A stretch of DNA of 64,000 nt from Ascidiella aspersa (lineage: Eukaryota): NCBI GenBank assembly GCA_963924565.1, contig OZ004607.1, positions 23,994,001-24,058,000 on the forward strand, in the 5' to 3' direction. Both the position numbers and the translations under genes were made by a program. This document shows, in pieces, positions 1-64,000 of this stretch (position 1 is its first letter; every line of letters starts with the position of its first letter). Under the pieces are notes generated by a model. It was given only the letters and a program-made list of their open reading frames with translations. It searched no databases and had not been told where the DNA came from.

Positions 1-11
1 TCTAATCATAG

Positions 12-3000
12 GTCACAAATGGTGAACTCCAAAGAGCTTATATTACCAAGGAGAATTTACAAGGGAACCAGCAAAACTCGGGATACTGATGTGAATATTG
101 TCAAAAACAACCCAAACAATGTTGCCGGTTTGTGAGAATAGACTGTGTTGATAAAAAAAAATAATAAATTTTAGAAATTGACAAGTAAAAAACTATGTAA
201 ATTATTTTTGTAAAGAATATTTTAGTTTAACCTATTCACCAACCAGTTTAATTTAGCTAGTTTAGTTAAACTTATACATTGGCAATGATAATAACGGAAA
301 CAGTTTCTGGTTTAAATGGAATATCCATTTTACCCATGAAATTTGCATCTTTTTATTTTGTTAACAGACATAAAATCAAGTTCTGTACATCTTGTAAAAA
401 ATAGGATTATTAGAACCCTACAAGTGGCAGTATTTGCTGATTGTTTAATATATTTTAGAAAAAATTAAAATTTTGACCAGGCGTAAAAGTTTGACAAGAA
501 CTCATATATAACACTTTGAAGCATTTTATTACATTCTATATTATGGTTTATACATTTACAAAACTGAAAATGGATAACCAATTTAAAGATTTTTTTATAG
601 TGATAAATCCACATCAATCTAATGCTTTACCCATTAGTGTGAAAGCTGAAATGAGACAATCATCTTTTTTGCTTTCACCCAGCGAAATAAGTAAATATCT
701 TGAATACTGGATGTCACATGTCTAAAACTTGGTGCAATTTTTTCAATATTTGTTCCTGCGTATGGATTGTAATTAAGATATCCAATTTACAGGTACTAAA
801 CAGACAAATTATTCGCATCATCCAACCCTTGTGAACACTATTACAGGAAGAGCAAATCTTTTACAAGTTATGAGGCACTTTCCATATCTCACTGTGGAAC
901 AAGTTAGTATTTACACCCAAAGTATCATTTATTTTGAGGTGAAATAGTTTTTCATTATTTTTTGTTTGTTTAAGGTGTCCAAACAATGGGAGACCTTCAG
1001 GAAATATGACAAAAATAATGATTTTTGTCTTGATTTGCCAGAGGTAACCTGTAAGAATAATGTGTGATTTATATAGCACTACATTAGTCTTAACTCTTCA
1101 AAATTTTGTTGTTTATATATTTATCTAATTGTTAGGAAAGAGAAAACCAACTAGACTTAAAAGATAAATCTCGATTTTGGTAACATTGTGTTCAAACCTA
1201 TCTTGATCTAGTGAGACATAAGTCTTGTTTGTTTCTGGCAGTGTTTTTCAAACTTTATCTCGCGAAATATTTCAAAAAATGTGATGGACATGCAATGCAA
1301 CTAGTTATCTAAACATAATAAAATGGAAAGTTTGTGAGTCGGCAGTCGGTCGTCAGCATGTTCGCGCTTTAGGGAGACAGACAGAGCAACCGTGGCTCAT
1401 TTTGCTCCCTCTTTAAGCGAGTAGCCGGGCAAGTGGGAAAATAGAAAGAAACTTGTGTGCTCCCAGACAGAAAAAATTTGTTTCTTTCTATGAGAGAAAG
1501 TCTCGCATCTCAAGCGAGCGCCGTCGCAAACCGGTCACGGGTGACCAACTTTTATTTTGAAGGCGTTTGTTTGCAATTCTGAATCGATAAATGTCGCTAC
1601 ATATTTTGTCGTAAAAAAACTCTTAACATAACCGCGCAAAACCTTTTTTTTAACGGGTTGCGGGTTTGTCTGACGTTGGACGCAGCTTAATTAGGCGTTT
1701 AGTGCAAAGGTTTAGCAATTTTCGCTTTTTTAAACATACTTTGAATAAACATCAGGAAACCTACACGGACACCTACAACAAACCGTTTTTAACCACGCAA
1801 TACTTGCCGCAGTTTATCAGTAAGCATTTGTTTTTTCAATGAGGATTTTTCTCACGTTTGACGCAGTTTAGCACCGGGATTACGTATATTACGCTATCAA
1901 GCAGGTCTAAACAATTTCTGCTACAACCTTACGTCTGAGAGTTATTCTCAATTGACAAATGTTACGGGGTTTCGTTACCTAAAAGATGTATGACACCCGA
2001 GTGACGTGTGATATAGACGATTATTTAGTCGTACCATTTCAAAAACATCACGCAGCATTATGCTTTGTTTGCATGTTAAATAAAAAAAATTTCATGTGGA
2101 AAAATTTCTACTTTTATGTTTAATAGCTTTTTGCAGTTTGTTTAACCATGTAAATGGAGCCTAAGTTCGCAAAATATTGCGTTTATTGCAGCGTTTCCTT
2201 AACATTTTTTCACAAGAACGTAAGAGACTTTCACAGACAACGTTCAGCAACCCTCACCGAATATAAACTACGCAACATTTGGACTAAGTTTGCAAAACAT
2301 CGCGTTTATTGCAGCGGTTTGAACACTAAGCAAATTTACTTTTCCAACTTTTACTTTTCAGGATTTTTTTTTCGTTGGATGCAGCACCCCATCCGTCAGA
2401 AATCAGTGCAGTTCTAAGCAAAAAGGTCTACGACAATCAGTGCATTCAAAGGATCAAAAAGTCCGACTTTTAGACTTTGAGGTCTTGGACAATGCACTAA
2501 TTTGCATTAACAAATGTGCATAAGAAGATTAAGTTTAACAATACTTGACCCAACCAAACCCAAACGCTAACCAGCGCCCTAACCCAAATAATGTGCGATG
2601 ATTTAATACTTATAACGCTTCAGGCCCCAATACCTCAATTTGTGACGTAAAAATCTTAAATACAATGGACGAGAAATCCGAGTTTGGGCTTTTTTCCCCA
2701 GCATTTAAAGAATTATTAAAATAACGCACATTATTTGGGTTAGGATTCGGGTTAGCGTTAGGGTTTAGGTGGGTCAAGTGTTATTAATCCTATCTCATAT
2801 TTTTTGTTATCTTTTCTGAACTTTTAATGAATCTTTTTAATTTATCTTCGCCGGGAGTTTACCTAAAGGTCCAAATCAGTGCATTGCCAGGACCTCAAGG
2901 TCTAAAAGTCTAGACTTTTCTGCCATTGGATGCCCTGATTGTCGTAGACCTTTTTGCTTAGAAATGCACTGATTTCTAACGGATCGGGTGGATGCAGTAT

Positions 3001-4987
3001 GCTACCTACCGTGATTTCGTATTTGCTTAAATTATCCGCAATTTGAACAATTGGTGCTCTCACTTTTTACGTTAGTTAGTAGTTTTTGATCGACATATGT
3101 CACTGGTTTTCGTTACGTAAAATATGCAAGACGTGTTTAGCCAAGGTTGTGTGTTTAGTAGCTCCACTTAAAAACACAGAATGTTGCAATTTGGTTTAAT
3201 GTTAAATATATTTCTTTTAAATTATCGGCTATAACATGCGGCTTCAGGAAGAAGATTATACAATGCTGGTGGTCAGAGCGTGTTTACGCCTTTCCTTTAG
3301 TGACCTATTTCCAACACAAAACTGCTTTTTATACCTCATTTTTACACTCTTTTAACCAAATTCAAAATTTAATTAACGGACACCAAGAATTAGATCTTTA
3401 GAGCCGCGCAGATCACATAAATCGCATAATTAAACATGCCATTCCATTAATGCCGCTTTCACACAGGCTGTGGGGTGTTACTCTGATTGTGGGGAAACAT
3501 TAGGTTAACCTTCTTTGTTAGACACACGATAAAAACACATCACATGATTTGAAATTTCTATTTAGTGACACGCAGTGCAAACGTTTAATCATAAGCCAAT
3601 TTGTTATGACATTACAAAACTATGTTTGCATTTGTGCATCTTACAAAGTTCTTACACTATCCGTAACATTACTTTTTGGGTATATTCTGATTACCACATT
3701 TATCTTCCATAATTATGGGCTATGACATGAGGCCAGCAGTTTAACATGTAACAAAGAGCCCACAATATGTTGGATTGTTTCATTTTGTTTAGCTAGACGA
3801 AATTCAGGTAGACTTTTACTTGTGGTGATTATTGTGGTGTAATTAATTTATAACCTGTTAAAATAACTGGTAAATATTTTATTTAACCTGGGCAACGCCG
3901 GGTATTTCGTCTAGTATTTAATATAATACAAACCTTGCAAAAATATGTTAGTTATACTCTGTAAAATGCATTATTACAAAACTATATTATTTGACCCAAT
4001 GTATATAGTATGATGTATGGGTGAACACTGAACAGGCTAGTTTTCATTTAGTGTAACATGTAGACTAAGTGTTAAATTTGCCAGAAAAAACTCTTTAGGA
4101 TTATTTTTGAATAGGGTTGATGATGTGAAATGATATATAAGCTTGCTTCTACTGTAGAAGCACATAAGTAGCTCACTTATTGTTTATCTTTCTCATGCTA
4201 AAATAACTGTGAATTTTGCTATTTAAATGTTGAAGCATTTATTAATAGTTTCAATTTCATAATTTTGAGTTCAAATTTTACAGACTAAAAAATTCTACCT
4301 GTATTTTCTCGAATAAGTTGACAAATGAAAATGAGGATAAATAACCACTAATTAAATAAATGTGAAATGTTGTGTTTTTACTGTTAAACATTTGCATGTA
4401 AGTTTAAAATACTAAAAAGGATTGCAGTTCAACATTTTGATAAATCCTACCATGGATTTGCCGTTCAGTAACAATGTTTCGACAAAGCTTACTTGGTAAA
4501 ATACCTCACACATTGTGGCTGGTCCGAAGGATATATAGATACTGCTATTTACCTGGTCGCGCATATTTTTTATTGACTATTAAAATAATAACTTTCTTGC
4601 TTTAAAATGAGCAGTGGGCTTCATAATATTAGTAAAATGTGATGACATTTTATTTATGTTTTAGCTTTATCAAGTTATTCAAGATTTTGGAGGGCCTATG
4701 GTTACTGTGCAAGGAATGAAAGATGCCATGAAAGAAGTTGACAGAGACAACTCAAATAATATTGATTTTTATGAGTATTTGAAAATATCTGAAATGATTA
4801 TGAAAAAACAAGGTAACCTGAGCAGTTAAAATAGAATTTTTATTTATTTATTTATTATTTTTTTTTTTTCAACAATTAAGATACAGCGGTATTTTAAAAT
4901 TATTGTTTTATTTCAGGTAAAGCTGCAATCTTCCAATCTAATGTGGATGGTGATTCTCATGCTTCTCAAGTTTGTGCTATGCAGTAA
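12..4987 (+). CDS. Two-EF-hand Ca2+-binding protein with C-terminal CaaX motif (5 exons in window; may start at ATG 19 or upstream of the window)
   Basis: GT-AG exons 12-127, 793-902, 975-1043, 4665-4812 and 4917-4987 splice in frame. They encode EF loops DKNNDFCLDLPE and DRDNSNNIDFYE and end ...SHASQVCAMQ*. Not in the ORF track because the exons are short. Confidence 0.8.
1308..3914 (+). mobile_element. Non-autonomous Helitron-like element in intron 3 of the EF-hand gene
   Basis: 5' end TCTAAACATAATAAAA follows an A. 3' hairpin CCTGGGCAACGCCGGG (~3886-3902) is followed by CTAG|T at 3911-3915. A|T insertion site and no TSD. Confidence 0.65.
2385..2990. mobile_element. Fold-back non-autonomous DNA transposon (~120-bp TIRs) nested in the Helitron
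   Basis: CACCCCATCCGTCAGAAATCAGTGCAGTTCTAAGCAAAAAGGTCTACGACAATCAG... is mirrored at ~2870-2990. Flanked by direct repeat GATGCAG (2378-2384 and 2991-2997). A second internal inverted pair lies at ~2540-2598 / 2724-2783. Confidence 0.85.
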
Positions 4988-5977
4988 CAACTTACCACTG
5001 CTCTTAGATTTTGCTGCATCATCAACCAATGCCATTCATATATATCATGTTAGACTATATTAATAATCTACATTATTTTAGATGTGCAATGTGCATCTAA
5101 AAAGATTAATTGTATTTTTTTATCCTGACTGCACTTTTCAATTATGCATTATTTGTAGATATAATTATGTTTTAATATCACATGGTATATCCCAGGGTGG
5201 TCCAAGGTTAACAGCATCATTGGCCACAATATTTTTTTCATAAATAGTTTTTTTTTCATTGTACAGGGGTATGGAACACAAGCGGTAAACTAAATGAATG
5301 CCAGGGCAGATCAAGCACTTTTTTGGTCAGGGCCTAAAAATTTTTTTTTTTGATGTCAAAAAGTTTCGTTTTAAACATAAACTTAGCAATCCGGCCATTA
5401 TCATTCAACTCACAGGCAAATCTGCAAACAAAATCAATTATATAGGAAACTGAGGTAAATTATTTTGGGGAAGTGCAAGCAAAAGTGCGTGTATTCGCAA
5501 AACTTTTAACTTAGGGGACATGATTAAGCACAAAACAAGATTTAGTCAGCTTAGAAGGACTCTGTGTCTGATAGCCGAAAAGGCCATGTAAGACTCACTG
5601 AATCTGTCAATAAATGATGCAAGCAGGGAAGGCTAGAAAAACAACTAGCCTGCAGTGAGTCCGAGCTCACACCAGAAGTAGATCACAGTTGTTAACACAC
5701 ATATTTGTGTTCATCTTTCATTGTCTGATACACTGCATCCTTAAAATCCACTAAAATATGCAAACAAATAATAAAATGGGTAACCTGAAAAATATATTCA
5801 GATTTCAGAAACAAACAGTTTCAACACTTTTAATGTTTTTTGATCACTTATCTTTAATTAATCTCTAATGTATACAATAATAAAACAATTTTACCATGGC
5901 CACAGATAACGATGCTATGCCTGGGCTTGGACCACCTGATTAATTTGATTTTTATTCATAAAGTTTTGAATCCTAGT

Positions 5978-6849
5978 TAGGGATGTTCAAAGTAGAATCC
6001 CAAGGTATTCTAGAATAATAGGTTTCAAATCTAGAATAACGAATGCAGAATAGCGAATCCTAGTAAATTTTTATTAAATTATTTAACCTCGATTTTGTTT
6101 GGGGAAGGGATTAATCTTAATCTACCCTACAGGGCCCACAATCACAGCAATAAATCGCCCAAACAATTTTCTAACATGTGTACATGATAATAAAAAAAAT
6201 CTCCCATATGTTTAACATTCTTAACAACTGTCATTTAAAGCAGTTGTGTAAACTGTAATATGTCAACTGTCCAGGTTGTTGCCAAAACTTATATTTTTGC
6301 CAATAGTGAGTACAATGCAACACTGCACACAAGTCTTAAGCAATTCGGTCCTGTTTTTTCAAGCATTGTCGGGTCTTAGGGCTTATTTTTTTACTAACGT
6401 GATCTGTTATGCAGTCAAATAATGTACTGCAAAGAATACAAAGTTACTATTGACATAACGAATTCTTGACAATTGCACTGCGCATAACAATGTAAAAGTT
6501 ACTTTTGCAACGTAACGCATTTAGGGAAATTGCGAACTCCGCACCTGGCATTACACGTTAGTCGCTCGCCCAATAACGCTTGATTGACACTTAATTATTA
6601 GACAAACGTTATCGCGAGACGCGGTAATTGGTCGCCCGGAAAAACGCTGACACTACTACCAGGTTACTTTTAAAGCAATCTCTGTAAATTGGTCGCCGCA
6701 GCGACAGGCCAACTTACCACACGCGTAGGTACAATTAGGCGCAACAATAAGCGGCAAATCATTAAATGATATCGGTTCCAATTACCCGAAATAAACGGCA
6801 GAATTGGATTCGAATCCAAGGATTCGATATTCTACTTTGAACATCCCTA
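5978..6849. mobile_element. hAT-type MITE
   Basis: TIR TAGGGATGTTCAAAGTAGAAT at both ends. 8-bp TSD ATCCTAGT/ATCCTAGC (7/8). Subterminal GAAT(A/C) repeats. Confidence 0.8.
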
Positions 6850-7484
6850 ATCCTAGCGGTTCTCACCTTTTTTGTACTGTAATTTGGCACTACTAAAAAC
6901 TGATTTAAATGAACTTCTGCTTCCATGACAATAGTTATAAAGAATACTATAAGTCTATAACTGATACTTATTTTTGTTAAATCCATTGCAGTTTTATTTC
7001 TAAGCAAAAATTTATCTCTGGTTGTTGTTTTTTCTCATTTTCTCGATTTTTATTATATATACACATTTTAAAAACTTTTTTATTATGTTTTTTTAATACC
7101 GCTTTTCGTTGTTATATATATGTCTCTTGATAGTACTTATTTTTATTAATATGCACATAGAACACATGCTTATAAAATGTGTCCCACTGTCTAATTCTGC
7201 CATGAAAATAAAATCAACACTATGCACTACAAAATTTCAAAATCATGTTTTACAGGTTATATTTTAAGATAAAAAAAAAGTCTGCCTAATGGGTTGTGTA
7301 GTAATAAGTGTTCTTTTAAAAATAATAAGATTTTATTTTTGCATAACGCCAAAATTGCAAATAGTAGTAGTATAAAAACAGACATCTACACATAAGTGCA
7401 AAGTAATTCATAAGTATACAAAGGGAACATCTTCAGGAAAGTTTGGCAATATTTAAATTGTTTAGAAAAAAATATTCAATTCTA

Positions 7485-9282
7485 TCACTTCCAGGATATT
7501 GATGGAAACATTTTTAAAAACTTGCTGAAAAATTTAGTTTTACTTCCTTTATTGTATTCATCTGATACAGATTTCTTACAATACTTAAAAAACAGATTGT
7601 AAGCCTTGGCATGTACTTCTTGCAAACAAATGGTACCCCGAATGTTACAGGCCACCTCAAAGACATCGGATGCTTCTTTACAAGCCAAGAACATTTGTCT
7701 TTTCAACATTATAATTGCAACACAAACAAATACTTCAAATGTATAGTTTGTTTCTTTCACTAAAGGATTATTAAATCGAGATTTTCCTTCATCATTCATA
7801 ACCTGCAACAAACATTTAACCAGTTATTATTGCCTGTAAATTATATATATATATAATATACATACTATGTAAAAAATAATGATACAAGGTGTCACCATAA
7901 TGATTTATAAACATAATTAAACAACAAATATACGTAACAAGGTGGCTAAAAATTACCTCTATTCGAAGCTGAGTATCTTTTGCTGTTACTGCAGCAGCAG
8001 AGTCTAGTTCCAAGTGGTTGGACTGGGCCATTTCAAAATATTGAATAGATTCATCGTAGTCAAACTCGCGTTTAAATGAGACCAACAGCCATCGATGACA
8101 AAATATCAAATCCGCAACATTGCAGTTTGATAAATGGCTTGAAAATACACTTCAGATGTTATTTTTAGCATTGAATGACTGAATAGCAAAGATTATGAAT
8201 CACCTTAAGTTACTCACACAGCATTACTTTATATTGGCAATGTAATAAATATATACATACCTGTACAAATTTGGCTCAAGATCTTTCAGCAAACTTTGTA
8301 CCAGTTCCATTTTTTCTACCATGCCATTTTCATCAAAATCTTGTTCAATTCGTTCCATGTGATGAGTAAAGCACCAGAATGCATCAACTTCACACTCCAT
8401 AGCAACCAAAAATCTGGTCAAGATGTCGTTCATGCCCTATACACAAATAAATTAAAATGAATACTTTTTTGGTAAATAAAATACATTATATTATTGAAAA
8501 AAGTGTTTTACATTTAAAACAAATTTGAGTTTTACCTGTACATATCCTATTGTTGGATGAAAAAATCCAAAAGTTATTAGGATGTCTCTCATTTTTCTCT
8601 TATGATCTTCAGGTGCTTCTTTGAAATATTCATGATTTAAATCAGTCCTAGGAATGTCCTTGTCAATTACCCTGTACCATGATGAAGGGGTTTGGTCCAT
8701 TTTCTCTTTCCATGCATAAGTTTTTGCCATGTCTATGTGGGTAGAATCTTTTATTGAATCAGTAGGTCTAAATGGGGGCAAGTCCACTGACATAAAGTCT
8801 GCTTGTGGAACAGAAGACAAGGCAATTTCTTCGTTTAAATTCTCTCCATCACTGTCTCCCATGTACATCTGCCATCTTAACTTAAGAGCATGGTACTTAT
8901 AATGGTGCTCAATGTCAAAGTCTGCCCTCTCTCTTTCTGTGGAGCTCATAGGATACAAACCAAAAATAAATGACCAAACAGATTTTCGGATTTTCGGGTC
9001 ACAGCCACCATGAAACAAGTCTTGTCGAAGCTTTTCCTCTTGAACAACTCTACCATCGACATCAAAATACTGCAAATATTGGTCTTTGGTCAACTGTTGA
9101 AATTGTGGTTTTAAAGAATTTACTTCATCTTTATCAGAAATGTCGAGTTGTTTTGGTGTTACCATTTCAAAGGTACTTATTCTGCGTTTTACATCTGGCT
9201 GTGCAAAGCATGCATCATCACCAACCAGGACAAAACTATCAGATGACTTCTGTTTTTGATAAAAAACCTTCCGGTTATCCAT
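7485..9282 (-). CDS. TBC-domain Rab GTPase-activating protein, TBC1D15/16/17-like (4 exons, ~470 aa)
   Basis: Exons 9282-8536, 8436-8261, 8137-7957 and 7802-7485. Motifs: IRKSVWSFIFGLYP, arginine finger IDKDIPRTD, glutamine finger GYVQ|GMND, AFWCF and FCHRWLLVSFKREF. Confidence 0.9.
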
Positions 9283-9589
9283 TACCTCTAATCAAAAACC
9301 TTCAAATAATTTCAAAGTTATTTTTTTAATTACTTACAAATATATCAATATAGCAACTTTGCTCATAAAAAACAGCTTTGCAAAAACTACTACTAACATT
9401 TACAAACTCGTATATTATGGAAAAACAACGTAGTTTTCGTTTTAATAACTTTTGTCAACACGCTACCCTGAGATGTTCTGATAACCCACATCGCCCCCTT
9501 TATATCTGTACATGTTATATCGGTTGCAACACTTATATTATTTTACATTTGCGTCATTTAACGATAGGTCTTTGCAATCAGCTGACATT

Positions 9590-9745
9590 AGTCATGGGAC
9601 GAAGATCGTTGTGTTTACAATTTGTCGTGTGCGATGACGTCAACTCACGTGCCAAATCGCTCCAGTTCATGCATGAATAGCCGGTGGCGCATTTTTTCCA
9701 CAAATGCAGTTACGTCGAATCTGCGGCGGAAACTGCTCTTACGTT
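9590..9745. promoter_or_regulatory. Candidate shared (bidirectional) promoter of the TBC gene and VPS18
   Basis: CpG-rich patch between divergent genes. Contains the CRE palindrome TGACGTCA (9635-9642), the E-box CACGTG (9646-9651) and TGTTTAC (9612-9618). Confidence 0.45.
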
Positions 9746-10082
9746 ATTAACTAGGGATGTCCGATACTTTTTATTCCGATACTGATACCCGATATTGACA
9801 ACAAGTATCGCAATCCGATCCTAGTTCAATTACCCATTCTCAAACAAGTAAAATAGATAAAATTGAATCTTTCCGAGGTATTTTTTTGGTCAAAAATACT
9901 AGTAAAAAACTATGCAAACAAATCTCATTGCTATATTTTTAAGTCATAGTTATGTTTTTTAAACCTTGTTTCAAGAAATGTTTTGCCTGAGCTTGATTAT
10001 GAAATATGCATTAAAATAAACAACAGATTAAATAGGTGATTGCAGCATGCGAAGGTATAAATTACCATATAATTATTAACTT

Positions 10083-10285
10083 GGCGCTGGTCTAGAATCC
10101 TACCACAACGAAACACCATTTGGGTTAGGGTACAGGTTAGCGTTTGGGTTAGGGTCGGTCAGGTATTATTATTAAATAAAGAATATAATAATACTTGACC
10201 CACCCACACCCAAACGCTAACCCGCATCCTAACTCAAATTTTGTGCGTTGATTTTAGAACTGTGGTAGGATTCTAGACCAGCGCC
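10083..10285. mobile_element. Palindromic MITE with GG-starting TIRs and 8-bp TSD (Merlin-like by structure)
   Basis: TIR GGCGCTGGTCTAGAATCCTACCACA. Perfect TSD ATTAACTT (10075-10082 and 10286-10293). Internal inverted copies of the TAACCC-rich module. Confidence 0.85.
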
Positions 10286-11451
10286 ATTAACTTTGCTATT
10301 TAAGCTTACTTTTGGAAATATGATTAACCATATTTAGTAAATTGGTATGCCAAGAATGTGTAGACCCATGATTCTTTAAAAGTGTGCGATGACACCCAGT
10401 GTGGATTAAGAGGTTGTTAAGTGTGCTGAAAAACATTTTGTACGATAATATTGTAAAATAGATTTTTTCTGTTATAAAAGAATGAATCAGTCAAAATTGT
10501 TTACAAAATCAAAATTGTTTTACAAAAACGTAAACTGTAATGAGCTTTTCTAAACTGTCGTTCAGTTTAATATTTTATCAAATTTAGTTTTAAATTACAT
10601 CCAACAACATTTAAACTGTATTATTATTTATTATTACTAGTGGAATATATGGTATATACAACATAAGCAGTTTTAATTAACCACACATGTCTTCTTTATC
10701 ATGCTAAGTTTAGCTTGAACTCGTTTTTGCTTCAGATAGTTTTGTATCTCTGATTTTGACAATTCATTGAACAGTATTTTTTGTGTCTTTTTTCGGTTGT
10801 AATTTGCAATTATTTCCTATTTCAATAAATATGCTAGTTCGTTAATGTTTTGCAAATCTTGTTACCTTGTATTTCAACCAAACTTTTGCTTAACAATTTT
10901 CTTTTTTTTTAAATAACCAACGTCGACGCCAAAACACTAATGCAGTACTTTGTACAACATTGCATCTGTTTAAATCAATGTATTCCTAATTGGTTAAAAT
11001 TTGAATTTTTTAGGTTAAAATTTTTTTTGTAAAAAAATAACAGCCCTACTCATTACGGTACTGTAAATCCCTTTTTATATGATGTTGTGTATTATGAAAT
11101 AGTGTAGCAGGCTTTGTTGTTTCTCGACTTGCTTTCCTCTGAACCTGTAAAAGGTCATTTGGTAGAGCGACCGTCCTAGTATGGTGGGGTCGTGACTTGA
11201 ACCATATAGATATTTCTAGCCTGGAGCTGCTTGCAAGAAAATCCTTAATTGCTCAAAATATTGCAGTATTCATCCATTTTCTAGTCGTGTATTAATGGCT
11301 ATTGTCAATTTTTTTTCGTTTTGTAGGAAGTGTGCCACAAACCATAACAGTTTTAAAACCACTGCTATAGATAGTGACCTTCATTAATTAAGTTCTTTAT
11401 GCTTACATTTTATTTCTGCTTAAGTTCCAATGTTTGTTTAACTTGTAAATA

Positions 11452-14400
11452 ATGTCTTCGATATTTGATCAATATGAAGCTACTATGTCCCGTGGTACCG
11501 GTAATACAACACAGCGGGTTAGCAGAGCATCTAGCGCGACAAGCACATCTACAGAACCAGTATCCAGTGGCTACATATCAGCCAGGCTTGAAGATGAGAC
11601 ACCAATATTCAGCAAAAGCAAGGTCAGCAAAAAACTGGCAATGCATTTTAGAGTTTAGTGAAGCAACAGTTTTGTTCTGTTTCTAGATCAATTTTAAACC
11701 CCAGGAGAAAGTGACTCATCTTGCCATTTGCAATAACATGCTTTGCATGGTTATGTCTGGCAGATTGCTTCTGCGGATTAACCTTTTACATCCAGATGAT
11801 GTTGATGAGGTAAACTTGTTCACCATTTCAATATTTATCACTTTAAATTCTTCAATGTAGTGACCCAGGTTCTTAGTCAACAAAACCACTCAAGGCTGTA
11901 TATACATATATATTTTGCTCAGATAGAATTTATTTCTTACTTTAAAAACAAAAAACTGAATTGTAACACAACAATCTTTACTGCAGTATCTTAGATGTAG
12001 GCGTTAAAATTTGTTTAAAAGTTGAAGTGTTTCAACTAGAATAAAACCAATATATTATTTGTATGTTGCCTAAAGGTTGAGGTTACACGAGGAGATGATC
12101 TTGTTTACAAAATGTATTTTGACCCAACTGGACACTTTCTTCTACTTACATTAACCTCAGAAGAAACTGTTTTCTTATCTGCAAATTCTAGGAAACCAAA
12201 AACTTTAAACAAATTCAAAGGTATTCTTTAAATTAATGTGTTACTAGCTTACTGCAGTAAATTGGTTGTTAAACCTTTGTCATGTCTATTACGTATGCAT
12301 GTCTGGTAATATTCGCTGTTAGAGTAAATAGTGGCGAAGTTAAGTGGCAAAAAGCCTTCGGACATGCTTCACATGGCTACAATTGGTAAACTTGGGATTC
12401 TTTGGTGGTTTCATCGTTAAAATGTGAATTTTGTTTATTACTCCAAATTAAGGTTATTTAAATAACTTACTTTGGTTTTAAATTGCCTTTTGGGTTTCCA
12501 GATTTTTAAAAAATTAAAGTGTAATTATTACTTTCTGTTTCCTGTGCATCGCATATCCTCCTAAGTCAAGTATTACCAAATTAAAGCAAATAAGCGCAAT
12601 TTTTTTAGCACTGCACTGGATTTTAACTGCATATTTGCACACAAGTTCACTTGAAAACAAGGGGTGTTTTTAGGAATAATTGTTTTATGGCAAATAACTT
12701 TGTGATGTCATACTAAATATATCCATGGTCACTTAAAAAGCAAGATCCTGGATCCACCCATGTGATCCTAATGTTTTTACGTAATTGGCCGTTAAGAGCT
12801 CTTGAAATGGTAATTTTGGCTGCAATCAATATAGCTTGCCGGCCACTGCCTTAATGTAATAATAAGTTCCATATAATAGCAAACCCAATTTTTAGGTCAT
12901 AAAATTGAAAGTGTTGCCTGGTGTCAGACATCAAGTGGCAACACAACAGGGCCTGTACTAGTTGGGACAAGTTGGGGGTTGATCATGGAATGCTGTGTGG
13001 AAGCTGGTGAGGACATAAAGTTCTTTGGGGGAAGTGTCGATCAATACTTCAAGCAAGTGTTTAACCTTACCAAGGGTGATGGAAGAGGTAAGAAGGACAA
13101 CTTCACTAGTAATGTCAAATAAACCTATCACTGCTTAACAACAAATTTGATTATAAACTTTGAATTATTTTCTTTATATTTTAACAGGTCACCCTGTCAC
13201 TGGACTGGAGTATTTCTGTACTGCCACTAAAGGAAATGGAAGAAATGAGTATTGTATTTTTGCAAGCACCCCAAGCAGATTTTATCAATTCAGTGGTATT
13301 GTCAACATAAACAGTGGAGATGTACCTCTATTTCAGGTTTGGTTTACGTATTACCTTTCAATTGTATTAAAATGTATGTCTGAATTAAGATCCAATATAA
13401 TTCCTTATGGGTGTCTAATCTTGATTAGCCTTATTGAAGTTCTACTGTGTTGTATGATAATGAGTGTTTTAGTATAATACATTTGTTTCGATATTAAACA
13501 GATTTCTATGCATTTGTAAGAAGTATGTTTGAAAACTACATATGGTGTGACCTGTTTTTCGTATACCTTTCTAGAGTGTGTTTGCGCCATATGCCAGTAC
13601 TCCACCTCGACACATTGATCTTCCAGGAGAAATAGACAATAGTCAACTAATTTTGTTATATGACATGAAGTCCTCCACAGGTATTATATTAACATAAGGT
13701 TTTAATGTCGTTTATAGTAATGTACTCTAAAACATAAAAAACAAGTGTGCATGCAAAAAAACACATTATACAAAATATATGCTAAACTTGTTGAAGGGGA
13801 TCTTTGTGGGACTTAGTTTTACAGGGATTTTATACATAAATATAAAATCTGTTGCAGCACAAATTCCAGCACAGTTTGCATGGATGGCAGCCCCTGGCGT
13901 CTACATAGGAGATATTAGAGTCCCCAAAACAACTGAAGAGTCTTCTCTGCAAAACCGTTCTCTAATTGCAAATGCAAGGCTTATATCTTATCCAGATACA
14001 GGTATAAATATGGTTTAAATTAAAAACTACAATTTGAATGTGAGCTATCAGTAAACTTTTTAATGGTGAGTGATCAATAATCATGTAATACTTGTTTCTT
14101 GACCTTCAGAAGAATCTTAAGAAACTCCTTTTAGTGTTACCATTCAGTTTATCTTTTTGTTTCGCATCACTTGATTTTATTTATTTACAGAAGGAGATAA
14201 TGCCAATCCATTTGCTGAGGAGAATGACAAAGTGTTAAACATAGTTCTAACTGAATTTCACTTACTCATGTTATATTCAGATAGACTTAAAGTGATTTGC
14301 TCACTCAATGAGCAACTTATTTTTGAAGACGTTTATACGTCAAGGTAAGTTTCTCACAATTTATATAAACATTAAGGGATGTTTAAAATCTTTATTTATA

Positions 14401-17400
14401 ATAGAATTTAAAGGTTTTTAAAGGCTTCAAGTTAGAAATGTATCGAAAAGCCTTTTTTATTTTTTTAATTAAGTGTTGTAACAGATTTGGTCAATTAATG
14501 GGCCTCTTTAAAGATCCTGTTCAAACCACAATTTGGACGTTTACAGAAAAAGCAGTATTTAAATACAAGGTAATAGTAAAGCATGTTTATTTTATGGTAT
14601 GTCAAAAGTAACTAATTGCTTGTACTAATTTCCAAGTATTCTTGACATGTTGCTTGAATGCTTTATTGTGTTGTTATTACTTTCACATTTAGGTTGTAAA
14701 GGAAGCAAGGGATGTGTGGCAGATGTACCTTGACATGGGAAAGTTTGATTTGGCCCGTGAACACTGCAGAGATAACCCAGCAAACCTTGACAAGGTAAGT
14801 AGTAGAATAATGTTGTGACAAAAAATATATCTTAAATAAGAAAAAGAATATTCACGCATAAATTGTCAATTTTACACAATCCTTTCTTTGTGGCAGTTTT
14901 TTTCAAATTTTGTTAGTCGATTCATGGGTTTAATAAAATAATATTTACAACAGTATATTCTTGGACTCGCATTTATGTTCTTGAAATAAACATTTTTAAC
15001 CAAATTACTTACAAAAATCACCTTTAAAACTGATATAAACAAATTGAAGGAATTGTAATAAGAAAAAAAAAGAAAAAAAATTATAACTGGACATTTTTTT
15101 AACAACATTTTTAAATCAGTAGTACTTTTTTTTATAAAAAAAAGATCTTCCATATATCTAGGCTTTTTTCTAAGTTTTTCGAAAATATTTGATAAAGATA
15201 TATCTACAAGCTAATTAACAGTTCGATATGTTTCGTGTTGCTGGTAAAATCCCTGTGTAAATAACAAACATTTCAGTAAATCCATCTTTCTTAATATTCT
15301 CATGTTTGTGATAATTTTAACAATCATTTGTATAAGGTTTATTTAAAATGTTAAAAATTAATATATCGTTTTAGACTTTTATTCAATGCAAATGTTTCTC
15401 TACCTTTTGGTCATGTTTAACATTATGGACAGTTTAGAATTTAAACAAAATAAGTAAATGGTTTTGTGCAGGTTTTAACCAGGCAAGCTGAACATGCCTT
15501 CGTAAAAGGTCAATATAAGGAAAGTGCCTTGTATTTTGCCATTACCCAAAACTCTTTTGAAGATGTTACTTTAAAGTTTTTAAGGGCGGGCAAGGAAGTT
15601 GCATTAAGATCATACCTGCAAAAGAAACTCAGCAACCTTAAAGTAGGTGTTTTACTTAGTGGGCAAAGTTACCTTTATAATTCTACATATTATGTTGGTG
15701 TGGTTTGTTATAAAAATCCTATTTTACCAAAATATACACTGAAAGATGTTAGCTTGAATTATTTTATTTTATCTATTAACTTTTATAGCCTGGTGAAACT
15801 GCTCAAATGACCATGTTGTCAACCTGGCTTATCGAACTCTATCTGAACGACCTTGGGAAACTTAGGGATTCGGAATCGAAATCTGATGAAGAGGAAAAAG
15901 TTAAAAGCAGAAACAATCTTAGGCAATTGCTGGCCCAGGTACTTTTGAGACAATGGTGTTGTTGATGTTAATTTTTTACTGTGCTGTTCTTAAAATCCTA
16001 TATGTTAGTTCAGATTGCACTCACGTTACGCACTTTCCATCATTATGCATAAAATATCCCAGTAGGAAAGGGCAAGGCAAAACAGACTGCTTAAGCGAGA
16101 ATTCGTATTAGCTAAAACAATTTTTTTGATGGACAGTGTAGCAACCAAAATGTCGCCTAGGCTACACCCAGGGTTACCATCTGCTCAGACCAAAAAATAA
16201 GCACGCTACTCCAAAAAAATAAGCACGTTACTAAAGATCCCGGGGGTGAAATACAAGGTTTCAGAAATAACGTTATAAAATAAAATAAAAACTTGAAAAA
16301 CAGCTATTTTTGTATGCGCAAAACGTGGTTTAATCGCGCGAAGCACGAAAAAATGCGTTTATTTGGTTGAAATTGGCAAGTTAGTCACCCTTATTTAATG
16401 CAAGCTTTGTCGATTTTTTCGCGTCAGAACGCACCAGTTATACACCTTTTAAAGTTTAAAAGGAACCGTGGTGCATGGCAGCATGAAACGCATAATTCTG
16501 ACCGTGCCTGGTAGTTAAGTTTGGTTCACTTGGCGGAGTTATGGTTGTAATAAAATTATTCATTGAATGATTTACGGAAATGCATCTAGCAATTTTTTTT
16601 ATAGTAATATTGTGTTTTCCATAGCCTCTGGGCTGATTTAGCATTGTGTCTGTACTGACACAAAAAAGCCAGTCCTCACGTCAAGCCGAAAGTTTACTAC
16701 TTGATTGCTAAAGCAACCTACCACACTTCTATAGGCTACAATGTACTTTTCAGATTTAGAATAAACAATCACAATCCATTGTTATTATGTAATTTAATGT
16801 ATTACTGTTATAATCTGGGTTAAATAACTTGGTAAATATAAATAAAAAATTGATAAAGAACGCTTTTAGAAACTAAAAAAAGACAAACTAAGCACGTTTC
16901 TTAGAAATAAGCACATTTGAGTTTTCTAAGACACTGCGCCCAAAAATAAGCACCAATCTTAGAAATAAGCACGGTATGGTAACCCTGGCTACACCTGTGA
17001 TAAACAGTAAAAATAAAATAAGCATAATCTTCAGTAAAAAAGAGTGGCCCAAATAAATGATAAAAGATTCATTCTTTTATTTGCATACGTTTCGGCAAGT
17101 GCTTATGCCATCTTCAGTGCAGATCCGTGTTTCCAAAAATAAGCATATTTTCTGAAGAACGTTCTGCGCAGGGAAAACCGACCACCGGTGACACAAAAGT
17201 GATCCCCAGTGTGCCATATGTATAAAACATAACTTATCTGCTTTTTTGCTGCATGAATGGGGCTTATCCAGGATTTGTTTGGCGGTATAATAATTATTAA
17301 AGATTTTTTTCACAAGTTACATCATAATGTGACGTCATAATCCAAGTTCAATAATGGTATGCATGAGCATTAAATATGGGAATTACATCTTCAGCTTTAT

Positions 17401-20400
17401 TTTAACTTTAGTAGCCAATGCATACTATACCATCCTTACATCAACATCCTCAAAAGTACATTCCCCTCTAATGATTTTTGCAAAACTAAATCTGCCTGAT
17501 TTTAAGCAGATAAGTTTTTTTTGAAAAAAAGAGATTCATTTTGCCCCGCTTTTCCCTAATTACCATGTTTTAAGGGTCGATTGAAGGAAAGCTTTCAGGA
17601 GAACCGTGCCACAGTTTATGATCTTCTGATTAGCCATGGAGAGATTGAGGACTATGTATTTTTTGCAGTTCTAATGCAGGTAAGATAATTGTAAAAGAGG
17701 GCTGCACAACTCTAAATGGTACAAGGGCCGCAAAAAGCAGAAAAATCCACAGGCTGCATACTGCAATTGCATGACAATTTTTTAAGGATGACGTTACAAG
17801 TTTCTTCATAACAGTCATGACGTCATAAAACAAATTATCTTAAAACACCTGTTGTTCTTGAGCGAAAAATATGCAGCTGAAATCCAGTCTTAATCGCGCG
17901 ATGAGCAAAATAATTACGTTTATTTGGCTAAAATTAAACTTTCAATTTAAAAAGGTGACAAAAACATGGTAAAAAACGAAAAAGTAAAAATATGTATTGC
18001 AAGGTTAAGTTGTTAAAAAATATAGGCCTTGTGACCTCCTTTCTCTTGATCAGCATCTGCTTGTGACCATGTTTTTACAAACTCTCACGCGGACCTTGAG
18101 TTGTGTAGGCCTGCTGTAGGACGTTTCGCTCAACCATTTATGGACTGTTCGAAAAAACGTGAAACCGAAGTTAAAGAAGAAACGGATGATAAATTGTCAG
18201 GGCAAAAGCTCTATTTTGAACCAATCAGAAATCTAATCAATAGCCATAACACAATAGACCGCGTTCAGCAATTGTGTTTCTACTACATACACGTTTTTTT
18301 TTTCAGGACTACGAGCGGGTTGTAAATCACTATGTACAAAATGAAAACTACTCAGCTGCGCTGGAACATTTACGCAAGCAAAATAACATTCAACTGTACT
18401 ACAAATTTTCACCGGTTCTAATGCAGGTATACGCCTACACTAACGAATCGACATCCTCTGTTGTGCTTCGATTTAAAGCGTAATATATTTCAGCACATAC
18501 CCAACTTGACCGTTGATGCTTGGATTCACCTGGGAAGGAAAATGGACCCAAAGCATCTTATTCCAGCACTGGTCAATTGCACTCAGGTAGTCTCGTATTT
18601 ATAGATGATTGGAAACATTACTGACCTTGTAGTGATAGTAGGCTATCAATTGATTGGTTTATTTATTCAATTTTCTTAGCTTATGTATAATTTAATGTAA
18701 TGTTCTCTTTAATTCGATGGAAATTTCTGCTATGCGTTATATGTTGAATGAGATATGTAGTTCACAATTTAGTCTCCTCCATGGAATGACGTGGATTACC
18801 TTACTGTCTCACAGTGTAAATGAAAACTATCGTTTCACTAAGATTTTCAAAACAATAGATGCATAGCTATAATGTCCACCAGGTCGGGTAACTTGGTCGA
18901 TACTTGGTCCTTATTAGCTGTGTTGCGTTTCACCCAGAGCGGTCACCGGCAGCAGTGGGCTGAAGCCTTGCGCTACCTGGAGTACTGCACACGTGACCTC
19001 GAATGCAGAGACTCGGCAATTCACAACTACCTGTTATCGTTGTACGTCAGACACCAACCGGAGTCGGTACTCAGGTGAGTTATTGTTTTATTTTTAAATG
19101 GATGATCTTTTAAGTCTATTTGTTTTGCCAGTCGCTGTGTAAAACTATAAGTGATCTCCCAACAACCAAAAAAATCATAAAGCCTGTTAGCTTTTGTTGA
19201 TATCGGTAATTTAGTATATGTAAGGATTAAATCGAACCCGCGATTCACGAAATACCGTATTGTATTACATAGTCAACACAATTTGCCTTGATTTTTTTAT
19301 CAGCTACTTGAAAGACCAAGGCAGCGACGCAAGTGATGTGTGCTATGACGTCAAGTACGCGCTAAGGTTATGTCTTGGCAACAATAAGCAGGACGAAAAA
19401 AGGAATCCGGTTCTTCTGCGATCGTGTGTCATCATATATACTGTAATGTGTCTCTACGAGGAAGCAGTTGCCATGGCGCTCAAGGTGTACACACCTGTTC
19501 CTAAACATTTCTAATTTCTAATTTATTTTTTGCAACACCATTTACAGAAAACGATTTTAAATGCTACTAAAAATTTTTGACGTTTAATTGTTGCCGGTAG
19601 ATTTTAAAATGTTAAGGAAAAATTGCATGGGGAGTCGTAATGTTGTTTTCTCCTGCTCACTAGGTGGACGTTGAGCTTGCCAAATCGATAGCGGATCGGC
19701 AGGAGCTTGAAGAGGAGGACGAAGAGCTAAGGAAGAAACTCTGGCTCCGGATCGCTAAACACGTGGTACAGGAGGAGAAAGACATCAAGCGAGCGATGAT
19801 GTTTTTGCAGGTTTGCTCATTTATATTTTTTCACTGGTTTATTCTTGATAGGAATTCTGATATTATTGAATCATAATCGGAGCATTTACAATGGATGCCA
19901 AGTGAGAGTGCCTATACTTTTCCGATGCTAGAGTGGTATCAAGGCCGATTCGATCAGATAAAGTTACGGATTTCAGCGATAGTTTACTTTCCAACATCTA
20001 CTATCTTTAAAGGCAATTATTTCCAAACGCAAAAGCGTTTTGGCCTAATGCATGAAATTTTTTTTTCCATTCAATTTGACCTATGGAAGCATATTAGAGA
20101 TTCTATAATCAAGCGCCAAAAAACGCTAACGTGACTAATCAAACCTGTATGTTATACTTTATCTAATAAACGTTTTGTTGTAACCAGGAGTCTGGCGACT
20201 TGCTGAAGATCGAAGACATTCTTCCGTTCTTCCCGGATTTTGTCACGATAGACCATTTTAAGGATGCGTTATGTGAATCGCTGGCCGAGTACAATAAGCA
20301 CATCGATCAGCTAAAGGTAAACTAATCTGATCAACGTCTAGAACAGGGGTATTTTTGTAACACCTCTTGTGATGATATATGACGCTGGACTGACTCGAAT

Positions 20401-21806
20401 GTAGTCTAAACAATTAAAATGTAGGCTACATTTTCAAATGCAAAAAAGTTTGGTCCACCCTTGATTAACATTAATTGTTATCACAAATGCTTAATACTAC
20501 ACGTTTCAACAAAAGTATTAGCTAATACGGCTCCAAGACCATTCTAACTTTGGGTCGGGCCCGCGACTAGGAAAAGGTTGCCGACCCCTGGTCTAGAATA
20601 TATATATAAAGCTTAGTAGAGTTTTATGATAAAAGCTTTCCGATGTGCTGAAACTATACATCTCTTTGCTTTAGGACGAGATGAACGAAGCAACAACGAG
20701 CGCTCACTCCATACGAGCTAACATACAAGAGACCAGGTAAATTTAACTCGCTGTTGCAAGTACATACGGAATATTGCTACAATTTTCATCACATATGCTT
20801 GTCCCACAGCTAAAAAAGCCTTTGTTAGGGAAGGCGGATGTTTCCTATGTTAGTTTTGGGGCGAAGGAGTCTTAGTTACGTTAACTGTTTTGTAAATAGC
20901 GATGTATCGCCAACTATTGTTGAAAAAGCTATGTCAGCAAAATTCGATAAGATGTGTGATGACTCCAAACTTGCTAAATGCTAAGTAAAATGTGCGGTAC
21001 CGGGGTTAACAACATAAGCTTTGTTTCCAGAAACCAGCATCTAGTGGTCGGGCCCACTGAGCGTTGCACGTCTTGCACGCGACCTCTCCTCACGCGTGGC
21101 TTCTATCTCTTCCCCTGCAACCACGCCTTCCACAGCGATTGTCTGTGGACCGAGGTCAGGCCGCTGCTTAACGACGCCAAGCGAACCAACGCCGACCGGC
21201 TTCAGCAGGTAACGCTGGCCAAGATATCTATATTTACTCTGATTTATCACTTGTTGAGTCCTTACAAACTGTTTTGCTCGAGGACCTCGAGGTTTTTTCG
21301 CCACCCTAAAGCTAAAAGGAGAAAACCGTAAACAATCAACCTTTTATGCATAAACGGAAAATATGTTTAAAACGCTAAGCAAGAAATGAATTCCTACCTA
21401 AATTCAGCTTGAGGTGTATTATACATATTGAAACGCTATATAGTACATAGACATATTTTTCTATAACATCTTTGGGTATTCCTCCCAGTTAATCCTGGCA
21501 AATCAGCGTATCAGCCTAGATGTTGTTAAACCGCTTTTAATCTATTAGTATCGAATATAACTGCCATATCCCAATGATCTTCCGTTCTGTCCCTTTAAAC
21601 AGGAATTACGTCAACTAACAATGGGAGCGACCCAACCCGGCAATGAACAAGCGATAAAAGATCGGAGGTCGAGGAGGCAGCAGTTGGTGCTCGACCTTGA
21701 CGACTCGATCGCCAACGAGTGTGTGCTGTGTGGCGAAATCGCTGTGCGCGCCATCGACACCGCATTTGCCGACAGTGGTCTTGATGACGCCAAGTCATGG
21801 TCGTGA
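11452..21806 (+). CDS. VPS18: Vacuolar protein sorting 18 (HOPS/CORVET core subunit), ~22 exons
   Basis: N-terminus MSSIFDQYEATMSR...SGYISARLEDETPIFSK. Further motifs: MYFDPTGH, GHKIESVAW, IVLTEFHLLMLY, SFEDVTLKFL, TWLIELYLN, RKKLWLRIAKHVV, LLKIEDILPFFPDFVTIDHFKD. C-terminal RING CTSC...PCNHAFHSDC...ECVLCG. Exons include 11452-11622, 11687-11809, 12076-12220, 12896-13087, 17575-17679, 19664-19810 and 21603-21806. Confidence 0.97.
16169..16987. mobile_element. hAT-type MITE in a VPS18 intron
   Basis: TIR CAGGGTTACCA. Perfect 8-bp TSD GCTACACC (16161-16168 and 16988-16995). Repeated subterminal AAATAAGCAC motif at both ends. Confidence 0.9.
17697..18113. mobile_element. Decayed hAT-type MITE in a VPS18 intron
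   Basis: Imperfect TIRs (G)AGGGCTGCACAACTC and GAGTTGTGTAGGCCTG. TSD is degenerate. Confidence 0.5.
20344..20590. mobile_element. hAT/Charlie-type MITE in a VPS18 intron
   Basis: CAGGGGT...ACCCCTG termini. Perfect TSD GTCTAGAA, matching the NTCTAGAN target typical of Charlie elements. Confidence 0.85.
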
Positions 21807-21999
21807 AGGAAGATTGAAAAAATAAAATTATGGTCGTGCATTTCGATCCTTCCTGTCGCCGTGTGTAAGGCTGAACATAATAAGTGACTTTTGCGATTTG
21901 CTCCCTATGGTAGCCTCATTCAACGCATGAAGTGCAAGGTTTGGAAAATTTTAAAGAAGTTGGGTACACTATGCACGGATCTGTAATGTAGCTTGATAA

Positions 22000-22154
22000 T
22001 AAATTGCAAAGCCAAATAGGTCGAGTAGAGCGACAGCATCTTGATTAAGACGTTTCGATACGAGCTTGTATCATCTTCAGTTCAACTCGTATCGAAACAA
22101 ACGTCTTAATCAAGATGCTGTCGATCTACTCGACCTATTTGGCTTTGCAATTTA
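22000..22154. repeat. Near-perfect ~65-bp inverted repeat, Penelope-like retroelement end
   Basis: Arms 22000-22064 and 22086-22154 differ by one mismatch and one 4-nt duplication. The centre carries a hammerhead core on the minus strand. Confidence 0.85.
22044..22085 (-). ncRNA. Putative minimal hammerhead ribozyme (Penelope type)
   Basis: Minus strand reads CUGAAGA-U-GAUAC-aagcuc-GUAUC-GAAAC-GUC. Core and stem II are intact, stem III is the palindromic ACGU, and stem I pairing is weak. Confidence 0.5.
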
Positions 22155-22310
22155 ATGAAGTTGTCATCACAAAAATCTGTTACACAAATAAGTGTTTTCC
22201 GTCGTTTATTAGGTCATCTGGACCTCTCCGACTATTGTTTTGTGCAATATGTTTTGTTTATTAATCGTTGATTCACGAAAATATAATTCACGTTTTTTCC
22301 AATAGTGGTT

Positions 22311-23887
22311 TCAGGCGCCAGAGTCTCCGTCGACTTTTTGCCAAGGAGAATAGTAGGTAGTGCCGCGAAAAGGAAATGTCGGGTCACGTTCCAACGCAAC
22401 GTAGTCTATCTCCAGTTGGAAGGGACCCTCGATGCCATCGCTCAAAAAAAATCTGAAGTTTTCAATCTGGGATAAAGAAGTGTAAACACATTACGAGCTA
22501 TCAATTCGTAAAGAAAGCACAATTGGGGTTCATAACCTATAGCCAGTTAGCTTTCCTGTATTAGTACTTTAGTATTAGATCAAAAAAATTGAGCTACTTG
22601 CCTTGTTGATATCCATACCGGTCGGCCTGTCCATCAATGAACTTTTTCGCGTGGGCAGAAACTTTACATACGGTATCTGACAACCATAAAAAATGCATTA
22701 ACTCTGTTGAATTATCCGAAGCTAAAACTTTTTATTATATTAGCAAAAAACAAACAAATTAAAGGGACTCACGGTTATCTCCTCCCAAAGGGGACCCCCG
22801 CTAGTAAAAACTGGTGCGCTGTAAGTGATCCTTGTATCAAGGCCCAAGTTGCACACCATTTCGAACGAGTATTTACGACCATCGCCCCTGATCCGTATTT
22901 TGACGACATTGAAACCGATTAGGCTCAACAAATCGGCCTTGTCGAAAATCGTCTGTATTGTCACATAAAAACATTCGCTCACTAACCCTGCTGTTTAAAA
23001 TTTTTTAACAACAAACAATTCAACAGGAGCTGTATAAAACATATATAACCAAACCGGTAAAAGTAGTTCCTTACAATAAACGGCTTGGTTTCCAGATAAA
23101 CGAAGCCATTATAGACTTGCTTGTCTTGTAGTGGGTCGTCGGATAACCTTCGAGAAGGCGGTCGGCGTTGGCTCAGGTAACCCCGAAACCTTGCGGTCAA
23201 CTCGTTTTTACTTTGCCTTAGCTCGGCCCAGCTATAACCTCCCACGTCCTCGTCAGTCATTAAATACCAATGCTGTAAAGTGACGAAATAATGATCAAAG
23301 AAAATTGTGTTGTTTGAAAACCAGGTCCAAACAAATATGGCACGCTCGTTGCGATTTAAACAGTTTGTGTAACAAAAATAGGTATCGGATTCTCTGTTTA
23401 TTAAAGTTAAATCTTAAAAAGTAAATATTGAACACTATAATCAATCGCAATTCAAATCAAGTTACTTTTGCGCAGAATCTGATGCAACAAAACGGAACAA
23501 TAAAAGTTACAGTGTATTTATATTTATGAAAAGCATTTATCTTAAACGACTCAAACACAGCACCTGAAAGTCTTCCGGTTTCCGAAAGTAATATAAGACG
23601 TGGTCGAGTTTGGACAGCCTCTTTCGTTGTTCCTGTGTTTCGTTGCTGGCAAACCGGTTCTTTAAGTCGTGCTTTATGTAGCGCCATGAACGCTCCAGCG
23701 CCTTCCAGTCCATGGCAATGGGAATCGGGCGTCTGCGACGAATCTCCTGCTTTACGGCGACGCCGGTCTCGTCATTCTTGAAACCTCCGACCGGCGACAA
23801 GTGAAGAGCTCTGGCGCTCAAACACGGCGCAAGGCAATTCCGAGAACTTATACCACCGCGAATCAGAGCGTTGGTGACTTTTTGCAT
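22311..23887 (-). CDS. NDUFAF1: Complex I intermediate-associated protein 30 (CIA30), 5 exons
   Basis: Exons 23887-23564, 23272-23075, ~22952-22773, 22676-22602 and 22466-22311. Arg-rich mitochondrial presequence. Motifs WYLMTDEDVGGYS, IRIRGDGRKY, TSGGPLWEEITIPYVKF and DGIEGPFQLEIDYV. Confidence 0.92.
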
Positions 23888-24388
23888 ATTTTTTTACAAC
23901 AGTGTTATGCTACCTTTGGTTAAAACCATTCTGAAAGACACGACCTGTAATTGAAAAATTAAAGCTAGTAAATCGCACAAAACACAGAAACAAGCGAAAC
24001 ATTGGAACATGGCGGTGTAAAAAATGTTTACAGTATAACTTTCAACAACAATATTATTATCGTTGTTTAACTGTTGCATAGCGCATGACATAGCATCCTT
24101 GGTAGACCTGCAGCAGTGCAGCGAAATAAGACGGGCAAAAAATAGATCGTTGTGCACCAAACAGTTTTTTTGCAAACAAACACACGAAACAGCTTTCGAT
24201 GACTTTTACCAAAATACACAAAAATAAGTACACAGATTACATTCCCATCAATCAATAATATGTGCAGAAACTTAAACTTTTAAATATAAATCATGCTGTA
24301 TGACAGGGTTTTGAAGGTTGACAAGAAACTTAAGTCAATTACGTTTCACACCAGCGATTAAAATTAGTGGAACTAATTCTCCACATCC

Positions 24389-27300
24389 TCACGCCTTGGT
24401 GGCGTTTATCTGGGCCATCTTGCATTCAAGTTTCTTCTGCAACTTGCAGCACTCTAAGAACGTCGCCATCTTCTCCATGTCCATCCTTTCGCTGTTGTCG
24501 GCCGGTAGGTGGGCGTCTATGACGGGCTTGGCGATGCTTGTATACTTTTCAGCCAGGTCATACTGGTCGGTCCTGTAGTAGAGGGTAACCAGCTTGTAGA
24601 TTTCGCGTCCGTATTCGATGCTCGACGATCCGAACTTCATCCCGACCACTTTTGCGCTGACCAGAAGGTGCTCGATGGCACGCAGATGCGACGCACGGTC
24701 GTCCAATTTGCTGCCACAAGGAAGCGAACGATCAAACGTGTTGTTAAGTTGTTGTTACAAACAAACACAGGAAAGCGATTTAACGAAGCTTTTACTGTTT
24801 AAAAAAGGAAAACAAGTAAGGCTTATTTTATATAAAAACTAATATATCTACAATTTTTTTTTTTTGATAAAAATCGTTCATGAAACAGCGTTTGTCTATT
24901 AATAATAATAGTATTAATAATTAGGGCAATTATTTTTTGACTTAAAACTGAGAAATTTTGTCCTAGAATAATAATTTTGACCAGTTAGGAATATATAGAT
25001 TTAAACAACGCTTTATTGTATTAAGTAATGCATTACTGCCTCATGGGGTTGTCAGTCGTTTGTTTTTTATGTTTTATTGTAGCCGGTGGAACACAAAATC
25101 GTTTTTTCGGGTTTAGGTAAACTCCTAAAAATGCTTGACGTTAGTTATTTTAAAAAATTGTTGACCGAACAGTTTCGTTTAAATACAAGGTTAAAATAAT
25201 TGATAAAATTAACAAATACCTAGGATATTTTTGAAAATAAAAATGGAAGAATTACAAATCATTACCTAAAAAAAAGAGATAAAACTGTTTAATACATTTG
25301 TCCAAGTCACAGATTTGCAACTATTTGAACCCAAATCGATAGTAATAAACTAAACGACAATTTGGAAAATATAACTACAGATTTTGCTAATATTTAAAAG
25401 ATTTTTTTAATGCTATGTAGTAGTTAATGGGATATTCCGATTCTTGATATTTTATTCTGATACCGATACCCGACATTTTGAACAAAAAGTGTCGCGATGC
25501 GATACAAAATTTCGCCATTGCTATGGTCAAACAAGTACATTGATGTGGGCGTTTGCACCTCCAAATAAATATTATTACTGCCTTTTGATAAATATATATA
25601 TTTTACGGCGGTAGAAAACGAGCCATGCGGTTTCAAATCATACTACCACTTGTTATCTGGTATTACCCCCGATCCGAAATCATGGGACATCCTTAGTAGT
25701 TAATTTGCTATATTCAATAGATTAGAAGTAAACATATTTTATTTGGCTATTGTAACTGAATGAAAATATTGGTGGGTCGTTAATATCCAATGGGGTAAAA
25801 GTAAGAAGTTATATGATACTTGGCTATATGAATTGAATGAAAGCAACAAAAGCAATCTACTTATTACCGTACACAATCATGCGGTTTTACACTATATTTG
25901 TAATGCATAAATAATATTTACCTGAGGCAAAAAGCTATCTGATCATGTAATCCGGCAAGCGTTTCATGATTTTTGTATAAAATTCCCTCCATTACTTTTA
26001 AACCGTTCATAAGCGTTTGAAGATTTCTTTTTAAATCTCCATTCATGACTTTGATAGATTCAACACTTATGATTTGCTGTAAAAAATAGACTGTATTATT
26101 ATTTCACAATGCAAGACGGCTTGTCCAAACAACACAAACAGTGATTTTTCAGTTAGCTTTAAATTTGATTTTTATTCCATTTTCACAAATTGGTTAACAA
26201 AAAGTACTAGACATAAAAGCATGAATGAACAAACCCTGATTACTAATATAATCCTGTAGGCATATTTTTATACTATTTGGATTTTTAATAACTGTTTTTT
26301 ATGTCTTAAACTATCTAAATGTAGGTGATGTTTTTACGGTGGCATTGGATCTGAGATTGAAAACCTAAACTGATGTTACACAGTTAAAGTAATTCTGCTC
26401 AGCAGGACAAACCATCGTTCTTGTGTAAATGTTTTGCGCCTCTGTCAGGTTTTGGGTTCGCCTGCAAGCCTCGTCTGCACATCTTCCCCATATCGATTTA
26501 TCTTCTCTTGTGTTGGTTATCTTCACAGGACCACTACAAGCCTCACATTTATAGGCAGTCAGCTGCTGTACGAAGGCGCGGTCATCTGAGTTGCCTTCAA
26601 AGAAAAGTAAAATAAAATTTTATGCAGAGGCAGGGTGAATCGAAAAAGCAGTAAGTTAAACAGGATCAACATGCTGCATGCTGTACAATGCATCAAACAG
26701 GGACTTTTAAGTAAGCTCTATAAACCAAGGCTTCTTATGAACAAAACGTTTTTTTATATAAAGAAATCAAAAAGATTCAGCTATATTATTTATTCTTAAA
26801 AAAAACACCTGTTTTATGCCTTAGGCAAGCTTTGCACTGGCACTTAAAGAAATACTGTTCCTCCAGTATCTTCTGTCGGTCTTTATATGAGTGGCGAGTC
26901 AAACAAGGTCCATAGCAGTGGGTCACCTCTTCTCCAGTTGTCAGTGATCGAATCATTTTGACCTGAATGCATGTATTACAAAAATTTGAATGTATAGCCG
27001 CAATTATAGAAGCGTGCAACCTTAAAGATAATAGTGTGCCTAAAACTTTTAGTAATTAAAAAAATACCAGTTTTGTGTTACAAATATGCATTCAGGCATT
27101 TATACGAAAAAAAAATTGATGATATTATGGTATTTACCTATTACCTACCATATGTGTATAACAGGTGATTATCAAGTTATGGCGATATTGTTATGTAGGA
27201 AGTATGCATCAAAGTTTTTTCATTTACTTAGTGTGCCTCAAGCCAAAGAGGTTTGAGAACCAATTATGGAACAATGTTTTATAAACATGTTTATCAATAT

Positions 27301-30300
27301 AAGTATTAGTATACAAATATTATTAAACATTAGAAACCCAAAGAAAATTAAATCTGACAAGACAACACATTTATTATATTTAAGGGGCATAGTGTTTAAA
27401 AAATACCCAAAGAGGAAGACATAATGTAGAATAAATGTTTTAATATAAATATGATTGGACCTGAAGCCTTGTAAAAGTAGCAGACCATGCAAAGGGGTTT
27501 AAACACTATTTCAAATGTTACCGTAAGTTGGTTTCCAGAAAAACTGACAAATGTATTGTTATCACAACTGTGATTCATCAGGCTTGCATAAGGAAAGACA
27601 GCGATGGCAATGCGCTGCTGAGAAACAGTGGGGACATCTATAAAACCAATAAGACATGTAAATAATTAATAAACTAATTTTTTTTTTAAACAAGACAACT
27701 TACCTTGATCAGTGTTTTCATTTACAAGTTCGGTAATAGCTTGTGTGTTTGTAAAAAGCTGAAGCATGTGATGTTTGATTAGATTTGAGAGAACACCATG
27801 AAAGGTTTTTGGAAGTTCTGTAAAAAAGAAAATGCGTTGCTATAAATGTTTATAACTATGAATCGTTTTATATTTTATTTTTAGAATAACTCGTTAGTTA
27901 GGTTAAGGTAGTATATAAATATAAAATAAATAGTGAAAAGCAATATTCTTACCTTTGCTGAACAAGTGGGGCTGTTGTTTAAGGTTAAAGTTTGGTATTT
28001 TCTCAGCAAACTTAGTGCATATATTCTCCACTTTTGTTCGAAAGGTACAGATATCAAATAAGGCTTTATCGAAATTGCCTTGCTGTCCAGCTAAACTTAA
28101 CCTGTTGAAAATCTGTTTTAGCTGCAGTTGCAAGGTATCCTTTTGGTGCTTTTTGTCAGTAGAGGAAGTACCAACACACAACTCAAGTACAGTCGCAATG
28201 CATCTAGCCATTTCCTCACATCTTGAAACAGTGGCCTTTGGGTGTTCTTGTATGTGTGACTGGAGACAATAAACACTCCAGTATTTACCATAATATTTTC
28301 CATCATCTGGGTTACATCCAGATGCATTTTCATTTATTTCATTGCTGATTGTCCATTTCTTTTTGGGATTGGATCCTGATTTTGCTTTGAGTTTTGCAAA
28401 AGTCTCCTTAATACTGGTGGATATTGACTCAACAGTGTGACCGCTAATTAACTCTTTGCCGTTAGCAGTGTTTAGAGTTGAAAGCTCATAGCTACCACAG
28501 AGTATAAGTCTCACAGCAAGATGGAGTGTTGGTTGCAACTGAAAAATATAAAAGTCATATAAGACAAGAACAGACACCTAATATTAATATCAAACCAATG
28601 CCATAACAAAACTGTAATTTTAGCTTTAGACTGGGGTAATGATAAATTCAAAAAGAAGGTCGAATTTTATTTTCCATTTTCCGCCTGCACTATAACATGC
28701 CTTAAATTTAGGAAATACCCCAAGCCAGTAGTGGTTCTTAAAGGGCTAGTAATTATTAGAATTCAACTACTCAAGTAGTTTTTGTGCTGAACAGACTCTA
28801 AGCAGATAACAGTCAGCTAAAGCTAACATTTAGACAAGTGTTTCCCAGTGTGTGTGGTACTTTACCCTTGTAAACATTGATGGATTGCAGGAGGGCGTTT
28901 TAAGTCTTTTTTATGTGGGGGCGCAACATACATATAAGGGTCATTATCCAAATTCCATTGTATTACACATTGTGTTACTTGTGTTGTGACATCACTTAAT
29001 ATCTTGCATCTAAAACTTTTATTCCACTACCTAACAAATATCCTAGATATGTCCCAGGTGTACTGTGATAAGGCACAGGCGTTATGAAAATTTGTTGAGT
29101 TCAAGGAAGCACAAAAAAAAACATTGGAAAGCACTGTGTGCAATCTTTTCCTTGTGTTGGAAACTTAAACCAAGATTGCCAAATGTGTGACTGATTTTAA
29201 GATATTCATAATTCCACTAATGCTATGCTAAATTATGAGAATGTCATTCAGTGTTTGAAAATCTGTTTCAGTTGAATCAGCAGTTACACTAACATCAGCT
29301 ATCTGCGCACAGACAATAAACAACAATCAATTGAGCCTAACTCAACATTTTTAGCAAGAAAAAAAGAAAGGTTGTTTTAAAGATTTTGTGTTTTAAATTA
29401 TGTATTGTCCTTTTTTCAACCGCATACATAAACTTCTGTTTCATTGCATATTTCTCTCTGCATGTGTAATAAACTATTTTATGCACTGATGTGTTTAATG
29501 CACAATTGCCAATCTGAAATAAATAGAATAGTGAGCTTTACAGAGAAGATATATACTGTGTATGGTGTCCAACCAGCCCTAAATGCAAAAAAATAAAGAT
29601 AGCAGTTTGTGATAAATTTTGTGTTTGCATTACCTTAATATGCTTGACATTACTACATAACAAACAAAGATGCTTTATACCAGTGGTTCTCAACCTTTTG
29701 GTTCTCGCGACCCCTTTTAAGTTTTCGATATATCTTGCGCGACACCCAATTATAGTGTAAGATAAATAAACCTCAGTAAATCAAAAACACATTTTAAAAT
29801 TGGATTTCTGAGATTGTATCAAAATGTGGCTAAAATGTTCTATGTACAACAAGCTAAAGTTACGATTTGAGCCAGGGTTGCTAGAGATTGACATTTTAGG
29901 TCAAATCATATTTAGCATGAACCTAGTGCGATACTAAAGGGAATCAATGGAGGTAACTATTATTGGTGAGCAAACAAAATCCCTTACAAATTTACAAAAC
30001 GGTTAGTCGTTAACAGCAGTGCAATTATTAAGCTGTCTGTAAATTTTATTTCCTTTTTCCAAAATGGTAAGACCAAAATGTTATTACCAGTATTCTGTGG
30101 ATGTTTCGGAAAAGTGTATTTAAAATGTTATGATACCGCTGAAAAGAAGAAATACTTTGCCTGTAACCTATTGTACACCTAGCACAAATTTTATTGTTAC
30201 TTGGCCTAATATCAATTTGGAACTAAAGCGCCCTATTCTACACCTGATGCATTAGTACTGCAGAAAATTATTGCAGAAATACGCATCATAATCGCGAACA

Positions 30301-33300
30301 ATTTTTGAATTAACGTTGTTAAAGTCGGTATAAACAAAGTTTGTAGGCCTTGTGAGCCCGTGGTTTTACTTTATCCCACAATGTTACAAATAAATTCGGC
30401 CAAATTAGGACAGAAAGATTATTGTCCCAATGATTTACAAACCGTTGGACACAGCAGTTAAATTAGGGCAATTTATGGTTTTTGCTCAGAATTAAACGCG
30501 ACAGGTTCACTGCAGCAAAAGCGGAACGAAGACAAATGTTAGACTGGCGATTGCTTTTGCTTCTATACTGCTAAACTGTTAGTTCATAATGCCTAATTCT
30601 TATTAATATTTCCTTGATGAAATTCTACATGGCGACCCCCCCGTTGAGAACCACTGCTTTAGACAGTGAGTTAAACCCTGACAAAAGCAATATTAGCACT
30701 TATAAAAAGTGGGGTCTGGAACCCCAAACCCACTGGACATACCACTGCTTTAGACAACTAAGAGAAGTATATAAACATAATGATAAGTATATTCATGGTA
30801 ACCTGGATAATTATTCAAAACAAATATATATCATTAAACACAACAATAAATCAATGATTTTTTTGCAAACCCATATTTTTCACATATATATATGTGTTTC
30901 TAACACTATTGTTATGGTTGGTACTGTAGTTTTATGCATGTACTAAATATGTTACTATAATTATTTACCTTTAATAATACTGGACCCATACAGCATTCCA
31001 ACCAATGCGAAGTTTGCCAAGCTTGTATTCGACAACTTTCATCACAGTACAGCACGTGGGTACATCCATGGCATGGGATACCAGCTAAATTACATTCCTG
31101 CAACAAATTAGATCCATGACAATTTTTCGGGTTAAAATATTTTTTCGAAATCCAGTTCAGTTTCGCTTTCGGTTTTGAGAAATTTAAAAGTTCCAGTTCA
31201 GCTCGGGTTCAACTAAAATTATTTACAAAACTGGTTTATAATATTCCGGGTTAGATACAATATAATATGTGTTTCACCTAAAATGTTGGTCAATAAATGT
31301 AGAGAATAATTATTGAATTGTAGCGGCTCCCTAAAATCTTACAAAAGGTTCAGGTTCGGCTACTGATCAAAAAATTTGGTCCAAAACCAGTTCATGAAGT
31401 TCTAGTTAAGTTGAACTGCAGTCAGACAGGTTTCTTAATGCTACTAATACCCACAGAAAAAACACAGCAGAACAAACAAACAAACATTCTCCTTAAATTA
31501 AATGAGAGACACTATTCAAAATATCTGAGACAAACCAAAAACAGCTTCCGCAGTTTGTATATGGAGAAGATTTGGCAGTGGCACAACATCAGTAACGTAC
31601 ATCAATCAGAAAAATTAATGTAGGAATAAAGTAGTGAAATTACTTTAAAGCAAAAACTGCAGTGTGTTTTCCGGAAAGCAGCATGAAGTACTCCTGCATA
31701 GGCAATCTCTGTCAACATAGTTTCCGTTGGCGACGTCATTTTCTTTGTTGTTAAAAAGCGACCTAGGAATCGATATAACACAAATTTATTAGGAAAAAAA
31801 GTAGTTTATCAATACATGAAAAAATATGATAAAATTAATAAACGTAAGATTACAAAACAAATGCAACAAAGATAAAGTAATTTACCCACTAAAACGAATT
31901 CATACCTGTTAATTTTTTCGAATTTATGTTCAATTTTTCCAAAATGTTGTCAGGGTCAAAATCTAGATTTTCAGTATCTAAATAAAAAACAACAAACATA
32001 AAATTATGAATAGCTGTGGTAATTTACTGGATATTAATCTCACCATGTAATAGAGATGATTTGTTTGTGTGTTTGCTTTTTTCAACTTTGTGCAAAAGGT
32101 GCTGCAAGACCTTAATTTCCTGTCAAATGTAAAATTTCTATAAATAAATGTTTTATCTTCAGTAAAAAAAAACGAATATTAAACCAAAAGAAAAACATTC
32201 GTACTGTTAAAAAGCTTTTTAGTTAAAGTCATTATGGCTATACCCTATGTTTGGGGATAGCTTTGTTTAGGTTAGTGGTTCTTAACCAAGGTTCAATGTT
32301 TCAGGGATTTCGCACCAACATCCTCTGAAATAATACAATGAAGCCTACTTGGGAACTAGTTTAATTTGCGTGGAATCAATGGCCAGTTGTTCCATTAAAA
32401 ATGTAGTTTAAAACAAAAACAGATATAAAACGGAGCTTTTTACCCAACATATATTTTAACAATACGAACACAACAAATTAAACCTAATGATAAACATTAA
32501 AATCATACTTGTGCCTTATGAAAACAGAAACACAATGATGTTCTTTTATGATTTGTTCATGGGATTACACAATAAGATGGGGTGGCACATTAGGATTGTT
32601 ATTGTCTATAATATTTAATGCTAACAATATGTGCGTAACTGATAATAGTTTAGTGAATCAGTAATTCAAACACACATTTATCTCCTAAATATTAAAAGTT
32701 TACGCCCTTTTTGCATTCTGGCATTGCAAATTTGTGTACCCATGTTGGTTTGTAGTTTTTCTCTTCTTTTTTACTACCATTTTAATTGGACCAAAGTCAC
32801 CAAACCACAATAATTTCAACCATGAAAAATTGCTGACTCGATTGGCGATTTTAATTTGTTGACAGTGTTAAACAGTTTACTTAAACTTACCCTTGTTAGT
32901 TTGCTCTCAGTTTGATTAAGCAACATATTCATTGTTTCCTTGCACATTTTGTAATCTTTTAAGTGCCAGTAACACCACGCCAAACGAGAAGTTATTTTTG
33001 ACTGTCTAAAAATGCAGTAAAACCAAAAAGGTTAAAAAGAAACATTTCTAAGACAATTAAAATGTTAATTGTACTACATATATCATTAGTTGTGGTAACA
33101 ATTCAAAATGAAGTTACGTGGGCAAATAAATTAACCAGTAATCCCCAAAAGAGATACAGGAAAATTTACTTTTGTTTTTTTATGTCAAATATGAATGATA
33201 TCACACAACTTTTAACAAAAAATAGGGTTAAGTGGCAATTCAAATTTTCTACACCATATTATTGCTTGGAAACTATACCTGTGTGATATACACTATATAA

Positions 33301-36300
33301 AATTAATTTACAGGTGTCATAGAAACTATACACAAAATTTAAAACCTATTAGCCAAACATAATTTAATTAATTTAACTTGCCTTGAAGTAGGGTGTTTTC
33401 CATTTGCTAAAGCTCTAAGAACATCTTTTGCACAAAGATTAAATTTCTTTAATCGAAAAAAGACCGCAGAACGATTAGCATAGAGAAGTGCAAGAGGATA
33501 TTCTAAACAAATATGAAAAATCTTTTTATAAATCACTATCATATTGTTAAGTAAACGTACAGTATATATAAACTACAATTTGTAAAATAAAATGTTCCAA
33601 GAATAAATATCATTTTTCTTAATAATATTTTCAGCAAGTAAAAGGACACATGAGCCACGGTTTCCATTATGGCTTTAATTTATAACATCCTACCTTCAAA
33701 TTCTTCTTTTGGGTTAGATTCATCAGAGCAGCAATATGCAGGGGCAAACATCAATCCTTGAGTGTAGTTTTTGGCAGAAAACTCAAATTCCTGATCTCTA
33801 AATCGATCATTTCCCCAATTTTTGAAGGTCATACTACTGCTATAAGATTTTCCTCCAATATAAGTAAGCTTGGCTTTTACTTTTTTACCCACTAATTGAG
33901 TCATTATGATATACTTTTTAGTGGAATATTTACTTAAAAGTTAACCTGTTTTAGAATATATATGTTTGTATTTTTGTGTGTTGACACTCAGCAGGGTCAA
34001 TTTAGTGTGAAACTAAAATTCTGACAGCTACCAAAAAAAAATCTACAAAGAAATAAGGGTATTAAAAAGATTATATTGGAGCATTTAAGCACTTTATATC
34101 ACTCTTAGAATCGTATTATGTATCTCAGGTAAAAATATCCGCATTACTTTTTTTACTATAGAAAGAAAAAAATATTGGATTAAAATTTAGGTACAAAGTC
34201 TGACAGACGTCCTGTCCCACAAATACTTTTGATTAGCATTTGCGTAGGTTAAGGAATATAATAAAATAATAAATATATTAATACTTGACCCACCCTCATC
34301 CCACTGTGGAAAGCAGGGCTGGGGAACCACCGTAAAATAACATTAGCTCCGGCTCCAGCTCCGGAGCCATCAGACAATTATTAAATTGCTCCGGCTCCAG
34401 AGTTGCAAAACTCAATTCTTTGGCTCCGGCTCCAGCCCCGGAGTAGTAAAACTCATATCCTTTGGCTCCGGATCCAGCTCCGGAGCCATCAAACACACAC
34501 CCAATGACTCCGGCTCCAGCTCCGGTGCCACCAGTCACTTATTCAATGGCAAGTTTTAAAAATTGCTTTTGGCTAACTAACGTTGGAGATGGAACAAAAT
34601 ATAATTTCTTAGCTTTAGCACCACAAATTGAAAAATGGCTCCATCTCCACAAAAATAATAAAAAGGGCTCCGGCCCTGGCTCCAGCTCCACAAAAAGAAT
34701 AAAAATTGCTCCGGCTCCAGCTCCACAAAAATAAAAACAATGGCTCCGGCTCTGGCTCTGGCTCCAGAGAAAATGCTTAGCTCCGGGCTCCGGGCTCCAG
34801 CTCCGGCTCCCCAGCCCTGGTGGAAAGTATGGTAAGTTCACCGCAAGTTTTTGTTTACAGTGCAAAGTGTATGCAATATAAACAGCATCAAAAAATCATA
34901 AAGTGCACCCGGAAATTTAATGTTGCACCCGAGCGCCCTTTTTTATCGTTATTGCACGCTGGCACCTGTTTATTTCGTTCACCGCGAGATCTTGTCGAGA
35001 TCTGCCATACTTTTCAGACTGGCCGTTATCCAAACACTGAGCGACACCCTAACCTAAATAATGTGCAGAGAAAGGTACTTCTTAGTTGCTAAAAAATAAT
35101 TCAATCGATGTTTGCCTAAGTTTAAATTTTGAACTTTGCGTAGCGGCTCATACTTACAGCCTTATATGGAAAGTGGACTAGATTACATATATGGAAAGTG
35201 CACCGGTTACCGTACTTTGAATTTCGGTACGGGTTTCTCATAGCCTCTTACAACTTAAAATAGATGTAACATTAACAGAGTAGCATATCATCCAGTCTGG
35301 AAAATCATCTTGTCTGGAAAGTATGGAAGATCTCAACGTGATCTCGCAGAATCTAGGTCATTGGGTGCACTTTATGATTCTCCAACGCACTCTGTATTGC
35401 CCAGATTGCATTGTAAAGGTATGCCGCGCAAAAATTTTGCGTATTTGGGGTGCAGTTCAGATTTTTTCAGGCTGTACTTTTGAAAGGTTAAAAAACTCGC
35501 AGGTGCACTTGCCATACTTTCCACAGTGGCCTATCATTTTTATGGCAACTTTGTATTTAGCGCAAATTATACTCTCACAGAGGCAGTAAGAGAATTTGCC
35601 ATAACCCTAAGCTGCACATAATTTAACGACTTATGGAAAAAAAATAGGGTCCTATACCAGTCTTTCAAAGACTTTTCAATAATCAAATCAAGTAAAAGAC
35701 TTCTGGTACACCGAGAGTTACACTCTTTGGATTTTTTAACTACTAGAGCAATAACATCGCCACATATAACATTGCCGACTTAAACAATCAAACGTTTTCA
35801 ACCACAAATGTCATACAAAAACATCCCACATTTAGGAAAGCTTTAGAAAGACTTAGGGTAATTCCCTATAATGAAAAAAAAACATAAAAATGTTAAACTA
35901 CATGGAGACAAGGCTGGCAAATAATTTGGGGCTCAATTTGGTACGTAAAAAAAACAAAAATGTAAAATGATGCTTGGCCCAGTCACCCCCCAAAAGCTAA
36001 CTCGCAACCTAACCCAAATAATGTGCGTTGGGATAGGATTTTAATGAGCATCATTTGTAGACGGTACCTTTTTATTTTGTTTTTTCGTTACTTTCTACGT
36101 ACCAAATTGATAGAGCCCCAATAGTTTAGAAAGGCAAATAATTAAAATCTAATTAGGTGGAGCGTAGTGCTTCATACTGTTGCAATGAAATGAATCAAGT
36201 TAATAAATGTTTAAGTGTACTCAAGTCACTGTGTTTAAATGACTTGTCTTGAAAAAGTCATTGGGATGTATTCCATGAAACATTTTTTGTAAAATTTGTT

Positions 36301-36344
36301 AAGTTTCTTACCCCAATTTCGGCTTCAAACAGTTTCCTTGCCAT
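24389..36344 (-). CDS. SMYD4: SET and MYND domain protein 4 (TPR + split SET + MYND); 5'-most exons tentative
   Basis: TPR segments KNWGNDRF...YTQGLMFAP and LALLYANRSAVF. MYND IPCHGCTHVLYCDESCRIQAWQTSHWLEC. SET AVFPYASLMNHSCDNN and GEEVTHCYGP. Post-SET YFFKCQCKAC. C-terminal FGSSSIEYGREIYKL. Putative start MARKLFEAEIG at 36344. Confidence 0.92.
25428..25695. mobile_element. hAT-type MITE (CCGATA-repeat family) in a SMYD4 intron
   Basis: TGGGATATTCC...GGACATCCTTA termini. Perfect TSD GTAGTTAA. Related CCGATAC arrays at ~9753-9820 and ~52610-52885. Confidence 0.75.
29681..30656. mobile_element. hAT/Charlie-type non-autonomous element in a SMYD4 intron
   Basis: TIR CAGTGGTTCTCAAC. TSD CTTTATAC/CTTTAGAC (7/8). 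Confidence 0.85.
34302..35027. mobile_element. CAC-terminated non-autonomous transposon (Chapaev-like by structure), interrupted by a hAT MITE
   Basis: Left end CACTGTGGAAAG[insert]TATGGTAAG and right end ...CCATACTTTTCAGACTGGCCGTT. 4-bp TSD ATCC (34298-34301 and 35028-35031). It splits a TAACCC module. A second, inverted copy lies at ~35290-35528. Confidence 0.65.
34314..34819. mobile_element. hAT-type MITE with (GGCTCC)n subterminal arrays
   Basis: TIR CAGGGCTGGGGA. Perfect TSD GTGGAAAG (34306-34313 and 34820-34827). Confidence 0.9.
35290..35528. mobile_element. Second, inverted copy of the CACTGTG-terminated element
   Basis: Ends in GGTGCACTTGCCATACTTTCCACAGTG. GTCTGGAAAGTATGGAAGATCTC and GGGTGCACTTTATGATT match the reverse complement of 34895-35022. 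Confidence 0.65.
35928..36119. mobile_element. MITE with GG-starting TIRs and 8-bp TSD carrying the TAACCC module
   Basis: TIR GGGGCTC..AATTTGGTACGTA. TSD AATAATTT/AATAGTTT (7/8). Confidence 0.7.
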
Positions 36345-36720
36345 ATGTTACATTTGTTGTTCGGAAATTAAAATATCGATCATGATTGGAGAAGTTTCCA
36401 AAGTTGATTTGAATAATTAGTTTTATAAAAACTACTTGAACTTCTATGACAATGACTTAAGTAGTTATTTTCGCAAACGACTTCCAATCATTACAAAATT
36501 AACTTGTTTACAACATTGGTGCATAGAGCACTTTATTAAAAGTTTTGTCCTGTTTATTGTGCTTTTATGAGTTTACCTCCACAATTTATATTATATTTAC
36601 AACATATGGGTGACTGTGGAAAAACCTAATTAAGTTTAACCTTTTCTGCAGTTAATTTATAAGTTTTACTTATTCACATTAATAGATAAGTTCATATATT
36701 GTCTAAAAAAACAAACTGAT
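36345..36720. promoter_or_regulatory. Candidate compact bidirectional promoter, SMYD4/SLC30A6
   Basis: Divergent putative start codons are about 375 bp apart. Three CCAAT/ATTGG boxes lie at ~36385, ~36484 and ~36515. Confidence 0.4.
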
Positions 36721-39700
36721 ATGTCATATTATTTTGATGGTAACCTAAATGATGGACAGACCAATCAATTTTACAATGGAAGAATAATTGACACCCCAAA
36801 ACCACAACATAATCAAACTAAAGATTATACTTCTGTTCCACTTGATCCAGAATTTGGTAGGTTAATATACTTTTTATGTATTTACATTATTTTACTTCCA
36901 AGTAATACTTTTTACTATTAACTGTTAAGAAAACCAAAAATTTCAGTCTTTTTTATTTGTGTAGATTGGGATTTAACCGGCTCTGGTGACAGAAGAGCAC
37001 CCCTATCGGTAATTAAACTACCATTTGGTTTTGCTAGTTATCAAAACTTGCAGTATGTGAATGCTAATTCAAAACGTTTTTCTTTATAGAAGCTGCCGAA
37101 CAAACATAAGTAAAATTATTTTGTATCTGATTTAATGACAAAATATTTTCAAATAATTTTTTTTTTTAAGGTATTTTAAATTGAAATTATATTGTCACAT
37201 GTTTTACATAAAAGAATGTGCAGTGTGTAAAACTTTTCATTTTATTGGGGGTCATAAGTGCTACTAGTATTTTTTCTCCAGAGTACGATACATCCCTTCA
37301 TAAAGAAAAAGAATAGAGTCTATGGACAGTTCAAATATGCTGTCAAGCCCATGCTTTCAATCAGAAATGCCCGCCGCACATTCCTTCTACTTATCATCAA
37401 TTTTGTTCTATTATTTTTCATGTTCAGTTGGTGTTCCTCTTCAAGCAGCTTAGGTATGATAACTTTGTAACATAGGTACCAAAGCAAATATCAACTTTCT
37501 AAAAATGTTTTTAAATAAATTTTAAGTTATTTGAATGTTATTCACATATTTTCTACTAAAAAGTAATATTTATCATTTGATTACACACAATTAAAACATT
37601 AATATACAATTAAAGCCCACAAACTTCCGAGCTAGACAAGTGTCTACCAATGAGCACTCACCCAGACAAATAACACATGCCAAAAATGTTGGCACGCCAT
37701 CTGTGACTTTTTTTACTCTTTGCAATGCGCTTACATGATTTAGATGGTTGTCTCGATTGTTTTTAGTGGGCCTTAAATGTTTAGAACTTTTTACCATGTT
37801 TGACGCAGTAGTTTGATTTTGTTTTTTTAGCAGCGTGTATCATTAGAAACTTAAAAATATTTGGCCCTTATTCGTAGAAACACATAATTTGTCACAGGTC
37901 AGCAATTTAAACCACGGTAAAGTCTGATAACAACAACTAATATTCTCAGCAGTTTGAGGGAGTGGGTATTAATCAGAATTTCACCTGCATTGGTGAGCGA
38001 CCGAGTGCCATTTTAAAACCCTGCATACTATAACAGTAAAACTACTGAAGCATGATGCTTTAAACTTTATAGAATTTAAATATAATTTTATATTTAAAAA
38101 TGTTTTGTTAACATGTAAATAATTGTATTGATTATTATTATGACAGCATTAAGAGCGTATGCATACCAGAGTGTGTTTGATGTCTTTACGTTGGTCACTT
38201 GCCTGATATCTATTTGGATTATCTCAAAGCAACAAAGTCAAATCGATGAAACAACACATTTTTTCAGTTATGTGAGATTGGAACTTTTGTTTGTGTTTTC
38301 ATCTGCTGTGCTTTCAATACTTGCTTCAATTTTTGTTTTAAAGGAGTGTTTGTCAAGGTAAGAAAAATTTATCAACTGAAGGACAACAGAAACATCTAAC
38401 ATTTTAATGGTATTTATTTAGGTTTGTAGATCAGCCAGATATTGCAATAGGTCGTTTAATTCCAGCTGCATTTTTTGGATTGTTGTTTCATACGGGTAAA
38501 ATGATGTCAATTCAAAACAAAGCATTCCAGAGTGTGACAGAAGGTAATAGAAGGTTGATACATAATTTTTACATCTACAGTACCACATTTATATAAAAGA
38601 TTTGTACACATGCATGTATTTTTCTGGGGTCGCGCCAACACTCACCATATTTTGATGTTTTAGTTCAATTTATGTATTTTGTTTTCTTTACAGTGACGTC
38701 ACACTAATATATGTAACTGAGTACATAGCAAAGATAAGCCTTTGTTTTTTCTACATAAACTAGGTGTTTTTAGCTCTTAGGACCTGCTAGGTTACAAAGA
38801 TTTCAGCAAATATTGATTTTTGGACATAACTACTCTTTCCGTTTTTAACCACATGGCTTTGTTTAATGAAATTCAGCGCAATGAGCATATTAAAAACGAA
38901 ACATGATAAATCGCTTGGAAGTAGAGAATGCCATGATGTTATACCTATGCAAAGTGTAGTCGCGTTTTTTAAAAAATTTTTTTTTTATGCAGGCATAACA
39001 ACAAATACCTAATTATTTTTTGAAATAACTAAAAAACTAAAATGCAACGTTGAGCATGCAGTATTTTTATTATTTTTGAGTTTTGAAGTGTATTTTATGG
39101 GCAAATTTTAATTGCCTAATAATAACCAGCTTCTTAAAGTTAGCTTAACAAAGTCTTTTCCAAGTGCTTTGTAGTACATTTATCGCCAAACAATATTTTA
39201 ATAGTTTGTAAACAACTTTAAATTTATACATGACAAAACTTGATTTTATGTTGGCACATCTCGCTCTTTTGACAGGTTTGGGTTCTTTTAACATATTCGG
39301 GTCAGTTATGGCTTAGGAAAAATGGGCACAAGACATGTGTATATAGAATCCCTGACAATAAACGGAAACTCATCATTTTAGAAAAGAGCATAAATAAACT
39401 AAAATGCAAATCGCTACTATTTGTAATTGGTATGTTTCTTTTAGCTTCATCGTCATCTGTGATCCAAGAACATGTAGCAGACATGAGTCACGGTTTGTGC
39501 AGTGTTGTTCCGGGCCTGGGACGCATACTCTTGCCCAGAGTCGACCCTTTTTTTCTTGCTTCATTTATCGGCGCTGCCTTTTTGTTACTAACAGACCTTT
39601 TGATTCAAATAGAGTAAGTATATAATGACTTTTGTTATAAAAACAATTATAAATAGGGTAGTTTGTTAGTTTTACAATCCAATTTATTATTTTTCAGTGC

Positions 39701-41370
39701 CTATTATTTTGCTGATACAGTCTCTGCATTTTTGATAGCCATCATCACCGTGTGCACAATGTGGCCCATAGTGAATTGTAGTGCCAGGGTTTTGCTTAAT
39801 ACAACTCCACCTTTTGTACTTTCTCAGCTGGATAAGTTACTAAGTGAAGCTCAAACACTAGGTCAGTGATGTACAATGGAATATTTATGTATATATATAA
39901 CAAGGGTTAATCACTAAAGGTGTTCCTAGCTCTTTTCTGAGAGAGAAAACATCGCTGAATATTGTGCACAAAACTGCAAAGCAACCTTAACTTCCAATAA
40001 TAATAACAAGATTGTAGGAATATTCTAAAAGGAGACATGGCATAAATATCTGTAAATCAGAAGATTTTTTTTACAAACGGACTTAAAAAAACTATAAATC
40101 AGTTTATAAGTGCCCTTGGCTGGCATAATTAAATAGGACTTAGCCAGGTAGTATGTTAGTACCTTAGCTATTCAAGATGCATCATTACTTATGTAGTTGT
40201 TCATCCAAAAATGCTGTTAAAATTTTGTTCTTCTCAAAATATTGTGTTGTGCGTACCTGTCTACAGAACATGCAGCAGTAATCTATAGAGAATTGAACAT
40301 CTAGAGCAGTGCTTCCAGACCTTTCTGTTCTTGCGACCACCATTTATCATACAAAACCTTTTGCAACACCTTAAGTTTAGTATATTACACACAAAGCACA
40401 TAACCAGAGTTGATAATATTCCCAAAATGAAAAAGTCAACATTTCAACTTTTGTAAAAAACACCAAATTTATTTCAGAAATATGAACAAATTATTAAAGT
40501 TGCAGTTAAGGTCTCCATTCTCGTCTTTAATTGTTCTTGTTCACAATCAAAAAAAAATTTAGATGGAGTTTTGGAAATTCGTCAGGAGCGATTTTATACA
40601 ATGGCATTGTCACCACCAAAGTTACACAATGATCTTCATCAGTGCAATAGCTATGGCTTGATCATGGCTGGATCTGTCCAGGTTCGCGTACGGAGGGATG
40701 CCAATGAGCAAATGGTTTTAGCCCATGTCACTAACCGCCTATCACCACTTGTTGCCAATCTTACTGTACAAGTATGTTCATTAAAGGACCATTGACTGTC
40801 CTTTCTATTTTTACTTCACATAATTCTTTTCAATGCATGCTACAAAGAGATTTTTCTATAATTGTATTTTGAATGTTTTAGATTGTGAAAGATGATTGGG
40901 CTTCAACTGGAACTTTATCAGCGACAGGTATAAGCGGTAAGACACAAATACCAAATTCGTCATCCGTCAGAAGTCAAAAAGCTCAGTCGTCTACAATAAT
41001 CTATGGTTTCAACAAACCAGCAGCAGCAGTGGTTCCCTACCAACAGACACCCCCAAAACCAGGACCACAAACAACCCCAATTCCTATTGCTACAACAAAT
41101 GTTGTGTCCCAAACAGTAAAAGTAGATGACTTTAGCTTTCAACCTACGTCATCCAAACCAGCTGTAAAACCGAAGGTTGACTCAACTCCTGGTAGCAACA
41201 TTGCTCGCATGTATAAAGCTGCAGGCTATACCTCACCGCCTCAAATTGGTGGAACTATACACAACAAAAGTACAAATTTGTCAAGTAAAACTTCATTTGA
41301 AAAATTACCAGCAACACTAACAGCACCTAATCGAAGTGGAAAAGGCCACGTCTCATTAATTAAAAAATGA
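36721..41370 (+). CDS. SLC30A6: Zinc transporter 6 (CDF family, Golgi)
   Basis: STIHPF...FSWCSSSSSLALRAYAYQSVFD, RLELLFVFSS, ASSSSVIQEHVADMSHGLCSVVPGLGRILLPRVDPF, VLLNTTPPFVLSQLDKLLSEAQTLDGVLEIR and AGSVQVRVRRDANEQMVLAHVTNRL...TVQIVKDDW are ZnT6-specific stretches. Confidence 0.95.
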
Positions 41371-41633
41371 AAATATTAGATTTAATTCATATTCTTCTTG
41401 TCATTGCATTTATCTTAGGTAGTTTCTTTTTAAAAGGGCATTCATAAATTCCAGTTATGTGATACAATTTAAAGTTTTACTTTTACTACCTGAGGTAATG
41501 TTGACACTAAATCAAGAAATGTACATTGCTCATTTATTGTAAACTGTTTCTACATTTTCTGTTACGTATTGTTTTATTGAAAAAATAAATTGCTCTTTCT
41601 TTAACACAGTTCAATGTATGCGGCAGTTGAAAG

Positions 41634-41985
41634 CAGGGCTGTGGAGTTCGAATCGGACTTTGGACTCGACGGGGTTTTGCTGGAGTCGTAGTCGGGACTC
41701 TAGTAAGACCACGTAAAACTACCGGAGTCCGACGTTCTCATGCGCGGTAGCAAATTTTAAAACGAAAATTGCCGCCAACTTTTAAGGCATAAAGGGATAT
41801 TTTGTCGTATTCAGTAACATAAAGTGGATATTTTCCCGATTTTAGTTACGTAAATTATTTTTAGTTAGGTAAATGGGCGAAAAACAGGCTGTAGAGTGGT
41901 AACCGGGCTCGGGACTCGCGAAATCGCACATTTGGCCGGATCGGGAATTGGACTCTGGTTGTTTTTAACCGACTCCGCAGCCGTG
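41634..41985. mobile_element. hAT-type MITE (GGAGTC/GACTC repeats); inverted partial sister copy at ~42056-42318
   Basis: CAGGGCTGTGGAG...CTCCGCAGCCGTG termini. TSD GTTGAAAG/CTTGAAAG. Blocks GTAAGACCACGT and AAACAGGCTGTAGAGT recur inverted downstream. Confidence 0.75.
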
Positions 41986-42837
41986 CTTGAAAGTCATGTC
42001 AACTGATAAGGCAATGAGACTTGTTAAGCATATTAATTGATCATATAAACTCAAACTCTACAGCCTGTTTTCCGCCAATACGAAACCAAATACGGTGCAT
42101 ACTTAAAAATCCACTTATAGGGGTGTCCGTGTCATATAATTCATTCACAACACTTTTCAAAATTTGGAATTACACATGCGCTCGTCGGACACTTCTCAAA
42201 ATTTGGTTCTACCACGCATGCGCTCGTCGGACTCTGGTATAGTTTAACGTGGTCTTACGAGTCCGACTCCAGCAAAACAAATCGACTTCGTCGAGTCTCG
42301 AGTCGGCTCGCAGCCCTGGTTTATAATATCCAGAGCATGTTCACTTGCAGCCACAACTAAAAAAAATCGCGTTATTAAGGAAAATGACAAGGTTTGACTT
42401 TCTTCTCTGTTTCTTTCAATTGTAACATAACAGTTAACTGACGCAATGATTTAAAGTGGTGTGGTGTGGTTATTTTTTAGGTGAAAAATTAAACTTCAAT
42501 CACCATAACTGGTTTCCCGAGAAAAGCTAATCCGCGAATGTTTGTGGCACATCAGAAGTAACGATATCTGTAAGTAGTTTAGAATTTAGATAAAATCTGT
42601 CCGTTTCTTGATTTTGAAATTGGATATTACAAGAAGTATTTAACCTCTATCGTAATATTTACCTCAAAAACTTTACCAAGCAGGGCCATACTTTTGCAAC
42701 AGTAATTAATACGGAAATGCGGAACCAATTATACCTTTTTTAACTGAATTACGACTGATTAAATATCATTTCAATAAGCACCAATGTTGACAAGCTTGAT
42801 AACAAACGTTAACGAATCGTAAAAGATCGGCGTAGCT

Positions 42838-43760
42838 CAAGGGTGGGCAATTATTTATTTTTTGGGGGGCCGCATGAGAAACATAAAATGTTGTGGCGGG
42901 CCGGATCGAAATAAGATCTCATACACACACAATATTACATCATACTGTGACGCTATAAGAAAAGTAAGCAAAAGAACGACTTTATGACAAGTTGTGCGAA
43001 AATGTGCAACACAAATCGAATGTTGCGCGAAAAAAAGCGGCTATTTGTATAAATAGTAAACTTTACTTTAGATTTAGTGGGGGGTGTAACGAATGCCATA
43101 GAGCAGTGCTTCTCAACCTATGGGTCGCGACCCAAAATTGGGTCGCTGACTGCAGTAATTCACATGTTTATACTAATCGAGATTGTTTCTGAGCAAGAAA
43201 ACAACTGCCATAGAGCATAGACAAACTATGTGTACATTGTTGGAAATATTGTGATTTGACAAATTCTGGTAGCATCGACCCAAAACCTCAAGGTTAAAAT
43301 AAGTAAAAATCGTATTAAAAACTTACAATGTTGTTTTGCTTAGTAAGGCTTAAAGTTGCCGATGTGTTATGTGTTACTTGCGGTATACGGTAATGGCCAT
43401 TAGCCATATTGCAAAGACGGTAGGCCTATAAATCGGTAAGAACACAAAGCATGACATTTACTGAATTGGGTAGAAAAAATGTGAATCGAATTTTTTAGCC
43501 CTTGAAAAACGGCTGGTAGACTAATGTTCGTTAATATTTTGAAGACTTTATATACATTCGACCGAAGTCGGTAGGCCTAAATGCCTAAAATACGTGGAAT
43601 ATACGACAAAGAAAAAAAATGAATCGCGCGAAGCTTTAGTCTTCAAAACACGCTTAAATTATATTTTGGTTAGGTCATTACTAGATCAGTCCCTGGAAAG
43701 AGTGTGTTCCAGTGGTTATTAACCTATTTTTCTAGCGCGCCCCCTTTATAATTACTTTGT
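42838..43760. mobile_element. Cluster of hAT/Charlie-like terminal fragments
   Basis: CAAGGGTGGGCAA (42838), CAGTGCTTCTCAACC (43104) and CAGTGGTTATTAACC (43710) resemble the TIRs of complete elements elsewhere in the window. No matching right ends were found. Confidence 0.45.
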
Positions 43761-45158
43761 GGCTTGCAACCTAACAATAATTATATATATTAGCAAGAAA
43801 TATCATAAGCAAATAAAGCTAAATACGCAGTAATATCCAGGACAGTAAAGCCTAAAACTACAGGTAGGCCATCAGTCTGGCAACGGCCATTTTGGCGTTG
43901 ACGTTTGTGTGCCCTAGTTAAATGGCGCCTCTATTTGCAAAAGTATTGTTTTATCTGTTTGGGTTTAGCAATTGGTTAAGTGGAGTTGTGATGAAGTTTG
44001 GCGGGAGGTAAAAGTTTGCAAATGACTTATTCCGACAAGTTTAAGACTTTTTTCGATTTTCACGTGATAACGACAATTGGGTATCGGCCCAATTTTGGTC
44101 ATATTACCATTCGTGTTTGATTCCTAAGTTGATCGTGTTTTTACTTCGATATTATGGCCGGAGTACGCCACGGCATTTCAAAGTGCATAATGCCAGACAT
44201 TAAGAGATTTATTTTACATTAGAAAATCAACATAAGTAAGTAAAGTAACTAGTTGAGATCCCCTATGGATCGCTCAGCTCCTGTTGAAATGCCTTTTAAC
44301 TAACTGTGTTTAATGTATCTCATCGTGCACAGTTTAACGAAAGCTTAGGAAATCAAATCTCTTGCAAAGATAAACCTATTCAGTACAACAACATATACAG
44401 GCTACAAAATAATAATTCATTTTTTCAATACCTTATTATTGAAGAAATAGGATGCTACAATTTCAATTAAACATATTGGATAATCCAAGAGTTGCATATT
44501 GATTAAAAAAACATTTACAATGTGCAAATTACCGATAGTTGAAAATTAAAAATGTAAAAATAATAATATCCCTAAATCTAGAACCATTCAAAAAAAAATA
44601 TAGCCAAATTTAGGTTGTTATTAGCATATTCAGAGACACAAATTGCCCAGAAATGAGAAACTGTTAAAATTGTTTGCCACTCCTTAAAAATATTTTGTTG
44701 GCCAGTGATGTTTGGATGTTTGGAATACATTTCATTTAATCAAAACAAAGAAACATTGATGGGGTGAAAATATTGGAGTAATGCATTTAATATAATCAGT
44801 ACAATATTTATAAAACTGTGATTTGAAAATAAAACAGTTACTCGTATACATGTAAAATTATTATGTTTCATGGCATTGCTTGCCATATAATGCCTGATGC
44901 TAATACGAGTGAATGATTTTTTGCACTGATTTTTGCACTATTGTGTTTATACCAATCTGACAAACACCATAGCAGTATGGATCCTGCAACATTCAGGTCA
45001 CTGTACCGGAATATAAAACCGTTTTTTTTTCCTTTGTGAGTTTTTCACACCGTCCATTTTAAGAACCCTTAACTTGAAATTACATAGAATTAATCAGGGT
45101 AACCATGATTTTCAATTTTCTGTTAGAAAAATATATTTTATTGGCAATAGAAGCCATT

Positions 45159-47062
45159 TCAATGGTCTTCATCCCCAGAAGTAACATAAAGCCTTGGCTG
45201 CACCGGTGCTTGCGGAAACAATGGTGCTAACTTTACTTTGCCAAGCAAATTTAAATCTACCTTGCGATTAACCACACATCCTTGAATGGTTTGAACTATA
45301 AGTTGACAGAGCATTGGCAGCACGCAAAACTTTTGAATATGGGGGTTGGTTTCTAAAAAATCCCAGATGACATCCTCCAAACCGGAATCTCCACACACAT
45401 GCTTACAAACACCAATTTGGGACTCCTTGGTTAATCCAGTTACATAGACAACATATGAAGGCCTATACTCCTCAGCCATTTCATAAAATTCTCTATGCCT
45501 GCAAGTGATCGCTTTTCTAGCTTTGGGCCAAACATTGCCAAGCATTAAGTTCTTAATGTGAACATCAGGAAATTGCCGACCAACTGATTGTGGGACTGGG
45601 CCCGGCTTTGAGAAAGCATCGGTATTACATTCATCCAAACCATCGAGGATGATCAATAGTTCTTTTCCTTCACCAAAATTTTCAAGGACATCACTTGTCC
45701 AAGAAGTGTCTTGTTCCCAATTTCCAGTCATTCCAATGGTGATAAAGTTAATTAAGGTAACAGGTTTGGTAAAATCTATATCAGCCACACAAATATGGAA
45801 GATAAACCTCTTGTCATTCATCACTCCGTTTGAGCGGATTTCAGTTAGTAGCATTTGAGTAAGTGCAGATTTGCCAATGCCAGCTTCTCCAATGATTACC
45901 ACATTAAATGCAAGTTTATCAAGTAAACGCTCCACTTTTTTGTCAGATTCAGTATTTTCTGTCCCTTTCATCATCTTATACATATTTCTTGCCATTTCAA
46001 TGTCATGGCGCCTTGGAGCAAACATAGATTCAAAACTCTGATCGGCTGCATCAGCAGTTACATGACGCATTCCTAATAAACAAATTATAAACAAAAGAGT
46101 TAATAGATTGTATAGCAATTTAAAACAAAGTCTATAAAATATATTTTTTATGTAGATTTGTCTGTCCGTCCGTCGCTTTGTTTATTGCAAGATAAAACTG
46201 GAGTGGAGTAAGTGAGACCGAGCAGCAAAAGCCAGATTTAAGATAATACATTTTAGCCAGACGATTAGAAATTTAGTTACACTTACTAGCATGTGGTATA
46301 ATAACATATATTTACTGACAGCTATCAAAAAATAAATTTGGCCAAAACAATTCTGGTTTTACTGTTATTGTGTGAAAATTTTGCGTCAATACATGACACT
46401 ATCAGTGCCATTTTTGGCACTTAGCGGACATGATCAGTGCTTAACAGTAAATAGACAATAAGCTTTGCTGTTTTACAATTGCTAGCCTCACTACATAAAT
46501 GCAAATAATTAAATATCATATGATATAAAACTTAAATTTAACAGTCCTAGTTTATTGTAACAATAATAACTTTACACCGCAGGTAAAACACCAGTAGACA
46601 ATTTTTTTTTTTTATCATGTTGAGTTTAAAGCGACATAAAAATTATAAATAGCCTATTTATCCTAGGCAACATCAAGTATTTTATAGAATAACTATATAT
46701 TAACAAGAGTTGTCACTTACTTTCAATCATGTCAAACAGTTGAACTAAAACTTTTTCATCTAAAACAAAACATACAAACATAAGTACTTTATAACATTAA
46801 GCCATCCATGTTAATAGCAGCTATCCAATACCAGTATTTCACACACCTTTTTGGTACATATTTACTGGTTATATTTTTGAAAATTATTTACTTATTTGTC
46901 CAAGACTAATTCAGATCTATGTGTTCTAATTTTTTCGAGATTGCTCTGAAATAAAACTCACTGTATATTCCAAACGAATAAAGTAATTGAAATTAAAAAA
47001 AGTTTAACATAACAGTTTATAACATATTTACCTTTTTTCATTGCTGGTTGCTTTTTCGGCAT
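45159..47062 (-). CDS. NACHT-domain (NLR-like) NTPase, apparently without death-fold or LRR domains (~327 aa)
   Basis: Exons 47062-47032, 46759-46721 and 46072-45159 join in frame. Walker A GEAGIGKS, Walker B LLIILDGLDE, sensor-1 AITCR and helical-domain-1 motif FCVLPMLCQLI. Confidence 0.85.
46131..46687 (+). mobile_element. Decayed non-autonomous Helitron in the NACHT gene intron
   Basis: 5' TCTATAAAATATA followed by the GTCTGTCCGTCCGTC microsatellite. The 3' CCTAGGCAACATCAAGTATTTTATAG is a degenerate version of the terminus at 3886-3914. A third 3' end lies at ~49066-49096. Confidence 0.5.
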
Positions 47063-47246
47063 GATTGACTGTAGTAAAGTCTCTTGCAGGTCTCTTGTTT
47101 GTTTCTAGAGGCTAATGCTAAGTTTACGCTAAGATTGAATCCGTTTGATGGGTAGCGTGTTCCAACAGCTTACCCACATCAATGTATTAAACGAATCTGT
47201 GTTTATTCAATAACAACAGAAAGCAATCAACTTACAGAAATAGCGT

Positions 47247-48150
47247 AAGGTACAGGATCCACACTCCAGTACTAACGGTCACATCACTACAGGGGGTCGA
47301 GTGACTTTATTATGACTAGGGCACGCAAAAGTCAATAAAGTTAAAATTTTTTAAGGGGCTCGTCTGTCCACGAATCAAAGAATAAAGTTGTTTTCAGCAC
47401 CTAGGGGACTGTTTATAAGAAGTTTATAGGTTAAAATTTACAATAAAGTCAAAATTTTGTAATGAAGTCAAAATTCGTCAAATTATGGCTTTTGACAACG
47501 TTTTTGTGTTTCTTGAGAGTATTTTTTGTAAAAATCGTCGTGGAAGCATTGTAAATTAGGAACTGCGACACAATTAAACCACATTAACCCATAAAAGCAG
47601 GAAAATGTCACAATGTCCACTTGGATCAGAGGTAACTTTTATCGCAAATTGTCCATTTTTTGTTTATTGTTGCGTATTTAAATAATTCTTATAAAACACT
47701 TCATCTTCATTAACGTGGTCTTTTCGAAGATCAACAGTTTACATTTTAGAAATAGCCTACTGACATTCTGTAATACAAAAATGCCTAAGCAAGTTATATT
47801 TATCGCCAAAAAACCAACGCACTTTTTATAATCCATAAAACACCTTGATTTTCGAAAAAAATATTACGTTTGAGTCTGAATTAGACAAAATATGATGTTT
47901 GGGTAACTGGCATCAATTCAAGGAAGAACTGTAGCCTCTACAAATAAGCAATTTTGTTAGGTTAAAATAAAGTTAAAATTTGTTTTTTTAGGTTAAAATA
48001 AAAATGGCCCTAATTATGACTGACTGCCAGTGTCACCAAATTGCTGACACCTGTCACCGATTCCGTGACACCCTGCCATTGACAACATTTGGTGACACTG
48101 ACAGGGTGTCAATAAAAAGTCACGACCCCCTGTTGTGACCGTTATACCTT
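47247..48150. mobile_element. Non-autonomous TIR transposon directly upstream of the NACHT gene
   Basis: The right end, reverse-complemented, reads AAGGTATAACGGTCACAACAGGGGGTCGTGACTTTTTATTGAC. It matches the left end apart from small insertions. A dense TGACA/TGTCA array lies at 48017-48112. Confidence 0.65.
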
Positions 48151-49228
48151 GCGGCAAAGGTGGAACCTAAGAAACCTTGTTGTTTGTTTTCACCATAAAT
48201 TAACCATTCCAATTTTATTTTTTGAATTCTTTATAAATATTGTATTGGCCTACATTACATTTGTTAACCTTGTTAAGTTTAAATAAATGAAATAGCGATT
48301 AAACACATATGAAGCATGCGTGTTTAATTACAAGTCTCATTAAACTAATTTTCCTCAATCAATCAACCTCGCTATTTCTTCAATAAGTATTGTTGTAGTC
48401 TGATTACAAATCCACACAGTTTGTGTTGGCTATTATGGGCAAACCGGCAAATGCCGGCAAGCACAACCACTCACTGTATTGTCTAGACAAGACTGGATAT
48501 ATATTGATATAAGTTTCGCATATACAAGTTGAAAGTTTACATGAAAGAAAGAAGGCGACACGAGAAAGCGGAAATGATTTATAACAAGCCTTTTTGGCAG
48601 CCGGGAACTGCAACAATAACGCGTTCACACAGGTGAAATACTTTTATCTATAACGGAAATATGTGTCACGATATAACATTCTTCATGTGTGAAACAGCCG
48701 AATGCTTTGTTCTCAGAATGACAGCGAGTGTTTGGTAAAGGGCTTGAAAAAGTGACAAATCATAAATCGTAACACATTTGATAAATACACAATACAATAC
48801 ATTCCAAATTATCCACTAATTATTACTTATGACGCTACACATATAGTCAGGAAGTAAAAGTTTTAGGCGGGCCTGTAGTGACTCTTCCTGATCGCCTTAG
48901 TTGTCTTTTCAGTTACCGTATACGCAAATATTTGATACAGATGCTCCACCGCATGACCACGCGAAATTCAGTTTAACCACGCGAAATTCAGATTCATTTC
49001 GCAAATTGTCGTCCTTATTGCAGTTGTAATTAATTTACATAATTAAACGAGCAAATACTCTATCTAACCTGGGCAACGCCGAGTATTTTATCAAGTGATT
49101 CAAAAGGCAGGAAGCCAGACTTTTGCATCTGATGGGTTTTAATTCGCGATGAAGCAGAAAAACGTTTAGGCCCACACGTAAACACAACACAGGTTGCTTT
49201 ATAGGGGCTTTGAACAACGCAATTACCC

Positions 49229-49422
49229 AAGAGCTATTATGTGTTTACAGTAACTTTTATGATGTAGTTCATTATGTCAGAGATAATGGTCTATGCGAAG
49301 CAACGCTGCTCGCACCAAAGTGTTAAATGCTAAATGGCCTGTTTCTGCAGTCAGCAGTTGGATTGTCTGTTGCTATTTAAGACCGCCGCTATCCGTTTGT
49401 AAACTAACTTCTTCTTTGTTCA
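49229..49422. repeat. ~195-bp direct repeat, copy 1
   Basis: AAGAGCTATTATGTGTTTACAG...TTCTTTGTTCAC is repeated at ~51767-51961. I see 2 substitutions. Confidence 0.9.
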
Positions 49423-50219
49423 CTTGCGGTCATGTTTGGGACCTGCAAGGAGCTAGCTGTTGGAGGAATTCTCGTCGAAAGATACGTCACAAGACGCTCC
49501 ATGGCATCATCAAAGCTTAAAATACGGAACGCCATTGATGTTTTTGCTTAAAAATACGGAACGCCATTGATGAAGTACGGTACAAGCTAAAAAAGCGCCG
49601 CCGATGGAGGAAAAATCACCACGCGGAATTATGGAAAACGCAATTTGCCGTTGAACATGGTTTTCACAAAAACTGATTCTGGCTTGTTTACCAGGTGAAA
49701 ATACTTTTAAAAATATTAAAAAAATATTTAAGTTAAAATGCCGACCGGAAAGTCTGTAAATTGTTTTTGTGAACGAATTTAAGTTGAAACGCCGATCGAT
49801 AGATCTGTTGATAAATTTTAAAAGAGCTTACTTTTTTGTGCTTGGAGCTCATTAGTTTGAAATCAACGCGTGAAACTTGTGAATCACATTTAATATTGTT
49901 GTGCACGAATAATTTTGTGTGAAAATTCCAATTCTTTCAAACATTTGGTACGTTTTGGGGTTTCAGTTAGGGAAGTCTGAATCAAAGAACGCACAAAGCG
50001 TCTATAGTTAGGTAGAAAAAAACACGAGACGAAAAAATTCCTCTTTAAAAGCATAATGTTTCAACCACGCGCGACACACGTGCTTCATTCGTGCAAGTCA
50101 AAACACGAATTTTGGGATAAGCCCATTACCTGCCTTTGTCAAAAGCAATAGAGAATAAGCAGCAATTCAAAAACGGATTTTTTGTAGCATAATGGTTGGA
50201 GGTTGTAGTAAGACGTAAT

Positions 50220-50334
50220 AAGAATATCAAAGCCCATACAGAAGTAGGTATCATTTTGAACGTTTCGAATAACTCTTTATTCATTTTCAACATCAAAAAA
50301 TGATACCTACTTCTGTATGGGCTTGGATTTTCTT
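50220..50334. repeat. Inverted repeat with decayed hammerhead core (Penelope-like end)
   Basis: Arms 50220-50257 and 50297-50334. The minus-strand loop reads UUGAAAA-U-GAAUAA-agag-UUAUUC-GAAAC-GUU. Confidence 0.7.
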
Positions 50335-50734
50335 GTGATGCGTCGTTTGTTCAAAATACTTACATTGAACGAATTGTGCAAACTAAAAAAAAGCAAAATT
50401 ATAAAGGTGATGTTGCTCAATGTAAAACACTAATAAAATGAATTCCCGAACAATTAACGGCCCCTTTCTCTCTTTTATGTTTTCACAGATTCACGATTTT
50501 CACCATGTATGACGGAAGGACTTGAACGAGACAAATAGACAACAACAAAACACCTGTCGTTCGTCAGCTTATCGACAGAAGAATAACATCTTGTTATTGA
50601 ACGTATTATTGCTAAAAGCTACAACTCGTGTGACTCATTGCCTTGTTCATGTTCATTTCGCTCTAATCGTCCTAAACACAAATCTCAATTGGTTGGATAG
50701 ATATATGTAGATTGCATGAATTTATCGACTGAGA

Positions 50735-51762
50735 TAGGCCTACCATATGTCTTCTTTTAGGAGGATTTGTCCTCTTTTCTCAATAAAACTAAATGATCCT
50801 CCGAGGACGCACAAAAATGTCCAAATGTCCTCTTTTTTCGCATTTCGAGTTAGTTGCTCATACTTTTTTTTACGCTAGTTTTAAGTTAATATTTAATTTT
50901 TTCAATGATTCCAATGGTTTCGCTGTGTTGCATACCACTCCTACAGCGCTGTACAAATTCTGTTTTTGCCAACTTTAACATTAAAACGACAAAAGATTTT
51001 CGCGCTCCGCGCGAATCTTTTCTACTTGTATGTTAACTTTTTTTAGCACAAAGTCTCTTTGAGTGCAGTTGTATGTTTTCATATCATTGAAGGTATAACC
51101 GCCCTATTTAAAATTTGCTAACTTATAGATAAACGATAAAATTCATTCACCGCTCGAACTATTTTTTATTCATGTTTTATTTAATTGGATAACAGGCTCA
51201 ACAGGGGACTCAAACTTTTTCGCGCGAATCAATGCTTTTGCAATACTGCTGTGCTGCTGTTGTTGTGTGTTACCACATCTTTTGAAACACGATAACGCAA
51301 AGTTAAATTTTTGCGCTTACATTTTTATTTACGACTCTGGAGTGAATGCCCTCACGACACGTTGCCAAAACCATCTCGTGCACGAGCAATTTATTGTGTG
51401 TCCAATGCTAAAATCCTTCTGAATTTACAGTGTAGCGCCAATTAAACCCAATTTTTTTCGCGTTTTTGCGACCGACGACAAACGTCACTATTTTCAAGTT
51501 GTCTCAGTGATATTTAATTAAAAATGCCGAAGTGCTTTTTGTAGAGAGTGGGGGCGCAAGGCATGGGAAAATTACGAAAGGGGACACGGCTAAAAAAGAT
51601 TAGGAACCACTTGTCTATGGCATCAGGTGGTTCTCAGCAGACACTTTCTTAATGCAATACTTAGATATGGCACGTTTTTCTCAAACGTAACAATTCCACT
51701 TTCGTTTTACTTGCAGGCAAGAAAATGTCCTCTTTTAAGGTGCCGAAATTATGGTAGCCCTA
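50735..51762. mobile_element. hAT-type MITE (TGTCCTCTTTT subterminal repeats)
   Basis: TAGGCCTACCATA...TATGGTAGCCCTA termini. TSD GACTGAGA/GACTAAGA (7/8). Confidence 0.8.
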
Positions 51763-51766
51763 GACT

Positions 51767-51961
51767 AAGAGCTATTATGTGTTTACAGTAACTTTTATGA
51801 TGTATTTCATTATGTCAGAGATAATGGTCTATGCGAAGCAACGCTGCTCGCACCAAAGTGTTAAATGCTAAATGGCATGTTTCTGCAGTCAGCAGTTGGA
51901 TTGTCTGTTGCTATTTAAGACCGCCGCTATCCGTTTGTAAACTAACTTCTTCTTTGTTCAC
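51767..51961. repeat. ~195-bp direct repeat, copy 2
   Basis: Near-identical to 49229-49422. Confidence 0.9.
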
Positions 51962-54650
51962 GACTTGCTTTTCGCAACTTTGATATTTGCAAGTAGCATC
52001 TCCTATATGCTAACTTGTCCGCCTACTATAGTTTCAACTGGGTGTTCGCTTATCAGATAATACAATTATTAATCACTAGAAGCATTGTGGTTGGCTATAA
52101 CGAGTTATACGCACGCAACCTTCAAGTCAACTTCAAATTGAGTCAGGAGTTCAACTTTAAACTCGTGCCCCACAGTTTCGCACTGAATTAGCTTTTCTGA
52201 GAACTTCGAAATTTGCTGTTTAAATATGAAATGTATAGTGTAAATAGAGCGTTTGAAAAATGTTTTGTGAAGTTCTATATAAAGCGTAAAAGCGAGTTTT
52301 TTGGGAATTAGCTATTTATCATGCTGACCGCATACCAGAAAATAAAGAATAGGAAAATTATTTTTTAACACGGACTACCTTCATAAGGCATTTTGCTTCA
52401 AATACAATATAAGCATATACACAGCCGATCATGGACTGCCCCAGGCGTTACGAAGGTGTGATGAAAACCGAATAATTTTTATCGGGACAATAAAAAATAT
52501 TCAAATGTTGCGTCAACACCGGGCGTGGCTTAAAAAAGCCGAGTTTAACCTTCGATGTCGAGCATAAATACGCAAATCTTAGTTCTAAGACATTAAGGCT
52601 ATAAGTATTAGATATCGATTGATATCATTTTTTGGGCCGATACCGATGCCCGATTTTTTGTAATTTTGTCGACCGATACCCGATACCAGACCGACCGCTT
52701 AAACCCAAATGTTTTTGATCAAAAAATGGGAAGTTGTTTGTTGTACAGGAAAAATCATATCATATTTTTATACTGAAATATCGGCCAAAGTATCAGCCTA
52801 CATTTACCGATACCGATATATCGGTAGAAGCCAAATAGGCCTATCGGTAAACCGATATATATATGATAATATATCGGTCTGCCACCAGTTTGCCTCGAGA
52901 GATTTTCGTGTATCACTTTTTTGTATTTTTTAATTAAACATATCGACTGGATAACTTAACATATTATGGCATATTGGTCGAAAGAACAAAAATTATAGTT
53001 TGATTAAACAGAAACAGCACAGACAAAAAAACTAATAAAAAACGAAAATTAATTATAGTAGTAGTTGGCAAAACATATAGCTTAAGAAACTTGGCCTGTT
53101 GACCCACTCCCTGAGTGACACCTTCACAATCCAACAGTTTAACATGGGCCAAAGAAATAATGTCGTCATAGAGCATAACCCTGTCAAATTCACCGAGACT
53201 TATATAGGACACTTAATTAACACCTGCTCCGCAATTATATTTTTGTGCCTCCGCAAGGTATAAATATAGCCATAGAAATGAAATTTCTCTCGGACCCCAG
53301 TTTGACAACAAAATTTCTCTCGGACCCCAGTTTGACGTAAAACATTTGAATTCACACAAAAAAAAATCACACACTAAAATTTCTTTCAAAGACTATTAAC
53401 GGAATATCAAACGAACGATTTTTCATTGTGACAACTATAGGCTAGTCTTTATGAAACAACATTTATTTTCAAACTAGATTTGTACTTTTACTTATTTTAG
53501 ATTTTTGCTGGCCCCTTGGCGAGAAGTTGCAAGATGTAATTTTGCAGTAAACTTGACAGAACTCAGCTGTTTAAATAAACCAAAGTGAAGAAAATACACA
53601 AAAGAGCTTAAAAATATGTTTTCGAGTTTAGTCGCCCCACTTTGAAACAAAAACACTTCTCAAAAAGTTTGCTTACCACTGCTAAAAAGCCTATACCTAC
53701 ACTTACTCATGACGCCGTTACTATTTTTGTTACATGATCTAATTCTAAAATATTTTTTTTATACAGCTTATGAGTGTTTTGAAATAATAGGTAATAAACT
53801 GCAACATATTGGCTAAAATCATTAACAGAGCAATATTTACGAGACACAATTTGTATGTCTTTTAAGAACGAGTGATAATGTGTGGTAGGCTATTACTAGC
53901 GGACGAAAAACTTTAAAGGTGAAACTTGGAAAAATAAAACAAGTACCGTAACCTTAGGAATTTGGATGGAATCGATCGATGTAGTGCACAAATATGCTAC
54001 TGAAATCTTAATTTTAATGCCAGGAGAGGCATGATGGCATGGTAAAAAACAATTTCTTTACTAGTACGGCGTACCTGCAAAAAATATTTTACCGGAACGC
54101 CGTTTCGACAGAAATGGTTTTGGCTTATATTAACCACTGCATATAAATTTTGTTTTCATTCCGACCTGGATTTTAATCCTATGCAACTATACGTTGATGT
54201 GATAACAATTTTTCCTTAGGCTTATATTTGTCAAACTGTAAAATGGGCACAAAGGCTACTACGCTTACACTGGTGTTGCAAAAAAGTTAAATCCACTCTA
54301 AGCGACCTTTTCAACTATTATTCGCAACTAAACTATTCGCAATGTGGTTTTCGCTAAAATTACAGCATTTATTTATGATCACGCAATGCACAAGCAGTTC
54401 AGTACTGATTTAAAATATAAGCAATGAACCGAAAAAAAATGATATTACATCGTGGGCCTCTCGCGGATAGCATTGAAAGGTTGCGTCCGCGTGTCATACG
54501 TTGTGCAGCCTGGCCCATATGCTTTATAAATGTCAGGCATCAGCGTTTAAATAAAAATGGAAAACTGAATTTGTTCGGCAGATCTATTAGATTTTTGCTA
54601 TTTAAAATAATTTTTCCGTGGCGACATATTTTTCTTTCGAGAAAAATTTG

Positions 54651-57600
54651 TTATCGTAAAAAGGCGTTTGGTAGCAGACCCCTGAACGAGGAACAGAAAC
54701 CGGATATTATGTTCGCGATTACATTCGAATAAAGCAACGGGTTGAGAGCGCTATTCACGGGCAGCAACAGTCCAGCACTCGCCACATATGCCTCCGGTGG
54801 CAAGTCCACACTAGCCAAACTTATGTATCCCATGAGGCTAATAGGAATCCAACAAGCAAAGTCGGTCATAATAAGCCGCGAGATACGCTTCTGCATCTCA
54901 CTGCTTGGGTCCTTGTTTCTCGCCATATTCATCCGCGAACTGCGTTTGTAAATCAGCACGTAAGCAGTCACGATATACAGGAAGGTAACGAAGTTGACTG
55001 TGATTAGCATGGTTGAGTAATGCCAGGCCTGGCTGGAAAAAAGCCGAGGCATGCAAACGCTAGTTTCACCGTAGTAACCGATTTCTCTTTCAATAAAGTT
55101 GAAAGGAAGCTTGTCGCGCACTATGTCTTTCGCCTTGTACCACGATGACACGTTTTTGCTGATAAGTCGACCAGCCAACGCTGTAATGTTTTGTCGCGAA
55201 ACCTCGTCTTTGTCGAAAAGCTCGTTCGGGAACCAGACGGTGGATACGAAATATCCCGAGTCAAAGTGGATAAGGGGAATCACCGCCAAAGTTCCCGCAA
55301 CTAGCCAGCATAACGTTAACATGTACACAATTCGACTTGGTCGAAAATGTTGTGTGAGAAAGGGCCGATATACTGATACTAAGCGATAGGTTGCCATGGT
55401 GGTCATCGTCAAAACAGAGGCCTCAGACGAAACCACCACCATCACTCCGAGAATAGAGCACATCATACTAGAACGCCACTTTTTGTCAGCGAGACAATAA
55501 TGTCCGGAAAATTCGATTCCTTTGCTAACGGTTGCAATCAAATATACTCCCATTAAACAGTCGGACGCAGAAAGGCTAATAACCATCAGTTTAGAACACT
55601 TAGCTACAGCATTATTCTTTTTTTCAACGATTAATTGTCTCGCTGTAGAAATAAAAACAACCATGTTGCCAATAATTGCAATAATTCCCATTATCCAAAA
55701 CATGACTCGAAAAAAGGGATTCGCTATCAGCTCGTATGGGTCGGAAAATAGCGAAACGCACTCATCGCTTCCGTCCTTGCAATCCTGAACTCCATTTTCC
55801 CGAAAGTTTGCATCTATTGAAATAGGCTCCCCGTTGTCACAGTAAAACCGTTTTTTGCACAACTCTCGACTTTCATCCAACCCATTTTCACAATCCTTAA
55901 TCGCATCACAACGAAATTGAATGTCAATGGAAACTTTAGCTTTTTCGTCACAGTAAAATCGGGACTCGTAACAGCGAGATACGTCTTCGTCTGTTCCGTC
56001 GTCGCAGTCGATTGTTCCGTCGCAAACTCCAGATATGTCGATACTTACCAGACCTTTACTTGGACAGAAGAATCGCATCGGACAATTCCTCTCGTCACAT
56101 AGGGTACAGTTAGTTTTGTGATAAGTGCTGAGTGAATAGTAGTATGAATCAGCTTCCGGGATGCCGTCACAAACGGCTTTATTGTCCGGAAGGGGAAAAA
56201 CTCTTGGTGCAACGGTGTTGAAGCCCGATATACAAGGGTCATCGCAGAACGATGGAGGGTTTGGGCAGTTGCATTCGTCCTCATATAGCAAGCAAGTAGG
56301 GCGCCCGTCGCATTTTAGGGCCTTTGTTCCACTTCGGCAATAAACTGCGTCGTGAAGTTGCCGCTGGTTTTTTTTTTGATAACAGAATCGTAAGTTGGAT
56401 TCGTTCGCACAAGCAATTGACTCATTGCATATTACCGATTTTACCTTAACGCAGTCATGAGCGTGAAGACATGGCATGTACTCAGTCGGACAAGCGCGGT
56501 TAAAATTGCCCAGTATCGCGTTACAAGTGGATTGATTGCCGCACAGGCACTCGTCGGACAAATCATGGCAATCAACGATGCCGTCGCAAACTTGCCCAGT
56601 TGAAATTATATTTATTCCGTCCAAGCATTGGAAACATTTAAAAGACCCATTCACAAAACATAAATCGGACTTGTCGGCGCACTGGGCTACGTCATCGAAA
56701 AGGTTAATCTGTGGTAGAAGGCATTGGCCAGCCCGGGCCAACCCAGCACATCTGAAGCCCAGCCCTTGCACCTGCTCGTCACTTTCGTCTGGGCAGGTTC
56801 GAAACAACTCCGAACTGCCGTCGCAAAAGTAGCGATTGCTAATGAACGTTTTGCCATCTTCGCATGAAAACAACTCGTTGCAGTGCTTAGTCGAGACATC
56901 GCAGGAGGGCGCCGCGCACAACCTGCCGTTCACGTGACAGGAGGTTAAATTTTGTGAACAAGTTTGTGTAGTAGCGCAGTGTGTGCTCGTTTTTTTAAAA
57001 TACATATGATCAATGTCTGGGTCGCATCGACTCACAGCCACTGAGCACTTGTCGCACCAGATCCATGACGTCACACAAGGTTCGTCGCTGGCGTCATCGC
57101 AGTCCGAATATCCGTCAGACACCCACTGAGACAAGATGCAACGTTGAAGCGGAACAGTCGCGTTCTTACCCTCTTGGTGGTTAAATATAAGCCCACATCG
57201 TGCATGGTTTCCAACACACAACTCACAGTTGGCCTCATCAAACCCGTCTTTACAATCAGCTTTGCCGTCACAAAAAGCCCTACGTGAAATAATTGTTCGG
57301 TCGGGGCATTTCTCAGTAAATTTATTTGCACTGCAATTAAACTCATCACTCCAATCCCAGCACGAATTCTTTCCGTCGCAAAGGCCAAGTGGTTGACCGA
57401 ATACATTAGGTTGTAAGCAGGCGCGTCCCCTGCAATTCCCGTGTTTATTGCAAGCGCATTCAAATTCGTTTTCCCCGCACTTACACTTAAGCTCGTCACT
57501 CCAATCACCGCAATCGTTTAAGCCGTTACATAATAGGTCTTTAGTTATGCAACCGCTGGGTGGGTAACACGTGTTTGTACTGCGACACTTGCAACGAAAA

Positions 57601-59184
57601 TTTTCGGTTGGGCATTCGCAGTCGATATTTTCGTCTGAACGATCACTGCAATCTACGATCCCGTCACAGACTTGTCTGGTGGAGATTATGTTCTTATCCT
57701 GTAAGGGCTTTTGCCGAGAAAAATGGCAAGTTTTCGATTGATAGCAGTGGCACATAAAAATTTCTTCTTGCTTAAACTGACATCCATTCTCATCGCTCCA
57801 GTCGCCACAGTCGTTTCTACCATCACACCTCTTCGAAATATCAATACAAGCCGACTCTGCAATGCAGGTGTGGCCATCATGGCAATCGCAACGGAATCTT
57901 TCTGCGAGACATTCACAGCCTTTTTCATCTGAACGATCAGAACAGTCGTAACGAAAGTTGCACTTCAAAGTTTCATGATAGCAACCGATTTCAGATAAAC
58001 AGGAATAATTGTGGTGGCAATCACAAGAAGAGAAACGACTGGGGCAGGTGCAATTTATCTCGTCGCTCCAATCGCCACAGTCGTTCCTTCCATTACACAC
58101 AAGTAAAGACTCAATGCAAGGGTTAAATACGAAGCAGGATTGCGACGCATAACAGGCACATTGAAATTTACTGCTCGGGCATATACACCCCTTTTCGTCA
58201 GACCAATCACCACAATCGTTCATACCATTACAAACCATGTTTTGCCCCACGCACCCATAGGTACTTTGAGCGAAAAGCTGAAATTGGTCATTTTTATGCC
58301 AATCACATTGAAAAACGTGCGCTGGGTAGGTGTAGTTTCTGTTCGGTGGATCGTCCGAACACACATCGTTTCCATTGCACAGGCCAATCGCATTAACGCA
58401 ACCTTTTCCGTATGTGCAATTTCTGTTTTTGTAGCATTCACACTCTATATGCCCATAGGGACAAGAAATACAGCCTTTCTCGTCGCTCCAATCGCCACAG
58501 TCGTTGTAGCCGTCGCACACACGTCCGGTAAGAATGCAGCCTGTATTACTGCAAGGGAGCGTTCCGTAACATTGGCATTGGAACAAGTTAGCGTTGCACG
58601 AGCAGTTTTTTTCGTCCTCCCATTCACCACAATCGTTGTAACCGTCGCACTTTCGATCTACCGGGACGCAAGGGGGTGAGTATGTTTGACAGCTCTTCGT
58701 CTTGTGGCAGTTGCACGTCACGTTAGGTTCCAAACAAGTGCAGTTGGAATCTTGTGGATTTAACATTATGTTGCACAACGGGGGTGTTGGACCTAATAAT
58801 AAAAAAATAAAAATACTTCAAATTAACTACAACCTAATCGATAGAAAACGTTAAACTAAAAAAAATAGGCTATAGCCTAAGTAGTTAAACATCGTACTAT
58901 TCTGTTTTCATAACTAGAAAAAATAAATTTTCTTAAATACTTTTTTTTTCACTTATTGCATATATATATAATATATATCAACAAAAAACTGAAACCCATT
59001 TTATTGCTTGTGTAACTTTTCACCTATCAGTCTGCAATTCTACAGTTAGACCAATGTATAGGTTACAAAAGTAAACGTTAGCAAACGACTTACTTTTATA
59101 TGAAGAAGTGTTGTCACTTGAACAAAGACAAAAGCTGAACATTAAAAACACCAAAAACCTAAATATGTACCACCCGGGTGCCAT
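54651..59184 (-). CDS. Rhodopsin-class GPCR, RXFP/GRL101-like 7TM, with ~21 LDL-receptor class A modules and no LRRs (2 exons, ~1410 aa)
   Basis: Signal-peptide exon 59184-59094 (MAPGWYIFRFLVFLMFSFCLCSS...) splices in phase 1 to a single exon 58792-54651. Repeated CDGxxDCxDWSDE modules. 7TM motifs FRVMFWIMGIIAIIGN, LSASDCLMGVYL, SEASVLT, MTDFACWIPI and PVNSALNPLLY. Confidence 0.93.
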
Positions 59185-61219
59185 TTTGCATTCTAGGCCT
59201 ATTCGTAGATCCATCATCATGCAAAAATCTAAAAAACATTCACACTAAACACACCAACGAAACTAGTAGTAACAAACTCGTAGTAAATTTCAACAAGTTA
59301 ATAACAGATGGGACGCAATATAAGTGATGTGATGTTTTGATTTACTTCCAAATAGCAGTTATTATGTGCAAATAGAGGATGTAAATTGTAGAAGGTATTT
59401 TTGTTTGACTTAAGCCGCCTCGTTTAGATCGTGAAGGCACTTAAGTAAACGAAGATGTTAGTAAAAATACTATTGATAGTGTAACTATTTAATTTGTTAA
59501 TTCTACTGGCGTTAGTCAAACAGACCTGTGCCCCACAAAAAATGTTAGCCTCACCAACGTTTAAAATACAGTACAGCGATAATACGGATATCACGCAGCC
59601 CACAATTTTACATCACAAAACTAAAAAAATATATAGCTCGCAGCCCACTGTAGAATGATAAAAACCTTACATATGGGCCGCGGTCCACAGTTTGCCGACC
59701 TCTGCTTACACCAAAAAACAACAATCTTATAAACTTACTTTGACGTGGGACAAAATTTTAATTGTTTCTCGGAAAAGCTGTAACAAAATGAAAAAAGGAC
59801 CAATGTTCTTGCAATTTAGTCTGAGTTTATTTTCATCATTGCACGACATATGACGTCACAATCTATCGTAAAAGTCGTTTTGTCGCATTATTTTTTTAAG
59901 GGCCGCATAATGACGCTGATGGGAGTGGGGGATAGGAAATTGTTCAGACTGGGAATGAGAAGTCTACGTAAAAAAACAAGCAACCTCAAGAAGTATAGTG
60001 TGCTCGTTGAACGTGCGCGCTAATAACGTGAGGCACGAAGCGCTGGCCCACTAAAATATTGGGACATTAAATATATTGAATGTAATCATGTGGCACTATA
60101 TAAAGACAATTTGTATTAATTCTCAAAAAGCTTTCACACAACCGTGCTTCATCAGGTTATAGTAGCAAAAACGAATACGGCCTTTGACAAATACGGCCAT
60201 TTATTATTTATAATGATAAATCGTCATACGTATAGGCCAGCACTTGTTAACCAGTGCCCCATGGAAGGTTGATGGGTACGCCGCACGTAAACATACAAAA
60301 CAATTAGCTCATTGAACATATAGAGTAGATGAATTACGCAATTATTGGACCTACGTAACGAAAAACTTAACTTCGAGTGAAATAACCTGCATGTTACCCA
60401 AATATTTCGCGCCGCCACGTTTTCAGACACACAAACCACAAAAGTTTGCGTCAAGCGCATCATTATTGTGCTTTTAATTTGTTACAATTAAAATTGGAGA
60501 AGACCATTTACTTACGATGTCATGACAACATATTAAAGTATTTCACATTCGCGCGAAGCGCAAAATGCCGGATTTGAAGTGGCACCAGATGAAAAAGCGA
60601 CTAACATTGTATAATAACACGTTTGTGCGAAACTTGGCAAGTATTATATTCTTACCGAAACTAGGAATCCCATGATACGTTGCTGTTGATTTTAAATGAC
60701 AAAAAGGTCAAAAATACGTAATTACATAGAGTGCCTATCATTATATTAATAAACATGCAAGTTTTTTAGTTAATTATAAGCAAAATCAAAAATTAGATAA
60801 ACGGTAGTTTTGGAAGACTAAGATTAGATGGTAACTAGGATATCGAAACCTAAATAAACGTTTCTTATAAACAATAGGAGTAACAGAACACTATTTAATA
60901 CGCTATAGTTTTGATAATAATTACCTTCATTGTCTTATTATGTTTAAAATATCGTTCTTACCAATGCAGAACACATAACAGAATTTAAATTCTACTTAAT
61001 GAAATCGGTAAATAAATTAATAAAGAACAATAATTTAATTAAAAAGTGCAAAGGGTGAGTTTATATTCTTGTTTATATATTTTATCCAGTAATTTCATAA
61101 TTGCAAATTATTATTAAATGTATTTGCATAGGTATATATTTAAGCGACTTTCAAGTAAATTGAAATAAAACAAGTAAAATCTAAAGAGATTTTGCACCGG
61201 CATCCAAGTTTCACCACGT

Positions 61220-64000
61220 TTATTTAAAAAGTGAGGATGTGAAGATTTGCTGCATGATTTGTGGTATGTTCTTCGCATCAAGGCAAACAAAAGAACGACC
61301 GGATGGCAGTTGTTTCTTTAACCTGTAGCGTAAAAAATGCTAAATTAAAAAAAAAGGTCAAATATGATGTCCAAACTACGACAAAACAGCAAAAATTATT
61401 TCATTATGCGTTTATTTGTAAACACACTATGATGGAACAAAAAACTATTTACACTTAATTTACCTTTCTGCTTGGTCGCCGATGGAGCCGATAAAAATGA
61501 CAAAAGCGTTGACTTCTTCGTCGGACGTCAACGTCTCCGTCAAAACGTGAGGTCTTATACCATATCTATAAGTACAACGATCACTGGTGCTTAGTTGGGT
61601 TGAACATGTCGCCCTTTACTACACATCATAATCACTATGTTATACCCTACTATTTGTTTAATTTAAATGTACTTATGTTGAGGTTGTGTATAAAAGTGTA
61701 ACCTAACCTTTCTAAATTAGCATCACTCAGCATCACCACGAAATATTCATCAGCCTCTTCCTTCTTGATCTCCTGCAGAGAGTGAAAAAAACATTTGTTA
61801 CTAGAGCAGTTGTCGGCAATCGCCGGTCCGCGAGGAGTATATTACCGGTCCGTAGCAGGTTTCCAGATGATATTTTGATAAAAATGTAACTCCTCGTACG
61901 TACAATATATCGAAAAACGGGCCATATATAATGTTTTTTTGATGTTTCAAGCGTGCTCACCTCAAAGTGCAATAGAATCAAATCATGCAAACAATGTTTA
62001 TAAACAATGTTGATGTTCAGATAGGAAATTTTAGAAAAAACGCATGCATTTTAATTAGGACATTGAAAAAAGTTGTTCCTTTACTCAACATTTGTTGCTT
62101 TTAAGGCCGGTCCGCGACAAAATTTCAGTTTTAAACCGGTCCGCAGTGTAAAAAAGGTTGCCGACCCCTGTACTAGAGCATTTTAACTGTGTCGGGTATA
62201 CAATGTCGAACACAATAAAAGTTCGAACCAAACAAAACCTTTTGTTTCAAAAAATTGTTTTGTCATAGTGAAGAAAGTTTATATTTATTAGTAGTAATCA
62301 GCTCGCTCGGTACCTTGACGGCAAATCGCGTGGCTTCGAGTGTGTGATCGCCGCTCATGCAGAACTGCGCATGCGCGTGCATGGTCTTGAGGACCTCGAG
62401 ACGCTCTTTGTCATTGGCAGGAGGTTTGTCATATGACACAAGCTGAATGTCGTAGCCGTCACCGGAGTGCCCCCAGATCTCGTACTGGAATAAATAGCAC
62501 AGCAGTGTACAAGTGACTTTGTACACAATCAATATGAAAACAAATATCACTATTTACGTGTTGCGCAAAGTTTACTGTATGGAAGACAGTGCTAAAAAAT
62601 AAATTTATCTTAAACACGTCTCCGTTCAATTTTAGGATTTTGTTTATGAGTCGTGTTCATTACTGTATTACAAACATCTACAAACTTCTGAAATTTTTGA
62701 ATTGATTATAATTAAGCTTTCAAAATTACCTTAAACTTTTCCTTGTAACCCTCAAAAGCTTCCATTACCATACAAGCCGATTCGACTGTTCGCTCCAAAC
62801 GCTGGTCAAGTCCATTGAACCTGGATTCAGTGCGACGCACCATTAAACACTAATATAGAGAACTTAGCTTTTTAGAAATGCACAAACTGAGCAGTGAGCA
62901 CTATTTGTCCAACAATGGGTTAACCGACAACAATATATATGAAAAATGATCACTAAAAATAAAAACCTTTTATAACACGCGGCTAAAATTCCTTCTCACC
63001 TGTACATGCTTCCACTCACATCAACGCAGATGCGGATCCTCTTCGGTTTCTGTTGCGGCGTTCCAGGCTGGAATAAAAGCAATAAGTTTCACGCTAGCAT
63101 CTTCGCGAAAATACTTAAAAGCACGAGAAAACCCACTTCCGGTTCCTGCTCGGCCCTCCTTTTGTAAACGTTCTTCTCGCCGGTAAGTCCTTCGATAAGC
63201 TTCATGTCGTCAAGCTCGCCAGTTTGCTGATGCTTTAACCACTGCCGTTCCTTGCTTTTTGCCTGCGCACAGACGAACACTTGTAAATATTGTGGTATGC
63301 AGGTCCTATACACCAAGCTTGGCTTTCACAGTAAACCCACACTTTGCACTATGTCTCGGATAAAGTAGAAACCTAACTCAGATTAAAAAAAAAAAAAAAT
63401 GAAAGGTTTTTAGCTTAAAAATTTCATATCACGTTTTAATGATTTCCTATTTGTACTGTAGATGCCTTATAATATGCAGGAGTTGTGCTGATGCTTCTTG
63501 TGCCTACTTCGCTAATGCGTCCATTTGGTATCGAAAAGTTAACAAATGCACTGGGCGGAACGATCTTAGTCAATTCCGGTTATTTAAAGTAAAGGTTTTT
63601 CAAACATAGTTATAAACCTCTTTTGAAAAAAAATAATAGAATTTTGATACATACGGAAAGACTAATCTCAGTATGTGTTTTTTTTTGTTATACGTTCTTT
63701 TGATACATAAAATTAGGTGGTTTATTGACAAAAATAGTTTCGAACCTGCAAGGAGTCGAGAATAATTCTCATGGCCTTGACCTGCTTCCTCACGCTGCCA
63801 CTGAAGCGTTCGTACATCTCGGCGTCGTATTCACTCATGCGAATCTCCTGCAACCTGGTAATTAACATAGTCAGGTTAATTGGCGCATTATAGATGTTTA
63901 GATGCTTTGTCAGGTTGGATTCCGTACTACACAGATTACTTAAGAAATATACAATTATTAGGGTAAATTACCTTTCCTTAAATGCCTTTTTGCCCATTTC
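61220..64000 (-). CDS. VWA8: von Willebrand factor A domain-containing protein 8, 3' portion (gene continues beyond the window)
   Basis: LQEIRMSEYDAEMYERFS, KERQWLKHQQTGELDDMKLIEGLTGEKNVYKRR, VWA MIDAS motif VDVSGSMYRFNGLDQRL, MHAHAQFCMSGDHTLE, LSDANLERYGI and IFIGSIGDQA. Ends ...QQIFTSSLFK* at 61220. Confidence 0.96.
61807..62170. mobile_element. hAT/Charlie-type MITE in a VWA8 intron
   Basis: CAGTTGTCGGCAA...TTGCCGACCCCTG termini. Perfect TSD TACTAGAG. Repeated CCGGTCCG motif. The right end is shared with the element at 20344-20590. Confidence 0.85.

What the first reader, a model, noticed from the sequence alone, without database searches (positions are those of the whole stretch)
57330..58792. 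GPCR ectodomain begins with about ten 8-cysteine LDLa variants (extra CxC-x5-C loop)
Seen: most of the N-terminal ~10 modules follow C-x4/5-F-x-C-x-C-x5-C-x4/6-C-x6-C-DG-xx-DC-x-D(W/R)SDE-xx-C, e.g. CPSSKFQCACYASQSCFVFNPCIESLLVCNGRNDCGDWSDEINC, which has 8 Cys. A few are degenerate. Established: canonical LDLa has 6 Cys in 3 disulfides. Seen: the acidic Ca2+ cage is retained, the inserted loops vary (YGTLP, YKNRN, YASQS, HHNYS, HDGHT, YQSKT, RSTNT, NKHGN), and Trp replaces the usual Gly in DGSDE. Inference: a fourth disulfide staples a variable loop onto each module, giving an array of diversified ligand-binding surfaces on a GPCR, possibly a chemosensory or immune-type sensing receptor.
Basis: partly seen in the sequence, partly recalled or inferred. 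Interest (0 to 1): 0.8.

Follow-up and report, generated by a model that had tools for sequence, protein, structure and literature searches.

The report
Eight-cysteine LDLa modules on ascidian GPCR
This is an intact sea-squirt gene of the known, still orphan "LDL-repeat GPCR" family. Its outer repeats carry a previously unremarked extra cysteine pair that most likely forms a fourth, structural disulfide, not a hypervariable ligand loop.

Summary
A two-exon minus-strand gene (signal-peptide exon, then one 1,380-codon exon, 58792-54651) encodes about 12 LDLa-type modules, a Cys-rich stalk and a relaxin-receptor-like 7TM, with no LRRs.

- **Module pattern.** Seven of the first ten modules have 8 Cys, in the pattern C-x6-C-x-C-x5-C-x4/6-C-x6-C-x5-C-x8-C.
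- **Family.** It is known: the Ciona "LDLRR-GPCRs" of Kamesh et al. 2008. That paper does not mention the extra Cys pair, although one of its own Ciona sequences shows it.
- **Distribution.** The pair is family-wide. It occurs in at least 16 paralogous loci of this genome and in Phallusia, Clavelina and Ciona. It was absent from 1,292 non-tunicate LDLa modules and from all non-tunicate-type hits of a profile search of 1.84 billion proteins.
- **Pairing.** Cys co-loss statistics, an AlphaFold model and structural alignment place the extra pair in a 9-residue insert between canonical C2 and C3, paired with each other. In 52 modules this pair persists while canonical C1-C3 is lost.
- **Variability.** The loop varies in length and sequence between module types. 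Between positional orthologues it evolves no faster than other loops (dN/dS 0.24-0.42, against 0.53-0.61 for the C3-C4 segment).

The "hypervariable stapled ligand loop" reading is therefore only partly supported. This scan had already noted the family elsewhere in this genome.

The parts
59094..59220 (-). Putative exon 1. It has an ATG at 59220 (a second in-frame Met lies 12 codons in), a hydrophobic signal-peptide-like stretch, and a donor AAAA|GTAAGT after 59094 (phase 1).
   Evidence: Sequence read; ORF listed. The phase fits exon 2: A + GT gives a Ser codon. RNA reads do not confirm it, since no reads cross the junction.
58793..59093 (-). Putative intron of 301 nt, AT-rich, GT...AG, with a polypyrimidine tract before the acceptor ttattattag.
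   Evidence: Inferred from splice consensus and reading frame only.
54651..58792 (-). Exon 2: a continuous coding frame of about 1,380 codons covering the whole mature receptor. The stop codon is at 54651-54653.
   Evidence: Pfam.
58602..58736 (-). Module M1, 8 Cys (extra loop HKTKS).
   Evidence: 32 bits against the family module HMM.
58470..58598 (-). Module M2, 8 Cys (loop YGTLP).
   Evidence: 45.6 bits.
58323..58463 (-). Module M3, 7 Cys (loop YKNRN). The C-terminal acidic motif is degenerate and the last Cys is missing.
   Evidence: 23.6 bits; HMM positions 1-38 only.
58185..58322 (-). Module M4. The insert is retained, but both extra Cys are replaced (Trp and Phe) and C1 is lost; C2, C3, C4, C5 and C6 are kept.
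   Evidence: pattern -b--efgh, 36.9 bits. Phallusia P0006 residues 359-405 carry the same Cys-to-Trp change.
58050..58181 (-). Module M5, 8 Cys (loop YASQS). This is the module that was modelled.
   Evidence: AF2 pLDDT is 87.7. It aligns to ApoER2 LA1 (3a7q_B) at rmsd 0.8 A over 35 of 35 target residues.
57915..58046 (-). Module M6, 8 Cys (loop HHNYS). It has DRSDE instead of DWSDE, and CNF instead of CDG.
   Evidence: 31.9 bits.
57780..57911 (-). Module M7, 8 Cys (loop HDGHT).
   Evidence: 43.1 bits.
57618..57779 (-). Module M8, 6 Cys of the alternative kind. Canonical C1 and C3 are both absent, the extra C-x-C-x5-C is kept (loop YQSKT), and there is a longer spacer before C4.
   Evidence: pattern -bcd-fg(h).
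57483..57614 (-). Module M9, 8 Cys (loop RSTNT).
   Evidence: 49.2 bits.
57333..57479 (-). Module M10, 8 Cys (loop NKHGN). The C3-C4 spacer is longer.
   Evidence: 30.5 bits.
57225..57332 (-). Module M11, a reduced LDLa with 4 Cys (C2, C4, C5, C6). Both the C1-C3 pair and the extra pair are absent.
57075..57224 (-). Terminal 'T' module of the array. In relatives it has the pattern abcde-g-; here both extra Cys are also lost, but the conserved IFN motif is kept.
   Evidence: by comparison with the T modules of L016, L018, L026, P0009 and Ciona ci0100130612.
55716..57074 (-). Cys-rich stalk, conserved across the family. It holds degenerate LDLa remnants and three reduced LDLa-like modules just before TM1, then the hinge ...LFSDPYELIANP.
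   Evidence: The same blocks are present in P0001, P0006, P0009 and P0024.
54654..55715 (-). Rhodopsin-class 7TM domain with a short tail; NPxxY is present.
   Evidence: Pfam 7tm_1. The best solved relative is relaxin receptor RXFP1 (7tmw, 8.1e-26), followed by LHCGR, FSHR and TSHR.

Best explanation
The locus is an intact member of the tunicate-specific, expanded and still orphan LDLRR-GPCR family: LDLa repeats fused without LRRs to a relaxin-receptor-like 7TM.

Its N-terminal array is built from a family-specific LDLa subtype. About 9 residues (x-C-x4-7-C plus one) are inserted between canonical C2 and C3.

- **Canonical disulfides.** The six canonical Cys (a, b, e, f, g, h) keep the standard 1-3, 2-5 and 4-6 pairings.
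- **Extra pair.** The two inserted Cys (c, d) pair with each other and staple a short, partly helical excursion on the N-terminal lobe.
- **Role of the extra pair.** It is mainly structural. It can take over from the C1-C3 disulfide: 52 family modules have lost C1 and C3 together but keep c-d. It accompanies arrays whose modules are joined by one-residue linkers.
- **Ligand binding (inferred, not shown).** Binding is expected to use the conserved Ca2+/acidic cage and the neighbouring C3-C4 segment, as in other LDLa receptors, with many modules giving avidity. The 7TM would then signal as in LGR-type receptors.
- **Unknown.** Ligand, tissue and G-protein coupling.
For: **Gene and domains.**

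**Family identity.**
- The closest proteins are tunicate LDLa+7tm_1 proteins: P0001 at 40%, Phallusia P0006 at 37%, Clavelina P0009 at 35%.
- The 7TM is nearest to RXFP1.
- Kamesh et al. 2008 (PMC2396169) describe the family.
- This genome has at least 42 related loci, mostly long single open frames.

**Extra pair is family-wide.**
- Of 241 near-full modules, 146 are abcdefgh, 52 are -bcd-fgh and only 2 are ab--efgh.
- A Ciona sequence in the 2008 supplement shows the same 8-Cys register.

**Connectivity.**
- Fisher co-loss: a-e odds ratio 274, p=4e-40; c-d odds ratio 42, p=2e-6; f-h p=2e-10.
- g is never lost, and b only in 2 of 241 modules.
- Where c and d are lost, they are replaced by Trp and Phe with the loop kept (WIN M4, P0006).

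**Structure.**
- AF2 model of M5: mean pLDDT 87.7, with strands at 5-7 and 22-24 flanking a helical turn at 9-13 inside the insert.
- VIA-align: model residues 1..44 map onto complete 35-residue canonical modules with 35 residues aligned, rmsd 0.8-1.6 A, Z 5-6. So a corresponds to C1, h to C6, and 9 residues are extra.
- Pfam's LDLa profile aligns only from profile position 14 onward in its best stretch.

**Structural rather than hypervariable.** dN/dS of the c-d loop is 0.24, or 0.42 with disjoint pairs. That is at or below the other loops and below the e-f segment at 0.53 / 0.61.

**Restricted distribution.**
- None of 1,292 modules in 114 non-tunicate LDLa proteins is a true 8-Cys module.
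- A profile of the N-terminal half, run against 1.84e9 representatives, gave 47 hits. Only tunicate-type proteins or fragments aligned over the full profile and carry the pattern.
Against: - No coordinates of the model were available, so the c-d S-S distance was not measured. The pairing is inferred by elimination and co-loss.
- Modules are related by descent, so the Fisher p-values overstate the number of independent events. There are perhaps 5-7 independent c-d co-losses.
- The spacing c-x4-7-d-x5-e-x6-f also mimics a canonical C1-C2-C3-C4 spacing, and my module HMM aligns canonical modules that way.
- Expression is unproven. Only 7 reads landed in a 6% sample of the one RNA run of this species, and none crossed the predicted junction.
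Confidence: 0.75

Rival explanations
1. The fourth disulfide exists to display a hypervariable loop, so each module offers a diversified ligand-binding surface, and the receptor is a chemosensory or immune-type recognition molecule that diversifies through these loops.
For: - The c-d loop is the only inter-Cys segment that varies in length (x4 to x7). Its columns have 3.4-3.9 bits of entropy between module types.
- The family is greatly expanded and clustered in this genome (earlier notes).
- Kamesh et al. 2008 report that Ciona ESTs for the family come mainly from blood cells.
- Single substitutions in this loop distinguish very recent tandem duplicates, L006, L009 and L010.
Against: - Other non-core columns are just as variable.
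- Between positional orthologues the loop's dN/dS is 0.24-0.42, no higher than the a-b, d-e or f-g segments and lower than e-f.
- No site class exceeds 1.
- Each module position keeps its own loop across paralogues.
- The AF2/VIA alignment places the insert between canonical C2 and C3, in the N-terminal half. From general knowledge of LDLa-ligand complexes, this is away from the Ca2+/acidic face that grips ligands.
Confidence: 0.2
2. A different connectivity and origin. The module is a canonical LDLa (c=C1, d=C2, e=C3, f, g, h) preceded by a duplicated C-x6-C hairpin (a, b), so the extra disulfide is a-b or some other rewired pattern.
For: - The spacings c-d (x4-7), d-e (x5), e-f (x6), f-g (x5) and g-h (x8) match those of the canonical 6-Cys modules in the sister subfamily.
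- The module HMM aligns those canonical modules onto c..h.
- The a-b spacing (x6) also equals a canonical C1-C2 spacing, so the N-terminal part looks like a partial duplication.
Against: - a is lost in 71 modules while b is kept in 70 of them, and a is co-lost with e (odds ratio 274). That excludes an a-b pair.
- The conserved F-x-C sits at b, as at canonical C2.
- AF2 pairs strand 5-7 (just before b) with strand 22-24 (starting at e).
- Structural alignment runs from residue 1, not residue 10, over complete canonical modules.
Confidence: 0.05
3. The frame is a decaying or unexpressed gene copy, and the odd Cys patterns in M3, M4, M8, M11 and the T module reflect erosion rather than function.
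For: - Three of the first ten modules, plus M11 and the T module beyond them, deviate from the full pattern.
- RNA support is almost nil.
- The family contains broken copies with in-frame stops.
Against: - There are 1,380 codons without a stop, with a signal-peptide exon in the correct phase, all 7TM hallmarks and NPxxY.
- The same deviant module types (6*, T, reduced) are conserved in other species, so they are designs rather than decay.
- Cys codons show dN close to 0 across paralogues.
Confidence: 0.05

Closest known systems
Ciona LDLRR-GPCRs (Kamesh, Aradhyam & Manoj 2008, BMC Evol Biol 8:129; PMC2396169)
   Same: - Tunicate lineage.
- Tandem LDL-A repeats at the N-terminus and no LRRs.
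- A 7TM most like INSL3/relaxin receptors.
- Lineage-specific expansion, and still orphan.
- A Ciona member in that paper's supplement shows the same 8-Cys register and the same terminal T module.
   Different: - The paper describes LDL-A as the usual six-Cys module and says nothing of an extra pair, the alternative 6-Cys form or the T module.
- Individual genes are longer, with 10-20 modules.
Canonical LDL receptor class A module (Pfam PF00057), as in LDLR, VLDLR, ApoER2, LRP1/2, RXFP1
   Same: - The fold: AF2 model against 3a7q_B, rmsd 0.8 A over 35 residues; RXFP1 LDLa 2jm4, Z 4.2.
- The six canonical Cys.
- F-x-C at C2 and I/V after C3.
- The CDG..DC.D.SDE calcium cage.
   Different: - A 9-residue insert between C2 and C3 carries two more Cys.
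- The C1-C3 disulfide is dispensable when the extra pair is present (52 modules).
- The aromatic residue usually found two positions before C4 is mostly K, Q or R here (column 28).
- Trp is frequent in D-W-SDE.
Type C LGRs: vertebrate RXFP1/RXFP2 and the Lymnaea receptor with tandem LDLa repeats plus LRRs (GR101_LYMST, as named by Kamesh et al. 2008)
   Same: - The 7TM is most similar to RXFP1 (8.1e-26).
- LDLa modules lie N-terminal to the 7TM.
- The snail receptor also has tandem LDLa repeats, according to PMC2396169.
   Different: - There is no LRR domain at all.
- In its place is a roughly 450-residue Cys-rich stalk with reduced LDLa-like modules.
- A relaxin-type ligand is therefore not expected, as the 2008 authors also argued.

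Membership tests
LDL receptor class A domain (PF00057) | Sequence match above Pfam's gathering score | tested here: met
   195.6 bits against a cut-off of 24.1, in 9 stretches. The best stretch covers only profile positions 14-37, so the N-lobe deviates.
LDL receptor class A domain (PF00057) | Six Cys in the canonical register, with the conserved acidic D-x-S-D-E calcium cage | tested here: met
   Positions a, b, e, f, g and h are present in 7 of the first 10 modules. The cage residues are conserved in 96-123 of 124 non-redundant family modules.
LDL receptor class A domain (PF00057) | LDLa fold | tested here: met
   This is a prediction, not an experiment. The AF2 model has pLDDT 87.7. All top Foldseek and VIA matches are LDLa modules, with TMq about 0.7, Z 5-6 and rmsd 0.8-1.6 A over 35-36 residues.
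LDL receptor class A domain (PF00057) | Exactly three disulfides (1-3, 2-5, 4-6) and Ca2+ binding | not testable with these tools
   Co-loss statistics agree with the three canonical pairs plus a fourth, c-d. Neither the chemistry nor Ca2+ binding was measured.
Tunicate LDLRR-GPCR family (Kamesh et al. 2008) | N-terminal LDL-A repeats, single or tandem, with no LRR | tested here: met
   Pfam finds LDLa and 7tm_1 only. There are 12 modules by the family HMM.
Tunicate LDLRR-GPCR family (Kamesh et al. 2008) | 7TM region most similar to INSL3/relaxin receptors | tested here: met
   The best solved relative is RXFP1 (7tmw, 8.1e-26), ahead of LHCGR at 7e-21.
Tunicate LDLRR-GPCR family (Kamesh et al. 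2008) | Closest full-length relatives are tunicate proteins of the same architecture | tested here: met
   Phallusia mammillata P0006 and Clavelina lepadiformis P0009 both carry PF00057 and PF00001. Ciona ci0100130612 shares the stalk and hinge blocks. No tree with the Ciona set was built.
Type C LGR / relaxin family peptide receptors (RXFP1/2) | Leucine-rich repeat ectodomain between the LDLa module and the 7TM | tested here: not met
   There is no LRR family hit at E <= 0.01. The interval is a Cys-rich stalk.

The most novel reading that the evidence does not exclude
The 8-Cys module is a distinct, tunicate-born LDLa subclass. In it a new disulfide-stapled insert has become the primary N-lobe staple, which allows loss of the ancestral C1-C3 bond. 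Arrays that mix the 8-Cys, alternative 6-Cys and T modules would form the variable recognition part of a large repertoire of GPCRs, tens to more than a hundred genes, expressed in blood cells. That would be a non-Ig, non-LRR, GPCR-coupled recognition system in the sister group of vertebrates, with the insert contributing a second, module-specific binding surface.
Probability: 0.2. Interest if true: 0.65.

Novelty: new variant of a known kind. Interest (0 to 1): 0.42.

Why it matters
LDLa modules are among the best-studied small disulfide domains, and their six-Cys pattern is treated as invariant.

- **Evolution of disulfide frameworks.** A lineage-wide subtype with a fourth disulfide that can replace one of the ancestral three is a clean natural example of such a framework changing. 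It also explains why Pfam sees only part of each module here.
- **Practical use.** The finding gives a specific profile for annotating the very large orphan LDLRR-GPCR repertoires of ascidians. It also points ligand hunting at the acidic cage and the C3-C4 segment rather than at the new loop.
- **Limits.** It does not by itself reveal the function of the family, which has been orphan since 2008.

Tried and rejected
1. **Full-module profile for the large search.** A local trial showed that LRP2- and SORL1-type proteins with 11-35 canonical modules outscore the true relatives. I used a profile of the N-terminal half only (A1), which locally hit only the six tunicate proteins.
2. **First regex for the 8-Cys N-lobe.** It gave 22 'hits' in non-tunicate proteins. 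All were the previous module's last Cys plus a one-residue linker (C6-x-C1), so they were false. A stricter pattern left one chance match in 1,292 modules.
3. **Second batch of 20 paralogous loci.** The census therefore covers 25 of at least 42 loci.
4. **RNA evidence.** The one RNA run of the species gave 7 reads, with no junction reads. Expression and splicing remain untested.
5. **Naming the metagenome-derived homologues.** The clusters carry no names.
6. **Literature.** I searched for an LDLa with extra Cys or an extra disulfide, and for later work on LDLRR-GPCRs. Nothing relevant turned up beyond the 2008 paper.
7. **Joined protein.** All searches used exon 2 or parts of it.
8. **Model geometry.** The S-S distance in the AF2 model could not be read, because the tool returns no coordinates.


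Full report
**1. What is at the coordinates**

The minus strand of window 54651-58792 is one uninterrupted reading frame of about 1,380 codons. It starts directly after a splice-acceptor-like ttattattag at 58793-58794.

About 300 nt upstream lies a short ORF. Its ATG is at 59220 and it encodes a hydrophobic, signal-peptide-like sequence. It ends at a consensus donor, AAAA|GTAAGT, after 59094. The phases fit: one base from exon 1 plus GT from exon 2 gives a Ser codon. I therefore read a two-exon gene.

Everything was searched with exon 2 or parts of it.

Pfam finds only Ldl_recept_a (1.1e-58, 9 stretches) and 7tm_1 (8.4e-15), with no LRR. The finding's interval, 57330-58792, is exactly the first ten modules.

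**2.

I label the Cys of a module a to h. The common pattern is a-x6-b-x-c-x5-d-x4/6-e-x6-f-x5-g-x8-h.

- M1, M2, M5, M6, M7, M9 and M10 have all eight Cys.
- M3 has seven, and its acidic motif is degenerate.
- M4 keeps the insert but has Trp and Phe at c and d, and lacks a.
- M8 lacks a and e but keeps b-x-c-x5-d.

Modules are joined by one residue (h-x-a). That also occurs in ordinary LDLa arrays, for example perlecan-like P0012 and Saccoglossus P0014. DWSDE is likewise seen in ordinary 6-Cys modules of P0014 and P0015, so Trp at that position is not part of the novelty.

**3. The gene family is known**

- The best full-length relatives are proteins with PF00057 plus PF00001: P0001 (metagenome, 40%), Phallusia mammillata P0006 (37%) and Clavelina lepadiformis P0009 (35%).
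- The 7TM part is most similar to the solved relaxin receptor RXFP1 (7tmw, 8.1e-26), then to LHCGR, FSHR and TSHR.
- Kamesh, Aradhyam and Manoj (2008, PMC2396169) described exactly this architecture in Ciona as 'LDLRR-GPCRs'. They report 14 confirmed members with 1-10 LDL-A repeats, no LRR, relaxin-receptor-like TM regions, no known ligand, and ESTs mostly from blood cells.
- I found no later paper using that name.
- In this genome (G000, 308 Mb) the first 483 residues hit at least 42 separate loci. Most lie in open frames of 900-1,900 codons and many are in tandem clusters.
- Two earlier notes of this scan, on other parts of the genome, reached the same family assignment. One claims at least 133 copies. 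I did not recount.

**4. The extra Cys pair is a family trait that the 2008 paper did not mention**

That paper describes LDL-A as a roughly 40-residue module with six Cys, and contains no remark on additional Cys. Yet its own supplementary sequence ci0100130612 shows a-x6-b-x-c-x5-d-x10-e-x6-f-x5-g-x8-h.

I built a module HMM from 132 clear modules. I scanned 25 paralogous open frames of this genome plus six proteins from other tunicates or metagenomes. Of 241 near-full modules:

| Pattern | Count | Meaning |
|---|---|---|
| abcdefgh | 146 | full 8-Cys |
| -bcd-fgh | 52 | canonical C1 and C3 both missing, extra pair present |
| abcde-g- | 7 | conserved terminal 'T' module |
| ab--efgh | 2 | plain canonical six-Cys |

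Typical arrays read 8 8 8 6* 8 6* 8 6* 8 ... T, where 6* stands for -bcd-fgh.

A sister subfamily in the same genome (L018, L019, L020, L026, L027, L028) has arrays of ordinary six-Cys modules. It still ends with the same T module, whose N-lobe is of the C-x-C type. So the insert is old within the family, but not every member uses it throughout.

**5. Which Cys pair with which**

*Co-loss across the 241 modules.*

- a and e are lost together: 59 both lost, 12 a only, 3 e only; odds ratio 274, p=4e-40.
- f and h are lost together (p=2e-10).
- c and d are lost together: 6 both lost, 4 and 8 singly; several of the single cases are alignment slips in long loops; odds ratio 42, p=2e-6.
- g is never lost, and b only twice.

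This is the pattern expected for the canonical 1-3 (a-e), 2-5 (b-g) and 4-6 (f-h) bonds plus a new c-d bond. It excludes an a-b bond. Where c and d are lost, the loop stays and the positions become hydrophobic: Trp and Phe in M4 here, and Trp in the corresponding Phallusia module. The T module of this gene has also lost both.

The modules are related by descent, so the p-values overstate independence. I estimate five to seven independent c-d co-losses.

*Structure prediction.*

- AlphaFold2 on M5, with an alignment of 64 family modules, gave mean pLDDT 87.7. Strands lie at residues 5-7 and 22-24, and a helical turn at 9-13 inside the insert.
- All top structural matches are LDLa modules.
- VIA-align maps model residues 1..44 onto complete 35-residue canonical modules with 35 aligned residues. 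Examples are ApoER2 LA1 (3a7q_B, rmsd 0.8 A, Z 6.0), LRP CR7, megalin CR10 and RXFP1 LDLa.

So a corresponds to C1 and h to C6, and nine residues, the segment holding c and d, are extra. The tool returns no coordinates, so the S-S distance itself was not checked. The c-d bond is inferred by elimination, co-loss and the hydrophobic replacements.

*A rival I considered.* The spacing c..h also mimics a canonical C1..C6 spacing, and my HMM aligns the canonical subfamily that way. This hints that the insert arose by partial duplication of the C1-C2 hairpin. The co-loss data and the model both argue against c=C1 as the present-day structure.

**6. Is the loop hypervariable?**

*Between module types.* The c-d loop is the only segment with variable length: x4 in 21 modules, x5 in 28, x6 in 53, x7 in 39. 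Every other spacer is essentially fixed. Its columns have 3.4-3.9 bits of entropy, but so do most positions of the a-b, d-e and e-f segments. The conserved core is F6, G22, I/V24 and the cage (columns 30-42).

*Between positional orthologues in different paralogues (Nei-Gojobori).*

| Segment | dN/dS, 286 reciprocal-best pairs | dN/dS, 49 disjoint pairs with bootstrap interval |
|---|---|---|
| a-b | 0.46 | 0.33 |
| c-d | 0.24 | 0.42 [0.29-0.71] |
| d-e | 0.23 | 0.30 |
| e-f | 0.53 | 0.61 [0.44-0.97] |
| f-g | 0.22 | 0.36 |
| g-h | 0.11 | 0.13 |

The stapled loop is less constrained than the calcium cage. It is not faster than the other loops, and nothing exceeds 1.

The fastest single columns are 2, 27 and 33. 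Columns 27 and 33 flank C4, where, from general knowledge of LDLa-ligand complexes, ligands are gripped.

Each module position thus keeps its own loop. That fits a structural or position-specific role better than rapid diversification.

**7. Is the subtype found elsewhere?**

- Among the 114 non-tunicate proteins returned by the word search (LRP2, SORL1, perlecan-like and others), 1,259 of 1,292 modules are canonical and none is a true 8-Cys module.
- The claim rests on absence, so I ran the large profile search with a 32-column profile of the N-terminal half only (alignment A1). It found 47 proteins at E <= 1e-3 among 1.84 billion representatives.
- After fetching them, only P0006, P0009, P0021 and five unnamed metagenome fragments (P0124, P0132, P0152, P0160, P0162) either aligned over the whole profile or carried the register; most did both. 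These fragments resemble the tunicate proteins. All other hits are canonical arrays matched from profile position 9 or later, except P0133, P0149 and P0151, matched from position 4-5; none of them carries the register.
- Single isolated modules would sit near the detection limit, at about 36 bits.
- The solved structures matched by sequence are LRP2, VLDLR, LRP4, LDLR, LRP6 and LRP1, and they align to these modules only with gaps.
- Literature searches for an LDLa with extra Cys or a fourth disulfide found nothing relevant. The library misses most subscription journals, so this is weak evidence.

**8. How it most likely works**

*Shown.* An intact receptor gene of a known orphan family, and an array of Ca2+-cage-bearing LDLa modules with a family-specific insert.

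*Inferred.*

- The insert is stapled by a fourth disulfide that stabilises the N-lobe and can replace C1-C3.
- Ligands, probably basic surfaces of proteins or peptides, are bound by the acidic cages of several modules with avidity.
- The conserved stalk and the hinge before TM1 transmit binding to a relaxin-receptor-like 7TM.

Expression is unproven here. Seven reads were found in a 6% sample of one RNA run, and none crossed the junction.

**9. Verdict**

The gene is a new member of a known family. The 8-Cys LDLa, with its alternative 6-Cys derivative and T module, appears to be an undescribed variant of a very well-known domain, restricted as far as I can see to tunicate LDLRR-GPCRs.

Interest is moderate. 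It is a neat case of disulfide-framework evolution and a useful annotation handle, but not a new kind of system.

Noticed in passing
window 45159-46118 (-): A 319-codon ORF with a NACHT domain (Pfam PF05729, 7.6e-17) and a hydrophobic N-terminus. It is probably one exon of an NLR/STAND-type gene lying about 8.5 kb from the receptor gene.
   Followed up: partly
window 8491-9282 (-): A 263-codon ORF with a RabGAP-TBC domain fragment (PF00566, 1.3e-08). It is an exon of a TBC-domain gene.
   Followed up: partly
L019 (G000:C2:38570500-38577500), L028 (G000:C4:10716800-10725500), L027, L018, L026: A sister subfamily of the same GPCR family uses ordinary six-Cys LDLa modules. L019 has about 8 nearly identical tandem modules, and L028 has 20 in a 782-codon frame, which suggests very recent intragenic repeat amplification. 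These genes still end the array with the C-x-C-type 'T' module.
   Followed up: partly
L016 (G000:C1:30691900-30701500): A 1,907-codon open frame in which a block of modules (8, 8, abcdefg-, T, reduced module) occurs twice. This looks like an internal duplication of the end of the array, including the T module.
   Followed up: no
window 55047-55079: Three RNA reads match only these 33 bases and continue on both sides into unlike sequence (loose ends at 55047 and 55079). They may come from a paralogue's transcript or an unrelated RNA sharing a short stretch. Unexplained.
   Followed up: no
window about 55716-55760 (-); also P0001, P0006, P0009, P0024, P0027: A short hinge just before TM1 (LFS-x3-E-[LM]-I-[AS]-x-P) follows the last reduced LDLa-like module. 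It is conserved across species of the family and is a candidate for the element that couples the ectodomain to the 7TM.
   Followed up: no
window 57071-57508 (-), 58140-58679 (+) and other ORFs overlapping the LDLa region: Long alternative-frame and antisense ORFs of 145-179 codons overlap the repeat region. They carry no domain signal and are best taken as by-products of the repeat's composition, not genes.
   Followed up: no
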